NCBI GenBank assembly: GCA_965116885.1
Contig: OZ220741.1
Span: 2,080,001-2,144,000, forward strand
From: Candidatus Latescibacterota bacterium
GTDB taxonomy: Bacteria > Latescibacterota > UBA2968
Reading direction: 5' to 3'
Length of the DNA: 64,000 nucleotides
The position numbers and the translations under genes are program-made. Below are positions 1 through 64,000 of this stretch, piece by piece. The number at the start of each line of letters is the position of its first letter. The first letter of the stretch is position 1. The notes beneath the pieces are model-generated. The model ran no database searches. It was not told the origin of the DNA and was given only the letters and a program-made list of their open reading frames with translations.

Positions 1-1071
1 CAGTCGTTCGGAGATTCCCGCGTCGCGTCGTTCCTCTTCGGTGAGTCCGGAGTGCGATGTTTGGACGGGGCGGGTGATGAGTGTTTCGATGCCGCCCAGG
101 CTGGGTGCGGAGATTGGCAATTGTAGTTTCGATATTACTGCGTCAGCTACATGGCTGTCGCCAGCTATTTCAAAACTCAATACGCCACCACATCCGTTAA
201 ATAGCTTTTTTGCACAGTTGTGTTGTGGATGGCTGGGTGAGCCAGGGTAATTTACGCGTTCTACTGCGGGATGTTTTTCCAGGAAAGCAGCCAATGCGTG
301 TGCGTTTTCGTTTTGTTTTTCCACGCGCAGGACGAGTGTTTTCATGCCGCGCAATAGGAGAGAGCAGGCGTGTGTGTCCAGGCAGCCGCCCATGACGTTC
401 AGGCGGTGCGTTATGCGGGTGATTAGTTCGCGCGATCCGATCGCGCAGCCAGCTACGATATCCGAATGTCCGTTCAGGTATTTTGTGCAGCTGTGCAAGG
501 AGAGGTCAAAGCCGATTTGCAGGGGGCGGAAGTTTACCGGGGAGGCAAAGGTGTTGTCGATCATGGAGATGAGGTTGTGGGATTGGGCAAAGGCGACGAC
601 GGATGGGAGGTCGGCGACTTCGAGGAGGGGGTTGCTCATGGTTTCGACATAGATGGCGCGGGTTTCGGGGCGGATGAGTTTTTCCCATTCATGTGGCGCG
701 TTTCCGGATACGAAATCCACGTCGATTCCGAAGTCGGCGATGTCGCGTGCCAAAAAGACGCGCGTTCCGCCGTAGAGACAATTTTGTGCGAGGAGGTGGT
801 CGCCTTTTTTTAGTACGGTTAATAGGGCAGTGGTTATCGCTGCCATGCCCGATGCGGTGACTACGGCGGCTTCTCCGCCCGCAATTTGCGCCAGTTTTTC
901 ATGGACTACGGTGTGATTGGGGGTGTTGTTCAGGCGAAGATATTTTATGTCGTGATAACTGTCTTCACTGCTGTATGAAAATGTGGCGCTCTGAAATACG
1001 GGCAGCGCGACCGCGCCTTCGTATTTTTTTTCTTCTTCACCTGCGTGGATTAGTTGTGTTTCAAGGTTCAT
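1..1071 (-). CDS. PLP-dependent Cys/Met metabolism enzyme (cystathionine gamma-synthase/lyase or methionine gamma-lyase family), 3' end beyond the window edge
   Basis: Not in the ORF track because it runs off the edge. Manual translation from ATG at 1071 gives MNLETQLIHAGEE...PVFQSATF...ASGMAAIT...DNTFASP...HSCTKYLNGHSD (PLP lysine motif)...SLGGIETL. Confidence 0.9.
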   Translation of the reverse strand, partial: MNLETQLIHAGEEEKKYEGAVALPVFQSATFSYSSEDSYHDIKYLRLNNTPNHTVVHEKLAQIAGGEAAVVTASGMAAITTALLTVLKKGDHLLAQNCLYGGTRVFLARDIADFGIDVDFVSGNAPHEWEKLIRPETRAIYVETMSNPLLEVADLPSVVAFAQSHNLISMIDNTFASPVNFRPLQIGFDLSLHSCTKYLNGHSDIVAGCAIGSRELITRITHRLNVMGGCLDTHACSLLLRGMKTLVLRVEKQNENAHALAAFLEKHPAVERVNYPGSPSHPQHNCAKKLFNGCGGVLSFEIAGDSHVADAVISKLQLPISAPSLGGIETLITRPVQTSHSGLTEEERRDAGISERL

Positions 1072-1089
1072 GAGTGGTTCCTCGGTTGT

Positions 1090-1117
1090 GTAGGGGCGGT
1101 GCCCCTGTGCCCGCCCG
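1090..1117 (+). repeat. GTAG-type REP-like palindrome, copy 1
   Basis: gtaggggcggtgcccctgtgcccgcccg; identical 28-mer at 60350-60377. Confidence 0.75.
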
Positions 1118-1238
1118 CGCTAAGATAGGCGTTATGAATTATTGTCCTCATCCTTGCTCTATGATTATACATTTCGGTGTTGGGAGCAACCCAAAACACC
1201 ATTGCCTTATGCTCTCCGGGATAATTGCCCGTTTCCGC

Positions 1239-1267
1239 TTGACAGTATATGGCAGTTTTGATACTTT
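1239..1267 (+). promoter_or_regulatory. putative sigma70 promoter for tRNA-Arg
   Basis: TTGACA (1239-1244), 17 nt spacer, TG-n-TACTTT. Confidence 0.45.
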
Positions 1268-1320
1268 TATTCGTCTTACGACATTGTGTTGTCTCAAATA
1301 TACTTAAGTTCTTGATTTTA

Positions 1321-1397
1321 GCGGATGTAGCTCAACTGGATAGAGCACCTGACTACGGATCAGACGGTTCCGGGTTCGAATCCTGGCATCCGCACCA
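1321..1397 (+). tRNA. tRNA-Arg(ACG)
   Basis: Acceptor stem GCGGATG/CATCCGC, anticodon arm CTGA-CT-ACG-GA-TCAG, GTTCGAATC T-loop, encoded CCA. Confidence 0.97.
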
Positions 1398-1403
1398 GAT
1401 AAG

Positions 1404-1440
1404 AAAAAGGGGTTACATCGCAATGGTGTAACCCTTTTTT
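1404..1440 (+). terminator. intrinsic terminator after tRNA-Arg
   Basis: aaaaaggggttacatc-gcaat-ggtgtaacccttttttt hairpin with T tract. Confidence 0.8.
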
Positions 1441-1463
1441 CAAAAATAAAGGCGGGGAGTTAT

Positions 1464-2714
1464 ATGACGCACTTTTTGAGACATAGCCTGTTTGCTCTGC
1501 TGGCTGTTTTTCTGTCTTTCCACCCGATTTTTGCTGCTGAAATTCCCCAGGGAGATCCCGGAGAGTTGGGGTTTTCTGCGGAACGCCTTGCGAAGATCCA
1601 ACCGACAATGCAAGCGCTCGTGGATTCTGGGAAGTTTGCAGGTGTTTTGACGTTGATCGCTCGAAAGGGCAAGATTGTGCATTTTGAGACTGCGGGTTTG
1701 CGGGATCGGGAATCGAATAAGCCGATGACTGAGGATACGCTTTTTCGCATTTATTCTATGACCAAACCGGTTACCAGTGTTGCTATTATGATGCTTTACG
1801 AAGCGGGCAAGCTGAAGCTGGACGATCCGGTGTCTAAGTTTATTCCCGAGTTTGCCGAGACAAAGGTTTATACGGGTGGCGGGACCGAGAGTCCTGTTCT
1901 GGTGCCGCTCGAGCGCGAGATAACGATTGCGAATTTGTTGTCGCATACGTCTGGTTTGACGTACGGCATTTTTGGGCAGACGTCCGTGGATACGCTTTAT
2001 CGGATTGCGAATCTGTATTCGTTCAATTCAAATGTCAAATATGCGCAGAAGGTGGCCCAGTTGCCTTTGCGTTTTCAGCCCGGGACGCGATGGCTCTATA
2101 GCGTAGCGACCGATATCCTCGGCAGTGTGGTTGAGGTCGCTTCCGGTATGTCTTTGGGCGCGTTTTTTACAGAGCGCATTTTTGTGCCTTTGGAGATGGT
2201 CGATACGAGTTTTTACGTGCCTGAGGACAAGCGCGATCGCCTGGCTACGGTGTATGGTAAGGACGATGAGGGTAATTTGGATGCGCGTAGCCTTCGGAGC
2301 AATACGCGGCGCAATGCACGGGAGTCCGGTGGTGGCGGGTTGGTGAGTACGGCGCGGGATTATCTCCGCTTTTCCCAGATGTTGCTCAATGGGGGCGAGT
2401 TGTACGGTACGCGCATTTTGAAGCCGGAGACGATCCAGCTTATGGCGAGCAATCATTTGCCAGAGACGGCGCGTTACCGACACCGCCAGCGCAAGAGCGA
2501 TGGTTTTGGCTATGGTTTTTCTGTGATTGTGGATGAGACGGAGACGGCGTGGGAGGATAGGAATGGGACGTATTACTGGTCGGGTATTGCCAAGACGCAT
2601 TTCTGGATTGATCCGCAGAATGAGATGGTTTCTATGGTGTGGACCCAGTTGCGCGGGTCGGGCAATATTACGCGGGCTTTCCAGCCTCTGGTTTACGAAG
2701 CACTTGTAGAGTAG
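1464..2714 (+). CDS. secreted serine hydrolase, beta-lactamase class C family
   Basis: Signal peptide; FRIYSMTKP (SxxK), LLSHTSGL, PGTRWLYS, GGGGLVSTARDY. Confidence 0.92.
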   Translation: MTHFLRHSLFALLAVFLSFHPIFAAEIPQGDPGELGFSAERLAKIQPTMQALVDSGKFAGVLTLIARKGKIVHFETAGLRDRESNKPMTEDTLFRIYSMTKPVTSVAIMMLYEAGKLKLDDPVSKFIPEFAETKVYTGGGTESPVLVPLEREITIANLLSHTSGLTYGIFGQTSVDTLYRIANLYSFNSNVKYAQKVAQLPLRFQPGTRWLYSVATDILGSVVEVASGMSLGAFFTERIFVPLEMVDTSFYVPEDKRDRLATVYGKDDEGNLDARSLRSNTRRNARESGGGGLVSTARDYLRFSQMLLNGGELYGTRILKPETIQLMASNHLPETARYRHRQRKSDGFGYGFSVIVDETETAWEDRNGTYYWSGIAKTHFWIDPQNEMVSMVWTQLRGSGNITRAFQPLVYEALVE

Positions 2715-2720
2715 GGAGGC

Positions 2721-2749
2721 TTGACAAAAGTATCGAACTTTATTAGGTT
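2721..2749 (+). promoter_or_regulatory. putative sigma70 promoter for tRNA-Glu
   Basis: TTGACA, 17 nt, TAGGTT, about 20 nt upstream of the tRNA. Confidence 0.55.
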
Positions 2750-2769
2750 GTCGCCATCTTGTTGTGAGT

Positions 2770-2845
2770 GACCCCGTCGTTCAGTGGCCTAGGACACCAG
2801 ACTCTCACTCTGGAGACGGGGGTTCGACTCCCCTCGGGGTCACCA
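2770..2845 (+). tRNA. tRNA-Glu(CTC)
   Basis: Acceptor stem GACCCCG/CGGGGTC, anticodon arm CCAGA-CT-CTC-AC-TCTGG, GTTCGACTC T-loop, encoded CCA. Confidence 0.97.
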
Positions 2846-2869
2846 AAAATATATTGTTTTTCAGATATC

Positions 2870-2910
2870 AAAAAGGTCGTGAGGAATAAACCCTCACGAC
2901 CTTTTGTTTT
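2870..2910 (+). terminator. intrinsic terminator after tRNA-Glu (part of the left island repeat)
   Basis: aaaaaggtcgtgagg-aataaac-cctcacgaccttttgtttt. Confidence 0.85.
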
Positions 2911-2962
2911 TCGTTTTGATTTTTTGGGGCTGGCGGGGAAAATACTGGCGGATGTGTGATAT

Positions 2963-3328
2963 TTATGTATGGTGTTTTTGATAAAAGTCTTTTACTGTTG
3001 GTGGTGTCTCATCTGATTGGCAAAGACCCTGTCGAATTTTGACCAATAGTTCCTGTGATATAGGCGGTGCGTTGCTACAGTCACGTAGAATGATTCTGCT
3101 TCTCCATTCTTCAATTAGACAAGCATCCTCATAGTAGATAATTGATTTTTTACTGATATTTGGATGGTCGTCAGGCGAGAGTATGCATGTTTCATCTGAT
3201 CCTCTACGCCATGAAGTTACATTCACCATTATTGTTTGTGGTGGATTGCCTACACACTCTGTTAAAAACAAATATAAGTGCCCACCGCCCAGATCATCGA
3301 GCCATACGCATCTTCCCGCTAATAACAT
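2963..3328 (-). CDS. putative PanT-type toxin (possibly PemK/MazF-like fold), partner of the Panacea antitoxin
   Basis: 121 aa; starts 2 nt after the Panacea gene stop; HLYLFLT...VNVTS...DETCIL...DHP...SIIYY pattern. Toxin role inferred from context. Confidence 0.55.
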   Translation of the reverse strand: MLLAGRCVWLDDLGGGHLYLFLTECVGNPPQTIMVNVTSWRRGSDETCILSPDDHPNISKKSIIYYEDACLIEEWRSRIILRDCSNAPPISQELLVKIRQGLCQSDETPPTVKDFYQKHHT

Positions 3329-3330
3329 AT

Positions 3331-3957
3331 TTATCTCGTATTATCATTCTCCATATTTCTAAGCATATTTTCAAACTTTGCTTTTGCATCAAATTCTTGC
3401 CTGATTGTTATTAGATCCTCGTCAGACCATCCCGTAGCTTTAAGCAAGGTATTCCAATCTATGGGATTAGATGAACCCCCTGGATCATCAAACTCTGGTA
3501 GAGAGTGCAGATGGTTCTTTAATTGCCCAAAGGATTTATTTCCAAATTCCTTAAATACATCATTTATCAGATCAAGTTGTGCTTGTGATAGTTCATCACT
3601 GCTTATATCGTCTTTAATTAGTTTAATAATATACCCTTGTGGTCTGGAAAAATATTGAGACCAGTATTCGCCTTCCCAGGGTTTGCAAACAAGATCGTAT
3701 GTATGACTTGGCGTTGGTCCAAATGGTAGATTATACGGACGGTCAAAAGTCACGGGACGACCACGACGCTCCAAAGAGGTTCTATCAATGAGGTATATCA
3801 ATTTGACAAGTTTATACACACTAATTTGACCGCCAGAATAATGTGCAAGTAAAGCAGCAACTTGCGTTGTCCTGCGCTCATTAAACTCAGGAATATCTAA
3901 TAGACTTGTATCAACCATGATAGTATCAGACATTTTCAAGTCCTTTGAACGTGTCAT
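3331..3957 (-). CDS. Panacea-domain (DUF4065/SocA/GepA) antitoxin
   Basis: KLVKLIYLIDR...G.PVT.D...LPFGPTPS..YD, ELS...LI..V...FG......L....H..PE; characteristic DUF4065 motifs. Start could be a later Met. Confidence 0.85.
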   Translation of the reverse strand: MTRSKDLKMSDTIMVDTSLLDIPEFNERRTTQVAALLAHYSGGQISVYKLVKLIYLIDRTSLERRGRPVTFDRPYNLPFGPTPSHTYDLVCKPWEGEYWSQYFSRPQGYIIKLIKDDISSDELSQAQLDLINDVFKEFGNKSFGQLKNHLHSLPEFDDPGGSSNPIDWNTLLKATGWSDEDLITIRQEFDAKAKFENMLRNMENDNTR

Positions 3958-4065
3958 AAAATATTACGACACATATTTCGTTGTATTATAGCTCAAATAT
4001 ACAAAGAAAGCAATTTCCCCAAAATCTGAAATGATCCAGCTCAAAATACGAAACTCTGCATGAGA

Positions 4066-5334
4066 TCACTCCGGAAGATGGACATCTTCCTCGCCATCGT
4101 CTTTAATTCCCATGTAGTGTAGCACTTCGTCTATGACATCATCAAATTCCACTTGCTTTGCAAGATTGACCAATTTGTCATAAGTAATTTTGTCGCGTCG
4201 ATGGGCTTCGATAGCCATACCCGTGAAATTGAGCGCAAAATTACTAAAGGGGTGTTCTCGCTCTTTTTTTTCTATGTTCAGACGTCGTGCAATTCGCCGT
4301 GCTTTCTCTTTTTCTTGGAAAAGTTGGTCAAATAATTCTTCGGAAAGAAATTTGGTGTTTCTCAATCGGTACAAGGCGGCTTCAAAGCTAATTCCAAAGT
4401 ATGCACAGAACTTGACGACGTCGTAAAGCGTAATGATTTGCCAGGATGCCAGGCGGCGGTAATGTCCTACAAGAGGATCAGGATCAGGTTGCTCGGTATA
4501 GGCCAACAGTCTTTCTCTACTGGCGGACGCCCCTTTATCGATATTTTTTAGAAATTGACTCACGCCTTCTTCTGGCATGAGAAACGCCGCTGCAAAAGCA
4601 TTCGCACGCACTTCGAATAAATCGCGGTCATTTGAAATTTTACTGATGGCACTGACTTTATCACGGTCAAGCAATATGTGACCGTATTCATGGGCTATGG
4701 TAAATGCGACTCGGGCTTTCGCTCTATCAAGATGCACTTCGTTGATGAAGATGCACAGCTGTATCTCCGCTTCGACCATAAAAATACCCGATATCTGATC
4801 GTCCAAACGGATTTCAATAACCGGTATCCCCTGAGATTCCACCAATTCAGCCATGTCGCGTATGGGATTAATGCCCAACCTGAGACGACTTCGTTCCGCC
4901 TCTGCTGCATGTTCACCCATTTGAATGGCTTCCCAAACATTTTTGGGTTCACCATAGTCATATACAGGCGGTAGGTTCCGTTCTTGATCTAGTTCTAAAA
5001 GTTTTTGCAGATTTCCATATTCTCTCAAGAGTTCGTGTGCGTCCCTCAAGGATTTATAGAAGATATGATTTTGTAAGAGGTCTGGATGAGCGCGAAATAG
5101 AACAGCCAGCGCGTCTTTCTCGACAGGCTTTTCTTCTACGAAACTGGCCATATCTCGTCCATAAAGACGCGATAGACGCATGAGTTCAAGTGAACTGACC
5201 GCCCGGTGTCCCGACTCGATTTGAGAAATTGCAACACGGGTGAGCGCAACGTGATCAGCAACCTGCTGTTGGGTCAACCCGATTGCTTCACGCGCACTTT
5301 TTAATCGCTGTCCCAACTCTCGCTGCGTCAACAT
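4066..5334 (-). CDS. XRE-family HTH fused to ImmA/IrrE (peptidase M78) Zn-metallopeptidase
   Basis: LGQRLKSAREAIGLTQQQVA...ISQIESG HTH; FTIAHEYGH (HExxH); EVRANAFAAAFLMP. Start placed at ATG 5334 after a GAGGAG RBS. Confidence 0.92.
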   Translation of the reverse strand: MLTQRELGQRLKSAREAIGLTQQQVADHVALTRVAISQIESGHRAVSSLELMRLSRLYGRDMASFVEEKPVEKDALAVLFRAHPDLLQNHIFYKSLRDAHELLREYGNLQKLLELDQERNLPPVYDYGEPKNVWEAIQMGEHAAEAERSRLRLGINPIRDMAELVESQGIPVIEIRLDDQISGIFMVEAEIQLCIFINEVHLDRAKARVAFTIAHEYGHILLDRDKVSAISKISNDRDLFEVRANAFAAAFLMPEEGVSQFLKNIDKGASASRERLLAYTEQPDPDPLVGHYRRLASWQIITLYDVVKFCAYFGISFEAALYRLRNTKFLSEELFDQLFQEKEKARRIARRLNIEKKEREHPFSNFALNFTGMAIEAHRRDKITYDKLVNLAKQVEFDDVIDEVLHYMGIKDDGEEDVHLPE

Positions 5335-5406
5335 TGTATTATCTCCTCTACATGAGTAACTATCGCCACTGGTCAATTGGAACCTGAAGATACCCAATTG
5401 TCCCCT

Positions 5407-6837
5407 CTACATGTAGTAACTATAACTAATCTGAGGTTCAGGATCTTCCTGTGGATCAAGATATTTCATGATTTCTCCTACTTTCCTGGCACATTGTATT
5501 GTAATCGGATATTTTCCATCAAATTGAGTATTGTTCCAATTCATTTTAGTCAACCCAAGAATCTCTTTACAGATAATATTTGGTGACTCGTCCGACTCAA
5601 TCAATCTAATTTCAATCGGCTGAGGAATATAAAGACCAGGATAAGTTTTGTAGTGTTTAACAGAACCTCGTGTGTAAAGTATATGATTGCTTCTATCGAA
5701 CTCAAGATGAGTTCCTCTACCTGGAGGGTATGCACCTTCGCGAAATAGTCTCATTTTGGTATCTAAAATTGTGACAAAATCAACTGCATTTATACGCATT
5801 TTGTCTGTAGCCTGTCTAAATCCGTCTAATTCAGCTTCATTAAAAATTGATGACTTATGGAGAACTAATCTCGCAGGGGAATTTTCAAGTGCAATCTCAT
5901 ATTCTTTGAGAGCTCTCAACAGCAATTCATAGGCTTGTTCTGAACTTAAATGAGGCATTCTATCTTCCTTACCAATATCGACAGATGTACCTCTCAAGAT
6001 TACATTGTGACCGAGTTCATCGAATATTTGTGCGAGACTTGTATTGAGCGTTTTTTTATCTCGGCTTCGGTAGAAACCGATTCCAGCAAAGCAAATAGAT
6101 GGTCTATTTATATCCGGTACCAATCTCCAAGGGACGGTCTGATTAGCCTTGTAATAAAGTGCTGTACAGAAATTCCAGGCTCTTGTAGCATCGTCTTGTT
6201 GCCCCTTGGGATTTTGTTCCAAAGAAAGTTCTCTTGCTAATTGAAGAGGTTTACCTAAATGCATGGTTTTTGCTTTTAATGCTCTTCTAAAATTGGACTC
6301 AATCTGATCTGCATTAGAATAATCCTCTATTTCTTCCTCAATGGGTTGTCTTTTTTGATTAGCTATTTCATCATAAAGCTCATTTGGAATAACACATACT
6401 ATGACATCAACATTTCGGTTCTGTGCAAGAAATCTTACTTGTTCAGAGTAAATTTCAACAGCCTTATCGATTCTTTCTTCCCAATCAGAGATATTTCTAA
6501 TTTCTCGCATTGTTGAATTACGCAGATTACGGATAATTTCATCCTCGATTCTGAGTTTTGCTTTAAATCCTGATTCTGTATTGAAACCACAAAACGGCAA
6601 AAATAACAATGGTTGCTTGTTATTTGGCTTTGCTGGAATGTACTTTGAACATCTCTCTAACCAATTATGCAATTTTTCTAAACAATCGCTTGTGCCCACA
6701 CCCCCAACAAGAATATGATCTCGCCGTGCCCTCAGTTTAGAGTCATATACATCATATTCAGCTATACCTGCCCGCGGGCAGATATGGGTGTTTCGTCCAA
6801 ATTCAAGATCGGGTTCGTGAATATTGTTTAGTCTCAT
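5407..6837 (-). CDS. short prokaryotic Argonaute (MID + inactive PIWI)
   Basis: 476 aa; EPDLEFG N-terminus; MID FRRALKAK...PLQL...QQDDATRAWNFCTALYYKA..PW; PIWI CFAGIGFY (catalytic D absent), RLVLHKSS, RGT, LYTRGSV, EILGLTKMNWN, PITIQCARKVGEI, C-terminal YYM. Confidence 0.95.
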   Translation of the reverse strand: MRLNNIHEPDLEFGRNTHICPRAGIAEYDVYDSKLRARRDHILVGGVGTSDCLEKLHNWLERCSKYIPAKPNNKQPLLFLPFCGFNTESGFKAKLRIEDEIIRNLRNSTMREIRNISDWEERIDKAVEIYSEQVRFLAQNRNVDVIVCVIPNELYDEIANQKRQPIEEEIEDYSNADQIESNFRRALKAKTMHLGKPLQLARELSLEQNPKGQQDDATRAWNFCTALYYKANQTVPWRLVPDINRPSICFAGIGFYRSRDKKTLNTSLAQIFDELGHNVILRGTSVDIGKEDRMPHLSSEQAYELLLRALKEYEIALENSPARLVLHKSSIFNEAELDGFRQATDKMRINAVDFVTILDTKMRLFREGAYPPGRGTHLEFDRSNHILYTRGSVKHYKTYPGLYIPQPIEIRLIESDESPNIICKEILGLTKMNWNNTQFDGKYPITIQCARKVGEIMKYLDPQEDPEPQISYSYYM

Positions 6838-8303
6838 ATTTCTAATGATAAGGGTAAAGGATCTTGGGAATCTTTCATCCTCCCTCGGTCTTGTTTAGTT
6901 TCTCCCGTCAGCCATTCATTATCATCAATCGATAATTCCATATCAAAATTCAGGAGATCTCCAAAAGACAAAAAAGGATAAGTATAATTAGGCCTGAATA
7001 GGTTTGGAGGTCTATCATGTTTTATTATATGGACAATTGCTTTGAGATGGTTGAAAACATGTTCATTCCTTTCTCTTTTTTTTAAATAATCCACCCTATC
7101 TGCCATATAGTAAGATTTTCTATAAGTATCCCTACTTATAAACCATTCAGGTTTAATCAAAATAAACCACCGACCACCAAATCGTTTATATTGAATGAGG
7201 AATGATAGATGTTTGCAACTTAGAATCTCGTGGGGAGAATCTCTTTTCATTGTTCGTTTATAAACTTCTCGGCTATTTGTTTTTTTACCCTGCCATTGTT
7301 CCCGCCTAATTGGATGGCCATCAACTTCAAAAAATATAAAGAGCTTATCTTCATGTTGCCACTGAATCTGTTTGTGATACAATTTTTGTTGCATACATCT
7401 ACCTAAAAGAGAGACAAAAACTCTTTCGTGATCTATATCTTTATCATAAAATTCTTCGGTGGCTATTATTCTCGTTGTGCTGGGGTTAATAAGGCTTGTA
7501 AGAGGTAGTTTGTCATCATTGAGATCATGAAATGTGATGAGTTTATTCTTATGAGAAACCCAGTCTAAACTGAAATTTAACCCTTTTTGTCTCAAGGCCT
7601 CTCTTAATATGTCTCTCGTCGAACTGTTCTTTTTCAATTCGCTACTATTCTCTATAATAACATTTCTGGCGATAGCTAAATCAGAAATGTACAGTTTTTC
7701 AGGAAAGAAAATTTCCAATAGATTCAGATAAAGAGTTTCTGATTGTGGTTGGGAGAGAATAGCCTGATTAAAAATAGGTTTGCTTTCTTCGCCAAAATGC
7801 TGCTCAAGTATGTTTTCTACTCTGCGTAATTTTTCCAAAGGAAATTCTGAGATTTTTTTAAGTAAGTCTCGATAATCACGTATGTCATTTTTCTTATCAA
7901 AAGAGAATTTATCTTGTATTATTCTGCCAAATTCTCGTCCTTGATATGTTCTTTGTTTTTCTGTCAAAATATAGATGATTAGATGATCGTATTTTTCGTA
8001 CAGTTTACGATCAACAAATGTTTTTAAAGTATCCTTGATTTTTTTGCTACCAGATGTTGACGTAATTTGATACGCGATTCTCGTTTTATCGTCGGCCAAG
8101 TCTATCCCTGGAAAATTAGGACTTTCAGATACATTTAGATTTCTCAAATCTGAATGTCCATAGATTTCAGAAAACAACGGAATTAATACATTTTCAGATA
8201 CAATATTGATATCTGTCTTACTCATTGCTGTTGCGCCTTTGACCTGAGCCACGAATCTTGACATCAATTCATTGATTCTATCTTGAGATTTTTTTAAATT
8301 CAT
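6834..8303 (-). CDS. SMEK-like N-terminal domain fused to APAZ; short-pAgo partner/effector
   Basis: N-term DINIVSENVLIPLF..IYG..LRNLN....NFPGIDLAD....AYQITS....KIK.TL (SMEK-like); C-term E.LYLNLL...P..LY, LITFHDL, F..LL, KHLSF....RFGGRWFILIKPEWFIS.D, LKKRERN..V.NH (APAZ-like). ATGA overlap with pAgo. Confidence 0.8.
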   Translation of the reverse strand: MNLKKSQDRINELMSRFVAQVKGATAMSKTDINIVSENVLIPLFSEIYGHSDLRNLNVSESPNFPGIDLADDKTRIAYQITSTSGSKKIKDTLKTFVDRKLYEKYDHLIIYILTEKQRTYQGREFGRIIQDKFSFDKKNDIRDYRDLLKKISEFPLEKLRRVENILEQHFGEESKPIFNQAILSQPQSETLYLNLLEIFFPEKLYISDLAIARNVIIENSSELKKNSSTRDILREALRQKGLNFSLDWVSHKNKLITFHDLNDDKLPLTSLINPSTTRIIATEEFYDKDIDHERVFVSLLGRCMQQKLYHKQIQWQHEDKLFIFFEVDGHPIRREQWQGKKTNSREVYKRTMKRDSPHEILSCKHLSFLIQYKRFGGRWFILIKPEWFISRDTYRKSYYMADRVDYLKKRERNEHVFNHLKAIVHIIKHDRPPNLFRPNYTYPFLSFGDLLNFDMELSIDDNEWLTGETKQDRGRMKDSQDPLPLSLEI

Positions 8304-8366
8304 TTTTTATTACCTAATAGGTTTCTATTTTACGTTGAATCTCTAAGCATGGGTTTTAATCATCCA

Positions 8367-8395
8367 AATATATCAATTTCTATCTTTGATGTCAA
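8367..8395 (-). promoter_or_regulatory. sigma70 promoter of the APAZ-pAgo operon
   Basis: Minus strand TTGACA (8395-8390), 17 nt, TG-n-TATATT (8372-8367), about 65 nt before the ATG at 8303. Confidence 0.65.
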
Positions 8396-8471
8396 TATAT
8401 GACTTTAAAATTTCAATTTTCCAAAATATAAAATAAGCGACAATCTTCAAATATGACTGTTTTACAATAGG

Positions 8472-8501
8472 ATATGGAGATTAAAAATTTAATCTCCATA
8501 T
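8472..8501. promoter_or_regulatory. perfect 14-bp inverted repeat, candidate operator
   Basis: atatggagattaaa-aa-tttaatctccatat. Confidence 0.55.
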
Positions 8502-8636
8502 TAGATTTGGGCAAATTTTAACGTATTTGTCAATGCTGTTTAACCATGTTTAAGCCTACAGTCTCGCAGAATCGATAGTGCTTTGGCGACTTCCTTCCCT
8601 TTTTGTTTGATGATATTGAAGCAGATCTTCGGGAGG

Positions 8637-8710
8637 CGACTCCCCTTGATATCGTTTTTTTGATATGAAAAAGGTCGTGGAATTTATTCCTCACGACCTT
8701 TTGTTTTTTT
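8637..8710 (+). repeat. degenerate copy of tRNA-Glu 3' segment and terminator (attR-like)
   Basis: cgactcccct...gatatgaaaaaggtcgtggaatttattcctcacgaccttttgttttt versus cgactcccct...gatatcaaaaaggtcgtgaggaataaaccctcacgaccttttgttttt at 2825-2910. Confidence 0.75.
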
Positions 8711-8735
8711 AGGCGACCAACATGTTTGGTGTGCT

Positions 8736-9740
8736 TCAGACGACTGCTGCTTCATCTATGGAAAAAAGATTTTGTTCAGAGTCAAGCGTTGCCTGGATGC
8801 CATTTGGAAGAATCATTTGAGGACTCGTATGCCCGATATCTACTTGTGTGAGAATGGGAAAATTAAATGCCGATGTATAATAACCGATCAATCCTTGCAG
8901 TAACTCTTCCTGGTCTTGAGATAGGTTGTTTACTTTTCCTATGATCAGACCAGAAATTTCTCTAAAAAGACCGATCTGCTGGCATTGTGCAAGGGCTTCC
9001 TCGGCATACATAAGAACCGTGTTTCCCATATTGACCTCTTCCAGATAAAGAATTTTACCGTGAAATGAAGGCCAAAATGGAGTACCATTCAATATCGGCA
9101 GGGTATGGAGATTGCCACCTATAAGAGGTCCTTGCGCTCTGCCACCTTTGAGCCAATGCCAACCAGCATTATTTTTCATTTTGCGCGGGCTGTTTTCATT
9201 GGGTGCATCATCTGTCCAGGTCTCCGGTGCTTCCAATGGTCCCGGGGCGGTTAGCGTAAACAGGACATCTTTTATACTTTCGAGTGTATAACTCAAGGGT
9301 TTCGGAAATTCGCTAAGACCGTTGAGCAGGGTTGGCCCGTGGAAAGTGACCATATTGAGACGGGCGTAGATGCCGAGTAGCAGGGCTGTATTCGCGCTGT
9401 ATCCCATCAAGATTTTGGGGGAACGCGCAATCAAATCCCAGTCGAGCAAGGGAAGGAGGGCATTGGTACCAGATCCTCCTGAGAGACAAAAAATCGCTTT
9501 GATGTCCGGGTCAGCAAATAGGTCGTGGAGATCATTGACACGCAATTGGGGGGCTGGATTCAAATGTTCGCGTTGATGGCGTGCGTTATTCGCTAATTGA
9601 ACTCTCAAACCGAGATCCTCAATAGCTGCTTGGGCACTGGAAAGCCAATTGTTAGCAAAAGAAAAAAATGAGGCAGCGGGCGAGGCAATCCCTACAGTAT
9701 CACCTGGTTTTAATCTCGGTGGTTTGATTATATTATTCAT
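8736..9740 (-). CDS. peptidase S66 (LD-carboxypeptidase/MccF-like)
   Basis: PPRLKPGDTVGIASPA, GGSG, MGYSANT (Ser), GGNL, ILYLEE (Glu), DIGHT (His). Start moved to ATG 9740. Confidence 0.9.
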   Translation of the reverse strand: MNNIIKPPRLKPGDTVGIASPAASFFSFANNWLSSAQAAIEDLGLRVQLANNARHQREHLNPAPQLRVNDLHDLFADPDIKAIFCLSGGSGTNALLPLLDWDLIARSPKILMGYSANTALLLGIYARLNMVTFHGPTLLNGLSEFPKPLSYTLESIKDVLFTLTAPGPLEAPETWTDDAPNENSPRKMKNNAGWHWLKGGRAQGPLIGGNLHTLPILNGTPFWPSFHGKILYLEEVNMGNTVLMYAEEALAQCQQIGLFREISGLIIGKVNNLSQDQEELLQGLIGYYTSAFNFPILTQVDIGHTSPQMILPNGIQATLDSEQNLFSIDEAAVV

Positions 9741-9756
9741 ACTCTGATATATCTGA

Positions 9757-9996
9757 TTAAAGCCTATCCTGTTCATCCGGCGGATCGACATCTGCTGCCT
9801 TTGCCATTGCAGATAGAAATTTCTCTTTGCCCCCGTGATTCCCACGCGCTTCAAGATATGTTTCGGTCGCAATAGCTGATGCTTTCTCGGCCACTGCCAG
9901 CATGATAAACTGTTCGAATGACATGCCTTCACGCTCGACAATATCACGGACTGTTGCGTGAAGCGAATCTGGTATGGTAATACTGATGGTTGTCAT
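9757..9996 (-). CDS. ribbon-helix-helix (CopG/HicB-like) antitoxin-family protein
   Basis: MTTISITIPDSLH..VR.I.EREG.S..QFI..AVAEK...YL..R pattern; no adjacent toxin visible. Confidence 0.75.
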   Translation of the reverse strand: MTTISITIPDSLHATVRDIVEREGMSFEQFIMLAVAEKASAIATETYLEARGNHGGKEKFLSAMAKAADVDPPDEQDRL

Positions 9997-10480
9997 AGTT
10001 GTTGTTCCATTTCTTTTTTGAAGATAAGATATTGCGTATATATTTTATGGGTGTGCATAAATTAGAAATCACACAACAATAGCCAGGACAGAAAGCCATC
10101 AGCCAAAACCATCACGCACAGCGCGTGAGACCGTTTCGCAGCGGATATTTTTATGGCATTCCAACTGTGCAGGCCACCGCATGATGTTCAGCCACTTGAG
10201 CAGTTTGCGCTGTGCAAGCCTCCCGGCGTTTGAGGGCGGCATTTTTGAACTGGCCTGAGGAACAGCCAGTTGTACCCCGCTCGCCTCCTTTTTTTTGCTG
10301 CTGAAAAAAAGGAGGTCGCCGCACGCCGCAGGCATGGCGTAGCCACACGCATGAAAAGAAAAATAGTAAAAAAACTCTATACGTCGTTGCACCACAACAA
10401 ATGAATTATCCACACCCTTCATATATTTAGCGCCTGAAAATAATACGCTATGTATATGTTTTTTGCAATAGGGTCGCGGT

Positions 10481-11119
10481 ATGAATAAGAAAAACGATGT
10501 CAGACCCATCGTGATTGGTGTTTCAGGAGGATCTGCCGCGGGCAAGACGACTTTTACGGATATGTTGGCCGATAGGCTCGCAGATTTTGGACCCGTCGTG
10601 CTCAATCAGGACAACTATTTCCGCGATTGGTCAGCGCTGCCAGAAGACGAGCGCGAGATCGAGCGGACGGCAAACCATCCGCGGGCTGTATTGTGGGAGC
10701 ATTTAATCGCGCATGTGAAATGTCTGCGCGAGGGACAGGCGATTGAAATGCCACCGCCCGGTACGCGCGCTTTTCGGCGGGGGGATGATCCCCAAAAGGT
10801 CGTGCCTGAGAGACTAATTATTGTGGAGGGGCACTTGATTTTTTCGCAAGAGACTCTGAGGTCTCTATTGGATATCAAGCTGTTTTTGGATGTGGATACA
10901 CACGAGCGGGTGCTCAGGCGCATGTTGCGGAATACGTCGAGTGGGATGTCGCTGGAAGATGCGGTGGCATGGTATCGTCGGGACGTTGTGCCCAATTATC
11001 GCGTCTATACAGAGCCGACGAGAGAGTACGCGGATTTGATCGTGCCGTTTGAAGGGGATGTGCAAGTAGCAGTAGATGTTGTGGCAAATGGCATACGGAG
11101 GATGATTCAACATAGATAG
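10481..11119 (+). CDS. udk: uridine kinase family protein
   Basis: IGVSGGSAAGKTT P-loop, QDNYF, IIVEG, LDIKLFLD, ADLIVP. Confidence 0.8.
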   Translation: MNKKNDVRPIVIGVSGGSAAGKTTFTDMLADRLADFGPVVLNQDNYFRDWSALPEDEREIERTANHPRAVLWEHLIAHVKCLREGQAIEMPPPGTRAFRRGDDPQKVVPERLIIVEGHLIFSQETLRSLLDIKLFLDVDTHERVLRRMLRNTSSGMSLEDAVAWYRRDVVPNYRVYTEPTREYADLIVPFEGDVQVAVDVVANGIRRMIQHR

Positions 11120-11192
11120 CAAGTATAGCTTGCCTCGCGTGTTTTCTGGTCGTAAATTTGTCTGTGATATGTTTGCGAGTCCATGAAAGGAG

Positions 11193-12029
11193 ATGATTAC
11201 TATGACCGTTCAATCCGATTGGGCTGTTCTCACAGATGAACAGCGGCAGTTTTTTGAGGACAATGGGTATCTCTTGATCGAAGACGCGCTGCCGCCCGAT
11301 GTGGTTGCCGAACTCAATGCGGCGGCTGATGAAATTTACGACCGGGAAAAGGCGGCTGGTGGTCTGGAGAAAACGGGCAAGCTCAATTTGCGGAATTGCA
11401 TCGTGCATCACGATGCTTTTCTTCAGTTGCTCGACTGGCCGGCCACGGCGCCTCTGGCGTGGCAGATTCTCAACTGGAATATCCAGATGATTACCTCGCA
11501 CCTCATTGTTTTGCCGTCTGGTCCAGAGCCTCCGGAAGAAGTGAAGCGCAAGGGCGGGTATCATCGCGATGGCGGTTCGTCTTCCCGGGAAATGACCGAA
11601 CCTCATCCGCGCATTTTGCTCAAAATTGCGTACGCCATCAGCGACCAGACAGATCCCGCATCGGGGGCGACGCAACTCGTGCCCGGGAGCAATCGGCTAT
11701 TTGGCAGGCCCGCGATTGATCCGGCAACGGGCCATCCGAGAGGGGCGATCAATATGAATGTCAAGGCGGGTTCGGCATTCATTTTTGAACAGCGCACGTA
11801 TCACGGCATTGGCAAAAACTGGTCGGGTTTTCCGCGCAAGACCATTTTTATGGGCTATGCGTATCGCTGGGTCAAGCCTATGGATTATATCAATATGCCC
11901 GATGAACTCGTTGCCCGCGCAAATCCCATTCAAAAACAACTCTTAGGTGCGGTCTCCGATCCGCTCAGTTTTTATATTCCGCAAGCACAAGATGTGCCGC
12001 TCAAAGAGCTTGTGGAAAATGGTGTTTGA
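11193..12029 (+). CDS. phytanoyl-CoA dioxygenase (PhyH) family Fe/2OG enzyme
   Basis: F.DNGYL.IEDAL, HRD, GAT.LVPGS, KAGSAFIF....YHG..N.S...R. Confidence 0.88.
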   Translation: MITMTVQSDWAVLTDEQRQFFEDNGYLLIEDALPPDVVAELNAAADEIYDREKAAGGLEKTGKLNLRNCIVHHDAFLQLLDWPATAPLAWQILNWNIQMITSHLIVLPSGPEPPEEVKRKGGYHRDGGSSSREMTEPHPRILLKIAYAISDQTDPASGATQLVPGSNRLFGRPAIDPATGHPRGAINMNVKAGSAFIFEQRTYHGIGKNWSGFPRKTIFMGYAYRWVKPMDYINMPDELVARANPIQKQLLGAVSDPLSFYIPQAQDVPLKELVENGV

Positions 12030-12030
12030 C

Positions 12031-12054
12031 GGGCGAAAAATTTTTCGCCCCTAC
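12031..12054 (-). repeat. GTAG-type REP-like hairpin between convergent genes
   Basis: Minus strand GTAG-GGGCGAAAAATTTTTCGCCC, overlapping the ilvD stop. Confidence 0.6.
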
Positions 12055-13757
12055 TCATCTGTAACACACCCCTCCGAAGCTGTTTTTACGTTTTTGATGT
12101 ATTTGTAAAGGGTGCCGCGGTTGGCTTTGTACAGCGGTTGGGCCCAGGCTGCGCGGCGTTTTTCGAGTTCTTCGGCAGAGACGTCCATGTTGATCTCGCC
12201 TTTTTGGCTGTCGATGGTGACCTGGTCGCCGGTTTGGACGAGGGCGATGGGTCCGCCTTCGATGGCTTCGGGAACGACGTGTCCGATGAGAAAGCCGTGC
12301 GATCCGCCCGAAAAGCGCCCATCGGTAATCAGCGCGACATCCTGTACCAATCCCGCGCCGGCCAATGCAGATGTGGGGGTGAGCATTTCCGGCATGCCGG
12401 GTCCGCCTTTGGGGCCTTCGTAGCGGATGATGATGACATTGCCTTTTTCGATTTTGCCCTGTTCGAGGGCGGCGAGCATGTCTTCCTCGCAGTCGAATAC
12501 GTTGGCCGCGCCTTTGAATACCTCGCCTTCTTTGCCCGTGATTTTTCCGACTGAACCTTCCGGTGCCAAATTCCCACGCAAAATTTGTAAGTGTCCCGTT
12601 GGCTTGATGGGGTCATTAAAGGGGCTTACGATGTCTTGCTGGCCTTCACCCGTGCCATAAGGAGGAAGGGCTTTTATGTCGGCGAGATTTTCGGCAATTG
12701 TTTTGCCCGTTACTGTCATCTGGTCGCCGTCGATGAGGTCGGCGTCGAGGAGCAATTTCATCATTGCGGGTGTCCCGCCGATGTCGTGAAGCTCTTCCAT
12801 GACGTAACGCCCAGAGGGTTTGAGGTCACACAGGAGGGGCGTTTCGTTGGATATGTGTTGAAATTCGTCGATGTCGAGGTCTATGTCATAAGCTCTGGCA
12901 ATGGCGAGCAGGTGGAGCACGATATTGGTGGAGCCGCCCGTGACAACGGCGAGGCGGATGGCGTTGAGGAAGGATTGTTTGGTGACGATGTCGCGCGGTT
13001 TGAGGTCGGCTTCGAGCAGGGCGCGAACGGCGTGACCGGCGTGGACACATTCGGCGTGTTTGTCGGGGTCTTCGGCAGGTGTGCAGGAGGAATAGGGCAG
13101 AGAGAGGCCCATGCATTCGATGGCGCTGGCCATGGTATTGGCGGTGTACATGCCACCGCAAGCACCGGCACCCGGGCAGGCGTGTTCGACGATTTCCTGG
13201 CGTTCGGCATCGCTTAGCGAGTCTGTGAGAAATTCGCCGTAGCTTTGAAAGGCAGAGACGATGTCGAGTTTGCGTTCTTCACCTTGAATGGTGGCGCAGC
13301 CGGGTTTGATGGTGCCGCCGTAGATCATCAGGGCAGGGCGGTTGAGGCGGCCCATTGCCATGACCACGCCGGGCATGTTTTTGTCGCAGCCGGGCAGCGC
13401 GATCAGGCCATCGTACCATTGCGCGCCCATGAGGGTTTCGATGGAGTCGGCTATGAGGTCGCGGGATTGAAGGGAGAAGGACATGCCGTCTGTGCCCATG
13501 GATATGCCGTCGGATACGCCGATGGTGTTGAAGCGCATGCCAACGCACCCGGCTTCGGTGACGCCTTTTTTTGTTTCTGCGGCGAGGTCGTTGAGGTGCA
13601 TGTTGCATGGGTTGCCTTCATACCAGACCGAGGCAATGCCGACCTGCGCTTTTTCCATGTCGGCGCGTGTCAGTCCGGTGGCATAGAGCATGGCCTGAGA
13701 TCCACCCTGGGATTTTTTTTGGGTGATTTGTGAGCTATACTTATTCAGTTTTGCCAT
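12051..13757 (-). CDS. ilvD: dihydroxy-acid dehydratase
   Basis: [56 protein letters not shown]. Confidence 0.97.
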
Positions 13758-13857
13758 TGAAGATTTCCTTTCGCAGATGAAACTTTGGGTTTGTATTATT
13801 TTTTCGAGGTTGTAATTTAACCGAATTGTGGGAAGCGTGTCAACAAGGGTGTGGGAT

Positions 13858-14367
13858 ATGGAATATGTGTTACCGGATTATTTGCGCGTGGGGCTGAATC
13901 TGGTGTTTGTGGGGTTTAATCCGAGCTTGAGGTCTGCGGAAGTTGGTTATTATTACGCGGGGCGAGGCAATCAGTTTTGGCCGTTTTTGTACGAGGCCGG
14001 GCTGACAGATCGCTTGTTGGAGCCGAGGGAAGATGCGACTATTTTGAATTATAATATCGGGCTGACAGATATTGTGAAGGGGCGCGCGACGCGGGGGATT
14101 GGAGATTTGACGGATGGCGATTATGTGTCGGGTTTTGAATTGTTGCGAGAAAAAATGCGGAGGTATCGACCCCGGGTGATTTGTTTTAATGGGAAGAGCG
14201 GATATGCCAAAGTGATGGGTGAGAAGCGAGAGTACGGTTTGCAAGATGAGATGCTGGAAGGCGCGAAGCTGTTTCTCGCACCGTCAACGAGCGGTGCGCT
14301 GCCTATGCCGAGGGTTGAGAAATTGCGGTATTATCGAGCGTTGAAGTTTTTTGTTGATAACCTGTGA
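13858..14367 (+). CDS. mug: G/U mismatch-specific DNA glycosylase
   Basis: [29 protein letters not shown]. Start set to ATG 13858. Confidence 0.88.
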
Positions 14368-14377
14368 AGGAGTGAAG

Positions 14378-15787
14378 ATGAAGCGACCGAATATTTTGTT
14401 TGTGATGACCGATGACCACACGCCGCGCGAGATGAGCAGTTATGGCAATCCGATTTTGCATACGCCCAATCTGGACCGCATTGGGAATGAGGGTACGCGG
14501 TTTAACAATTGTTTTTCGACTAACGCACTGTGCGCGCCTGCGCGGGGTACGGTGCTGACGGGATGTTTTTCACATGTCCACGGTATTCGGGGAAATTCCG
14601 AGAGGGCCGATGCGATTGAGAATCTGGATCCGAATGTGCCGACGTTTCCCGAGTTGCTTCGCGATGCGGGATATAAGACCGCGTTGTTTGGCAAGTATCA
14701 TATCCGGCAGGATCCGCGTGGATTTGATACGTGGTGTATTCATCCGGGGCAGGGTGTGTATTTTGACCCGACGTATATCGATAATGGGAAAGAGGTGCAA
14801 AAGGAGGGGTATGCCACGGATATAACGACGGATATGGCACTTGAATTTTTGAAGGGGTTGGATGGTGAGCAGCCCTTTTGTCTGGTGTATCAGTTTAAGG
14901 CGCCGCATCGACCGTTTACGCCAGCCCCCCGGCACGCGCATCTTTTTGAGGATGTTGAGATTCCCCAGCCGGAGACGTATGGCGATGATTTTGCGACGCG
15001 GAAGATTGCGGCTCTGGCCGAAGATATGAAGTTTGATATTAGTCTGGCGCCCGATTATGACGATATACCCGAGGGCTTGAGTGAAGGGGAAAAGAAGGAC
15101 TGGATTTACCAGCGTTTTATGAAGGATCGGTATCGCACGATTTACGGTGTGGATGAAAATCTGGGGCGGGTGCTGGATTATCTGGATGAGACGGGTTGGG
15201 CTGACGATACCCTGGTGATTTACACATCGGATCACGGGTATTTTTTGGGCGATTACGGATGGTACGACAAGCGGTTTATGTACGAGCCGTCAATTCGCAT
15301 TCCGCTGGTGGTGCGTTATCCAAATGGGGGTATAAGCGGCAATGTGACCGATGCGCTGGTGATGAATGTGGATTTTGCGCCGACGATTCTGGATTTTGCG
15401 GGTGTTGAAATTCCCGAAGGTGTGCAGGGCGAGAGTTTGCGTCCGTTGCTCCAGGGGACAGAGCCGGATGATTGGCGCAGGTCTGTTTATTACGCTTATT
15501 TTGAAGATTCATGGGTGCTGCACGGCAAGGGGGCAGAGGCGATGTCAGAGCCGTCGTTCCAGTATTTTACGCCGCACCGCATTGGCCCGCACCGCGGTGT
15601 GCGTACAGACCGCTACAAGCTGATTGAATATTATGCCGAGGGCGATTACTGGGAGTTGTTCGATTTGCAAGAGGATCCCAATGAATTGCGAAATGTGTAC
15701 GATGACGCCGCGTACGCAGATTTGGTGGCGGAATTGAAGGCTGAGTTGAGGAGGTTGCAGGTGCAGTATGGGGATTTGGGTGTGTGA
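14378..15787 (+). CDS. sulfatase (Cys-type)
   Basis: RPNILFVMTDD, LCAPARGTVLTG (CxPxR), GKYH, YTSDHG, YEPSIRIPL. Confidence 0.93.
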   Translation: MKRPNILFVMTDDHTPREMSSYGNPILHTPNLDRIGNEGTRFNNCFSTNALCAPARGTVLTGCFSHVHGIRGNSERADAIENLDPNVPTFPELLRDAGYKTALFGKYHIRQDPRGFDTWCIHPGQGVYFDPTYIDNGKEVQKEGYATDITTDMALEFLKGLDGEQPFCLVYQFKAPHRPFTPAPRHAHLFEDVEIPQPETYGDDFATRKIAALAEDMKFDISLAPDYDDIPEGLSEGEKKDWIYQRFMKDRYRTIYGVDENLGRVLDYLDETGWADDTLVIYTSDHGYFLGDYGWYDKRFMYEPSIRIPLVVRYPNGGISGNVTDALVMNVDFAPTILDFAGVEIPEGVQGESLRPLLQGTEPDDWRRSVYYAYFEDSWVLHGKGAEAMSEPSFQYFTPHRIGPHRGVRTDRYKLIEYYAEGDYWELFDLQEDPNELRNVYDDAAYADLVAELKAELRRLQVQYGDLGV

Positions 15788-15789
15788 AG

Positions 15790-17202
15790 CTACTTTTTGG
15801 GCATGTACACGTCGGTGGCGGAGCCGAGGTGGATTTCTGAGGCTATGCCGATGGATTCGACGAGTGAGGGGTGCGGGTGAATGGTGTGGGCAATGTCTTC
15901 GGCGACGGCAGCCATTTCAATGGCGAGTACGCCTTCGGCGATGAGGTCCCCCGCATGTGGTCCTACGATGCCCATGCCGAGTACGCGCTGGGTATAGGGA
16001 TCGACAATGAGCTTGGTCTGACCTTCGATGCGCCCAATTGCATGCGCTTTGCCCAGGGCGGCCCAGGGGAAGCGCACGATATCGACTTTTCGGTCTTGTT
16101 CGCGGGCGTCGGTTTCGGTCAGGCCCACCCAGGCAATTTCGGGATCGGTGTACACGACAGAGGGTATGAGTGCGTCAAAAGACGCGGGTTCACCGGCGAG
16201 AACTTCGGCGGCGATTTTGCCTTCGTGCGCGGCTTTGTGGGCAAGGCCGGGACCCGGAACGGCATCGCCGATTGCAAAGAGGCGGGGATCGTTTGTACGC
16301 ATCTGCGAATCGACTTCGATGAATCCCTGATCATTGGGTTCAATGTCCGTGTTTTCAAGGCCGATATTGTCTGTATTTGGGCGTCGGCCAATGCAGAGGA
16401 GGACGCGGTCGAATATTTCGGATGTTTTCGATTCTTCGCCTTCCCAGTGTACTTCAATGCCGGTGTTGACTTCTTCGATATGCGTGACGCGCGTGCGGGT
16501 GTGTATGGCGCTGAATGCCTGACGCAATCGGGTTTCGAGGGGTTTGATTAGATCGGGGTCGGTGCCGGGCAAGAGGGTATCGGTCATTTCGACGACTGTG
16601 ACGGCGCTTCCCAATGCGGCGTAAACACTGCCGAGTTCGAGACCGATGATGCCTCCGCCAACGACGAGAAGGCTTTTGGGTATTTCGTCGAGGTCGAGTG
16701 CTGTTGTCGAGTCCAGGATGCGCGGTGTGTCGAGCGCGAAAATTGGGAGGGAAATTGGGCGTGACCCCGTGGCGATGATGGCGTGTTCAAATTCTACGCG
16801 GTCGATATCCCCTTCGCCTGTGATAGACGCGCTTTGCGAATTCTCGAATTGCGCGTAGCCCGTCAGGTGGGTAACCTTGCGCTGGCGCACCAGACCAGAC
16901 AGACCGGTCGAGAGGCGGGTGATGATGTTGTCTTTCCAGCCGCGCAGGGCGTCCAGATCGATTTTGGGATCGCCAAAGGTGAGGCCATAAGTTCTGGCTT
17001 CACTGGCTTCGGTGATGAGTTCTGCAACGTGGAGCAGGGCTTTGGATGGGATGCACCCGCGCAATAAGCAGGTGCCACCGAGGTTGTCATCGGCATTGAC
17101 GAGGGTAACTTGCAGACCCAGGTCAGCAGCGCGAAAGGCCGCAGTATATCCGCCGGGACCGCCGCCGATTACGAGGAGATCGGTTTTGTGCGTTTCAGCC
17201 AT
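15790..17202 (-). CDS. lpdA: dihydrolipoamide dehydrogenase (E3)
   Basis: GGGPGGY, GGTCLLRGCIPSK, GGGIIGLE, HPHPSL. Confidence 0.97.
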   Translation of the reverse strand: MAETHKTDLLVIGGGPGGYTAAFRAADLGLQVTLVNADDNLGGTCLLRGCIPSKALLHVAELITEASEARTYGLTFGDPKIDLDALRGWKDNIITRLSTGLSGLVRQRKVTHLTGYAQFENSQSASITGEGDIDRVEFEHAIIATGSRPISLPIFALDTPRILDSTTALDLDEIPKSLLVVGGGIIGLELGSVYAALGSAVTVVEMTDTLLPGTDPDLIKPLETRLRQAFSAIHTRTRVTHIEEVNTGIEVHWEGEESKTSEIFDRVLLCIGRRPNTDNIGLENTDIEPNDQGFIEVDSQMRTNDPRLFAIGDAVPGPGLAHKAAHEGKIAAEVLAGEPASFDALIPSVVYTDPEIAWVGLTETDAREQDRKVDIVRFPWAALGKAHAIGRIEGQTKLIVDPYTQRVLGMGIVGPHAGDLIAEGVLAIEMAAVAEDIAHTIHPHPSLVESIGIASEIHLGSATDVYMPKK

Positions 17203-17216
17203 GTGATTTCTCCAGT

Positions 17217-18470
17217 TTATCCGCCCATGAGCATGAGTTCCGGGTTTTCGAGCGCATCGACGATTTTTCGCATAAATCGCGCGCCGTCGGCGCCGTCAAT
17301 GACGCGGTGATCATAAGAGAGTGCCAGAGGCATGATGAGGCGGGGTTCGATGCGGCCCTCGCGCACGGTGGCTTCTTCTCTTGCGCGTCCAAATCCCAAT
17401 ATCGCAACTTCGGGGTGATTGACGATGGGGGTAAATTCGCCCACGCCCAGGCTACCCAGATTGGTGACGGTGAATGTGCCGCCTTGTAATTCGTCGAGGC
17501 CGATTTTGCTGGTGCGAGCGCGGTCGCTGATGTCGCCGAGTTCGAGAGCCAATTCCAGGATGTCTTTGCGATCGACGTCTTTGATGACGGGAACGAGTAA
17601 GCCGCGCTCGGTGTCAACGGCGATGCCGAGGTTGTAGTAGTGTTTGAGAATAATTTCATTGGCGCCTGTATCGAGGCTGGCGTTGAATTGCGGAAAGGTC
17701 TTGAGCGAGGTGATGATTGCTTTTAGCGCGAGGACAGTTGGCGTCAGTTTGGCTCCCAGTGCTTCGGCTTTTTCTTTGTTGCGCTGCCGAAATGCTTCGA
17801 GGTCTGTGACGTCTGCGCGATCAAATTGCGTGACATGAGCCACCTGTTGCCAGGCCTGGCTCATATTTTTTGCTATAATTTGCCGAACTTTGCTGAGGGG
17901 TTGGCGCTCGATGTTGCCCCATCTCGAGAAGTCGGGCAATTCGACGGGTGCGGTTGGTGCAATACCACCTGTTTGCCGGTCGCGCACAGCGGCTTTGATA
18001 TCGTCTTGTGAGATGCGGCCACCCGGTCCAGAGCCAGCGACCTGTGTGAGATCTACACCGAGCTCTCGCGCGAGCCGCCGCGTGGATGGGGCTGCGGGAA
18101 TGGGGTCGCCGTTGGACGCGGGTGCAGGTGGTCTGGGTGCGGGAGGTGTTGGCTCGGGTGCTCTGGGTTCGGGTTCTTCTTTTGGTGCAGGGGTTGGTGC
18201 TTCGGCTTCCGGCTCTTCTGGGACGGATTTTTCACCTTCTTCAACGGAGATCAATAAACTGCCCACGGGCACGCGGTCTCCGGCACTAATGTGTATTTTT
18301 GTGATGGTGCCAGCAACACTGCTGGGTACTTCAACGAGGGCTTTGTCGGTTTCGAGTTCGACTACGCTTTGATCGATTTCAACGGTGTCGCCCTCGGCAA
18401 CGAGTACGCTGACTACATCGCCAGCTTCTACACCTTCGCCGAGATCGGGAAGTTTAAATTCGGTTGCCAC
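17217..18470 (-). CDS. aceF: pyruvate dehydrogenase E2 with a single lipoyl domain
   Basis: ETDKA lipoyl motif, Pro/Ala/Glu linker, E3-binding GSGPGGRI, DHRVIDG. Confidence 0.93.
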   Translation of the reverse strand: MATEFKLPDLGEGVEAGDVVSVLVAEGDTVEIDQSVVELETDKALVEVPSSVAGTITKIHISAGDRVPVGSLLISVEEGEKSVPEEPEAEAPTPAPKEEPEPRAPEPTPPAPRPPAPASNGDPIPAAPSTRRLARELGVDLTQVAGSGPGGRISQDDIKAAVRDRQTGGIAPTAPVELPDFSRWGNIERQPLSKVRQIIAKNMSQAWQQVAHVTQFDRADVTDLEAFRQRNKEKAEALGAKLTPTVLALKAIITSLKTFPQFNASLDTGANEIILKHYYNLGIAVDTERGLLVPVIKDVDRKDILELALELGDISDRARTSKIGLDELQGGTFTVTNLGSLGVGEFTPIVNHPEVAILGFGRAREEATVREGRIEPRLIMPLALSYDHRVIDGADGARFMRKIVDALENPELMLMGG

Positions 18471-18495
18471 GAGACCTCCTTAATCGCGGATTGAG

Positions 18496-21201
18496 TTAAT
18501 AGTACGTCGTGACCGGGCCTGCCGATACGGGGTCGATTTTTTCGGGATCTATTCCGAGTTCGTCGATGGCTGTGGCGACTTGTTCGCGTTTGATTTTGCC
18601 CTGTTTTGCCAGGACGTGAAGCGCGGCCACAGCAATGCACTCGGCGTCAACTTCAAAATGCCGGCGCAGAGCCTGGCGCGTGTCGCTGCGCCCAAATCCA
18701 TCTGTGCCGAGGACCATCATGTCTTCGGGTACCCAGGGGCGGATCATTTCGGGCAGGGATTTCATGTAATCGGATGCGGCGACTATTGGACCATCGGTTT
18801 TTTCGAGTACTTTGACGATATACGGCTTTTTCTTTCGCCGAGTTGGGTGCAGCATGTTCCACCGCTCGGTTTCAAGCGCGTCCCGCCGCAATTCCTTGTA
18901 TGAAGTGACGCTCCACACGTCGGCGGAAATATTGTATTCGGCGGCGAGGATTTCTTGCGCGCGCAGGGTTTCGCGAAGGATGGATGCACTGCCAAAGAGC
19001 TGAATCTTGTGCTGGCCCTGTTGTGTTTCGTGCGTCTTGAGCGGATAAATGCCTTTGACAATGCCTTCTTCAACGCCTTTGGGCATGGGAGGGTGTTCGT
19101 AGTTTTCGTTGCCCAGAGTTATGTAGTAATAAACATCTTCCTGTTCCTGATACATGCGCCGGATGCCGTCCTGGATGATGATGGCAATTTCGTAAGCATA
19201 GGCCGGATCGTAGGCGATACAGTTGGGAACAGATGAGGCGAGAATGTGGCTGTGTCCGTCTTCGTGCTGGAGTCCTTCGCCGTTGAGCGTGGTGCGCCCG
19301 GCTGTTCCGCCTAAGAGAAAGCCCTTGCAGCGGATATCGCCGGCCAGCCACATGAGGTCGCCCACGCGCTGAAATCCGAACATGGAATAGTAGATGTAGA
19401 ACGGGATGGTGTTGACGCCGTGTGTGGCATAAGCTGTGCCAGCGCAGATGAATGAGGACATGGCACCGGCTTCGTTGATGCCTTCTTCGAGTATTTGGCC
19501 GTCTTGCGCTTCGCGATAGTAGCTGATGTTGCCCGCGTCAACGGGTTCGTATATCTGCCCCATGTGCGAGTAGATGCCGAGTTGCCGAAAGAGGGAATCC
19601 ATACCAAAGGTGCGGGCTTCGTCCGGGATGATGGGGACGAGCAGTTTGCCGATGTCTTTGTCGCGAGCGAGTTTGGCAAACAGGCGCGCAAAAGCCATGG
19701 TTGTAGAGGCCTGGCGATCACCTGTACCTTTGAAGGCTTCGTCGAATACATCGCGCGAGGGTGCTTGAATGGGTTTGGCACGTACGCTTCGGCTGGGCAA
19801 ATAGCCGCCGAGTTCGCGGCGTTGTTGTTGCAAATACTGCATTTCGGGGCTGTCGTCGGGGGGACGATAAAAGGGTGCTTTGCCCACCTCGCTGTCGGAG
19901 ATGGGAATGTCAAAGCGCCGCTTAAATTCTCGCATCTCGTCTTCTTCGAGCTTTTTTTGCTGGTGGGTCATGTTGCGGCCTTCGCCAGCTTCGCCCAGGC
20001 CATAGCCTTTGATGGTTTTGGCCAGGATGACTGTTGGTGCGCCTTTGTGTTCCACAGCGGCTTTGAAGGCGGCGTACACTTTTTCGGGATCGTGACCCCC
20101 GCGACGCAATTTTTGAAGTTGTTCATCCGAGAGGTGTTCGACTATTTTGAGCAGGTCGGGATGGGTGCCAAAAAAGTCGCGGCGAATGTATTCGCCGGAT
20201 TCGACGGTGTATTTCTGGTATTGGCCATCGACGACTTCTTCCATGCGCTGCTGAAGCAGGCCCTGGGTGTCTTGTTCGAGTAGTGCGTCCCAATCGTCTC
20301 CCCATATCACTTTGATGACATTCCAGCCAGCGCCGCGAAATACCTGTTCGAGTTCTTGAATGATTTTGCTATTGCCGCGCACGGGACCGTCGAGGCGTTG
20401 CAGGTTGCAATTGATCACGAAGATGAGGTTGTCGAGTTGTTCGCGGGTTGCCAGGCTGATGGCGCCGAGGGTTTCGGGTTCGTCTGTTTCGCCGTCGCCA
20501 ACGAAGACCCAGACTTTGGAATCGCGAGTCGATTTGAGGCCGCGGTCTTCGAGGTAGCGGTTGAAGCGGGCCTGAAAGATGCCCATGAGGGGACCAAGTC
20601 CCATTGAGACGGTGGGAAATTGCCAGAAGTCGGGCATGAGATAGGGATGGGGATAGGAAGATAGACCGCCGGGATTGCGGAGTTCTCGGCGGAAGTTTTC
20701 GAGGTGTTCGGTGCTCAGCCGGCCTTCGAGAAAGGCGCGGGCATACATGCCGGGCGAGGCATGACCCTGGAAGAAGACCTGGTCTCCGGAGAAATCGCCA
20801 TTGGGTGCTTTGAAGAAGTGATTTTGACCCACTTCATATAGCGTGGCAGCCGATGCAAAGGTGGAGATGTGACCGCCGATGCCATCGGCTTCTTTATTGG
20901 CACGGGTGACCATGGCCATGGCATTCCAGCGCACGAGACTTTTGATGCGGCGCTCAATTTCGCGGTCGCCCGGATAGGGCAGTTGTTTGTCGCGCGGGAT
21001 GGTGTTGATATAAGGCGTATGGGATGCGAAGGGTATGTCAACGCCCAGACTTTTTTCTGCTTCTTGTTCGAGGCGGTCGAGCAAATAGCGCACGCGCTCG
21101 GGGCCGCCGTGTTGCAGAACATAAGCCAGAGATTCGATCCATTCTTCGGTTTCTATAGGATCGGTATCGCGAAATGTATCTGGTGCGACAGAATCGGCCA
21201 T
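18496..21201 (-). CDS. aceE: pyruvate dehydrogenase E1, homodimeric type
   Basis: GGHIST, QGHASPG, PTVSMGLG, GDGETDEPE, NLQRLDGPV, GRTTLNGEGLQHEDGHS. Confidence 0.97.
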   Translation of the reverse strand: MADSVAPDTFRDTDPIETEEWIESLAYVLQHGGPERVRYLLDRLEQEAEKSLGVDIPFASHTPYINTIPRDKQLPYPGDREIERRIKSLVRWNAMAMVTRANKEADGIGGHISTFASAATLYEVGQNHFFKAPNGDFSGDQVFFQGHASPGMYARAFLEGRLSTEHLENFRRELRNPGGLSSYPHPYLMPDFWQFPTVSMGLGPLMGIFQARFNRYLEDRGLKSTRDSKVWVFVGDGETDEPETLGAISLATREQLDNLIFVINCNLQRLDGPVRGNSKIIQELEQVFRGAGWNVIKVIWGDDWDALLEQDTQGLLQQRMEEVVDGQYQKYTVESGEYIRRDFFGTHPDLLKIVEHLSDEQLQKLRRGGHDPEKVYAAFKAAVEHKGAPTVILAKTIKGYGLGEAGEGRNMTHQQKKLEEDEMREFKRRFDIPISDSEVGKAPFYRPPDDSPEMQYLQQQRRELGGYLPSRSVRAKPIQAPSRDVFDEAFKGTGDRQASTTMAFARLFAKLARDKDIGKLLVPIIPDEARTFGMDSLFRQLGIYSHMGQIYEPVDAGNISYYREAQDGQILEEGINEAGAMSSFICAGTAYATHGVNTIPFYIYYSMFGFQRVGDLMWLAGDIRCKGFLLGGTAGRTTLNGEGLQHEDGHSHILASSVPNCIAYDPAYAYEIAIIIQDGIRRMYQEQEDVYYYITLGNENYEHPPMPKGVEEGIVKGIYPLKTHETQQGQHKIQLFGSASILRETLRAQEILAAEYNISADVWSVTSYKELRRDALETERWNMLHPTRRKKKPYIVKVLEKTDGPIVAASDYMKSLPEMIRPWVPEDMMVLGTDGFGRSDTRQALRRHFEVDAECIAVAALHVLAKQGKIKREQVATAIDELGIDPEKIDPVSAGPVTTYY

Positions 21202-21470
21202 GGTAAAACTCCTTTGTTCTGGAGTGCAATAACAGGTATTGATAATAATATACGCGCGTATCCAAATGTCTCTTCTGTGCGTGAAATTTACGAGGGATAA
21301 TGAATTTTGTCAAATGTAGAGCGTATTTTTTTGCGAGAGAATGGCAAATTTTAAGGGGATATATTTATATAAGATGTTGTTAATTAGTAAAATGATATGA
21401 TTAGTTGACTGGTTGGTAAAGTATGGTAAAAAAACAGGACATCTCGCATCTTCCGGGGGGAGAATAGATG

Positions 21471-21863
21471 TCAGGCGTCCGGTACTTGTTGTCCCCGATG
21501 GCAGGTCTGGCAGGTGATCTGGGTGAATTGTCCTTCTTTGAAGTCTTTGAGGATTTCGCCATTGATTTTTTGCGTCATGGTAATCATGAGGCGCGCGATG
21601 TCTTTGCGGGGGTTTTCGTCTGAGGCGAAGTCGTAAGTGGATAGGGATTGGCCTTCTTCCCCTTTGTGGCAAGCGTGACAGCGCACGCCCAGTGCTTTGC
21701 TAAAGTCTTTCATGTATTGCATGAGTTGCGCTTTTTTGATGTCTTTGGGCAGGACTTTTAAGTTGGTGTAGGTGTCGGGAATTTGCGCGAAAGATGCGGT
21801 GACGATCAGAGAGATGAGGGAACTGAGTGTGAGAATGAGTGCGATGAGTAGTGAACGGTTCAT
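21471..21863 (-). CDS. diheme c-type cytochrome, secreted
   Basis: Signal peptide; NLKVLP, LGVRCHACH, FASD...K..AR.M, CQTCHRG. Start ATG 21863 after AGGAGG. Confidence 0.85.
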   Translation of the reverse strand: MNRSLLIALILTLSSLISLIVTASFAQIPDTYTNLKVLPKDIKKAQLMQYMKDFSKALGVRCHACHKGEEGQSLSTYDFASDENPRKDIARLMITMTQKINGEILKDFKEGQFTQITCQTCHRGQQVPDA

Positions 21864-21876
21864 GGCGCCTCCTTTT

Positions 21877-22905
21877 TTATCTGTGATTATCCAGCCATTG
21901 CAGTTGATTTGTTTGCGGAAAAGCGGTGATGGGATTTTCGAGAGGTCCAATGCCTTCAAAGGTCATGCACACGCGGTCGCCTTCACGCAAGCCGCTTTCG
22001 AGGTCGTCGTCGGAAAAGACAATGGGTGTGCCCCAGTAGAGGATTTGCAGGGTGTCGGGTTCAAGGGGTAGGCGGGAAAAGAGCGATCGTTCGAGGTGAA
22101 AGAGGCCGTCGGGCATGTTGAGATGGTTTTGTCCGGTATGTCCTTCTTTGTAGGCGATGCGCGTGTTGTTGCGTATCACTTCACAAGAGACGGCTATGCT
22201 GCTGTCGTCATAAGCGGGGTCGGTGACCATCAGCGGACCGAGGCTGGCGCAGCCGTGGGACCAGTTTTTGGCCTGGGGTAAGTTGAGTGGGTTTTCGGCT
22301 TCGATGCCGTTGTCGGTGTAGTCGTTGCCGCCGGTATATCCCAGGCGTTCAATTTGACCTGTGGTGTTGAGGCCGTAAATGGTTACGAGTTCTGTTTCGG
22401 GTACAAGGCGCTGGGTGTTGTGCGGGTGCGATATACATCCGCCGTGTCCGACGAGGGCGGCGGTGTCGTTCTTGGCAAAGAGTTCGGGCGTGCCGCCTTG
22501 CGCGCATTCCCGGTATTTTTGATCATAGACGTTGACGGCGTCACCGGTGGCCTGTTTGGCTTCTATTTCGCGCAATTTCGCGCTGTCTTCATGGGTGACG
22601 CCGGCCAGCCAGATCCGCAGTTTGTGCGGTGCATCTGTCGGTGCGGTTACCGGGCTGATGAGGTGAGGTTGGTCGGGATCGGCTGCGTTGTTCAAGAGGT
22701 CGCGGAGTGAGAGGCGCGGCGCATTGTGGATATTGATTGACTCTACTGTGGTTTCAATGCCGTTTTTGTTGCCTCCGTGGCGGTAATAGAGGTCGTGAAG
22801 CGAAGCCGGGTGGGGGGCGCAGGCTGTGAGGTCAAAGACATCGTCGCCTTTGACAAGCCCCAGGCGAGATCCTTGTTCGGGTTGTGCGAATTGCAATAGT
22901 TTCAT
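21877..22905 (-). CDS. fumarylacetoacetate hydrolase family protein
   Basis: AGVT...S, PELF.K, VPE.EL, GYTGGND, IE.ENPL.LPQAK, LGP, GIG.LENP. Confidence 0.8.
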   Translation of the reverse strand: MKLLQFAQPEQGSRLGLVKGDDVFDLTACAPHPASLHDLYYRHGGNKNGIETTVESINIHNAPRLSLRDLLNNAADPDQPHLISPVTAPTDAPHKLRIWLAGVTHEDSAKLREIEAKQATGDAVNVYDQKYRECAQGGTPELFAKNDTAALVGHGGCISHPHNTQRLVPETELVTIYGLNTTGQIERLGYTGGNDYTDNGIEAENPLNLPQAKNWSHGCASLGPLMVTDPAYDDSSIAVSCEVIRNNTRIAYKEGHTGQNHLNMPDGLFHLERSLFSRLPLEPDTLQILYWGTPIVFSDDDLESGLREGDRVCMTFEGIGPLENPITAFPQTNQLQWLDNHR

Positions 22906-23034
22906 GGTTGCCTCGGTGATTGTGGGATGGAAAACAAGAATAGTTATTATTGGGACACCTGTAAAGCAGATTTATCGTTAGCCATTGTGCGAATTTTTTT
23001 ACATATTGAGAAAGGAACAAAGGAGGCGGATCTT

Positions 23035-23814
23035 ATGGCTATAGCACTGATTACGGGCGCGTCGAGTGGTATTGGTTTGGAATTGGCGCGGGTGTTTGCT
23101 GCTGATGGGGTTGATGTGATTTTGTCGGCGCGGTCCGAGGATAAGTTGCAGGTGCTGGCGGGAGAAGTGCGGGAGAAGTACGGTGTAAGAGCTGAGGTGA
23201 TTGTGGCCGATTTGTCGGTGCCGGGTGAGGCAAAGAAGGTTTATGACCGGGTTGTGGAAATGGGATGGGATGTGGATTATCTGGTGAATAATGCCGGGTT
23301 TGGGGTGTATGGTTTTTATGCAGAGACAGATTGGATAGCCGAAGCGGATATGTTACAGGTGAATATTGTCGCTTTGACGCATTTGACCAAGTTGTTTTTG
23401 CCTGGTTTGATCGATAGGGGGCGAGGAAGAATTTTGAATGTGGCTTCGACTGCGGCGTTTCAGCCCGGTCCGAGGATGGCTGTGTATTTTGCGACGAAGG
23501 CGTATGTGTTGTCGTTTTCAGATGCGATTGCCAATGAGTTAAAGGGTACGGGTGTGAGCGTGACTGCGCTGTGTCCAGGGGCAACGGAGACGGGGTTTCA
23601 ACGCGCTGCGGGTGCAACGGGTTCGCGTTTGTTTGATATGCGCGGGTTGCCCACGGGGGCCGATGTGGCGAAGTATGGGTATAGAGCTATGCAAAAGGGA
23701 AAGCGGGTCGCTATTCACGGGTTGATCAGTAAGATGCTGGCTTTTACTGTGCGCTTATTACCTCGACGAATTGTTGCCGCAACGACGAGAGCGTTGATTG
23801 CGAGGAGTGATTAA
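23035..23814 (+). CDS. short-chain dehydrogenase/reductase
   Basis: TGASSGIG, NNAG, YFATK (YxxxK). Start ATG 23035 after AGGAGG. Confidence 0.92.
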   Translation: MAIALITGASSGIGLELARVFAADGVDVILSARSEDKLQVLAGEVREKYGVRAEVIVADLSVPGEAKKVYDRVVEMGWDVDYLVNNAGFGVYGFYAETDWIAEADMLQVNIVALTHLTKLFLPGLIDRGRGRILNVASTAAFQPGPRMAVYFATKAYVLSFSDAIANELKGTGVSVTALCPGATETGFQRAAGATGSRLFDMRGLPTGADVAKYGYRAMQKGKRVAIHGLISKMLAFTVRLLPRRIVAATTRALIARSD

Positions 23815-25103
23815 GCCAGTGCATCTGCCTGTGTGTGGCTCGCGGATAGGAAGCGGTCCAGTTGCAAGTGCTCGGCATGGTTGGAATTGAGGCGAATGCG
23901 CAGGTGTACGTCGTTGCCCTCATAATCCAGGGTCAGTATTTCGCTGTGGGTGTAAAGTTGTGAGAGGAGTTTGCCTTCACTTTGTGGCACCTGAAGTTTT
24001 AGGGTGACCGCATCGGCAGCCAAAAAATCACATATCCGATTTTTGACCGCGTCGAGATTAGCGACGTCAAGCGCAGAAATTGCAAGCGCATTGGGATTTT
24101 TTGCGCAGCGTTTTGCAATTTCTTTTTGTCGTTCAGAATCCGCGAGGTCCATTTTGTTATAGACAGTCAGGACGGGTTTGTCATCGATTTTGAGTTTTGT
24201 GAGGACTTCGTTGACTGTGATCATTTGCATTTTGTATTGCGAATGGCTGGCATCGACAACGTGAAGGAGCAGGTCTGCCTGTACGGCTTCTTGTAATGTG
24301 GCGCGAAAGCAAGCAAAGAGGTGGTGCGGTAAGCGGTTGATAAAACCGACGGTGTCGGTGAGCAAGATGGGGCGATGGCTGTGTACATCGACGCTGCGCG
24401 TGGTGTTGGTCAAAGTGGCAAAAAGCTGATTTTCGACCAGAACATTTTCACCCGAAAGCCCGCGCATAAGCGTGGATTTGCCCGCGTTGGTATAGCCAAC
24501 GAGTACAACGTTAAAACTATGGCTGCGCCCTTTGCGGCTGGTGTCCATTTGACGCCTCACGCGTTTGAGGCTGTCGTAGAGGGACTTTCCTCGCTGTTCG
24601 ATCCACCTGCGGGTGGTTTCGGTGTGCGTTTCACCCGATCCGAGGCCTGCGCGACGTTCTGCGTGGGGATTAAACTGGCGAATGCGGGGGCGCAAATAAC
24701 GCAGGTGAGCCATTTGTACTTGAATTTGTGCGGTGCGTGTGCGTGCGTGTAAAGCAAAAATATCGAGAATGAGCAGGCTGCGATCGAGGATGCGTACCCC
24801 AATGTCGGTTTCGAGGTTGTGCATTTGCGAGGGCGAAAGGTCATTGTCAAAGATGATCGCGTCGATATTTCTCTTTTGGGCCATTTTTCGAAGTTCGTCG
24901 ATTTTGCCCGAACCGATATAGGTGGCTGGATCGGGTTTGTCGCGATTTTGCAATGTGCGATCAATTACCTCAAAGGTGGCAGTGGTGGCCAGGTGCGCGA
25001 GTTCTTCGAGAGATTCTCTGGTGCTGCGTGTGGAGATACCGCGTTGTGCCACCCCAACGAGAACAGCACGTCGTATGCCCTGTGCGTCAAAGATATGGTC
25101 CAT
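23811..25103 (-). CDS. hflX: GTPase HflX (divergent)
   Basis: IGSGK, LSPSQ..NLE, ILDIF, GYTNAGKST, LFATL, DTVGF, NKMD. Confidence 0.9.
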   Translation of the reverse strand: MDHIFDAQGIRRAVLVGVAQRGISTRSTRESLEELAHLATTATFEVIDRTLQNRDKPDPATYIGSGKIDELRKMAQKRNIDAIIFDNDLSPSQMHNLETDIGVRILDRSLLILDIFALHARTRTAQIQVQMAHLRYLRPRIRQFNPHAERRAGLGSGETHTETTRRWIEQRGKSLYDSLKRVRRQMDTSRKGRSHSFNVVLVGYTNAGKSTLMRGLSGENVLVENQLFATLTNTTRSVDVHSHRPILLTDTVGFINRLPHHLFACFRATLQEAVQADLLLHVVDASHSQYKMQMITVNEVLTKLKIDDKPVLTVYNKMDLADSERQKEIAKRCAKNPNALAISALDVANLDAVKNRICDFLAADAVTLKLQVPQSEGKLLSQLYTHSEILTLDYEGNDVHLRIRLNSNHAEHLQLDRFLSASHTQADALA

Positions 25104-25150
25104 GTTGCCTCCTGATTTTTAGTTATATTCACACATAATAAGGTGAAGAT

Positions 25151-25681
25151 ATGTTGATGCAAAGTGAAATCGCTGGTATGGGACGGCGTCTGTTGGCAAC
25201 GGTGTTGGATTTTGTGATTTTGCACCTGGTGCTGACGGTGGTCCTGCGCAATATGCTGCTATCGCCTGCGGGTGTGTGGATGGTGGATTTTATTTTTATA
25301 GTGGTGTATTCAGCGATATTTGTGGGGCTTATAGGCCAGACGCCGGGCAAGATGTTGTTGAGATTGCGCGTGATTGATGCCCACGGTGGCGGGTTGAATT
25401 ATGGGCAGACGTTTCGACGTGCGGCGGTGAAATGGTCGCCGGTTTTTGTGCTGTTTATTGTGATGGCTCTGTTGACGCCAGAGGAGGTGTACCAGCGTCC
25501 CTCGGATGGAGAGGGGATCGAGATGGTGGAGGTGGAGGCGGAGTCTGCTGTGGCTTCATCAATCGCAATGGTGATCGGTACGGTGGGTTGGCTGGTGTTG
25601 ATTCACATGGCACGCCGCCATCCCGATGGACAGGGGATTCACGACCGCGTGGCAGAGACGTATGTGATTAGAACGGGGTGA
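25151..25681 (+). CDS. RDD family membrane protein
   Basis: RRLLA.VLD, GQTPGK..LRLRV, QGIHDRVAETYV; hydrophobic helices. Confidence 0.85.
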   Translation: MLMQSEIAGMGRRLLATVLDFVILHLVLTVVLRNMLLSPAGVWMVDFIFIVVYSAIFVGLIGQTPGKMLLRLRVIDAHGGGLNYGQTFRRAAVKWSPVFVLFIVMALLTPEEVYQRPSDGEGIEMVEVEAESAVASSIAMVIGTVGWLVLIHMARRHPDGQGIHDRVAETYVIRTG

Positions 25682-25684
25682 AAA

Positions 25685-27988
25685 TTACCGGGTGCCTGGT
25701 ACAAAAAAGACAGCATCTTTTTTTGTGGTCTGGTCGGTGTTTTTGTCTGTGATTGTGAGTTTGAGGGTGTAGCGTCCGGATGCGAGGTTGGTGAGGGGCA
25801 TTTCGAGATAGGTGTTTTCGTCGGGGTTTGTACCGACTTGATCAAAGCTGAGGCCAACGGCCTCGGTATTTTTTTGTCCCAATTTGGCGAGGAGAGATAC
25901 GAGTGCAAAACCGGCTTCCTGGCGTTTTTGTACTTCGTATGAGATGGTGTATCGCGTCTGCCCAAATTCGTCGCGTTTGAGGTTGTAGATTTCAAAGTAA
26001 ACGTACATGGACATGCCGGGGACAAAGGTTGCCGAGGGCTGCGGCTGAATGTAGAGGTCGCCGCGCACAAAGGATGTGTCGGGTGCGCGATCCGCTTCGA
26101 TGATGAGGGAGGCGATCTGGATGTCGCTCATCATCAGGTGGCTTTTATCGTGATAGTCGGGCAGGTGAAGATCGGGCTGACGATATGCGCCAACACGGTT
26201 GGTATTTTGACGCCACGCTTCAACGGCCAGTTCATATTCGCCGGGTTCGGCGATGTGGTGTACGCCGCTGAGGGCTTGTAAACCCCGGTCCCGAATATCA
26301 TCGGTGATGTCGATGGCCAATGCGCTTTTGGTGTTTTGAAAATTGAGGGCACGAGGGTAGATAAGCGCGGTGCGGCGTTCCACGACTACAGTGGTGTCCG
26401 GGTCTGCGGGCAGGGCTACATTGTCTAATGGCAGGCCAAATATGACCTGTAATTCGGTTTTGTTCTCCGGTCCCCGGAAGGTGAGGGTGTCGAAGTAAAA
26501 GTCGAGGGGGTCGAGTGCTTCTATGCTGTACAATTCGGGTTCTATTGCGGCGAGCGATTGGGCGAGGGTGGCGGGGTTAAATTCGTGGAGGCGCTGAATA
26601 ACGCTCATGTACGAGCGTCCGGAGGATTCGGCATTGGCGAGATCTTCTTCGGTTAGCGATGGGACGGGGGCAAAATCGTAATTCCCGCCCAAAAATTCAT
26701 CGGTAAATGTAAATTCTGCGCCCTGTCCGAGGTTTTTATATACCCACACTTCCCAGGGTACAGAGGTCCAGCCGCTGGTCGTTGTGACAGGACGGTAGTC
26801 GGTAAAGCCCATATTGCCCACGCGACCTATGCCACCTTGCTCCATGGTGCGAATCGGATAGACGGGACCGACGAAGTTGGCCTCAATGCCCGCATCGCCG
26901 TAAATTGCGTACGCTCTTTGTTCTTGAATGCGCTGTACGTCCAGTGGGACAATGGCATTGAGTTTTCGGGAGGTTGAGATATAGTCGGGTTCTCCATATC
27001 GGATGTAGATTTCTCCTCGGCGATCCCACGGCCACTTTTTGCCAAAGTGGGTTCTCGCATGCCATACCCTGCGGTAGTGTTGGGATCGGCGCAGTGCGCC
27101 TCCCGAGGTTTTAAAGGGATCTTTTTGCAACCAGAAGCGTGTGAGAAAACGCTCGCGTTGTGTTTTGTCGTCTGAGGCTGACGCGAGGCGGTAAGCGCGC
27201 GCTTCGGCTTTTGAGCCGATATAAGAGATGTCGTCATAGAGGGGCTGTTCTTCTTTGGGTAAGGTCTCGATATAGTGTCGAAATGCCGTTAGTGCGCCTT
27301 CGTGGTCGCGTCTTTGAATGAGGGCCTGGGCGAGCAGTGGCAGTGCGCGGGGGTCTCGCATGCGCGATGTGATGTCTTCGAGGTCTCGGTATTCTTTGGC
27401 TTCGTATAGCGCGTAGGCAAATTGGTATGCGGTTTCGTGGTCTTCGGGGTTGCGCTCGAGATATTTTTTGTAGTAGTATAGCGCGACCTGATGCGCGCTG
27501 CCTTCTTCGCGGTGGGCGCGAGCGAGGAGGAGATAGGGCGAAGCCCGGTCGGGAAATCGCGCAATGGTTTGTGAGGCGGCTTTTCGCGCGCGGCTTCCCA
27601 TGTCTTCAAGTGCGAGGAGGGTTTTGATGAGGCGGTCGTGGGCGTCCGCGTCTGTGGTGTCGATGGCGACGGCTTTTTCGTAGTGTGACAGCGCGCGGTC
27701 GGGTTTGTTGCGCAGGTTTTGATAAACGCGGCCCAGACCCGTGTGGGCAATTGCGAGGTTGGGACGCAAAGCGAGCGCGTTTTGAAAGGCTGCTTCGGCA
27801 CTGTCGGCTTCTTCAAGACGCAAATAGAGCAGGCCCATGCGCGCATAGCTCGCCGACGAATCAGACGCGGTAGCCAGATCTGCTTTCAATCGGTTGATGA
27901 CGTCGTGGAGGTCGCGGTTTTGCGCGAATCCCGTGCTTGCAAAACTGATGAGGAGCAGATAAATGGTCGAGTAGAGGACTGTGTGCAT
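25685..27988 (-). CDS. TPR repeat + GWxTD-domain secreted protein
   Basis: Signal peptide, TPR repeats, FW...DP...HY.R, WDRRGEIYIRYGEPD, WEVWVY. Confidence 0.8.
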   Translation of the reverse strand: MHTVLYSTIYLLLISFASTGFAQNRDLHDVINRLKADLATASDSSASYARMGLLYLRLEEADSAEAAFQNALALRPNLAIAHTGLGRVYQNLRNKPDRALSHYEKAVAIDTTDADAHDRLIKTLLALEDMGSRARKAASQTIARFPDRASPYLLLARAHREEGSAHQVALYYYKKYLERNPEDHETAYQFAYALYEAKEYRDLEDITSRMRDPRALPLLAQALIQRRDHEGALTAFRHYIETLPKEEQPLYDDISYIGSKAEARAYRLASASDDKTQRERFLTRFWLQKDPFKTSGGALRRSQHYRRVWHARTHFGKKWPWDRRGEIYIRYGEPDYISTSRKLNAIVPLDVQRIQEQRAYAIYGDAGIEANFVGPVYPIRTMEQGGIGRVGNMGFTDYRPVTTTSGWTSVPWEVWVYKNLGQGAEFTFTDEFLGGNYDFAPVPSLTEEDLANAESSGRSYMSVIQRLHEFNPATLAQSLAAIEPELYSIEALDPLDFYFDTLTFRGPENKTELQVIFGLPLDNVALPADPDTTVVVERRTALIYPRALNFQNTKSALAIDITDDIRDRGLQALSGVHHIAEPGEYELAVEAWRQNTNRVGAYRQPDLHLPDYHDKSHLMMSDIQIASLIIEADRAPDTSFVRGDLYIQPQPSATFVPGMSMYVYFEIYNLKRDEFGQTRYTISYEVQKRQEAGFALVSLLAKLGQKNTEAVGLSFDQVGTNPDENTYLEMPLTNLASGRYTLKLTITDKNTDQTTKKDAVFFVPGTR

Positions 27989-28225
27989 GGATAATCCTTT
28001 GTGGTGTCGAGGCAGTTTTTACACGCTTGTTTGGGTTTTTGGTTTCTTTTTAAGGTTAAAAACTTTTGTCGAATTTCTCAATGACTTTTGCGACTTATGA
28101 GGCTGTAAAGGTATAAATATATCTAATTTTCTTGACTTAGTTGAAGGGGCGTTTTATTTTCCGTCTGAAAGCGATGTGTGTGCAGGCAGGGATGTCTATG
28201 CTCTCACTCAAATGAAAGGGCATTT

Positions 28226-28687
28226 ATGACGTTGATGGAGATTCTGTCGGGCAAGTCGGTCATTATCGGGCTTAAGGGGCAAAACAAGCGGGAAATTCTC
28301 GAAGAGCTTGTTAATGAACTCGAAGTAGGCGATAAAATTACGGACCGAGATAAGGTACTTCAGGCGGTTTTGGACCGCGAAGATATTATGAGTACGGGTA
28401 TTGGGCACGGTATTGCCATTCCCCATGGGAAGTCGGAATATGCCACGATGTTGGGCGGTGTGCTGGGCATCAAGTCAGAAGGTATCAATTTTAATGCTTT
28501 AGATGGGAAAAAGACCTACATTTTTTTTCTTTTGGTTTCTCCGCTAAATGTTTCGGGACCGCATATTAAAGCCTTAGCGCGTATATCAAGGGTGCTCAAA
28601 GGAGAAGATTTTAGACAGCGTTTGATTGGCATTAGAAATCGCGAGGAGGCTCTGGCGATTATTGCGGCAGAAGATAAGAAGCACTAA
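28226..28687 (+). CDS. PTS IIA component (Ntr/fructose type)
   Basis: DREDIMSTGIGHGIAIPHGK, F.ALDG, HIKALARISR. Confidence 0.9.
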   Translation: MTLMEILSGKSVIIGLKGQNKREILEELVNELEVGDKITDRDKVLQAVLDREDIMSTGIGHGIAIPHGKSEYATMLGGVLGIKSEGINFNALDGKKTYIFFLLVSPLNVSGPHIKALARISRVLKGEDFRQRLIGIRNREEALAIIAAEDKKH

Positions 28688-28712
28688 TAAATGTCATAAG
28701 ACTTTACCCAAC

Positions 28713-28741
28713 ACCTGCTTTTCTGTAAAGCAGGTTTTTTT
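28713..28741 (+). terminator. intrinsic terminator
   Basis: acctgcttt-tctgt-aaagcaggt followed by T tract. Confidence 0.6.
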
Positions 28742-28757
28742 GTTTGAGCGTTTTTTT

Positions 28758-30818
28758 ATGTTCGGTATTTCATTTACAAATCCAATGCTGTTGCACGGTT
28801 TGTGGGCGGCGCTGTTGCCGCTTGTGATTCATTTGTTGAATCGGCGTCGTACGGTAACAGTTTCGTTTTCAAACGTGGCACTTTTGCAAAGACTCCAGCA
28901 CGACCGCATGCGACGGCTAAAATTAAAGCATCTCGCGTTGCTCATTTTGCGAACTCTGCTCATTGTTTTGCTGGTGCTGGCTTTTGCGCGTCCGACTTTG
29001 AGTGGGGGTAGTGGGCAGGTGGGCGATGCGGGTACGTCGGCGTTTATTTTGCTCGATCGTTCGTTGAGTATGCAATATCGCACAGCAGAAGGTACGTTGT
29101 TTGAGCGGGCGCTTCGCAGAGTGCAGGCTCTGTTGTCCCTGTTTGATGAGCGCGACGATGTGCGTCTGGCACTGATCGACAATGACGTTGAGGAGGTCGA
29201 TATGACCTCTCCAGAGCGGTTGCGGTTGCTTATGGATACGCTAAAACCCGGTTTTGGCAGTACAGATTTTGAGGCGGGATTGCAATTGGCTTTGTCGCAT
29301 TTGTCCGGGTCACAGATGCCCAACCGCGAGTTGTATTTTGTAACGGATCGCGCTTATAATGGATGGACGAATTTGCCCGATACATTGTCTAATTTGGACG
29401 ATGTATCGGTGTACATCCTTTCCGAGCGGCCTTCGCAAGTTGCCAATATCGGCATTGGGCAGATCAATACGACTTCTCCAGAGGTCGGGCGTTCAACCGC
29501 GCTGGGGATCGAACTGATCAATTACGGCTCGGCAAATCGAGGCGATGTGCCTGTGCAGATATTTTTAGATGGTCGGCGCATTGGCCAGGATATTGCCCAT
29601 GTGCCTGCGGGAGGGCGCCGCAAATTGCATACGTCGTTTGTGCCCAAAACAGGGGGGGATGTTTCCCTGCGTGTGGAAATAGGAGAAGATGATCTCGAGG
29701 CCGATAACAAGTGCGTGACAGTGTTGCGCGTTCCAGAGCGCGTCCGCATTTTGCTGGTGGGGGATGCGTCCCGCGAGTCTTACTATCTCGCAGAGGCTTT
29801 GTCCGTTGTCTCAAGCGAGGTGGTGCAGGTTAAACCCGAGCGCGTATCAGATCAGGTGTTGGAAGATATTGATGTGGTTTTTTTGTGCAATGTTGCGCGG
29901 CTTTCTACAGGTGCGATTGCCGTTTTGCAAAATCGGATATCTCGCGGGGTTGGGTTGGCTATTTTCCTGGGGGATCAAATAGATGTCCGATATTATAATG
30001 AGCATGTGTTGCCCGCGCTTTTTCCCGCTAAATTACTCGGTACGCGGGGTGTGTTGTCAGGCGCTTATCAGGCTTTACAGACAGTTTTACCCGATCATCC
30101 CATGCTGTCGGGTCTGGAACTTAAAGGGGCATTTCAAAGCCCGCGTTTTTTTGTTTCTTATCGGGTCTTACCCGCGCAAAATGCACAATCTGTGTTGTCC
30201 TTTACTTCGGGGGCACCCGCGCTTCTCGAAGCGCGCAAGGGCAATGGGCGCGTCGTGCTGTTCGCGTCTTCGGTGAGTGCGAATTTGGGATGGAATGACG
30301 CGCCGCTTTCCGGCTTTTTTGTTCCATTTGTGCATCGCCTGAGCGGATATCTGGCGGCCGGGGCGTTTGGTCGATCTGACTATCGCGTTGGTCAGGTTGT
30401 GTACAGAGATCTCCGGCAAAAAAATGCTTCTGAAGCTGTTCTGCGGGCGCCGGGTGGAGAGCCCAGAACAATTTGGCCTCAACAACGCGGTTTGCAATCG
30501 GTGTGGCCGGTCGGGGTGGTGGATGCGCCAGGGCTGTGGGAGATTTTTGCGCGCGAGCGCGTCTCTGATCGCTTTGCCGTTCAGATTGATGAGCGCGAAC
30601 CCGATTTGACCCCGGTTCCGATGGCGCGACTCGAGACTCTGTTTGGTAAAGACCGCTTGTGCGTTGTAGATGGCAAGGCCGATTTGAAGGAGGCTATTCT
30701 TTCCCAAAGGCATGGTCGGGAGCTTTGGCGATGGGTGTTGTTGTTGGCCTTGATGGCGATGGGTGCAGAGATGCTCATTGCACAGTCTGCGCGCACGAGC
30801 CGCGGGACGCAACCTTGA
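28758..30818 (+). CDS. BatA-domain/VWA membrane protein
   Basis: P..IHLLNR......FS...L, LR.L....LVLAFARP, LLDRSLSM (MIDAS), VTD, C-terminal ELWRW helix. Start ATG 28758. Confidence 0.85.
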   Translation: MFGISFTNPMLLHGLWAALLPLVIHLLNRRRTVTVSFSNVALLQRLQHDRMRRLKLKHLALLILRTLLIVLLVLAFARPTLSGGSGQVGDAGTSAFILLDRSLSMQYRTAEGTLFERALRRVQALLSLFDERDDVRLALIDNDVEEVDMTSPERLRLLMDTLKPGFGSTDFEAGLQLALSHLSGSQMPNRELYFVTDRAYNGWTNLPDTLSNLDDVSVYILSERPSQVANIGIGQINTTSPEVGRSTALGIELINYGSANRGDVPVQIFLDGRRIGQDIAHVPAGGRRKLHTSFVPKTGGDVSLRVEIGEDDLEADNKCVTVLRVPERVRILLVGDASRESYYLAEALSVVSSEVVQVKPERVSDQVLEDIDVVFLCNVARLSTGAIAVLQNRISRGVGLAIFLGDQIDVRYYNEHVLPALFPAKLLGTRGVLSGAYQALQTVLPDHPMLSGLELKGAFQSPRFFVSYRVLPAQNAQSVLSFTSGAPALLEARKGNGRVVLFASSVSANLGWNDAPLSGFFVPFVHRLSGYLAAGAFGRSDYRVGQVVYRDLRQKNASEAVLRAPGGEPRTIWPQQRGLQSVWPVGVVDAPGLWEIFARERVSDRFAVQIDEREPDLTPVPMARLETLFGKDRLCVVDGKADLKEAILSQRHGRELWRWVLLLALMAMGAEMLIAQSARTSRGTQP

Positions 30819-30913
30819 CTTTTGTAATTGGTGCGCGTATTTTTTTGAATTGTGGTGGGCGGGCTGGGGGTAGGTCCCTCTTGTTTTTCATTTGAACGAT
30901 AAAGGATGTTTTG

Positions 30914-33358
30914 ATGGCGAAAAATTTGATTATTGTCGAATCACCTGCCAAAGCGCGGACAATTTCTCGATTTGTGGGCAAGGACTACAAAGTCGCCGCT
31001 TCTATGGGGCATGTGCGCGATCTTCCCGCACGCGAATTGGGCTTTGATGTGGAGAGTTTTGATCCCAAATACGTGGTGTCGCAAGATAAGCGCAGTGTGA
31101 TTCAGGCACTGAAAAAGGATATTAAACAAGATACGACTGTGTATTTGGCGACGGATGAAGACCGCGAAGGGGAATCTATTTCGTGGCATCTGATTTCTGC
31201 ACTCAAGCTCAAGAATCAGCCCATTAAGCGGGTTGTGTTCCACGAGATTACCCGGTCTGCTGTTTTGCACGCGCTTGAAAATCCCCGCGAACTGGATCAA
31301 AATCTGGTCGATGCACAACAGGCGCGTCGCATTCTGGATCGCGCTGTGGGATATCAGTTGTCGCCTTTGTTGTGGCGGAAGGTAAAGGGGGGATTGTCAG
31401 CCGGGCGCGTGCAGAGTGTGGCGGTGCGGATTATTGTTGATCGGGAGCGGGAGATTCGGGCGTTTAAGCCAGAGGAGTATTGGAAGATTAAATCCGATTT
31501 TAAGGATCCCAAATTTCAGGCTGAATTGACGCGTCAGAATGGCAAAAAAGCGTCTGTAAAAAATGAAGCCGAGGCCAAAGCTATTGAGGCGAGTGCGCTG
31601 CAGGGACAATTTGTCGTGACAGAGGTGGTCGAGCGCGAGGGCGTGCGGCGGCCCGTGCCTCCGTTTACGACATCGACGCTGCAACAAGAGGCGTCTCGCA
31701 AACTGAGTTTTTCCGTGGCGCAGACGATGCGGGTTGCACAACAGCTTTACGAGGGCAATTTTGAAATTCCCGGATATACCGGCGGTTTGATTACTTATAT
31801 GCGTACCGATTCGGTGAATTTGGCCGAGCAGGCGGTGAATCAGGCGCGGGAGGTAATTGCGCGGGAATATGGTCGGGATTACACCGTGGAAAAGCCCCGG
31901 CGATTTGCCAATAGGACCAGGGGGGCACAAGAAGCGCATGAGGCGATTCGTCCGGCGGATTTGTCGATTAAACCCAACCGCGTTAAAGCACATCTCGATC
32001 CCCGACAATTTCGGCTTTACGATTTGATCTGGAAGCGCACATTGGCGACGCAGATGGCCGATGCGCGCATTGCATATACGACGATCCGCATTCGGGCTGG
32101 TGATGCGGGCGAATTGATTTTTGAGGCAAAGGGGCAGCGCGTTTTATTTCCTGGATTTTTGAGGGTTTATGCCGAGGGATCAGATGATCCGGAGGCCAAT
32201 ATCAGCGATAAAGATGTGATTTTGCCCAGGGTTGAAAAGGGGCAGGTGCTCAATTTGGAGAAGTTGCATTTGGAGCAGTTGTTTACCAAACCACCCGCGC
32301 GTTATACCGAGGCGTCGCTGGTGAAGAAGCTCGAGAGCGAGGGTATTGGGCGTCCCTCGACTTATTCGCCGACGATTTCGACGATTCAGAGCCGGGAATA
32401 TGTGGAACGCACGCGAGATAAGAAACTCAAACCCACAGATATCGGCGAGGTGGTGAACGATTTTTTGATGGCGCATTTTCCCGATATTGTCGATTTGGGT
32501 TTTACGTCGCATCTCGAAGACGATTTTGACGAGATTGCACAGGGCAAAAATTCATGGAAAGAGATGTTAGAAGCGTTTTATCCGCCGTTTAATGAGCGGG
32601 TGGAAGATAAAAAGTCGGTTGATAAAATTGGGCGCAATCTGGGGAAGGATCCCAATACAGGGCGCGAGGTGAGTGTGCGTTTTGGGCAGTATGGTCCCTA
32701 TGTTCAGATTGGTAGTGCGGGTGAAGAAGAAAAGCCTTTGTTTGCATCTTTGCCACCCAATCGGAGTATTTTTGATATTGAATTGGCCGATGCGCTCAAG
32801 TGTTTTGAATTGCCGCGCAAACTCGGGCAAAATGATGCGGGCGATGAGGTGCAGGTCAATAGTGGTCGGTATGGCCCTTATGTGCGAATAGGTCGCAACT
32901 TTTTCTCCCTGCCAGAGGGAGAGGATCTGTTTGCGGTGACGCTGGATCGCGCATTGGAGATCGCGGCGGCTGAGAAGGATCGCAAAGCCAAAAATGTGAT
33001 TCAGGATTTTGGCGATTTCCAGGTGCTCAATGGTCGGTATGGTCCTTATATTCGCAAAGATGGAAAGAATTACAAGATTCCCAGAGGGATGGATGCGACG
33101 ACATTGGACCGCGAGACGCTCGAAAAACTCATGCAGGGCGGGGCGGGCGGCAGGCAGTCGCAGCAGGTGATTCACGATTTTGATGGGATTCAGGTTCTCG
33201 CCGGGCGCTATGGTCCTTATATCAAACACGATGGCAATAATTACCGCATTCCAAAGGACGTGGAGGCGTCGTCTTTGACAAAGGCGGCTTGCGAGAAAAT
33301 TATCGCGGAAAACCCGGCGACGAATAGGAGAAGGTCGAGAAGAAGAAGTAGGAAGTGA
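30914..33358 (+). CDS. topA: DNA topoisomerase I with C-terminal GRYGPY repeats
   Basis: IVESPAK, SMGHVRDL, ATDEDREGE, SAGRVQS, LITYMRTDS, AQEAHEAIRP, GIGRPSTY. Confidence 0.97.
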   Translation: MAKNLIIVESPAKARTISRFVGKDYKVAASMGHVRDLPARELGFDVESFDPKYVVSQDKRSVIQALKKDIKQDTTVYLATDEDREGESISWHLISALKLKNQPIKRVVFHEITRSAVLHALENPRELDQNLVDAQQARRILDRAVGYQLSPLLWRKVKGGLSAGRVQSVAVRIIVDREREIRAFKPEEYWKIKSDFKDPKFQAELTRQNGKKASVKNEAEAKAIEASALQGQFVVTEVVEREGVRRPVPPFTTSTLQQEASRKLSFSVAQTMRVAQQLYEGNFEIPGYTGGLITYMRTDSVNLAEQAVNQAREVIAREYGRDYTVEKPRRFANRTRGAQEAHEAIRPADLSIKPNRVKAHLDPRQFRLYDLIWKRTLATQMADARIAYTTIRIRAGDAGELIFEAKGQRVLFPGFLRVYAEGSDDPEANISDKDVILPRVEKGQVLNLEKLHLEQLFTKPPARYTEASLVKKLESEGIGRPSTYSPTISTIQSREYVERTRDKKLKPTDIGEVVNDFLMAHFPDIVDLGFTSHLEDDFDEIAQGKNSWKEMLEAFYPPFNERVEDKKSVDKIGRNLGKDPNTGREVSVRFGQYGPYVQIGSAGEEEKPLFASLPPNRSIFDIELADALKCFELPRKLGQNDAGDEVQVNSGRYGPYVRIGRNFFSLPEGEDLFAVTLDRALEIAAAEKDRKAKNVIQDFGDFQVLNGRYGPYIRKDGKNYKIPRGMDATTLDRETLEKLMQGGAGGRQSQQVIHDFDGIQVLAGRYGPYIKHDGNNYRIPKDVEASSLTKAACEKIIAENPATNRRRSRRRSRK

Positions 33359-33366
33359 GAGGCAAC

Positions 33367-34254
33367 ATGAAAACATCCATTATCCAATTCCTCACTCACT
33401 TGTCGCGGCAGCGACGATTGTCCGATCATACGTGTGCGGCATATAACACGGATCTGGATCAGTTCGCCGCTTTTTTGCATGGGCGGCAGGTGGATCGCGT
33501 GGAACAGATTGACCGGAATGCGGTGCGGGATTTTTTGGGCTTTTTGCACAATAGGGGATTTGGTCGGCGGTCTGTTGCCCGAAAGCTGGCGGCGGTGCGA
33601 ACGTTTTTGAGTTATTTGTGCAATGTGGGCGATTTGGATCGGAATCCCGCACTCGATGTGCGCCCGCCCAGGCAGGATAAGATATTGCCCGTTCATCTGG
33701 ATGTTGACGAGGTTGCCCGCGCGATGTCCCTGCCGTCGCCCAATACGGTGTTGGGATTGCGCGATCGGGCGATTTTGGAGTTGTTTTACAGCGCGGGGAT
33801 TCGATTGCGCGAGCTTGCGGGTCTCAAAATTGAGGCTGTGGATCTGGCAGATAAACTGGTGCGGGTTGTGGGCAAGGGCAACAAAGAGCGATTGGTTCCT
33901 TTCGGGGAACCGGCTCGGGTCGCGCTGGTGGCTTATTTGATGCGGCGAGAGGAACTGGTTTCTGAGCAGACGACGGATAGACGGCATTTGTTTTTGGCGC
34001 GGTCTGGGCGTCCGCTGAGTCCCAGTGGTATTCAAGGTCGCGTTGCCCGGTATCTCAGCAAGGCGACCGGGCGGTCTTTGTCCCCCCATGCATTGCGCCA
34101 CGCCTATGCAACCCATCTGCTGGATGCGGGTGCAGATCTCAATGCAGTGAGAGAATTGCTCGGTCATGCGAGTCTTTCTACCACACAGGTTTATACGCAT
34201 GTGAGTGTTGAGCGGTTGAAAAGAGCCTATCGACAAGCGCATCCACGGGCGTGA
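33367..34254 (+). CDS. xerC: tyrosine recombinase XerC
   Basis: RDRAILELFY..GIR..EL, GKG.KER.VP, SPHALRH.YATHLL..GADL..V.ELLGH.SLSTTQVYTH; adjacent to topA. Confidence 0.9.
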   Translation: MKTSIIQFLTHLSRQRRLSDHTCAAYNTDLDQFAAFLHGRQVDRVEQIDRNAVRDFLGFLHNRGFGRRSVARKLAAVRTFLSYLCNVGDLDRNPALDVRPPRQDKILPVHLDVDEVARAMSLPSPNTVLGLRDRAILELFYSAGIRLRELAGLKIEAVDLADKLVRVVGKGNKERLVPFGEPARVALVAYLMRREELVSEQTTDRRHLFLARSGRPLSPSGIQGRVARYLSKATGRSLSPHALRHAYATHLLDAGADLNAVRELLGHASLSTTQVYTHVSVERLKRAYRQAHPRA

Positions 34255-34265
34255 AACGAGGAAGT

Positions 34266-34547
34266 ATGATTCTCGGATACAAGGACCGCAGAACCGAGTT
34301 GTTCGCCAGTGGCGCATTTGTCGCTGCATTCCAGGGGTTTGAGAAGCAGGCAGCGAAGCGGCTTTCAATTTTGAATGCGGCACCCTCACTGGCTACCTTG
34401 AGGGCGTTACCGAGCAATCGTCTTGAAGCTCTCAAGGGGGCGCGGAGAGGACAGTATTCCATCCGAATCAATCGGCAGTGGCGTATCTGCTTTACCTGGT
34501 CCGGCAGTCCGGGGCCAACCGATGTCGAGATTGTAGATTATCACTAA
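34266..34547 (+). CDS. higB: HigB-family (RelE/ParE, plasmid killer) toxin
   Basis: PSNRLEALKG.R.GQYSIRIN.QWRICF.W...DVEIVDYH. Confidence 0.92.
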   Translation: MILGYKDRRTELFASGAFVAAFQGFEKQAAKRLSILNAAPSLATLRALPSNRLEALKGARRGQYSIRINRQWRICFTWSGSPGPTDVEIVDYH

Positions 34548-34567
34548 AATCGTAGAGGATCTGAGCC

Positions 34568-34858
34568 ATGTTGAAGCGAGTTGTTCATCCCGGAGAGATT
34601 CTACGAGACGAATTGGCGGAATTTGGAGTATCCCCAGCGACGTTTGCACATCAGATTGATGTGCCGCCGGATCGCATTGGTCAGATTATCGCGGGCAAGT
34701 GTTCTGTAGATAGCGATACCGCTTTGCGCTTCGGGCACTGGTTCGGGGTTGATCCTTTATTCTGGCTGAATCTTCAGATGCAGTTCGATCTCGTTGTGGC
34801 CGATCAGAAAGTTGGGATGGCTATACGAGCCTTACCCACTGCTCAGGAAAGCACCTGA
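34568..34858 (+). CDS. higA: HigA-family HTH antitoxin
   Basis: VHPGEILRDEL, RI..II.G, DTALR...FG....FWLNLQ..FDL. Confidence 0.92.
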   Translation: MLKRVVHPGEILRDELAEFGVSPATFAHQIDVPPDRIGQIIAGKCSVDSDTALRFGHWFGVDPLFWLNLQMQFDLVVADQKVGMAIRALPTAQEST

Positions 34859-35031
34859 TGACACAACTTCCCGTATCATTGTTGAACGAACGATCTGTAG
34901 ATTTACAGAAACGCGGTATTGACAAAGCGCAGGCTGCAGATTTGCGTGAACGCCTGGCGACCTTTGCCGAAGACTGGGAAAGCCCGGAAATGAGTATTTA
35001 TGACAACTATGATGTAGCCAAATCCAATTAG
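34858..35031 (+). CDS. 57-aa small protein resembling the C-terminal part of a TA-associated antitoxin family
   Basis: Below the ORF track cut-off. TGATG overlap with higA; MTQLPVSLLNERSVDLQKRGIDKAQAADLRERLATFAEDWESPEMSIYDNYDVAKSN. Confidence 0.6.
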   Translation: MTQLPVSLLNERSVDLQKRGIDKAQAADLRERLATFAEDWESPEMSIYDNYDVAKSN

Positions 35032-35033
35032 AC

Positions 35034-36683
35034 ATGCCTGCGCTCGCGTCTCACGTCTTACCTCTTACCTTTTTCTTTCTTTTTTTTGCCTGTGCGCGGC
35101 AGATGCCTCCGCCGGGAGGGCCGCTCGATAAAACGCCGCCGAGGGTGATTGATACAGTGCCCGCAGATGATTCTGTGCGAGTCGGGCTGGATACGCCGAT
35201 TCGCATTCGCTTTTCTGAGGCGATGGATCGCAGGTCGGTCGAGCGGGCATTATTTGTTTCCCCACAGGGGGCTGAGGAATTCGATTTCAAGTGGCGTGGG
35301 GATGTGTTGGAAATTCGATTGCCCGATGGATTGCAAGCCGACCGAACGTATCTGGTCACGGTGGGGCAGGAGAGCGCGGATGAGTGGCGCAACCGCATGC
35401 GGGCTTCTTATAGTTTTGGATTTGCGACGGGAGATCGATTAAATCGCGGGGAACTCAACGGGCGGGTGTTGCAGTCTAAGGAGCAGACGGGACAAGTTTT
35501 TGTTTGGGTTTATGATCTGTCTGTGGTGACAGCACCCGATCCTGGAAGAGACCGTCCCACTTATGTGACGCAGCCCGATGAGACGGGTCATTTTGTATTG
35601 CCGCGGTTGGGTTCTGGGAATTATCGGACATTTGCTTTTGGCGATCAGAATAATGATCGCACGTATTCATCAGGCGACTTGTTGGCACTTCCGCCCGGCG
35701 ATGTGGCGTTTACCGGTGAGGAGCGCGTTCGTCTGGGCGATCTCAAATTCGCGGTGCGCGATACGTCAGCACCTGTGCTCGCTGCTGTCCGCACGCCCGA
35801 TCAACAGCATATTTTGATGCGTTTTGATGAACCAGTACGCGTTTTAGGCGTTGAAATAACCGACCTTTCGGTATTGGAGATATATCAAGACCCCGTTGAT
35901 TCGAGTGGGGTGGGGGTGATCACCGAACCGCAAACACGGGGTGTGGAATATACAGCGCGGGTTGATATTGTGGATCGCTGGGGCAATCGCGATACTACAG
36001 ATGCAACAGTGCGAGGCGATGGTACGCGCGATCGACGCGCGCCAGAGGTGTTGGCAATCTCACCGGTGGAGAATGCCGAGAATGTTTTGCCAACGGCTGA
36101 GGTTCGCATGTTGTTTTCCGATGCGATGCGTGTAGATGTCGTGTCTGACTTCTGGATAGCGTCGGATTCGACGGTTGTTCCCCAGGGGCATTTTGAATGG
36201 GTTGCGCCCAATCATCTCGTGTTTACACCGGATAGTCTGTGGACGAGTGGGGAGACGGTTCGACTTATTGGACATCGCGAAAGGCTATTGGATATTGGCG
36301 GCAATATTCTTTCTGAACCGATTCCGTTTGTTTTTTCTGTGATGGATACCGCGGCACTGGGGCGCATTTCCGGGACGACATCTTCTTCTGATGTGGTGAT
36401 ATGGGTGGAGGGGGTGACGCATGATTTTTTTCGGGAACAGGTTTTGCGGGATACGACGTTTAGTTTGACGAATATGCTTCCAGGGACGTATCGCATTTCC
36501 GGATTTTTAGATCGCGACCGCAATGGCTATTGGATGTCTGGGCAAGTCCATCCGTTTTTGCCCGCAGAGCCTCTGGTCGCGCAGGCTGATACTGTAGAGG
36601 TGCGGGCGCGGTGGGAGACGGAGGTGGAGAGGTTGGAATCCAAAATCTGGTGGATGTTGCCAACCGGTGAGGAGCGTCCGTGA
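35034..36683 (+). CDS. Ig-like (Big_5) domain lipoprotein
   Basis: Lipobox FFAC, CA....P.GGP.D.TPP.V....P, I.FSE.MD repeats. Confidence 0.82.
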   Translation: MPALASHVLPLTFFFLFFACARQMPPPGGPLDKTPPRVIDTVPADDSVRVGLDTPIRIRFSEAMDRRSVERALFVSPQGAEEFDFKWRGDVLEIRLPDGLQADRTYLVTVGQESADEWRNRMRASYSFGFATGDRLNRGELNGRVLQSKEQTGQVFVWVYDLSVVTAPDPGRDRPTYVTQPDETGHFVLPRLGSGNYRTFAFGDQNNDRTYSSGDLLALPPGDVAFTGEERVRLGDLKFAVRDTSAPVLAAVRTPDQQHILMRFDEPVRVLGVEITDLSVLEIYQDPVDSSGVGVITEPQTRGVEYTARVDIVDRWGNRDTTDATVRGDGTRDRRAPEVLAISPVENAENVLPTAEVRMLFSDAMRVDVVSDFWIASDSTVVPQGHFEWVAPNHLVFTPDSLWTSGETVRLIGHRERLLDIGGNILSEPIPFVFSVMDTAALGRISGTTSSSDVVIWVEGVTHDFFREQVLRDTTFSLTNMLPGTYRISGFLDRDRNGYWMSGQVHPFLPAEPLVAQADTVEVRARWETEVERLESKIWWMLPTGEERP

Positions 36684-37072
36684 TGTTCTTCTGGAAATAT
36701 CGAGGTCAGTTGCGTCAGGTGGGTGTTATTATTGGTCTTCTGGTATTGATATGCGCGGTGTTGTTTTATCAGTTTACATATCGCACGCCCGAAGACGCAG
36801 AGCGAGAACGCGCCCGTATTATATTGCAACGCATTGCGGCTCTACAACACGCATATCGCGCAGAATATGGCACTTATTTGCCTATTGATGGAAAAAATAA
36901 CAGTGGTATTTTACAACTCAATAATGCGCCCGGACGGTTTCGCTATCGGGTGACGGTTTCAGAGGATGGCTTCGTGGCGTATGCAGAAGCAGATTTTGAT
37001 CGAGATGGCAAAGCTGAGGTGTGGGTGGTGGATGCAAGGGAATCGGAACCGGTACTTAAACATGAGGATTAA
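36680..37072 (+). CDS. pilin-like membrane-anchored hypothetical protein
   Basis: N-terminal TM helix, then A...L..I...Q..Y....G.Y, F.A.A..D.D.DG...VW as in pilin-like proteins; no clear GFTLxE prepilin motif. Confidence 0.5.
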   Translation: MMFFWKYRGQLRQVGVIIGLLVLICAVLFYQFTYRTPEDAERERARIILQRIAALQHAYRAEYGTYLPIDGKNNSGILQLNNAPGRFRYRVTVSEDGFVAYAEADFDRDGKAEVWVVDARESEPVLKHED

Positions 37073-39568
37073 ATGGTGAAAAAAATTTGCGTTGTTGGGC
37101 TTCTGCTCGCTCTGTGGGTTGGTGCAGAGGGGTATGTGCTTTTTATGGAGGAAAATTCGCGTGGGCAAATTGTGACATTGCGCTGGTCGCCTTCTCGGGC
37201 CAGGGCTGGTATTCCCTTTGTGGTCAATGTCGGGAGTTTTCCCTTTCCCGAAGCCGATGTGGTGCGGATTGCACAGCAGGGGTTTAACAACTGGGGCGCG
37301 GTGCCGTCGGCATTTATTACATCCGTATATGAAGGTACAACACAGCTTGAAGTGTCGGGCAATGATAATCGCAATGTGATTATTTTCGATGCTACGGGAG
37401 AGCTTATAGGAATACCTGAGGATGTGGGGTTCATTGCAGTTGCACTGATTACCGAGAATGACGACGGTTTTATTACGGATGTGGATATTGTTTTTAATGG
37501 GCGGGATCATACGTTTTCGATTGAGGAGAATACTACGCCTGAGGACTTGACCGATCTTCAGGCTGTGATGACGCATGAAATCGGCCATTTGTTGGGGCTG
37601 GCTCATTCTCCCTGGGTGGGAGAACCCGAACTGCGTGCGACAATGTTTCCCTATACTTCGTCCCAAGCACGTTCTCTGGAAGTCGATGACCGTGCGGGTA
37701 TAACGGCGTTGTATCCGGTTGAAGGGCTTACCGGTGGGATACGTGGACAAGTTCTGGATGCCGACGGTCCCACATTTGGCGTGCATGTGGTGGTTTATCA
37801 GGCGGACACTGTGTTTGTCGCGAGTGCTCTGTCGGGTTCGGCTGGGGAACAAAAGGGGCCCAATGGCGATGGGCGATATGAAATTCTCGGTTTGCCCCCG
37901 GGCGATTACCACGTTGCAATTGAGCCACACCATTTCGCAATTTCTGCTGATAATTTTGGCGGTATTTTTCAGACATTATATGAGGAAAGATTCGAAAAAG
38001 AGTACTATAATAATGCGTTTTTGCAGGACCGTGCTCAGATTATACGCGTTGAAATCGATCGCGTGATAGAAAATGTCGATTTTGCGATTGGACCTTCTGT
38101 GGCGGGCGCGCCTTTTATTCGGGAGACTATTTTTCCAGCCAATACGCCCGATCCCAATGGCCCCTATCGCTTTTCGGCAAGGGTGACCGATAATAACGGG
38201 GTGGCAAATGTCGAATTGCATTATCGGATCAATGGTGGGGGCGTGCAGGTGTTGCCAATGCCCCATACGGGTAACGATATTTTTGCTGCTGAACTCGACG
38301 GACAAAATGTGGGATCGCGGATTGAATATCGGGTGATTGCGCGAGACGGCGATGGCAATGAAACGCCTTCACCGCCACCTGAATTGCCCATGTTGCAATT
38401 CGATGTGATATCGCTTTCTGGAGCGCCTGTACTTTTTGTCGCATTGCGAGATGAAGATGTAGTGGCCGTTATCGATATGGGATCGGATGAAGAGGTGGCG
38501 CGCATTCCCACTGGCGTGGTGCCCTTGAGTGTTTTGATGACGCCGGATCAGCGCTATTTGTTTGTCGCCAATACGGGGGGATCTGCCGGTACATCTGAGA
38601 ATCGGGTCACAGTTATCGAGACTGCCACGCATCAGGTGGCGGCGAATATTACGGTTGACAATGCGCCTTTGGATCTCGCTGTGAGCGCAGATGGGCAACT
38701 GGTCTATGTCACCAATTCACAGTCTAAGAGCATTTCGGTTATCGAGGTGGCGAGTTTGACTGTGCGCAATCGCATTCGGGTGCCGGTCGTTAATGACGGC
38801 GGTCCTTATGGTGTGGCGATTCATCCGGATGGAAAGCGGCTTTATGTCACAGATATCCAGAACAATCAGGTGCTAATTGTCGATACCGCACTCAGGGCGA
38901 CGGTTGGTCGCATTGAAGTGATTGAGGATCCCCGCTCATTGGTTATATCTGCGGATGGGAAGCGGTTGTATGTATCGGGGGGGGACTTTGGTGACGTTGG
39001 CAGTGGCGGTATTGCGGTGATTGATACCGAGTCGGAGTCTGTGGTGACAACGATTCGGATGGATGCCGGGATATTTCGCCTTGCTTTATCGCCGGATGGT
39101 TCGCGGTTATACGGAACCGATCGCACGAATGCCCAATTGATCGTCGTCGATGTGGCGCAAAATCGCGTTGTGAATCGCGTTCGGGTTTTGCCCGAAGGTG
39201 AGGAGACGCGTTCTTTGTTTGTGTCGCGCGACGGGTCGCAGATATATGTGGCGAATCAGAATTCGAATGAACTGGTTATTTTTGATGCGGAGTCGTTTCA
39301 GATTCTGAGAACGCTGAATTTTGAAGATAGGCCGCGCGGTATGGCGGTGCGATCTCAGCCAGCTGTGTTTTTGCCTTTGAAGGAGATAGCCGCTCAAGCG
39401 GATTTCGATAGCAATGGCAAGATCGACTTTGGCGACTTTCTCCTGTTTGTTGCCGCTTTTGGTGCTGAGAATCCCGATGCGCGTTTTGACTTAAATGAGG
39501 ATGGTCAGGTCAATTTTGGCGATTTTTTGTTGTTCACCAGTGTTTTCGGAAGAACGGTAAGCGCGTAA
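37073..39568 (+). CDS. secreted matrixin (M10-like) metalloprotease + YVTN beta-propeller + C-terminal dockerin/EF-hand-like domain
   Basis: HEIGHLLGLAHS with Met-turn ATMFP; YVTN/LYV repeats; ADFDSNGKIDFGDFLLFVAAFG...FDLNEDGQVNFGDFLLF. Confidence 0.85.
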   Translation: MVKKICVVGLLLALWVGAEGYVLFMEENSRGQIVTLRWSPSRARAGIPFVVNVGSFPFPEADVVRIAQQGFNNWGAVPSAFITSVYEGTTQLEVSGNDNRNVIIFDATGELIGIPEDVGFIAVALITENDDGFITDVDIVFNGRDHTFSIEENTTPEDLTDLQAVMTHEIGHLLGLAHSPWVGEPELRATMFPYTSSQARSLEVDDRAGITALYPVEGLTGGIRGQVLDADGPTFGVHVVVYQADTVFVASALSGSAGEQKGPNGDGRYEILGLPPGDYHVAIEPHHFAISADNFGGIFQTLYEERFEKEYYNNAFLQDRAQIIRVEIDRVIENVDFAIGPSVAGAPFIRETIFPANTPDPNGPYRFSARVTDNNGVANVELHYRINGGGVQVLPMPHTGNDIFAAELDGQNVGSRIEYRVIARDGDGNETPSPPPELPMLQFDVISLSGAPVLFVALRDEDVVAVIDMGSDEEVARIPTGVVPLSVLMTPDQRYLFVANTGGSAGTSENRVTVIETATHQVAANITVDNAPLDLAVSADGQLVYVTNSQSKSISVIEVASLTVRNRIRVPVVNDGGPYGVAIHPDGKRLYVTDIQNNQVLIVDTALRATVGRIEVIEDPRSLVISADGKRLYVSGGDFGDVGSGGIAVIDTESESVVTTIRMDAGIFRLALSPDGSRLYGTDRTNAQLIVVDVAQNRVVNRVRVLPEGEETRSLFVSRDGSQIYVANQNSNELVIFDAESFQILRTLNFEDRPRGMAVRSQPAVFLPLKEIAAQADFDSNGKIDFGDFLLFVAAFGAENPDARFDLNEDGQVNFGDFLLFTSVFGRTVSA

Positions 39569-39590
39569 TATGCGATAATTCCCGAAAAAT

Positions 39591-39628
39591 AAAAAAAGCT
39601 CTGGATGCCCGGAGCTTTTTTCTTTTTG
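39591..39628 (+). terminator. intrinsic terminator
   Basis: aaaaaaagctctgg-atgc-ccggagcttttttcttttt. Confidence 0.75.
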
Positions 39629-39690
39629 CGCTTAGATTGTGGTGTATATTGCAATGGTGTGTGATTTTTTAGTTTTTTTACAAGGAGGAT

Positions 39691-40557
39691 ATGATGACGT
39701 TTGGACAGGGTGATTATGTCTATACGGTGGAGGAAAATTGGTGGTCGTTGCCCGAGGGTTGGTCGTTTGGGTGGATACCGGCAGTGGCTGTTGATTCGCA
39801 GGATCGCGTTTATGTGTACAGTCGCAGCGAGCACCCGATGGTGGTTTTTGATCGCGAAGGCAATTTTTTGTCTTCGTGGGGCGAAGATGTGTTAAAGGAT
39901 GCGCATGGCATTTATATCGATGCGGAGGATCACGTCTATTGTGTGGAGCGCAACACGCATTGTTTGCGGAAGTTTAGTTGTGATGGCGAGTTGTTGATGA
40001 CGGTGGGGACGCCCGATCGGGAAGGCGATGAGGGTGAGCCGTTTCGGTTGCCGACCGATGTCGCATTTGATTCTCAGGGGTTTATGTATGTGTCCGATGG
40101 GTATGGCAATGCGAGGATGCACAAATTCACGCCCGATGGGGAGTTGATCAAGTCATGGGGAGAACCGGGTACGGGACCGGGGCAATTTGATCTGGTGCAT
40201 TCTGTGCGGGTCGATAAAGATGACCGTTTGTGGGTGGCAGATCGGAGCAATAATCGCATTCAATTTTTCGATACTGAGGGTAATTTCCAGGGTGAGTGGA
40301 CGGGCTTACATCAACCCGATACTGTTTATATTGATGACGACGATGGGGTGGTTTATATCGCGGAGTTGGATCAGCGGGTGAGTATCTGGACGGTTGATGG
40401 CGAGAAATTGTCTGAGTGGGGGGGCGGTGTTGAAAGCGATATCCCGGGGGAGTTCAAGAAGTGTCCGCACGGTATCTGGCTGGATTCTCACGGCGATTTG
40501 TATGTTGGAGAAGTGCAGACAGATGCCCGGTTGCAAAAGTTTATTCGACAAAGATAA
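39691..40557 (+). CDS. NHL-repeat beta-propeller protein
   Basis: VAVDSQDRVYV, YVSDGYGNAR.HKF, WGEPG.GPGQF...H, VADR.N.RIQ.F. Confidence 0.88.
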   Translation: MMTFGQGDYVYTVEENWWSLPEGWSFGWIPAVAVDSQDRVYVYSRSEHPMVVFDREGNFLSSWGEDVLKDAHGIYIDAEDHVYCVERNTHCLRKFSCDGELLMTVGTPDREGDEGEPFRLPTDVAFDSQGFMYVSDGYGNARMHKFTPDGELIKSWGEPGTGPGQFDLVHSVRVDKDDRLWVADRSNNRIQFFDTEGNFQGEWTGLHQPDTVYIDDDDGVVYIAELDQRVSIWTVDGEKLSEWGGGVESDIPGEFKKCPHGIWLDSHGDLYVGEVQTDARLQKFIRQR

Positions 40558-40564
40558 GACAGTG

Positions 40565-41413
40565 ATGATTGAGGGTATTGTTACTTATGGTCGGATGATT
40601 AAATTCGGCCACAGTATTTTTGCCTTGCCATTCGCGCTTTCGGGCGCGGTATTGACTGGACACGGGATTTCGTCCGAGCAGGTGTTCTGGATTGTGGTGG
40701 CAATGGTGGGCGCGAGAAGTGCGGCCATGGGGTTTAATCGGCTTGTGGATCGGAAAATGGATGCGGCCAATCCGCGCACATCTAACCGCGAGTTACCGCG
40801 GGGGGTTATTTCTGCGGGTGCTGTGAAAGTGTTTGTTTGTGTGTTTTCTGCGCTACTCGTTTTTGCGGCTTATAAGTTAAATCCACTGTGTTTGATGCTG
40901 TCCCCCGTGGCATTGGGTATTGTATTTTTTTATTCTTATACAAAACGGTTTACGTGGGCTACGCAGCTTTTTCTCGGTTTGGCATTGTCTCTCGCGCCTG
41001 TGGGCGCGTGGATTGCGGTGACGGGACAATTGGATGCGAAAATTTTACTGCTCGGTGGTGCGGTGTTGATGTGGGTCGCGGGGTTTGATGTGATTTACGC
41101 CTGTCAGGATGCCGAGTTTGATCGGCAGTTTGGGGTGTATTCGATTCCACAGAAATTTGGGATTGGTTTCGCATTGTGGATTGCGCGAATATTTCATGTG
41201 ATTGCTTTTGGTTTGATGGTGGGCGTGGGGCGGGTATTTGAATTGGGGATGATTTATGTAGCTGGCGTGGTGTGCGTGGGATGTTTGCTGATTTACGAGC
41301 ATTATCTGGTGAGGCACAGGGATTTGTCAAAGGCGGGCATGGCGTCTTTGACAATGAATGGCGTGGTCAGTGTGGTGTATTTTGTGGGGACGCTGGTCGA
41401 TTTGTTGTTGTAA
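40565..41413 (+). CDS. UbiA-family prenyltransferase (MqnP-like)
   Basis: IKF.HSIFALPFA, RSAAM.FNRL.D...DA.NPRT..R.LP, YSYTKR, GFDVIYACQD. Confidence 0.9.
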   Translation: MIEGIVTYGRMIKFGHSIFALPFALSGAVLTGHGISSEQVFWIVVAMVGARSAAMGFNRLVDRKMDAANPRTSNRELPRGVISAGAVKVFVCVFSALLVFAAYKLNPLCLMLSPVALGIVFFYSYTKRFTWATQLFLGLALSLAPVGAWIAVTGQLDAKILLLGGAVLMWVAGFDVIYACQDAEFDRQFGVYSIPQKFGIGFALWIARIFHVIAFGLMVGVGRVFELGMIYVAGVVCVGCLLIYEHYLVRHRDLSKAGMASLTMNGVVSVVYFVGTLVDLLL

Positions 41414-41440
41414 TCCGCTGTATCTGGGATTCTGTTTGCT

Positions 41441-42037
41441 ATGAAACGAATTACGGTTGCAATTACAGGGGCAAGTGGGGCTATTTATGCGTTGCGCACA
41501 TTGCGCGCGTTGCTGATGCACAGGGTTGCCGTGGATGTGGTGATATCCGAATTTGGCTGGATGTTGCTGCGAGATGAGGCGGGCTTTGAGGGAAAACAGC
41601 GAGATTTTGGTGGTTTTATCCGGGAACTTTACGGTGTTTCGGTGGATAATATGGCACTGCATCCACTTAAGGATCTCGCTGCAACGCTGGCGAGCGGTTC
41701 GGCGCAGTCAGATGGCATGGTGGTGGTGCCGTGTTCGATGAAAACATTGGCGAGTATAGCCCATGGGTTATCGCGCAATTTGATTGAGCGCGCTGCAGAT
41801 GTCACGTTGAAAGAACGTCGGGCGCTCATTATCGTGCCTCGCGAGACGCCTATGAATGTGATTCAATTGCGCAACATGGTGGCGGTGGCCGAAGCGGGTG
41901 CTGTTGTGGTGCCGGCGATGCCGGCATTTTATCAAAAGCCGGAGACGTTCGATGATTTGGCGGATTTTGTCGTTGGTCGAATTTTGAGTTTGTTGCGTAT
42001 TGAGCACGATTTGTATCCGGCGTGGGAAGGGAACTAA
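41441..42037 (+). CDS. ubiX: flavin prenyltransferase
   Basis: AITGASG, ASGS, PCSM.TL, RAADV.LKERR.L..VPRETP, PAMPAFY. Confidence 0.93.
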   Translation: MKRITVAITGASGAIYALRTLRALLMHRVAVDVVISEFGWMLLRDEAGFEGKQRDFGGFIRELYGVSVDNMALHPLKDLAATLASGSAQSDGMVVVPCSMKTLASIAHGLSRNLIERAADVTLKERRALIIVPRETPMNVIQLRNMVAVAEAGAVVVPAMPAFYQKPETFDDLADFVVGRILSLLRIEHDLYPAWEGN

Positions 42038-44178
42038 AAGCCGACCGCTGATTGCTGGTAGCTTTTTTCCGTGAAGTGTGCCCAGCCTTTCCAGCGGTCA
42101 ATACCTGTCAGGCGCAGGTCAATTTCGTCGCCGACCTCTACGGGATAACCCGGATAGATGACGGTTTTGAAGGGGTGGTCGAGGATCTCAACGAGGACAC
42201 CGCGCATTTTGAGGTAGAGAACAACGGCGCGAAATTCCCGACCGAGTTGGTCTTCCCACGATTGTAACATTAAGTTGCGCGTATGTCGGTGAACCAGATC
42301 GTCAATGAGGTCCAGCGTTTCCCACATGCGGTAGCGCAGGGTGTTGAGGTCGTCAACTGAGTAAAGGGATTGCTCCGTTTTAAGGTAGTGATCGATCTGG
42401 CGTTGCATTGCGAGGTCGGTGTATCGGGTGGTGGGTTGCGTGATGGGACAATAATGCGAAATGCCATAGCCGTGATGTGTTTCTGGCGTTGTATTGAGGC
42501 CGATGTTTGGGGTCTGGCGGTGAAGTTCGTGGCGGCGGACGACGGGGTGGGGGATTTGTATGATGGATTCGATATTTTCAATGGGGTCGCGTATTTCGTA
42601 AATTGCGGGGATGTTTTTATTATTGCACCATCGCCCAACAGCTATGCCAGCGAGCAGGGATAGTTCGCGGGCAATGCGAAATGCGGGATTTGGGGGTGAT
42701 TGTTCCTCAAGGTCGTGTATGGTCGTTTGCCGCTTTTTGTGGAGGCGCGTGGATAATTGCGAGAAGAATTGTATGGCGCGGTGTTGCGGGTGAGCGGGGT
42801 CGTCCAGTGCTCGATCGATGTCTTCAGGTAAAAGGTCAGTTTTGTTTATTGCGGCCGTTTGCGCGATACAAAAATCTTTGAGGTGGCCATCCCGATTTAC
42901 GCGCCAGAAGATGCTGAGTGCTGGATGCGCTTTGTCGCTTTGGAATTGGCCCAGGTCGTGTGCAAACGGTAGCATGGGAATGGGATGATCGGGAAAGGGA
43001 ATGTGCGCCATGCGCTCGGCAGCGTCGCGGTCGATGTGTGAATCTTTGGGGATGAGTGCGCTGATATCTGGAATGTGTACGCCAAATTCTGCGCCCCTAA
43101 AGAGCCGGCGGCGGAATGAGAGGGCGATTTCTGGGTGATCGGGTGGATGTATCACAAAGGCGAGCTGTTTTTCGCGGTTGCCATAAGTGGGCACGAGTGT
43201 TTCTGCCTGGCGGATGACGAGGTCTGAAAATGCAGTTGGAACTTCGGCACGGAGTAAGTCGAAGTTTTGATCGCGTTTCCAGACTTTTTTTTGTATGAGC
43301 AATTCGACTGCAGATTTTTGGCGGTTTTTTTTCGTTTTGCAGATTTCCGCGATCAATGCCTGAGCCTGAGTTGCGTGTTGGGATTCGCTGCCCCATAATG
43401 CGTATTGTCTAATCTGTTCCAGATAGGTTTGTTGGCGTGGGGTTAGCGTGTGTTCTGCAATGGATTCGGCATTATTCGCCATGGCGTGGATAAATTCTTC
43501 GCGTTCTTCATCCCGATCTTTTCTAAGTTTGTCGCGTTGGTAGAGGACATTGACTTGACCAGCCGTATAGGGCGAATACGAGTTGGAGTTGGAAGATTGA
43601 GGCTGAAAATAAGGAGAGGCCTGGTGCAGGTGAAGATAGAGGGCAATCCACTGTGTGGCATCGGTTTCTGTGTTGTAGTAAAGGTCGGCGATTTCTGAAA
43701 GCGGAAGCGGGGTTGCAGATTCAATGGCGATTTCCCAAACGTCTTTGAGATCTATTTCTCGGCTCAAGGTGCGGACGGTCAGTGCATAAGTTTTGAGTGG
43801 TACATCGCGCGATGAGATACCGGTGAGATAAACGAGGTTGGTGTGGTGAAAGCGGAGGCGCCGGCCATCTTCTGATAAAACTGCGATTTCGGAAATTTTG
43901 CGGGGTAAAACAGCCTGGCAAGTTCCCAGGAGCAGGCGTTTTCGAAAGCGAAACAGGACGATTTCATCCTGGACAGGTGTGCCGGATAGTCTGCCTTTTG
44001 TATGGGACGCATCCTGGGAACTCGGTATTCCATCTTCATCCAGACGGCCCGTGTAGCGCTCGTTGGGTTGGTTTTTGTGTTCATTTCGGATGATCAGACC
44101 GTAGATGCGTTTGACCAGGCTGGCGTAGAAGTAGAGATAGCGATTGGAAATTGTGATTTCGCGTTTGGGTTTTTGCAT
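42034..44178 (-). CDS. RNB (RNase II/R family) domain protein, apparently degenerate
   Basis: GVHIPDIS, D.DA.ER, H.G.G...Y...T.P..RY.DL..QRQI, C-terminal S1-like domain; catalytic Asp cluster not found. Confidence 0.75.
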   Translation of the reverse strand: MQKPKREITISNRYLYFYASLVKRIYGLIIRNEHKNQPNERYTGRLDEDGIPSSQDASHTKGRLSGTPVQDEIVLFRFRKRLLLGTCQAVLPRKISEIAVLSEDGRRLRFHHTNLVYLTGISSRDVPLKTYALTVRTLSREIDLKDVWEIAIESATPLPLSEIADLYYNTETDATQWIALYLHLHQASPYFQPQSSNSNSYSPYTAGQVNVLYQRDKLRKDRDEEREEFIHAMANNAESIAEHTLTPRQQTYLEQIRQYALWGSESQHATQAQALIAEICKTKKNRQKSAVELLIQKKVWKRDQNFDLLRAEVPTAFSDLVIRQAETLVPTYGNREKQLAFVIHPPDHPEIALSFRRRLFRGAEFGVHIPDISALIPKDSHIDRDAAERMAHIPFPDHPIPMLPFAHDLGQFQSDKAHPALSIFWRVNRDGHLKDFCIAQTAAINKTDLLPEDIDRALDDPAHPQHRAIQFFSQLSTRLHKKRQTTIHDLEEQSPPNPAFRIARELSLLAGIAVGRWCNNKNIPAIYEIRDPIENIESIIQIPHPVVRRHELHRQTPNIGLNTTPETHHGYGISHYCPITQPTTRYTDLAMQRQIDHYLKTEQSLYSVDDLNTLRYRMWETLDLIDDLVHRHTRNLMLQSWEDQLGREFRAVVLYLKMRGVLVEILDHPFKTVIYPGYPVEVGDEIDLRLTGIDRWKGWAHFTEKSYQQSAVGF

Positions 44179-44206
44179 GGCTTTGCCTCGTCGCTGTTGC
44201 CCATTA

Positions 44207-44240
44207 GTAAAAAGCCCCGGTGTGTGACCGGGGCTTTTAC
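44207..44240 (-). terminator. intrinsic terminator after the DUF1501 gene
   Basis: gtaaaaagccccgg-tgtgtga-ccggggcttttac. Confidence 0.75.
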
Positions 44241-44262
44241 AGTTTCAGACGATGCCGGATGC

Positions 44263-45687
44263 TTAACGGTTTCGGTAGGCATCGACAAATCTCAGGAAAT
44301 CGCCAAATCCAACGTTGCCATCGCCGTCTAAATCGAATTTGGCTTCGTTGCTGCCGTAGGCCTTGGCAAATTGGAGAAAGTCGTTGAAGTCGAGTTTGCC
44401 GTCGGCATTAAAGTCAAATTTGGCGAGATCGATGGGTGGCGGTCTGAGAATGGGTATGTGTGACGTATTGGATGAAAAGATGTTCGAGACAACATCTTGT
44501 GATACGTCAAACCAATCGTTGAGTACCGAGGCATAGACATGGCGAAAGTCGTGATCGTAGTAAAAGTCACCACGCCTGTCAACTTGTTCAAAGTTGGGGG
44601 CTGGACCCGCAATGCCCGCATTGACCGATGGGCCAAAGAAGAACATGGGCGCTGATGTGCCGTGATCGGTGCCTGCGCTGCCGTTTTCTTTTGTTCGACG
44701 ACCAAATTCCGAAATGCTCATGCCGAGTACGCGGTCTTGTAACTGGTGTTGCCGCAGGTCTTGAACAAAAGACGTGACTGCTTCGTTGAGATATCCCATC
44801 AAGGTGTTGTGGCGGTTGAGCTGATTGGAGTGTGTGTCGTATCCGCCCTGTGAGACCAGATACACTTTGGATTGTAAGCCGCCAGCGATCAGCCGCGCGA
44901 CCAGACTGAGCTGGTTGGCGAGCGAATTACCAGAGGGATATTCAACTCTGTTCGCGCCTTTATTTGCGGCATCTCGGACTTGTGAGGAATATTGCAGGGA
45001 TTCAAAGTTGATGCGGCGGATAAAGTCGAGTTCATATCCAGCCGGTGAGGGGATTTTACCGTCTTCGATAATTTTGTTGCCCTGCTCCACGAGATTGACA
45101 AATTGCCTGGGGTTGCGCAGGGCGATGCCCATGGCACCGTTTTTACCCAATAGGGCAAGAGAAAGTACGGGGCCGATGTCAACTGCGAGAGGTTGTTCTG
45201 GCAGGGTGTCTGGGAAGCCCGGAGTCTGGGATTCAAAATAGCGCCCCAGCCAACCGTGGTTCAAAAATTCGTTGGAATTTGATGCGGTCAACCAGATGTC
45301 GGTTGAACGGAAGTGCGATCGGTTGGGGTTGGGATATCCCACTCCCTGCATGACCATCAACTGACCTTCGTCGTAGAGTTCTTTGAATCCGGTGAGTTGG
45401 GGGTGCAGGCCCTGTGTTGGGGTGAGTCTGAGGGCTTCTTCTTTTGTGATGTGGATTTTGGGACGCGCCTGGTAATAGGCGTCGTTTTCAAAATTGACCA
45501 GGGTGTTGAGGCCGTCGTTACCGCCATTGAGGCGAATGATAACGAGCACGCGGTCGGTCTCGCTGAGGGCTGTTGCAGCCAGGGGGCCAATAGCTTCGGC
45601 GCGCCCATAAGCCCGCGTCATAAAACCGCCCAGCGCAAACCCGGCACCACCGCGGGTCGCATTTTTCATAAAGTCGCGTCTGTTCAT
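44263..45687 (-). CDS. Tat-exported DUF1501 protein with C-terminal dockerin/EF-hand-like domain
   Basis: MNRRDFMK twin-arginine signal; GGNDGLNT, NRSHFRS, GGYDTH, SEFGR, GTDHG; FDFNADGKLDFNDFLQFA...FDLDGDGNVGFGDFLRF. Confidence 0.9.
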   Translation of the reverse strand: MNRRDFMKNATRGGAGFALGGFMTRAYGRAEAIGPLAATALSETDRVLVIIRLNGGNDGLNTLVNFENDAYYQARPKIHITKEEALRLTPTQGLHPQLTGFKELYDEGQLMVMQGVGYPNPNRSHFRSTDIWLTASNSNEFLNHGWLGRYFESQTPGFPDTLPEQPLAVDIGPVLSLALLGKNGAMGIALRNPRQFVNLVEQGNKIIEDGKIPSPAGYELDFIRRINFESLQYSSQVRDAANKGANRVEYPSGNSLANQLSLVARLIAGGLQSKVYLVSQGGYDTHSNQLNRHNTLMGYLNEAVTSFVQDLRQHQLQDRVLGMSISEFGRRTKENGSAGTDHGTSAPMFFFGPSVNAGIAGPAPNFEQVDRRGDFYYDHDFRHVYASVLNDWFDVSQDVVSNIFSSNTSHIPILRPPPIDLAKFDFNADGKLDFNDFLQFAKAYGSNEAKFDLDGDGNVGFGDFLRFVDAYRNR

Positions 45688-45708
45688 AACGAGCTCCTTG
45701 CCTCAAGT

Positions 45709-47181
45709 CTAATTCAGTTGATAGTCGGGCAATTCAAAGATGAGTTTGAGAATATTTTTGATGCGTCGAGGTGCTGCAACAGCGTCGGGATTCCAGTCAT
45801 AGACATCGGCGCCTTCGAGTAGCGTTTCCAAAAACATTTCGCGGCGATAATCGTCAACTGGAAAGGCGGTCAGGCATTCTCCCATGGCGCGAACGAGTTT
45901 TTCCGCGTCGTAGGGATCGGGAAATGCCTTGACGAATCCCACAGTGTCCGGGTTGAGGATGGTGTAACGGTTGGGATTGCGCGGTTTGGCATCGACAATC
46001 TCGTCGGTCATTTTGTGGCGTTCGGGCAATGTTGACGTGCTGATCCACAGCCGATACCCCGGCCACCCGGCGACATTGGGCGGATCGAGCAGTTTCTGAC
46101 CGAGCACCTGGGCGATGTAAACGAGGTATTGGGAACTGATGCTTCTGCCTGCGCCAGCTTTGAAACCGAGACTGCGCGCTGTGCCAGCGACGAGTTCGAC
46201 GGGATTCTTGATTTTGGCGCCGATGGTGGCTGGGTCGAAAAAGTGCTGGCTCAAGAGCAATGTCTTCAGCACGGGTTTGATTTCGTAATCGTTGTCGCGC
46301 ATGATTTGCGCGAGTTCCGAGACGACGTTTTTGTCTGGATGCTCATAGACAAATTCGCGATAGAGTTTGCCGCATATAAATTCGGCTGTGATTTCTTGTT
46401 GGAAGATGATGTCGATAATGTCTTGTTCATTGAAGTTGCCGGTTTGCCCCAGGAATGTCTTCTGGCCTTTGTCGAATCGATTTTCTCTAAAAGTGGGTTG
46501 TTTGCCTACGACAATCCACCCCGTGAGCGCTCGGGCCGCTTCTCCGATGTCGTGTTCTGTGTAGCCACCACCTTCGCCCATGGTGAACAGTTCCATGAGT
46601 TCTCGGGCGTAGTTTTCATTGGGTCTGCCCACTCTGTTGGAGTTGCTGTCGAGATAGTAGATCATGGCCGGATCGCGCGTGACACCCTCAACTATTGTTT
46701 TAAAATTGCCGACGGCGTGTTTGCGGAACAGGAAATTTTGAAGATACACCCACTGTGGGCGTCTGACATCTTTGGCCTGGGTGGCAAAGTGATCGTGCCA
46801 GAAGAGCACCATGCGCTCTTGAATTGAGAACCCCTGATTGACGATGAGTTCCATCCACCAGGCGCGGGTCTGGTCAACGCGCGCACGCTCAATTTTGCGC
46901 TGGTCTTGATTGGGTTTTTGAAATGGGTCTTCGTTGACCCAATTATCGGGTGGATTGGGTGGCAAAAAAGGTATTTCCAGAAGGCGATCTACAACGGCTT
47001 CTGGCGTGCTTTGCACGGCTTCTGCAATTTCTCTTGGCGTTGGGCCAATGAGGGTGCGCCGCAAGAGGTGTGCCGCCCGGTGCTCATTCCACGGCTGTTC
47101 TGCCGAGGGGATATAAGGTTCGAGTCCCGTGGATGCATACGCAAGTTTGGGCGCAACAGGAAAATGTTTGCGGTTGGACAC
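45709..47181 (-). CDS. DUF1800 family protein
   Basis: AAHLLRR, ERM.LFWH.HFAT, PAM..YLD, PNENYARELMELFTMG, PPNVAGW. Confidence 0.92.
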   Translation of the reverse strand: MSNRKHFPVAPKLAYASTGLEPYIPSAEQPWNEHRAAHLLRRTLIGPTPREIAEAVQSTPEAVVDRLLEIPFLPPNPPDNWVNEDPFQKPNQDQRKIERARVDQTRAWWMELIVNQGFSIQERMVLFWHDHFATQAKDVRRPQWVYLQNFLFRKHAVGNFKTIVEGVTRDPAMIYYLDSNSNRVGRPNENYARELMELFTMGEGGGYTEHDIGEAARALTGWIVVGKQPTFRENRFDKGQKTFLGQTGNFNEQDIIDIIFQQEITAEFICGKLYREFVYEHPDKNVVSELAQIMRDNDYEIKPVLKTLLLSQHFFDPATIGAKIKNPVELVAGTARSLGFKAGAGRSISSQYLVYIAQVLGQKLLDPPNVAGWPGYRLWISTSTLPERHKMTDEIVDAKPRNPNRYTILNPDTVGFVKAFPDPYDAEKLVRAMGECLTAFPVDDYRREMFLETLLEGADVYDWNPDAVAAPRRIKNILKLIFELPDYQLN

Positions 47182-47297
47182 GAATGCTCCTCCTCTTGAT
47201 CTAAAATGCTGGTGATTTGGTTCTAATCATTAAGCACATGTATAAAATGATAAATTTTTGTTATTAGTGCAAGTTAATATTTGTAAATACCAAAGCC

Positions 47298-47615
47298 TCA
47301 AGGGGCATATTTTGTGAGCGAATCGAGCAATGCGCGTTGCGCCACCAAATTTTTTTCCGATGCCGCGACAATGGTTTCCTGGATTTTGATGCGGGTGTGT
47401 TCTATTTTTTTTGCCTGTTCTTCTGGAATGCCCAGGGCGATATTGCGCTGAATTTCGCTTTGCAGGCTGTCGCGCAGGGTTTGCAGGCGGATGCGTTCTT
47501 CGCGCAGTGCTTCTCGGGCTTTTGAGACCTTCATTTTTTGACTTTCGAGTACGGGATTGGTTCCCGAACACGCAAAAATCAGAATAAGGAAAAAAAATAA
47601 GAGAAAGCGGGGCAT
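47298..47615 (-). CDS. putative lipoprotein, coiled-coil
   Basis: Lipobox IFAC; heptad-rich body; starts 1 nt after the RSH stop. Confidence 0.65.
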   Translation of the reverse strand: MPRFLLFFFLILIFACSGTNPVLESQKMKVSKAREALREERIRLQTLRDSLQSEIQRNIALGIPEEQAKKIEHTRIKIQETIVAASEKNLVAQRALLDSLTKYAP

Positions 47616-47616
47616 A

Positions 47617-49038
47617 TTATTTTTGACTATTGAGATAGTGCTGGATGTGGCGGCGAGCGCGATAGGTTTTTACGCGGCTGACCCAACTCTTTTTGGGATG
47701 TTGGTTTGGATCGATGTCAATTTCAACGGTGTCGCCCCAGGCGAGTTTGGAGAACGGATAAGCCCGCACGCCGTTGATACGACCTCCTTTGCATTGCAAG
47801 CCGAGGTCGGTATGTACGGCAAAGGCAAAATCTGCAAGGGTCGCATCTTCGGGTAAAATAAAGGGATCACCTCTGGGTGTGAGTGTGACTATTTCTCGGG
47901 TAAAGAGAATGCGTTGGAGTTCGGACATCAGGTGATGGGAGGCATCGGCGCGGTCGTACCAATCGACAAAATCGTGCAACCAGCGCGTGCGGCGCTCTTC
48001 GTGCTCTGCATCTCCGCGCAATGCAGCAATGCCAAATTCGCCCAGGCGATGCATTGCGGGGGTTTGAATGTGGAGTTCGTAGCGTTGGTCTCTGTGGTGG
48101 ACACAGGTATGCAGAGCCTGGTAACCATTGCGTTTGGGCAGGGCAATAAAATCTTTGAAACGCTCCATTACAGGCAGGAATTGCTCGTGTAAAATTCCCA
48201 AAGCCGAATAACACAATCGGCGACGCGAGACAATGACTTCGATTGCGTAGCGATCCTGAATTTGACTGAGGGGGCGATGTTGCATTTTGCGGTAAATACT
48301 GCTCAAACTCTTCTCTTGCACGCGCACACTTGTCCGCACGCCGTTGGCATTGAGCAGGTTGCGAATTGTGTTCTGGAATGTTACGAGGTGCTCGGTCGGT
48401 TCTGTTCTAAATGTCGTCTGTATCTGATTTGTAATGCGCGGTTCAAGACAGAAAAGACTGCGGTCTTCAAGCTCTCGGCGGATGCGGGCCATGCCCAACA
48501 AGTGCGATAGGGGTGCGTATATATCAATGGTCTCTTGCGCAATGCGTTGCCGCCTGTCGAGTTCTGCAATGCCATCGAGGCTGCGCATGTTATACATGCG
48601 GTCAGCCAATTTGAGAATGAGGACGCGCGGGTCTCGGCTGGCATGGGTGAACAGATGTTGTAAGGTGGCAATGCGCCGCGCAGTGCGTCCAGCTTTTAAT
48701 CCTTCAACTTTTGTAACGCCGCTGACGAGGGTGGCAATATTTTTCCCAAAGGTGGGTTCAATATCGCCAAGGGTCAGGGCAGAGTCTTCAACAGCGTCGT
48801 GTAATAGTGCCGCCGCCATCATTTCCGCGTCGCGTGCAAAGCCCAATTCAGAAGCCAGAATGAGGGCCACGCCAATGGGATGGGTGATATACGGTTGCCC
48901 GGCGTCACGGTCCTGGCCTTCGTGGCTGGCATTGGCGAAGTGATAGGCATGCCCGACGAGCGGATGATTGCGCTGAGGAATTTTTACCAGTAATTCCCGA
49001 AGGGGTTCGCGTATGGCAATTTGGTATTTGGTATTCAC
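47617..49038 (-). CDS. RelA/SpoT homolog (HD + degenerate synthetase + TGS), C-terminally short
   Basis: H.GQ.R..G.PYI.HP, ALLHDAVED, KLADR..NMR, PK.NGYQ.LHT, TP.G....LP..AT..DFAF.VHT..G..C. Confidence 0.88.
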   Translation of the reverse strand: MNTKYQIAIREPLRELLVKIPQRNHPLVGHAYHFANASHEGQDRDAGQPYITHPIGVALILASELGFARDAEMMAAALLHDAVEDSALTLGDIEPTFGKNIATLVSGVTKVEGLKAGRTARRIATLQHLFTHASRDPRVLILKLADRMYNMRSLDGIAELDRRQRIAQETIDIYAPLSHLLGMARIRRELEDRSLFCLEPRITNQIQTTFRTEPTEHLVTFQNTIRNLLNANGVRTSVRVQEKSLSSIYRKMQHRPLSQIQDRYAIEVIVSRRRLCYSALGILHEQFLPVMERFKDFIALPKRNGYQALHTCVHHRDQRYELHIQTPAMHRLGEFGIAALRGDAEHEERRTRWLHDFVDWYDRADASHHLMSELQRILFTREIVTLTPRGDPFILPEDATLADFAFAVHTDLGLQCKGGRINGVRAYPFSKLAWGDTVEIDIDPNQHPKKSWVSRVKTYRARRHIQHYLNSQK

Positions 49039-51884
49039 GCCGCGCTCACTTTGTCGAACCAGCTTTTGATGGTTTGCAATAAATGGTCCGGTGCCCGAAA
49101 CGCCCGATGTTGAACTGGGAGTGCTTCGAGAAAGGCCCGCCCGTAAAAGGTGGATAAAACCCGACTGTCGAAGACGATGACAATACCTCTGTCGGATTTG
49201 TTGCGTATCAGGCGGCCAAAACCCTGGCGGAATTTGAGAATGGCTTCGGGGACAGAATAGTATAAAAATGGATTTTTGCCCTGTTTTTCGAGCTCTTCCA
49301 TGTGCGCTGCAATAAGGGGTTCAGATGGCACGGCAAAAGGCAGGCGAATAATGCCCAGTATTTCGAGGGCTTCGCCGGGGATATCTACCCCTTCCCAGAA
49401 ACTGTCGGTGCCAAGCAACATTGCGCGTCGGTGGGTCTTAAAGCGATCGGTAATGCTGCCGCGCGCACCGTCTATCCCCTGTCCCAGGAGTAAGATGCCA
49501 TCGGACGATAGATCGTTTTTGAGTGCGTCATAAGATTGGTTGAGCATGCTGTAAGACGTAAATAATGCCAGCGTGCCCCGTCCGATTTCGCGTGCGAGAT
49601 GGCGTAATAAATCGTCAACGGCGCGTTGAAAATGAGGAGATTTGGGCGATGGCATAAATTGAGGTACGCAAACGAGGGCTTGTAAATCGTAGTCAAAGGG
49701 CGAACCCAGACAACTCGTTTGCACGCGCTCATCGGGCATGGTATCGAGCCCCATGCGCTGAAGAAAGTAGATGAGTTTGCCGCGAATGCCCAGAGTAGCC
49801 GATGTGAAGACGATGGTGCGCATTTTGTCGTAGAGTGCGTCGCGCAATACATCGGCGACATGCAAGGGCGCGGAAAACAGGCGCGTGTCACTGCTGTTTT
49901 CTCGGGTTGGCAATTCAAACCAGTAAACACATTGTTTGTCTTCGGGATGGGTCAAGTGATTGAGGGTTGCGAGCAGGTCGCTGCATTCTTGTGCGCGTCC
50001 GTCGAGTTCACTGACGAGTTCGTCCTGGTTGGGAAAGGTGTCGTCGGGCAAGTCTTTGAGCCAATCGCACAGATTTTTTAAGCTGTTATTGAGTTCTGAG
50101 CCCGCTTCGGCAAATTCTTCAAGGCTTTCGCCAACCGCATCAAACGTGTTTTCACCCGGTCGATAGCGCTCTTTTGGCGTATAGTTAAATTTGCGGCTGC
50201 CCTGTTTGCCGTACAAAAATTCCGTGAGGTCTTGAAAAAAGGTCTGCGCTTTGAGATAGATGTCTTCGGCGGCGTTTACGGCCCGTCCAATGCCTTTGTC
50301 AAAGGTGGCGAAGATATTGTCTTTGAGATCGGCTACACCGATCCAGTGGCGCAATGCAGGCAGGGTGCCTGTGCTTTGAAAGCCCGGACTGCGCAGTTGA
50401 TCAGAAAAATTTTTGATGTGCCATATATTGAGTTCGCGTCCCAAATATTGTGCGGCAATTTTTTCGATGTTGTGGGCTTCGTCCAGGATGAGGTCTTCGT
50501 ATTCGCCCAGCACGGCATTTTCCGAGACGATGTCGGAAAAGAGCAGGGAGTGATTGACAACCACGATATGTGCTTTTTGGGCAGAGCGGCGCACGGTGTT
50601 GGCAAAACACTGCCCGTTGGTGCGGCACTTTTGCGATCGGCAATATCCCGAGTCGGAACACACTTTTGCCCACAGGCCAGCATGGCGACGCATATCAAAG
50701 CCATTGTTTTCCGAAATGTCGCCCGTTTGCGTTTGCTCTGCCCATATAACGAGAGATAAAGCTCCTTCGCGCTCGTCTTCGGTAAAGAAGGTATCGATAT
50801 TGGCGAGTGCTGCGTGCCACCGATTGAGGCATATATAGTTGCTGCGACCTTTGAGCAGGACATAGTTGAAGGGTACATTCAGGGCGCGTTCGAGGTGGGG
50901 CAGGTCTTTGAAGAACAATTGTTCCTGAAGATTTTTGGTATTGGTGGAAACAATAATGCGGCGGCCATTTTGTGCGGCGTGGTGAATGGCCGGGGTGAGA
51001 TAGGCCATGGATTTGCCCACGCCTGTGCCCGCTTCGGCGACGAGAAGATGGTTGTTGTTGAAGGCGTTGGCAATGGCGCGCACCATTTCGATCTGTTCGG
51101 CGCGCACTTCATATCCTTCGGTTTGGCGGTCAAAGGTGCCACCGGATTCAAACAAGGTGCAGAGCATGTCGATGTCGAGAGGCGCGTGGTCCTCTGTTTC
51201 CGTTCGGGTTTCTTCGCCGCCCACGTTGGATAGGGGGAGGCCATCTGCCCCGCCACCGCGAATGCGGTTCATAAATTCGCTTTTGACCGCTTCATTACCC
51301 AGATCGACAAAGATGTTGAGCAGGGGGCTATTTGTGCCTTGCAAAAGCCGCAGTATGTTTTGTTTGTTTTGCAATGAGGTTTCGCGCAAGACCTCGACGA
51401 CGCTCGAGTATATGCCCGCGAGTTGCTCGGCATCGCCAAGTGCTTTGTGCGCTGATTGGGATTCGACTTCAAAATAGTCTGCAAGTGTGTTCGCCCGATG
51501 ATCGGATAAACTGGGCAAGGCAATCCGGGCGAGGTCGCGCACGCTGTGTATGTTGTTGCCAAAGGGCAGGCCAGAGGCTTCAGATAAAAAGCGAGTTTCA
51601 AATTGACCCTGGTGTACGATGAGAGGCTGGTCGCCTGCAAATGTCATAAAGTTTTCGATTGCTGCGTTGATGCGGGGGGCGTTTTTCAGGTCTTTGAATG
51701 CTATACCCGTCAGGCGCGTTGTTTCTGCGGGCACACCCATTTTCGGACGCACATAAGTCTGAAAGCGGTCGGCAATTTCGCCATCTTTGACTTTGACAGC
51801 ACCGATTTCGATTATTTCGGCTTCTTTCGGGTTCAGACCCGTGGTTTCGAGGTCGAGGGTTATGAAGGTGTGGAGGGTGGACAT
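49035..51884 (-). CDS. dinG: DnaQ-like exonuclease fused to DinG-family helicase
   Basis: DLETTG, EIIEIGAV, H.A..DA; EAGTG.GKS, LKGR.NY.C, Fe-S Cys residues, DEAH, SATL, LFTSY, FWEGVD, QG.GRLIR. Start ATG 51884. Confidence 0.9.
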   Translation of the reverse strand: MSTLHTFITLDLETTGLNPKEAEIIEIGAVKVKDGEIADRFQTYVRPKMGVPAETTRLTGIAFKDLKNAPRINAAIENFMTFAGDQPLIVHQGQFETRFLSEASGLPFGNNIHSVRDLARIALPSLSDHRANTLADYFEVESQSAHKALGDAEQLAGIYSSVVEVLRETSLQNKQNILRLLQGTNSPLLNIFVDLGNEAVKSEFMNRIRGGGADGLPLSNVGGEETRTETEDHAPLDIDMLCTLFESGGTFDRQTEGYEVRAEQIEMVRAIANAFNNNHLLVAEAGTGVGKSMAYLTPAIHHAAQNGRRIIVSTNTKNLQEQLFFKDLPHLERALNVPFNYVLLKGRSNYICLNRWHAALANIDTFFTEDEREGALSLVIWAEQTQTGDISENNGFDMRRHAGLWAKVCSDSGYCRSQKCRTNGQCFANTVRRSAQKAHIVVVNHSLLFSDIVSENAVLGEYEDLILDEAHNIEKIAAQYLGRELNIWHIKNFSDQLRSPGFQSTGTLPALRHWIGVADLKDNIFATFDKGIGRAVNAAEDIYLKAQTFFQDLTEFLYGKQGSRKFNYTPKERYRPGENTFDAVGESLEEFAEAGSELNNSLKNLCDWLKDLPDDTFPNQDELVSELDGRAQECSDLLATLNHLTHPEDKQCVYWFELPTRENSSDTRLFSAPLHVADVLRDALYDKMRTIVFTSATLGIRGKLIYFLQRMGLDTMPDERVQTSCLGSPFDYDLQALVCVPQFMPSPKSPHFQRAVDDLLRHLAREIGRGTLALFTSYSMLNQSYDALKNDLSSDGILLLGQGIDGARGSITDRFKTHRRAMLLGTDSFWEGVDIPGEALEILGIIRLPFAVPSEPLIAAHMEELEKQGKNPFLYYSVPEAILKFRQGFGRLIRNKSDRGIVIVFDSRVLSTFYGRAFLEALPVQHRAFRAPDHLLQTIKSWFDKVSAA

Positions 51885-52053
51885 AAAAAATAAAAAAATC
51901 CTGGATGCTTTGAGTTTGACTGTTTGAGTTCTGTGCAGTATCATAAATGCCGACCGGTTTTGATTTTCCGATCGGCTCTTGCATGGCGGCAATTTGATAT
52001 GGTTTAACATACATTACAAAGCCCTGAATTTCAAGGGTTATTGTGGAGGTGAT

Positions 52054-53070
52054 ATGAAAGCGTCTGTCTATCTGGGATCCGAGCAGGTTGAATTGCGCGA
52101 TATTGCGGAACCCAAACCGGGTGATGGTGAGGTGCTCATCAAGGTGGCGCGGGCTGGTTTATGCGGCACGGATTTGCATGTTTATCAGGGGCACATGGAT
52201 CAGCGGGTGCAAATTCCTCTGGTGATGGGGCACGAGATGTGCGGTGAAATTGTCTATGTTCCTAAAGATGCCGGGTTTAAGGTGGGGGATCGCGTGGTGG
52301 TTGAACCCACGGTGGCATGTGGGGCGTGTGCGGCTTGCCGGCGGGGTCATCGGCATATTTGTCAGAATCTGAATTTTTTGGGTATTGACTCTGCGGGGGC
52401 ATTTCAGGCTTTTTGGAATGCACCACTCAATCGTCTGCATCGCGTACCCGATGCACTGGACGATGATGCCGGCGCGCTTATCGAACCGCTTGCAGTCGCT
52501 GTCCACGATGTTCGACGCGCAAAAGTGGAATTGGGCGACCGCGCGGTTGTGATTGGCGGCGGTCCGATTGGGATACTAATTGCAATGGCGGCGCGATTGG
52601 ATGGGGCCGAGGTTGTGGTTTCCGAAGTGAATCCCTTTCGTTTGGCAAAGGCGAGGGCATTGGGCTTTGAGACTGTGAATCCATTGGAAACAGATCTTCT
52701 CGCCTATACAGAAGATTGGACCGAGGGTGCGGGCGCAGACCTCGTGTTTGAGGTTAGCGGTAGTGCGCCCGGTGCAAAGGTCATGACGGAGTTGGCACGG
52801 GTTCGTGGAACTATTGTGCTGGTTGGAGTACACGCTGAACCGCCGCCTGTGGATTTACAGCGGTTTTTTTGGCGGGAATTGCATCTGGTGGGGTGTCGCG
52901 TGTACGAACCCATAGATTTTGAGCGGGCAATTCGGTTGGCGGCATCTGGCGCGGTTGATGTAAAAGCACTGATTACAGATACGCTGCCACTGGATGATGC
53001 GGCAAAAGGGTTTGAACAGATGGTGGCGGGTGGCGAGGTGATGAAGGTGCTTTTGGACTGTCAGGCGTGA
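52054..53070 (+). CDS. Zn-dependent alcohol/sugar dehydrogenase
   Basis: GLCGTD, GHE, CGACAAC..G..HIC, EPLAV, GGGPIG. Confidence 0.92.
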   Translation: MKASVYLGSEQVELRDIAEPKPGDGEVLIKVARAGLCGTDLHVYQGHMDQRVQIPLVMGHEMCGEIVYVPKDAGFKVGDRVVVEPTVACGACAACRRGHRHICQNLNFLGIDSAGAFQAFWNAPLNRLHRVPDALDDDAGALIEPLAVAVHDVRRAKVELGDRAVVIGGGPIGILIAMAARLDGAEVVVSEVNPFRLAKARALGFETVNPLETDLLAYTEDWTEGAGADLVFEVSGSAPGAKVMTELARVRGTIVLVGVHAEPPPVDLQRFFWRELHLVGCRVYEPIDFERAIRLAASGAVDVKALITDTLPLDDAAKGFEQMVAGGEVMKVLLDCQA

Positions 53071-53077
53071 TAAAGCG

Positions 53078-53161
53078 CGAATAGACGAATAGACGAATGG
53101 CAATACATACTGGTTTTGGGGGATGGGTGGGGTTCGTTGATTCGTTGATTCGCTGATTCGT
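53078..53161. repeat. opposed octamer tandem repeats
   Basis: (cgaataga)x2 + cgaatgg ... (ttcgttga)x2 + ttcgctga + ttcgt. Confidence 0.7.
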
Positions 53162-53174
53162 AACAGGGGTTATT

Positions 53175-53942
53175 ATGGGAATTTTAGATCGATTTGATTT
53201 GAGCGGCAAGACTGCACTGGTGACGGGGTGCCGGCGCGGTATTGGCCGCGCCTTTGCCCAGGGGCTGGCCGAGGCAGGTGCCGATATTGTAGGGGTGAGC
53301 GCATCGCTGGCATCGGGTAGTGAGGTGGAAGGAGATGTCGCGGCATTGGGCCGCAGTTTTCGCCCTTATGCATGTGATTTTTCTGATCGAGATGCTTTGT
53401 GGGCTTTTATAGAACAGGTGAAAGCAGATGTTGCTCAGATCGATATATTGGTGAATAATGCGGGCACAATTTTGCGGGAACCCGCGGCGGATCATCCGGA
53501 TGAATACTGGGATAGGGTGATTGAAGTAAATTTAAACGCGCAATTTGTTCTCGCGCGCGAGTTTGGCAAAGAGATGGTGGCGCGCGGGTATGGTAAAATT
53601 GTTTTTACAGCGTCTTTGCTGAGTTTTCAGGGGGGTATTACCGTTCCGGGTTATGCTGCGGCTAAAGGCGGTATTGCGACTTTGACGATGGCACTGTCAA
53701 ATGAGTGGGCAGGCAAGGGGGTGAATGTCAATGCTATTGCACCGGGGTATATTGCAACGGATAATACCGAAGCCCTGCGCAGTGATTCTGTCCGTTCCGA
53801 GCAAATTTTGACGCGCATTCCCCAGGGACGATGGGGGCAGCCAGATGATCTGAAAGGCGCGTGTGTGTTTTTGTGTTCAGATGCAGCCAATTATGTCAAT
53901 GGTGCGATTTTGACTGTGGATGGTGGATGGATGGGGCGGTGA
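53175..53942 (+). CDS. SDR, 2-deoxy-D-gluconate 3-dehydrogenase (KduD)-like
   Basis: TG..RGIG, NNAG.I.R, ASLLSFQGGITVPGYAAAK, APGYI.T.NT.AL, DGGW. Confidence 0.88.
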   Translation: MGILDRFDLSGKTALVTGCRRGIGRAFAQGLAEAGADIVGVSASLASGSEVEGDVAALGRSFRPYACDFSDRDALWAFIEQVKADVAQIDILVNNAGTILREPAADHPDEYWDRVIEVNLNAQFVLAREFGKEMVARGYGKIVFTASLLSFQGGITVPGYAAAKGGIATLTMALSNEWAGKGVNVNAIAPGYIATDNTEALRSDSVRSEQILTRIPQGRWGQPDDLKGACVFLCSDAANYVNGAILTVDGGWMGR

Positions 53943-53971
53943 TTAAGCAATATTTTAATCGGAGGTTTGAT

Positions 53972-54955
53972 ATGGAATACAGGCCGTTTGGAAAGACCGG
54001 AATGGATGTTTCGGCGATTGGGTTTGGGTGCTGGGAACTCGGTGGGAATTATGGTTATTTTGATGAGGGCGAAGTGATTGCGGGTATTCACAAGGCACTG
54101 GATTTGGGGATTAATTGCTTTGATACGGCCGAGGGCTATGGGAAGGGAAAATCAGAGGCTTTGCTCGCGCGCGGTCTGGGGAATCGACGCAGGGATGTGA
54201 TTGTGGTGACAAAGGTCGGTATTGGATATGCGGATTCGGGACGGGAGAAGGGCCGCGACAGTCGCAGGGAGCGGATTATGGCGTCGGTAGAGAATAGTTT
54301 GCGGTTTTTGAATACGGATTATATCGATGTCTATTTAATTCACTGGCCAGATCGGTACACACCTTTTGAAGAGCCTATGCAGGTGCTGGAAGATTTGATT
54401 CAGCAGGGGAAGGTGCGTTTTGGAGGCGTATCGAATTTCAAGGCCGAAGAGATCGATGCGTGCATGAAGACGCGGCGGGTAGATGTGGGGCAATACGGCT
54501 ATCACATGTTTGATCGGCGCATGGAGAGGGATGTTTTTCCCTATTGCGAAACGCACGGTATTGGGATGATGGGATATGGATCTCTGGCGCATGGGCTGCT
54601 CGCCGGAGCATTTGATGAGAATACGACATTTGAGACAGAAGATTGGCGCTCTAAGGGCGGGTTGTTTAATATGCCTTTGTTTACAGAGGAGAATTTTCCG
54701 CGCAATTTGAAGGTGGTGGAAGCGTTAAAACAGATGGCTGCGGATCGCGGTACAGCTATATATCATCTCGCGCTGGCGTGGGTGTTGTCCAATCCCGTTA
54801 TTAGCACTGCACTGGTTGGCGTGCGAAAACCCGAAGAGGTGGTGTCGAATATGGGGGCGTTAGAGGTGGCGTTATCCGAAGACGATAAGTGCGCTATTGA
54901 TGCGATATTTGAGAATTACGGGGTGGATACGCGCCCGGATATTTGGGTGGAATAA
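53972..54955 (+). CDS. aldo/keto reductase
   Basis: GFGCW, FDTAEGYG.G.SE, TK, TDYID.Y..HWPD, GKVR..GVSN. Confidence 0.93.
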   Translation: MEYRPFGKTGMDVSAIGFGCWELGGNYGYFDEGEVIAGIHKALDLGINCFDTAEGYGKGKSEALLARGLGNRRRDVIVVTKVGIGYADSGREKGRDSRRERIMASVENSLRFLNTDYIDVYLIHWPDRYTPFEEPMQVLEDLIQQGKVRFGGVSNFKAEEIDACMKTRRVDVGQYGYHMFDRRMERDVFPYCETHGIGMMGYGSLAHGLLAGAFDENTTFETEDWRSKGGLFNMPLFTEENFPRNLKVVEALKQMAADRGTAIYHLALAWVLSNPVISTALVGVRKPEEVVSNMGALEVALSEDDKCAIDAIFENYGVDTRPDIWVE

Positions 54956-54995
54956 GCCAAAGGGACGAAAAAAATAGGGAATGGGCAATCTATAC

Positions 54996-55025
54996 TTGAC
55001 AAATCAAAGCATGCTGGACTATAAT
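54996..55025 (+). promoter_or_regulatory. sigma70 promoter of the HU gene
   Basis: TTGACA, 18 nt, TATAAT. Confidence 0.75.
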
Positions 55026-55102
55026 TAGGGTATAGCCTTTGACCTATCTGCCTGGGGGCATTAGGTTTGAGATTATAACCATTTTCACAAAGGGAGAGAA
55101 TT

Positions 55103-55420
55103 ATGTCGCAAGCTGTAACAAAACGATGGAGTAAAGCCCAGATTGTAAGCGCGATCGCAGAAAGCACTGGTCTGAGCAAAAAGGATGTGGGTAGCGTTCT
55201 CGATGGGTTGGACAGTGCCATTGAAAGCCATGTCACAGCAGGTTCTGTCGGCGAATTTGTGTTGCCTGGTCTGCTCAAAATCAAAAGGGTCGAAAAACCG
55301 GCCCGCGCAGAACGAGAGGGCGTCAATCCATTCACTGGCGAAAAAATAACAATTGCAGCCAAACCCGCTTCGCAGGGTATAAGAATTTCAGCTCTTAAAA
55401 AACTGAAAGACATGGTTTAG
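55103..55420 (+). CDS. HU/IHF-family DNA-binding protein
   Basis: K.QIV..IAE.TGLSKK, F.LPG, R.G.NPFTGE.I.I.AKPA. Confidence 0.92.
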   Translation: MSQAVTKRWSKAQIVSAIAESTGLSKKDVGSVLDGLDSAIESHVTAGSVGEFVLPGLLKIKRVEKPARAEREGVNPFTGEKITIAAKPASQGIRISALKKLKDMV

Positions 55421-55448
55421 CAATTGCCGCATTGTAGGGAACTATCGT

Positions 55449-55486
55449 AAAGCCCAGCCTTTTAAGGTTGGGCTTTTTTATTTTTA
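55449..55486 (+). terminator. intrinsic terminator
   Basis: aaagcccagcctt-tt-aaggttgggctttttta. Confidence 0.8.
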
Positions 55487-55589
55487 TAATCACTTTGGGT
55501 ATATTTTGTGGGACTGGACAAAAGACCGCGAAATGATTACTTTCAAAGTTGAAACTAAAAAGCGATAATCCAATCGCCAAGGAGGCAAA

Positions 55590-56528
55590 ATGCGGCGGTA
55601 TATTATGGGAGTATGCTTGATCGTATTTGGGGTGTTATCTTGCATGGTCGATACAACTGAGGCCATTGAGGTCGTTCTCAAATCGGGTCGCGTTGTGCGA
55701 GGCGATTTGATTCGAGAGACTGCAACTTCTATTACGCTTCAGCTATCTTCCAGCCGGATCGAGATTTCCAAGTTGAGTATCAAGACGATTGATGGACGTT
55801 CTCCGTTTGAACAGCGCAGATCTCGCGCGGCAGTATCTTCCGATAGTACAGGTCAAATGGAGGTGCAAATTCCCGCAGGCCATTTTCTCATGGGAGATAC
55901 CCGAGATAAAAACGCACCTGTACACAAGGTTTATCTCGATTCCTACTGGGTTGATACACGCGAAGTCACCAATGCTCAGTACCGCGAATTTGTGACGAGC
56001 ACAGGGCATGCGGCTCCCCGGTATTGGGGCGAGGCCAAATACAATAATCCCGACCAACCCGTTGTGGGTGTTTCGTGGGATGACGCCAATGCCTATTGTT
56101 CCTGGAAGGGCAAACGACTGCCGACTGAAGCGGAGTGGGAACGCGCAGCACGGGGGGCACAAAGCCGTCTTTATCCCTGGGGGGACCGTTTTGATGTCAC
56201 GCGAACAAATACTCGGGAGACTCGAAACCGGCGCCCATTGCCTGTGGGGACCTTTCCCGAAGGTGCTACCAGTGAAGGGTTACTCGATATGTCGGGCAAT
56301 GTGTGGGAGTGGTGTTGGGATTGGTTTGATGAAGGATATTACCGCGTATCTCCCCTCAATAATCCCGCGGGTCCGGAGGCTGGGAAAAAGCGCGTCATAA
56401 GGGGCGGGGGCTGGAGTGCTCCGCACATCCACATGGCCCGACGGCGCGGTGAAAAGCCCGATAAAACCTATCCTTCTCTGGGTTTTCGATGCGCCAGATC
56501 GGATACTGAGGCACAGGCGAAACAGTGA
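55590..56528 (+). CDS. secreted FGE-sulfatase (SUMF1) domain protein
   Basis: F.MG, EVTN..Y..F, PVV.VSW.DA..YC.W.GKRLPTEAEWE.AARG, DM.GNVWEW, RGG.W, GFRC. Confidence 0.9.
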   Translation: MRRYIMGVCLIVFGVLSCMVDTTEAIEVVLKSGRVVRGDLIRETATSITLQLSSSRIEISKLSIKTIDGRSPFEQRRSRAAVSSDSTGQMEVQIPAGHFLMGDTRDKNAPVHKVYLDSYWVDTREVTNAQYREFVTSTGHAAPRYWGEAKYNNPDQPVVGVSWDDANAYCSWKGKRLPTEAEWERAARGAQSRLYPWGDRFDVTRTNTRETRNRRPLPVGTFPEGATSEGLLDMSGNVWEWCWDWFDEGYYRVSPLNNPAGPEAGKKRVIRGGGWSAPHIHMARRRGEKPDKTYPSLGFRCARSDTEAQAKQ

Positions 56529-56536
56529 ATGAAAAT

Positions 56537-56565
56537 AAAAAAGCCGCTGATTTAGCGGCTTTTTT
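56537..56565. terminator. bidirectional terminator
   Basis: aaaaaagccgct-gattt-agcggctttttt between convergent genes. Confidence 0.8.
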
Positions 56566-56585
56566 CGTGATCATTTGCAAAACCA

Positions 56586-57005
56586 TTACAGGTCGAGGTC
56601 GTCCAGGCCCTCCAGTTCATCCAATACCTCGTCTTCGCCTACTATGGTATTCGACTCTCGAATCACTACCAGAATAGAAGCCTGGGGGACAATGAGATAT
56701 TTTTCTCCTTCAAAAGAGATCTCCATCGCGGCTTTTTGTAAAAATAAGGCAAAATCTCCTTCCTCAACTTGCAGGGGCAAATATCGCGTTTCTTTTGGCG
56801 TATTGCGCCAGGGTTCATCGTCTTCGGGCGTTTCTGGCAGTGGGAGACCAGGCCCTGTGGCCATAATGCGACCACTCTGTACTTCCTCTTTTTCGACCAC
56901 GGTTTGAGGCAAATAAAGCCCCACTTTGGTTCGTTCTTCCAAATCTTCCCGCTTGACCAAAACGCGGTCGCCAATAACGACGAGTTCTTTGTTTCCTATT
57001 TGCAT
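56586..57005 (-). CDS. GroES-family co-chaperone paralog with acidic tail
   Basis: GDRVLVK, RT..GLYLP, G.I.A.GPG, PLQV.EGD, G.KYLIV; no groEL adjacent. Confidence 0.82.
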   Translation of the reverse strand: MQIGNKELVVIGDRVLVKREDLEERTKVGLYLPQTVVEKEEVQSGRIMATGPGLPLPETPEDDEPWRNTPKETRYLPLQVEEGDFALFLQKAAMEISFEGEKYLIVPQASILVVIRESNTIVGEDEVLDELEGLDDLDL

Positions 57006-57120
57006 TGCATTTTCTCGCTTAATGAGTTCCGCATATATCCAAACAATTGTGTGTCAAACTTAAAAAATTGTATCGCAGGTGTCAACTATTTAGAGAAAGA
57101 ACAAATTCAATAATAAAATC

Positions 57121-57149
57121 TTGACAAATGGATGGATAAGGCATATTAT
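57121..57149 (+). promoter_or_regulatory. putative sigma70 promoter
   Basis: TTGACA, 17 nt, TATTAT. Confidence 0.65.
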
Positions 57150-57320
57150 TTTTCACCGCGTATGTGATATACTTTTGATTGTGGAGCCGTTCCATGTTGT
57201 TTTTTGTGCCAACAATGCCAATGCCAATGCCCGTCACTGTACGGGCTGCACATGTTGTACATTCCCATTGTGAGCAGGAGCATGGATAGCGGATCATTTT
57301 AGTCGTTTGCATTATGAAAC

Positions 57321-57355
57321 AAAGCCGTTGGAATGTTCCGTTCCAGCGGCTTTTT
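57321..57355 (+). terminator. intrinsic terminator just upstream of holB
   Basis: aaagccgttggaa-tgttccg-ttccagcggcttttt. Confidence 0.7.
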
Positions 57356-57370
57356 ATGTGAGAGGCGATA

Positions 57371-58414
57371 TTGAAACGGGTGATTGGACAGGAGCGCGCA
57401 GTTCGGTTTTTGACCGAATTGATTGAAAGAGATCGAGTCCCGCACGCGCTGTTGTTTTTGGGCACTTCTGGCACGGGTGCAGTGGCGGCGGCATTGGATT
57501 TTGTGCAGGCGTTGCATTGCCGAGCAGATGGTGCTGTGGCCTGTGGGCATTGTGCCGAATGTCACAAGGCGACAAATCTCAATCATCCGGATAGTACGCT
57601 GCTCTTTCCTTTTTCTCGGGGCGTGAAAGAGGAAGTTAGGCAGGCCGCACTGCTGCAGGTGTGGCAATCGCCTTATCACTATCCATTGCCCGACAAGAAT
57701 GTGGGGATTCTCATTGATGACGTTCGGGAGATGCAGCGGCAGTTTACGCACAGTGCTTTTGCGGGGGGCTGGCGCACGACTCTTATTTTACATGCGGATC
57801 AAATGCGCGCAGAGGCGGCTAACGCCATGTTGAAAACTCTGGAAGAACCGCCTGTTCGGTCGCTGATGATCTTGGTTGCAGCCCAGGGCGATGCGTTGTT
57901 GCCCACCATTGTGTCGCGGTGTCAGTTTGTGAAATTTCCCGCGCTTTCGCCTCAGGATATCAGTGCCAGCTTGGCGGCAAGGGGCGTTGATAAAACAATG
58001 GCAGATTTTATTGGACGCACGTGTGGCGGCGACTTACGCAGGGCATTGGATATGACCGATGGTCATATCGCAGATAGGCAAAATCGATCTTTTAAGTTTT
58101 TGGAAGCCTTGCTGTGGGAGCAGGAGGAGCGCACGTTTGAAGCACTTGTAAAACTCGACCGACAAGAGGCATTGGATATTTTGGCAGGTGCTGAAATTTG
58201 GCTCAGGGATGCGCTGTTGCTGCAATGTGGTCGGGGCGATAATATAGCCAATGCCGATCAGGAGGACAATGTCGGGCGATTGGCTGAGGTTTTTGATCTG
58301 GACCAACTCGCCGCAATTGCAAAAAAAATTGAATCACTGCGGGAGATGAATCACCGCAATGTAAATATGAATCTGGGCTTGATCTCGCTCTGGCGGCAGA
58401 TGAAGTCTTTTTGA
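57371..58414 (+). CDS. holB: DNA polymerase III delta' subunit
   Basis: IGQ, HALLF.G..G.G, C....ACG.C..C, HPD, AANA.LKTLEEPP, LPTIVSRC. Confidence 0.92.
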   Translation: MKRVIGQERAVRFLTELIERDRVPHALLFLGTSGTGAVAAALDFVQALHCRADGAVACGHCAECHKATNLNHPDSTLLFPFSRGVKEEVRQAALLQVWQSPYHYPLPDKNVGILIDDVREMQRQFTHSAFAGGWRTTLILHADQMRAEAANAMLKTLEEPPVRSLMILVAAQGDALLPTIVSRCQFVKFPALSPQDISASLAARGVDKTMADFIGRTCGGDLRRALDMTDGHIADRQNRSFKFLEALLWEQEERTFEALVKLDRQEALDILAGAEIWLRDALLLQCGRGDNIANADQEDNVGRLAEVFDLDQLAAIAKKIESLREMNHRNVNMNLGLISLWRQMKSF

Positions 58415-58428
58415 GTGGGTGTAGAAAA

Positions 58429-60315
58429 ATGGGCACATTTTATATTACAACACCGATTTATTACGTCAATGATGAACCCCATATTGGGCATGCGTACACG
58501 ACGATTATGGCCGATGTGCTGTCGCGTTTTCACCGCCTGGCTGGCGATGATGTGTTGTTTTTGACCGGTACGGATGAGCACGGGCAGAAAGTGGATGAGG
58601 CTGCGAAAAAACGCAATCTGTCGCCGCAGGCACATGCGGATGAAATGGTGGTGCGATTTCAGGCGTTGTGGAAGGCTTTAGATATTTCTAACGATGATTT
58701 TATTCGCACAACCGAAGCGCGACACAAGCGCGTTGTATCGGAGATTTTGCAACGCATTTACGATGCGGGCGAGATTTATGCCGATAATTACGAGGGCTGG
58801 TATTGTGTCCCGGACGAGCGGTTTTGGACGGAGAAGGATCTGGTTGATGGGAATTGTCCGGATTGCGGGCGGCCTACGGAGAAGATTTCGGAGAAGAATT
58901 ACTTTTTCAGGATGAGCAAATACCAGGACTGGCTTATTGAATATATCGAGACACATCCCGATTTTATTCGACCGGAAAAGCGGCGCAACGAGATCCTCGG
59001 TTTTTTGCGCCAGCCGCTGGGCGATCTGTGTATTTCTCGTCCCAGAGCGCGCTTGGAATGGGGGATTCCGCTGCCTTTTGATGACGATTATGTTTGTTAT
59101 GTGTGGTTCGATGCCCTGATCAATTATATCACGGCACCGGGTTATATTGCCGATGACGCGCGTTTTGAGCACTGGTGGCAGGCGTCTTGCCATCTGATTG
59201 GCAAGGATATTTTGACCACGCATTGCGTGTATTGGCCCACGATGCTCAAGGCGATAGGTGTGCCGTTGCCCAAAACGGTTATGGGGCATGGTTTTTGGCT
59301 CGTGGATGAGACAAAGATGGGGAAGTCGCTGGGCAATGCGATTCGGCCTCTGGATCTGGCTGATAAATACGGGGTGGATGCGTTTCGGTATTTTCTGGTG
59401 CGCGATATGACGCTGGGGCAAGATAGCGATTTTAGCGAAGAGGCTTTTGTCCAGCGTTATAATACCGAGTTGGCGAATGAGTTGGGCAATTTGCTGAATC
59501 GCTCGGTGGTGATGGCTGCGCGGTATTTGGATGGGGTTGTGCCTGCTGTGGATGTCAACCATGCGGCGCTCAACGCTTTGAAAGCACAGACGGATGAGAC
59601 GCTCAATGCGGTGGGCGACGCCATTGATGCGATGAATCCCAATGCGGTGCTGGATGCGGTTTGGCGATTGGTGCGGGAGGCCAATCGGTTTGTCGAGGTG
59701 CAGGCGCCGTGGCATTTGGTGAAGGATGCTGGCAAGAGGGATGAGCTTGAGGTGACGATTTACGCGTTGCTGGAGACGATGCGGCAATTGGCCGTGTTGC
59801 TGTTTCCGGTGATTCCGTCAAAGGCGTGTGAGATTTGGCAGCAACTCGGCGCAAAGGGTTCGCCGGAAGATGTTCATTTGGATGATTTAAAAACATGGGG
59901 CGGTCTGGACGCCAATTTGAAGGTTGCACCTGGCGATCCGGTGTTCCCGCGTATAGAGGAGGTCAATGTGGCAGAAGAAAGACCAGAAGAAGATTTGATT
60001 TCTTTTTCAGAATTTCAGAAGCTCAAGTTGCGCGTGGCAAAAATTGACGCGGCCGAGCGCGTGAAGGGGGCGGATCGCCTGTTGCAGTTGCAGATCAGTT
60101 TGGGCGATGAGCAACGCCAGATCGTCGCCGGGATTGCCGAGTTTTATGAGCCGGATGATCTCGTTGGGCAGCAGATTGTGGTGGTTGCCAATCTGGAACC
60201 TGCGACTATTCGCGGTGTCGAGTCCCAGGGGATGCTGCTGGTCGCATCCGACGATAACGGCCTCACACTCGTAACGCCAGATGGTGAGATTAGTGATGGG
60301 GCAGAGGTTAGTTGA
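58429..60315 (+). CDS. metG: methionyl-tRNA synthetase with C-terminal tRNA-binding domain
   Basis: YITTPIYYVN..PHIGHAY, TGTDEHG, YVWFDAL.NY, KMGKSLGN, RQIVAGI, G..SQGMLL. Confidence 0.97.
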   Translation: MGTFYITTPIYYVNDEPHIGHAYTTIMADVLSRFHRLAGDDVLFLTGTDEHGQKVDEAAKKRNLSPQAHADEMVVRFQALWKALDISNDDFIRTTEARHKRVVSEILQRIYDAGEIYADNYEGWYCVPDERFWTEKDLVDGNCPDCGRPTEKISEKNYFFRMSKYQDWLIEYIETHPDFIRPEKRRNEILGFLRQPLGDLCISRPRARLEWGIPLPFDDDYVCYVWFDALINYITAPGYIADDARFEHWWQASCHLIGKDILTTHCVYWPTMLKAIGVPLPKTVMGHGFWLVDETKMGKSLGNAIRPLDLADKYGVDAFRYFLVRDMTLGQDSDFSEEAFVQRYNTELANELGNLLNRSVVMAARYLDGVVPAVDVNHAALNALKAQTDETLNAVGDAIDAMNPNAVLDAVWRLVREANRFVEVQAPWHLVKDAGKRDELEVTIYALLETMRQLAVLLFPVIPSKACEIWQQLGAKGSPEDVHLDDLKTWGGLDANLKVAPGDPVFPRIEEVNVAEERPEEDLISFSEFQKLKLRVAKIDAAERVKGADRLLQLQISLGDEQRQIVAGIAEFYEPDDLVGQQIVVVANLEPATIRGVESQGMLLVASDDNGLTLVTPDGEISDGAEVS

Positions 60316-60349
60316 GAAAGGTGAGACGAGAGCAGTGAGATGTGAGAGC

Positions 60350-60377
60350 GTAGGGGCGGTGCCCCTGTGCCCGCCCG
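60350..60377 (+). repeat. GTAG-type REP-like palindrome, copy 2
   Basis: Identical to 1090-1117. Confidence 0.75.
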
Positions 60378-60392
60378 TTAAAGTAAGATACT

Positions 60393-60557
60393 TGCCTGAA
60401 GCGCAATCCGGCGTCTGCTCGTGTTCTGGAGAAGAATGGGTTTCAAGAGATGGATGGGTTTCTATACAACAGTTCCAAGTTCGAGAACGAACCCGCACGG
60501 CGATTCCAACTGACCCGAGAGGCATGGGTAGCGGCGCAGGCTGAAGAGTCCAGCTAA
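60393..60557 (+). pseudogene. 3' fragment of a RimJ/RimL-type GNAT acetyltransferase
   Basis: Frame reads CLKRNPASARVLEKNGFQE...FQLTREAW...stop; NxxSxRVLEKxGF motif; in-frame stop at 60384-60386 and no convincing start. Confidence 0.7.
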
Positions 60558-60604
60558 CGCGATTTTCGTACTGCTACGATATAAAAATATAGGAGGATTG
60601 GAAG

Positions 60605-60817
60605 ATGAATCAAACTTTTACTGCTCTTATCCAACAACGTGAGGACTGGTGGATTGGATGGATTGAAGAAATCCCCGGTGTGAACTGTCAAGAGCGAACC
60701 AGAGAGGAATTGCTTGATTCTCTGAGAATTACACTTCGGGAAGCCCTAGAATTTAATCGCGAGGAATCAATAAATATAGCTGAAAGCGGATACCAAGAAG
60801 TAGCAATCCAAATATGA
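60605..60817 (+). CDS. hicB: HicB-family antitoxin (short)
   Basis: WWIGWIEEIPGVNCQERTREELL..L; AGGAGG RBS. Confidence 0.88.
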   Translation: MNQTFTALIQQREDWWIGWIEEIPGVNCQERTREELLDSLRITLREALEFNREESINIAESGYQEVAIQI

Positions 60818-61005
60818 AACGAAGAGAATTGCTCAGACATCTCAGAAGACACGGTTGTAATTTAATCCGTGAAGGTCGTAAACATTCCTGGTGGGGTAAT
60901 GTCGTGCTAAATACCAGAAGTGCAGTGCCCAGGCATACAGAAATCGATGATCGGCTTGCCAAAAAAATCTGTAAGGATCTGGGAATACCAAATCAAAGAT
61001 CCTAA
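60814..61005 (+). CDS. hicA: HicA-family toxin
   Basis: KRRELLRHL...GC..IREG..HS.W.N......VPRH.EI...LA.KICKDLGI; ATGA overlap. Confidence 0.9.
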   Translation: MKRRELLRHLRRHGCNLIREGRKHSWWGNVVLNTRSAVPRHTEIDDRLAKKICKDLGIPNQRS

Positions 61006-61031
61006 TAAGTCGCTCTTGATCTCCGTCGTTA

Positions 61032-61200
61032 GCTCACATGAAATCGAAAAGAAGATACATAATCATTTGCGTGCTATTGGTCACGGCGGCCCCAAACGTA
61101 AAGAATGGTTCCAGACAAATGAACAGTCTGTACACCGTGTCGTCAATGCTTTTGAAGATAGTGGTTTTCTTCTCAAGGACATGCTCGCCTGGAAAAAAGG
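61032..61200 (+). pseudogene. fragment resembling the C-terminus of a T5orf172/GIY-YIG domain
   Basis: EIEKKIHNHL....GGPKRKEWF resembles the E..lH..l......EWF end of T5orf172 domains; N-terminal half absent. Boundaries approximate. Confidence 0.45.
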
Positions 61201-61360
61201 ATCGGCACACCATCGCGCTCAGAGGGTGAGCATTGTCTTTCAACTACCTGTTCATACTCGCTGCACTACGTTGTTGCTTTTGATTTTCATCCTGTTCATC
61301 CTTTAATCTTGCACATCCTGATTCTGACTATGGTTGCTTTTGCCTTTTTAGGATTTCTAC

Positions 61361-62131
61361 ATGCTTGTCGATTCACACGCGCATTTGATGTTTCCACAGT
61401 TCAAGAAGGATCTGGATGATCTGCTCGCCAGGGCGCGTGCCGCGGGGGTGGGGCAGATTGTGAATGTGGGTACAAATTTGGAGACAAGCTGTGCGGCTAT
61501 CGCGCTTGCTGAGGCAGAGGCTGATGTGTTTGCTTCGGCGGGGTTTCATCCGTCGGATTCTGCGAAGGCGGATGAGGTGGCTTTGAAAAAGCTGCCCGCG
61601 CTTTTGAAGCATCCCAGAATCGTTGCGGTTGGCGAGACGGGGTTGGATTTTTATCGCGATTACGCGCCGCGCGAGGTTCAGGAACGGGCGTTTCGGGCAC
61701 ATATTCGTCTGGCGAGAGAGATGGACTTGCCGTTGATTATGCACAGTCGGGGTGCTGAGACGCGGGTGTTGGACGTGTTGGAGGAAGAAGGTGGGTCAGA
61801 AGTGGGCGGTGTGATGCACTGTTTTGGCGGGGATGTCGAAGAAGCCAGGCGCGCGGTGGATCTCAATTTTTATCTGGGGTTTGGCGGTATTATTACTTTC
61901 AAAAATTCGGGTGCGTTGAAGGTCGCATTGGATGTGCCCGCTGAGCGATTGCTTTTGGAGACGGATTGTCCGTTTCTGGCACCGGCACCAAAACGCGGCA
62001 AGCGCAATGAACCGGCGTATGTACGCTATGTCGCCGAGTGTCTGGCCGATGCTGGATGGGGGGATACTGGAGATGTGTGTCGGCAGACGACGCAAAATGC
62101 TCAGGCTTTGTTTGGATTGGGATCAACGTGA
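61361..62131 (+). CDS. tatD: TatD-family DNase
   Basis: DSHAHL, GFHP, VGETGLDF, HSR, HCF, LETDCP.LAP, RNEPA. Confidence 0.95.
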   Translation: MLVDSHAHLMFPQFKKDLDDLLARARAAGVGQIVNVGTNLETSCAAIALAEAEADVFASAGFHPSDSAKADEVALKKLPALLKHPRIVAVGETGLDFYRDYAPREVQERAFRAHIRLAREMDLPLIMHSRGAETRVLDVLEEEGGSEVGGVMHCFGGDVEEARRAVDLNFYLGFGGIITFKNSGALKVALDVPAERLLLETDCPFLAPAPKRGKRNEPAYVRYVAECLADAGWGDTGDVCRQTTQNAQALFGLGST

Positions 62132-62904
62132 AAACGAAGACGCGGCTGGGCCAGCATTTTCTCACAAATGGCGCAGCTATCGAGCGAATCGTAGAGGCTG
62201 CACAGATTGAGAAAGAGGATCTGGTCGTAGAAATTGGTCCCGGACGGGGTGCGTTGACGGGCCTTTTGGTTGCGCGGGCAGGTCAGGTGGTCGCTATTGA
62301 GATTGATGGGGCGTTGTGTGATTTGCTTTCTGATCAGTTTGGTTCGCGGTTAAAAATTGTGTCAGATGATGTGCGGCGGGTTAATTTGCCCGCACTTGTT
62401 GAAATTGAAAAACGAGAAAAGGCGGTTCTGGTGGGCAATTTGCCCTATCATATTACGGGCGCGCTCATCAGGCAAATTACGGATGCTCGAAGGGTTTGGA
62501 AACGCGCTGTGATTACAGTACAGCGCGAGGTGGGGCAACGCATGATCGCGCCGCCGGGTAGCAAAATATATGGCGTGTTGTCGGTTGTTACACAGGTGCG
62601 ATGTGTCGCAAAACGGTTGTTTGACCTGCCCCCCGCGCATTTTTATCCGCGGCCCAAAGTGCATTCTTCTGTGTTGATGCTGGATTTTGAAGCAAATTCT
62701 GCTTATGATATTGCAGATGAAAGGCGTTTGTTTGGCGTGGTGCGTGCCGCATTTCAGCAGCGGAGGAAGATGGTGCGCAACGCACTATCTGGTGTGGTAG
62801 ATGATGAGATTTTGAATGAAGCGAATATCGATGGTCGCGCGCGTCCCGAAACCATATCGATTGATGGATTTGAACGGATTTGTCGCGCATTGGCTGTGCG
62901 ATAG
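62128..62904 (+). CDS. rsmA: 16S rRNA dimethyladenosine transferase
   Basis: LGQHFL, EIGPG.G.LT, GNLPY.IT, VQREV, F.P.PKV.S, F.QRRK; GTGA overlap with tatD. Confidence 0.95.
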   Translation: MKTKTRLGQHFLTNGAAIERIVEAAQIEKEDLVVEIGPGRGALTGLLVARAGQVVAIEIDGALCDLLSDQFGSRLKIVSDDVRRVNLPALVEIEKREKAVLVGNLPYHITGALIRQITDARRVWKRAVITVQREVGQRMIAPPGSKIYGVLSVVTQVRCVAKRLFDLPPAHFYPRPKVHSSVLMLDFEANSAYDIADERRLFGVVRAAFQQRRKMVRNALSGVVDDEILNEANIDGRARPETISIDGFERICRALAVR

Positions 62905-62925
62905 TTTTATAGAAAGGGATTTCTT

Positions 62926-63846
62926 ATGCCCATTCCAAAGTCAGACAAGATCTGGTTTAATGGGAATTTTGTAGGTTGGGACGATGCCAAAATACACGTG
63001 CTGTCCCATGTGGTGCATTACGGTTCGAGTGTTTTTGAGGGGATACGGTGTTATCATACCGAAAGAGGACCGGCCTGTTTCAGGCTGCGAGATCATGTGA
63101 AGAGGCTCTACGATTCGGCCAAAATTTATCGCATGGAAATTCCCTATATGCAGGATGAACTGGAAGCGGCTATTTTGGAGACGATTCGCATAAATAAATT
63201 GCAAGCGTGTTATGTCAGGCCCGTGGTTTTTCGGGGATTTGGCGAGTTGGCTGTCAATCCAATGCCATGTCCGGTCGAGGTGGTGGTCGCGGTGTGGGAA
63301 TGGGGCAAGTACCTGGGGCCAGAGGCTCTGGAGAAAGGCGTGTCGGTCCGGTTTGCGTCGTGGAATCGCCTGGCGCCCAATACCATGCCTTCGCTGGCTA
63401 AGGTGGCGGCAAATTATATGAATGCACAACTGATCAAGATGGAGGCGATGGCCGATGGCTATGCCGAGGGCATTGCCCTGGATACACAGGGTTATGTGAG
63501 CGAAGGTAGCGGCGAGAATATTTTTATGGTGAAGAATGGGCAAATTTACACGCCATCTACCGGGTCGTCTATTTTGCCCGGTATTACGCGACATTCGGTT
63601 ATTACACTTGCCCGAGATTTGGGACATACGGTGACGGCGCGACCAATTCCAAGGGAGTCTCTGTACATTGCGGACGAGGTATTTTTTACGGGTAGTGCAG
63701 CAGAGATCACACCGATCACGGCTATTGACCATATCAAAATTGGCTGTGGTTCTCGGGGTGAGATCACAAAGAAGTTGCAGGATGCCTTTTTTGCCGTTGT
63801 GGAAGGGCGTGCGGAAGATAAGTGGGGCTGGTTGACGTATGTTTGA
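62926..63846 (+). CDS. ilvE: branched-chain amino acid aminotransferase
   Basis: HYG.SVFEG.R, YVRP, AK...NY.N, EG.GENIF, ILPGITR, ADEVF.TG.AAEITP. Confidence 0.95.
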
Positions 63847-63874
63847 TGAGGAAAGACGAAAAAAGCTGGTTGCT

Positions 63875-64000
63875 ATGAAAAATAAAAAAATCGCTGTTAT
63901 TGGTGCAGGCAATATGGGGGGCGCGCTGATGGCCGGTTGGATTCGGTCGGGAGAGATCGCGCCTGAAAATATCACGGCGGTGGATCTGATTGCTGAGGTA
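63875..64000 (+). CDS. proC: pyrroline-5-carboxylate reductase, 5' part (runs off the window)
   Basis: MKNKKIAVIGAGNMGGALMAGW... Confidence 0.75.
   Translation, partial: MKNKKIAVIGAGNMGGALMAGWIRSGEIAPENITAVDLIAEV

What the first reader, a model, noticed from the sequence alone, without database searches (positions are those of the whole stretch)
5407..8303. Short prokaryotic Argonaute paired with a SMEK-like/APAZ effector: candidate new short-pAgo immune subtype
Seen: a two-gene unit with an ATGA overlap. The second gene is a 476-aa short pAgo (MID + PIWI only). It has an RK-type MID (FRRALKAK...Q...LYYKA) and lacks the slicer aspartates (GIGFY, HKSS). The first gene has a C-terminal APAZ-like region. 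Its N-terminal ~170 aa is not TIR or SIR2 and does not look like a typical DUF4365/Mrr domain; it reads as SMEK-like (SE.VL...NLN....NFPGIDLAD....AYQITS). Established: inactive short pAgos use guides to sense invader DNA and activate an APAZ-fused effector (TIR in SPARTA, SIR2 in SPARSA, DREN/DUF4365 nuclease in SPARDA). Inference: the E...D...QxT pattern resembles a PD-(D/E)xK/Mrr-like nuclease core with Thr in place of the usual Lys, so this may be a guide-activated nuclease or abortive-infection system with a swapped effector. I do not know of a characterised SMEK-APAZ system.
Basis: partly seen in the sequence, partly recalled or inferred. Interest (0 to 1): 0.92.

Follow-up and report, generated by a model that had tools for sequence, protein, structure and literature searches.

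The report
Short Argonaute with SMEK/Mrr nuclease partner
This is an intact two-gene bacterial defence unit, an inactive short Argonaute paired with a SMEK (Mrr-like) nuclease-APAZ protein, of a type that is already catalogued and partly characterised, so it is a new member of a known kind rather than a new immune subtype.

Summary
The two genes are real, on the minus strand.

Gene 1 is SMEK_N (Pfam E 1e-45) joined to APAZ. Foldseek gives probability 1.00 to DREN-, HNH- and TIR-APAZ chains. Gene 2 is a short pAgo with an invariant R-K-Q-K MID pocket and no slicer aspartates.

The novelty claim fails:
- PADLOC-DB (2023) has full-length models for both proteins (E 5e-147 and 7e-181).
- The literature lists SMEK/Mrr-like-APAZ as a branch of clade S2B.
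- The Kordia jejudonensis system was studied in 2020 and has been called SPARMA.
- The PDB holds its Mrr domain (26bh), which matches residues 4-171 (E 2e-29).
- 36 of 39 related genomic loci carry the same gene pair; the other three are cut by contig ends.

The likely mechanism is inferred. An RNA-guided pAgo/APAZ heterodimer recognises invader DNA, then oligomerises and activates the SMEK nuclease.

One new detail: this SMEK domain groups with SMEK domains of Poribacteria STAND NTPases (support 99/95), which indicates effector exchange between the two scaffolds. The pair lies on a 5.8-kb low-GC island flanked by direct repeats next to tRNA-Glu.

The parts
6834..8303 (-). Gene 1: SMEK(Mrr-like)-APAZ effector, 489 aa, including the TGA stop at 6834-6836
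   Evidence: ORF and translation. PADLOC Aga_REase-PNTD1-PNTD2 PDLC02399, E 4.8e-147, residues 1-473 against profile positions 1-459 of 463. AF2 model mean pLDDT 87.3.
7779..8303 (-). SMEK / Mrr-like nuclease domain (residues 1-175). Conserved E37, D68, D71, Q79-x-T81 and K88.
   Evidence: Pfam PF21941 E 1e-45 and NCBIfam NF033859 E 1.2e-25. PDB 26bh 'Mrr domain from Kordia jejudonensis Mrr-APAZ pAgo', E 2.4e-29; with the domain profile, E 1.8e-46. Invariant residues. Domain model pLDDT 90.4, pTM 0.87.
7740..7778 (-). Flexible interdomain linker (residues 176-188). Similarity to the STAND-fused SMEK proteins ends here.
   Evidence: pLDDT below 50 at residues 180-186. Matches to SMEK-STAND proteins end at residues 172-183.
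6837..7739 (-). APAZ region (residues 189-489; pAgo N-L1-L2-like)
   Evidence: Foldseek against PDB: DREN-APAZ 9qbp_C E 5e-18, HNH-APAZ 9om4_A E 1.7e-11, TIR-APAZ 8i88_C E 2.4e-11, all probability 1.00. phmmer 9qbp_A E 1.1e-11 over residues 227-470.
5407..6837 (-). Gene 2: short pAgo (MID + catalytically inactive PIWI), 476 aa. MID residues R184, K188, Q199 and K230. G254 and S329/S330 stand where slicer aspartates would be.
   Evidence: PADLOC pAgo_I PDLC02376, E 7.2e-181, full length. PDB SPARDA Agos 9qbp_B E 5e-80 and 9jsb_A E 1e-69; SPARHA Ago 9om4_B E 3e-67; SPARTA 8ifk_B E 2e-32. Conservation in 35 SMEK-associated pAgos.
8367..8395 (-). Promoter-like site TTGACA-17-TATATT with an upstream TG, 64 nt upstream of the gene 1 start
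   Evidence: Consensus scan, 11 of 12 matches and the best site in 2700-9000. This is a consensus match only and is not shown to function.
2851..2911 (+). Left copy of a ~60-nt direct repeat holding a 14-bp hairpin, directly after tRNA-Glu (2770-2845). It is the left edge of the low-GC island.
   Evidence: The 20-mer occurs only twice in the window; 0 were expected by chance.
8649..8708 (+). Right copy of the direct repeat, the right edge of the low-GC island, just past the stop of the LD-carboxypeptidase gene
   Evidence: GC is 31-45% inside the island and 52-57% outside.
4066..5397 (-). Neighbour of uncertain membership: a fused XRE-HTH + M78 (ImmA/IrrE-like) peptidase gene. The likely start is ATG 5334, with a GAGGAG site upstream. 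It lies downstream of the pAgo on the same strand.
   Evidence: Pfam HTH_3 E 7e-11 and Peptidase_M78 E 1e-15. PADLOC RmrA E 4e-32 and capP E 2.6e-15. A relative is adjacent in only 1 of 36 related loci, L002, so it is not a conserved part of the system.

Best explanation
The locus is an intact member of the SMEK (Mrr-like)-APAZ / short pAgo branch of clade S2B. This is the type exemplified by the Kordia jejudonensis KjAgo system and called SPARMA in one preprint. It is carried on a small, horizontally acquired defence island.

Proposed working, with the basis for each step:
1. The APAZ half of gene 1 supplies the missing N-L1-L2 part and forms a heterodimer with the MID-PIWI pAgo. This is inferred from homology to solved SPARDA, SPARHA and SPARTA complexes and from reports on KjAgo.
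2. The pAgo loads a short guide, most likely RNA, through its R184/K188/Q199/K230 pocket and base-pairs with invader DNA. It cannot slice. The conservation and the absence of aspartates are shown here. The guide chemistry is inferred.
3. Target binding drives assembly of the heterodimers into a higher-order form. This brings the flexibly tethered SMEK domains together and switches on a PD-(D/E)xK-type nuclease centre built from E37, D68, D71, Q79 and K88. DNA is then degraded indiscriminately, and the infected or plasmid-bearing cell dies or goes dormant. This step is inferred from SPARDA and SPARHA, and from the use of the same SMEK domain as the N-terminal effector of oligomerising STAND NTPases.
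For: Identity of the parts:
- Pfam SMEK_N E 1e-45.
- PADLOC full-length Aga_REase-PNTD1-PNTD2 E 4.8e-147 and pAgo_I E 7.2e-181.
- PDB Kordia Mrr domain 26bh, E 2.4e-29, and E 1.8e-46 with the domain profile.
- The APAZ fold matches DREN-, HNH- and TIR-APAZ chains at probability 1.00.
- The closest solved pAgos are the S2B SPARDA and SPARHA Agos, at E 5e-80 to 3e-67. SPARTA Agos score E 2e-32.

The pair is a conserved unit:
- 36 of 39 SMEK-APAZ loci have the pAgo directly downstream. The other three are cut by contig ends.
- No third gene recurs among 126 flanking ORFs.

Conservation:
- E37, D68, D71, Q79 and K88 are invariant.
- R184, K188, Q199 and K230 are invariant in 35 pAgos. The slicer positions never hold D.

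Domain layout:
- There are two confident domains joined by a low-confidence linker.
- In 41 of the 80 loci fetched, the SMEK domain sits at the N-terminus of a protein without APAZ. Eight of these were scanned. Five showed STAND NTPase families, one showed WD40 repeats, and two showed SMEK_N only.

Literature, passages read:
- SPARDA and SPARHA are activated by filament formation (abstracts; PMC12738770 passages).
- AlphaFold modelling of the Kordia system reproduced filament-type interfaces (bioRxiv 10.1101/2025.04.08.647717).

Context: a low-GC island with flanking repeats, next to a tRNA gene.
Against: - No activity, guide type, heterodimer or oligomer was tested for this protein pair.
- The canonical lysine of the (D/E)xK motif is replaced by Thr81, which is conserved in at least 90% of sequences. 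The active site is therefore non-canonical, and the role of K88 is only an inference.
- The SMEK domain model has no significant structural match in the PDB library. There were 0 hits at E <= 0.001. The best hits are weak matches to restriction endonucleases, led by EcoT38I at probability 0.80 and TM 0.51.
- The papers read describe the nuclease activity of the only studied relative as weak and 'not studied in detail'.
- I found no in vivo defence data for any SMEK-APAZ system in the library searched.
- Collateral cleavage and filament formation are extrapolated from systems with different effector domains.
Confidence: 0.8

Rival explanations
1. It is a target-specific RNA-guided DNA nuclease. 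The SMEK domain simply replaces the lost slicer activity and cuts only the DNA strand paired to the guide. There would be no collateral degradation and no abortive infection.
For: [quoted passage not shown] PMC10810196 summarises it as mediating RNA-guided target DNA cleavage. Earlier comparative work proposed that APAZ-linked nucleases compensate for the lost PIWI activity (PMC6299218, passage).
Against: PMC12205087 describes the KjAgo activity as weak collateral cleavage of dsDNA and ssDNA. All the nuclease-linked S2B relatives studied in the papers read, SPARDA and SPARHA, are collateral nucleases. The SMEK domain hangs on a flexible linker and is also used by STAND NTPases that have no guide.
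Confidence: 0.12
2. The SMEK domain is not a DNase. With Thr in place of the motif lysine, it could be an RNase, a DNA-binding or sensor module, or a toxic effector of another kind.
For: T81 replaces the canonical Lys in at least 90% of family members. No significant structural neighbour was found. The reported activity of the studied relative is weak.
Against: The acidic and polar residues E37, D68, D71 and Q79, plus K88 on the following helix, are invariant across both APAZ-fused and STAND-fused forms. The predicted secondary-structure order around them is helix, three strands, helix, strand. From recall, this is the PD-(D/E)xK core order. The weak Foldseek hits are mostly restriction endonucleases. 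The PDB depositors and PADLOC label the domain Mrr / REase. Nuclease activity was reported for the Kordia complex.
Confidence: 0.06
3. One reading: a previously unrecognised short-pAgo subtype with a swapped-in effector.
For: The N-terminal domain is indeed neither TIR, SIR2 nor DUF4365. Its SMEK domain groups with STAND-fused SMEK domains rather than with other APAZ-fused ones.
Against: The architecture has a dedicated PADLOC model. 175 SMEK proteins were counted among APAZ proteins in a 2023 survey. There is a 2020 biochemical study, a name (SPARMA) and a PDB entry. At least 120 full-length homologues are listed.
Confidence: 0.02
4. It is an ordinary SPARDA system, with a DREN/DUF4365-APAZ effector.
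For: The APAZ part and the pAgo are most similar to SPARDA proteins among solved structures.
Against: There is no DUF4365 match at E <= 0.1. The N-domain is SMEK_N at 155 bits. PADLOC PDLC02398 matches only residues 183-473, the APAZ part. The SPARDA preprint states that DUF4365 and Mrr-like domains have different topologies.
Confidence: 0.01

Closest known systems
Kordia jejudonensis KjAgo + SMEK(Mrr)-APAZ, called 'SPARMA'. Kim, Jung & Lim 2020, BBRC 525:755 was not held in the library and is known here only through citing papers. PDB 26bh is its Mrr domain.
   Same: It has the same two-gene architecture. The SMEK/Mrr domains are homologous (E 2.4e-29 over residues 4-171). Both share the E, D...D, QxT and K residues in the printed alignment. 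The partner is an inactive short pAgo.
   Different: It comes from a different lineage and is diverged in sequence. This SMEK domain belongs to a sub-clade shared with Poribacteria STAND NTPases. Nothing has been tested biochemically here. The KjAgo pAgo itself was not available for comparison.
SPARDA (DREN/DUF4365-APAZ + short pAgo; Nba, Xau, Eae, Tmu)
   Same: It belongs to clade S2B. The pAgos are closely similar (E 5e-80 to 1e-69) with the same R/K/Q/K MID residues in the printed alignment. The APAZ fold is the same. The logic is probably the same: RNA guide, DNA target, collateral nuclease, filament.
   Different: The effector domain is SMEK/Mrr-like, not DREN. The SPARDA preprint describes the two topologies as different. 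There is no DUF4365 match.
SPARHA (HNH-APAZ + short pAgo)
   Same: It also belongs to clade S2B. The pAgo scores E 3e-67 and the APAZ scores E 1.7e-11 by fold. It is a nuclease effector activated by filament assembly (PMC12738770, abstract and passages).
   Different: It uses an HNH nuclease rather than a PD-(D/E)xK-like one.
SPARTA / SPARSA (TIR- or SIR2-APAZ)
   Same: The sensor module is the same: a short pAgo plus APAZ. Activation follows target binding and oligomerisation.
   Different: Their effectors are NADases, not nucleases. The pAgos are more distant (E 2e-32 and weaker).
SMEK-STAND NTPases (NACHT/AAA_16 + TPR/WD40). The L010 body matches PADLOC candidate family PDC-M54A.
   Same: They carry the closest relatives of this SMEK domain, at 62-73% identity. 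The conserved residues are the same. The domain is N-terminal and ends at the same boundary.
   Different: The sensor is a STAND NTPase with repeat domains, with no pAgo and no APAZ.

Membership tests
Short prokaryotic Argonaute (inactive MID-PIWI) | About 450-500 aa with MID + PIWI only, and full-length similarity to known short pAgos | tested here: met
   476 aa. PADLOC pAgo_I residues 1-476 against profile 1-455 of 455, E 7.2e-181. PDB short pAgos matched over residues 6-461.
Short prokaryotic Argonaute (inactive MID-PIWI) | Absence of the DEDX slicer residues | tested here: met
   The column of G254 holds S/G/A. The column of S329 holds S/T. S330 is invariant. None is D in any of 35 sequences. 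The same residues appear in the inactive SPARDA Agos in the printed alignment. That these columns correspond to the slicer positions is recalled motif knowledge. It was not checked against an active Ago.
Short prokaryotic Argonaute (inactive MID-PIWI) | Conserved 5'-end binding pocket in MID (R/K-type) | tested here: met
   R184, K188, Q199 and K230 are invariant in 35 of 35 sequences. The type names are taken from a PMC12205087 passage. The assignment of residues to the pocket is recalled, not checked on a structure.
APAZ (N-L1-L2-like) effector proteins | APAZ fold in the C-terminal ~300 aa | tested here: met
   Foldseek probability 1.00 to DREN-APAZ, HNH-APAZ and TIR-APAZ chains, with 79 hits at E <= 0.001. 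PADLOC PNTD1-PNTD2 models match.
APAZ (N-L1-L2-like) effector proteins | Encoded directly upstream of, and forming a heterodimer with, a short pAgo | tested here: inconclusive
   The gene order and ATGA overlap are met, as they are in 36 of 39 related loci. Physical binding was not tested because the complex predictor was unavailable.
SMEK / Mrr-like-APAZ branch of clade S2B ('SPARMA') | N-terminal SMEK_N domain homologous to the Kordia Mrr domain | tested here: met
   PF21941 at 155.4 bits against a cut-off of 27. NF033859 at 89 bits against a cut-off of 30. 26bh E 2.4e-29, and E 1.8e-46 with the profile.
SMEK / Mrr-like-APAZ branch of clade S2B ('SPARMA') | pAgo and APAZ fall in clade S2B on a phylogeny | tested here: inconclusive
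   Only a similarity ranking was made. S2B representatives (SPARDA, SPARHA) score E 5e-80 to 3e-67, against E 2e-32 for SPARTA.
SMEK / Mrr-like-APAZ branch of clade S2B ('SPARMA') | RNA-guided DNA recognition with nuclease output | not testable with these tools
   This needs biochemistry. It is reported for KjAgo only through citing papers.
PD-(D/E)xK nuclease superfamily (Mrr-like) | Restriction-endonuclease-like core fold | tested here: inconclusive
   The domain model is confident (pLDDT 90.4). Foldseek against PDB gave 0 hits at E <= 0.001. The weak top hits are mostly restriction endonucleases: EcoO109I E 0.053, EcoT38I probability 0.80 and TM 0.51, MspJI, and LlaBIII. 26bh was not returned by that library.
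PD-(D/E)xK nuclease superfamily (Mrr-like) | Catalytic D ... (D/E/Q)xK motif with the lysine in place | tested here: not met
   D68 and Q79 are invariant, but the motif lysine position is T81, conserved in at least 90% of sequences. An invariant K88 lies seven residues later on the next helix. This is a variant active site, so the locus is filed as 'Mrr-like', not as canonical.
SPARDA sensu stricto (DREN/DUF4365-APAZ) | DUF4365/DREN effector domain | tested here: not met
   No DUF4365 hit at E <= 0.1. SMEK_N is the only family found.

The most novel reading that the evidence does not exclude
The SMEK nuclease is a plug-in effector that has moved repeatedly, and within single lineages, between two unrelated sensor scaffolds: the APAZ partner of short pAgos and STAND (NLR-like) NTPases. 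The copy in this window is the APAZ-borne member of a clade otherwise made of Poribacteria and Latescibacterota STAND proteins. If this is right, SMEK-APAZ systems and SMEK-STAND proteins share one activation rule, switch-on of a non-canonical (QxT + distal Lys) PD-(D/E)xK centre by induced proximity. One could then be used to work out the other. The direction of transfer is not resolved.
Probability: 0.5. Interest if true: 0.4.

Novelty: new member of a known kind. Interest (0 to 1): 0.25.

Why it matters
The finding should be downgraded. It does not reveal a new pAgo subtype.

It still has modest value. The SMEK/Mrr-like branch is the least studied of the nuclease-linked short pAgo systems. 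The searches made here found no dedicated in vivo or activation study. This locus is an intact, compact candidate for such work.

The link between APAZ-fused and STAND-fused SMEK domains gives a concrete, testable hint. The effector may be switched on by oligomerisation whichever sensor carries it.

Tried and rejected
1. Complex prediction of two copies of the SMEK domain (residues 1-178). The queue was full, and one search was not sent on. One search reported the tool unavailable. No job ran, so neither self-association of SMEK nor APAZ-pAgo binding was assessed.

2. Fold search of the SMEK domain alone. There was no significant hit, so the PD-(D/E)xK fold could not be confirmed structurally. 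The library did not return 26bh.

3. AU test on the full 135-row tree. It did not finish in two runs. I replaced it with a set of 54 rows, hand-picked after seeing the first tree.

4. The HTH-M78 gene as a conserved third component. Rejected: it is adjacent in 1 of 36 related loci.

5. A second SMEK, APAZ or pAgo copy in the window. None was found by tblastn; the best other hit had E 0.22.

6. The 2020 Kordia paper is not held, so its content is known only through citing papers.

7. Literature searches. 'Mrr-APAZ' returned 0 papers. 'SPARMA' returned one relevant preprint among 18 hits. 'SMEK'+'NACHT'+'bacterial' returned 7 papers, none relevant. 'SMEK domain' returned 3 papers, of which one is on pAgo.

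8. PADLOC found nothing for the Panacea gene or the 121-aa ORF.

9. One search failed on an out-of-range coordinate and was corrected.


Full report
OBSERVATION

The window has two adjacent ORFs on the minus strand, 8303..6834 (489 aa) and 6837..5407 (476 aa). They share a 4-nt ATGA overlap, which I read directly from the sequence.

The pair sits in a stretch of 31-45% GC, against 52-57% on either side.

WHAT THE TWO PROTEINS ARE

Gene 1:
- It has one Pfam family, SMEK_N (PF21941), at residues 9-151. E is 1e-45 and the score is 155 bits against a cut-off of 27.
- NCBIfam gives the same result.
- No TIR, SIR2 or DUF4365 match appears at E <= 0.1.
- PADLOC-DB 2.0.0 (2023) matches it end to end with a dedicated model, Aga_REase-PNTD1-PNTD2 PDLC02399. 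E is 4.8e-147, with residues 1-473 against profile positions 1-459 of 463.
- Against PDB sequences, residues 4-171 match 'the Mrr domain from Kordia jejudonensis Mrr-APAZ pAgo' (26bh, E 2.4e-29). Residues 227-470 match DREN-APAZ and HNH-APAZ chains.
- An AlphaFold2 model built on 59 homologues is confident (mean pLDDT 87.3). It shows two domains, 1-175 and 189-477, joined by a low-confidence linker.
- Foldseek places the model with the APAZ subunits of SPARDA, SPARHA and SPARTA at probability 1.00.

Gene 2:
- It has no Pfam hit.
- It matches PADLOC pAgo_I over its full length (E 7.2e-181).
- It matches solved short pAgos of SPARDA (E 5e-80 to 1e-69), SPARHA (E 3e-67) and, more distantly, SPARTA (E 2e-32).
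- I aligned it with 34 pAgos that lie next to SMEK-APAZ genes. R184, K188, Q199 and K230 are invariant.
S330 is invariant. None is ever D.
- That those columns are the slicer positions rests on recalled motif knowledge and on identity with the inactive SPARDA Agos in the printed alignment. I did not align the protein to an active Ago.

HOW COMMON IT IS

- A word-indexed search found 216 proteins with E <= 1e-5 among 7273 candidates. All 120 listed carry PF21941 and are 358-526 aa long. Those that have names are called 'SMEK domain-containing protein'.
- An exhaustive phmmer search of 1.84 billion representatives gave 2754 hits at E <= 0.001 and 250 at E <= 1e-30. These mix full-length SMEK-APAZ proteins, APAZ-only pieces and SMEK domains on longer proteins.
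- A scan of species-representative genomes gave 416 relatives among 450 matched stretches, of which 80 loci were kept.
- 39 of those 80 loci encode SMEK and APAZ together. 36 of the 39 have a pAgo ORF directly downstream, at E 1e-137 to 1e-226 for complete ORFs. The three without one (L007, L062, L079) end at a contig edge. 24 of the 36 have the same 4-nt overlap.
- The hosts span Cyanobacteriota, Chloroflexota, Acidobacteriota, Pseudomonadota, Gemmatimonadota, Bacteroidota, Ca. Poribacteria and one Methanocellales archaeon.
- I scanned up to two flanking ORFs on each side of these 36 loci, 126 ORFs in all, against Pfam. No third gene recurs. The flanks are typical defence-island and mobile-element genes: restriction-modification, TIR, AbiE, HEPN, AAA_21, SIR2-HerA, integrases, transposases, a relaxase and plasmid TrfA/KfrA.

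WHAT IS ALREADY KNOWN

All of the following comes from passages read in the named papers.
[quoted passage not shown] It counts 175 SMEK proteins among APAZ proteins.
[quoted passage not shown] It cites a study showing a SMEK-APAZ/short pAgo heterodimer with RNA-guided DNA cleavage.
- PMC12205087 says KjAgo uses guide RNA against DNA and, with SMEK-APAZ, shows weak collateral nuclease activity.
- bioRxiv 10.1101/2025.04.08.647717 calls the Kordia system SPARMA. It reports that the apo form is monomeric and that AlphaFold models resemble SPARDA filament interfaces.
- The original paper, Kim, Jung & Lim 2020, is not held.
- I found no paper devoted to in vivo function or activation of a SMEK-APAZ system.

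The architecture is therefore known and partly characterised.

THE SMEK ACTIVE SITE

- In 59 full-length homologues and in 41 SMEK domains taken from both architectures, E37, D68, D71, Q79 and K88 are invariant. T81 is present in at least 90%.
- The predicted secondary structure puts E37 on a helix, D68-D71 at a short strand, Q79-x-T81 at the end of the next strand, and K88 at the start of the following helix.
- I infer that K88 supplies the missing lysine. This is not shown.
- A confident domain-only model (pLDDT 90.4, pTM 0.87) found no significant PDB neighbour. The weak top hits are mostly restriction endonucleases. The fold assignment therefore rests on the labels given by the PDB depositors and PADLOC, and on the SPARDA preprint.

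A NEW DETAIL: THE EFFECTOR MOVES BETWEEN SCAFFOLDS

- The other 41 of the 80 loci carry the SMEK domain at the N-terminus of proteins without APAZ, many of them about 800-1565 aa long.
- I scanned eight of these against Pfam. Five show STAND NTPase families (NACHT, NPHP3_N, AAA_16), some with TPR repeats. One shows WD40 repeats, and PADLOC gives that protein a STAND_TPR match. Two show only SMEK_N.
- The body of one Poribacteria protein (L010) matches the PADLOC candidate family PDC-M54A from profile position 299 onward. SMEK therefore replaces that family's own N-terminal part.
- The window's SMEK domain is 62-73% identical to such STAND-fused domains from Ca. Poribacteria and Latescibacterota. 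It reaches at most 62% with any APAZ-fused domain in the genome set, and 66% with one from the protein search. Both comparisons leave out the near-identical metagenomic relatives at 86-90%.
- On a quick tree of 135 domains, the window and its close relative P0005 lie in an 18-row clade with 16 STAND-fused domains (SH-aLRT 100).
- I then hand-picked 54 rows after seeing that tree. On a careful tree of these, the corresponding 13-row clade (11 STAND-fused) has support 99/95. The architecture label needs 7 changes, 6-8 across bootstrap trees, and at least 3 are forced by well-supported branches.
- An AU test rejects a single clade of all 32 APAZ-fused domains (delta lnL 126, p 1.8e-10).
- Rows shorter than 150 aa were left out of both trees.
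- Whether the window's domain is nested within the STAND clade or is sister to it is unresolved. So is the direction of transfer.
- Similarity to the STAND proteins stops at residues 172-183, which is the predicted flexible linker.

MECHANISM

Shown here: the parts, their conservation, their pairing and their layout.

Inferred, in order:
1. APAZ binds the pAgo as a heterodimer.
2. A short guide, probably RNA, is held through the R/K/Q/K pocket.
3. Complementary invader DNA is recognised without slicing.
4. Target binding drives higher-order assembly, which brings the tethered SMEK domains together.
5. A metal-dependent nuclease centre becomes active and DNA is degraded indiscriminately, giving population-level protection.

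Steps 1-3 rest on homology to solved S2B complexes and on the reports on KjAgo. Steps 4-5 rest on SPARDA and SPARHA, and on the fact that the same domain serves STAND NTPases. That STAND NTPases act by oligomerising is established knowledge of the family, recalled and not tested here.

The main rival is target-specific cleavage without collateral damage. A minor rival is that the Thr-variant site is not a DNase.

CONTEXT

- The pair lies on a 5.8-kb island directly after tRNA-Glu (2770-2845).
- The island is bounded by a ~60-nt direct repeat at 2851-2911 and 8649-8708. Each copy holds a perfect 14-bp hairpin. The 20-mer core occurs nowhere else in the window, and 0 matches were expected by chance.
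- The island also carries a fused HTH-M78 peptidase gene, a Panacea-domain gene and a 121-aa ORF. No integrase was seen.
- The best promoter-like site in the region lies 64 nt upstream of gene 1.
- The organism was not determined.

VERDICT

The domain reading and the mechanistic guess are largely right, but the novelty claim is wrong. This is a new member of a known kind.

Not assessed: protein-protein binding, because the complex predictor was unavailable; a reference phylogeny; the closed metagenome and viral collections; and the supplements of the preprints.

Noticed in passing
window 2770-2911 and 8649-8708: A 5.8-kb low-GC island lies directly after tRNA-Glu(ctc). It is bounded by a ~60-nt direct repeat, each copy holding a perfect 14-bp hairpin. 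The 20-nt core occurs only at these two places in the window. No integrase gene is present in the island.
   Followed up: partly
window 3331-3957 (-) and 2963-3328 (-): A 208-aa protein with a SocA/Panacea antitoxin domain (PF13274, E 1e-14) is followed directly by a 121-aa ORF with no family match. This looks like a PanA-type toxin-antitoxin pair on the same island. PADLOC found nothing for either.
   Followed up: partly
window 4066-5397 (-): A fused XRE-HTH + M78 (ImmA/IrrE-like) peptidase gene lies just downstream of the pAgo. It matches PADLOC RmrA and capP/capH models and NCBIfam spr1629-family repressor/antitoxin. It could be a damage-responsive regulator, but a relative neighbours only 1 of 36 related pAgo loci (L002).
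   Followed up: partly
window 5341-5360 and 5404-5424 (-): An imperfect ~20-25-nt direct repeat copies the last codons and stop of the pAgo gene to a position just before the likely ATG (5334) of the HTH-M78 gene. It may be a recombination scar.
   Followed up: no
window 8472-8501: A perfect 14-bp inverted repeat, ATATGGAGATTAAA / TTTAATCTCCATAT, lies upstream of the promoter-like site of gene 1. It could be an operator or a terminator.
   Followed up: no
L010, L011, L018, L024, L027, L030, L034, L038, L039, L044 and others (locus positions about 8001-12670): Ca. Poribacteria and Latescibacterota genomes encode ~1550-aa proteins with an N-terminal SMEK domain on a STAND NTPase body. The L010 body matches PADLOC candidate family PDC-M54A from profile position 299 onward. 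Cyanobacterial versions carry TPR or WD40 repeats.
   Followed up: partly
L048:5666-8348: An archaeal (Methanocellales MAG) SMEK-APAZ + pAgo pair. Its upstream neighbours are a TIR-domain gene and an nSTAND3/HEAT-repeat gene.
   Followed up: no
L071:7935-9428: In this Alcaligenaceae MAG, the SMEK and APAZ parts are called as two consecutive ORFs (121 aa and 375 aa) that abut at 8300/8301. This may be an in-frame stop, a pseudogene or an assembly error.
   Followed up: no
L045 and L006 (both Caldilineaceae MAGs): This is a second case where a STAND-fused and an APAZ-fused SMEK domain from the same family of bacteria are each other's closest relatives. SH-aLRT support is 95 on the 135-row tree and 91 on the 54-row quick tree.
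   Followed up: partly
window 8736-9947 (-) and 1464-2714 (+): The genes flanking the island are ordinary housekeeping types: an LD-carboxypeptidase (Peptidase_S66) and a beta-lactamase-family serine hydrolase. tRNA-Arg(acg) lies at 1321-1397.
   Followed up: no
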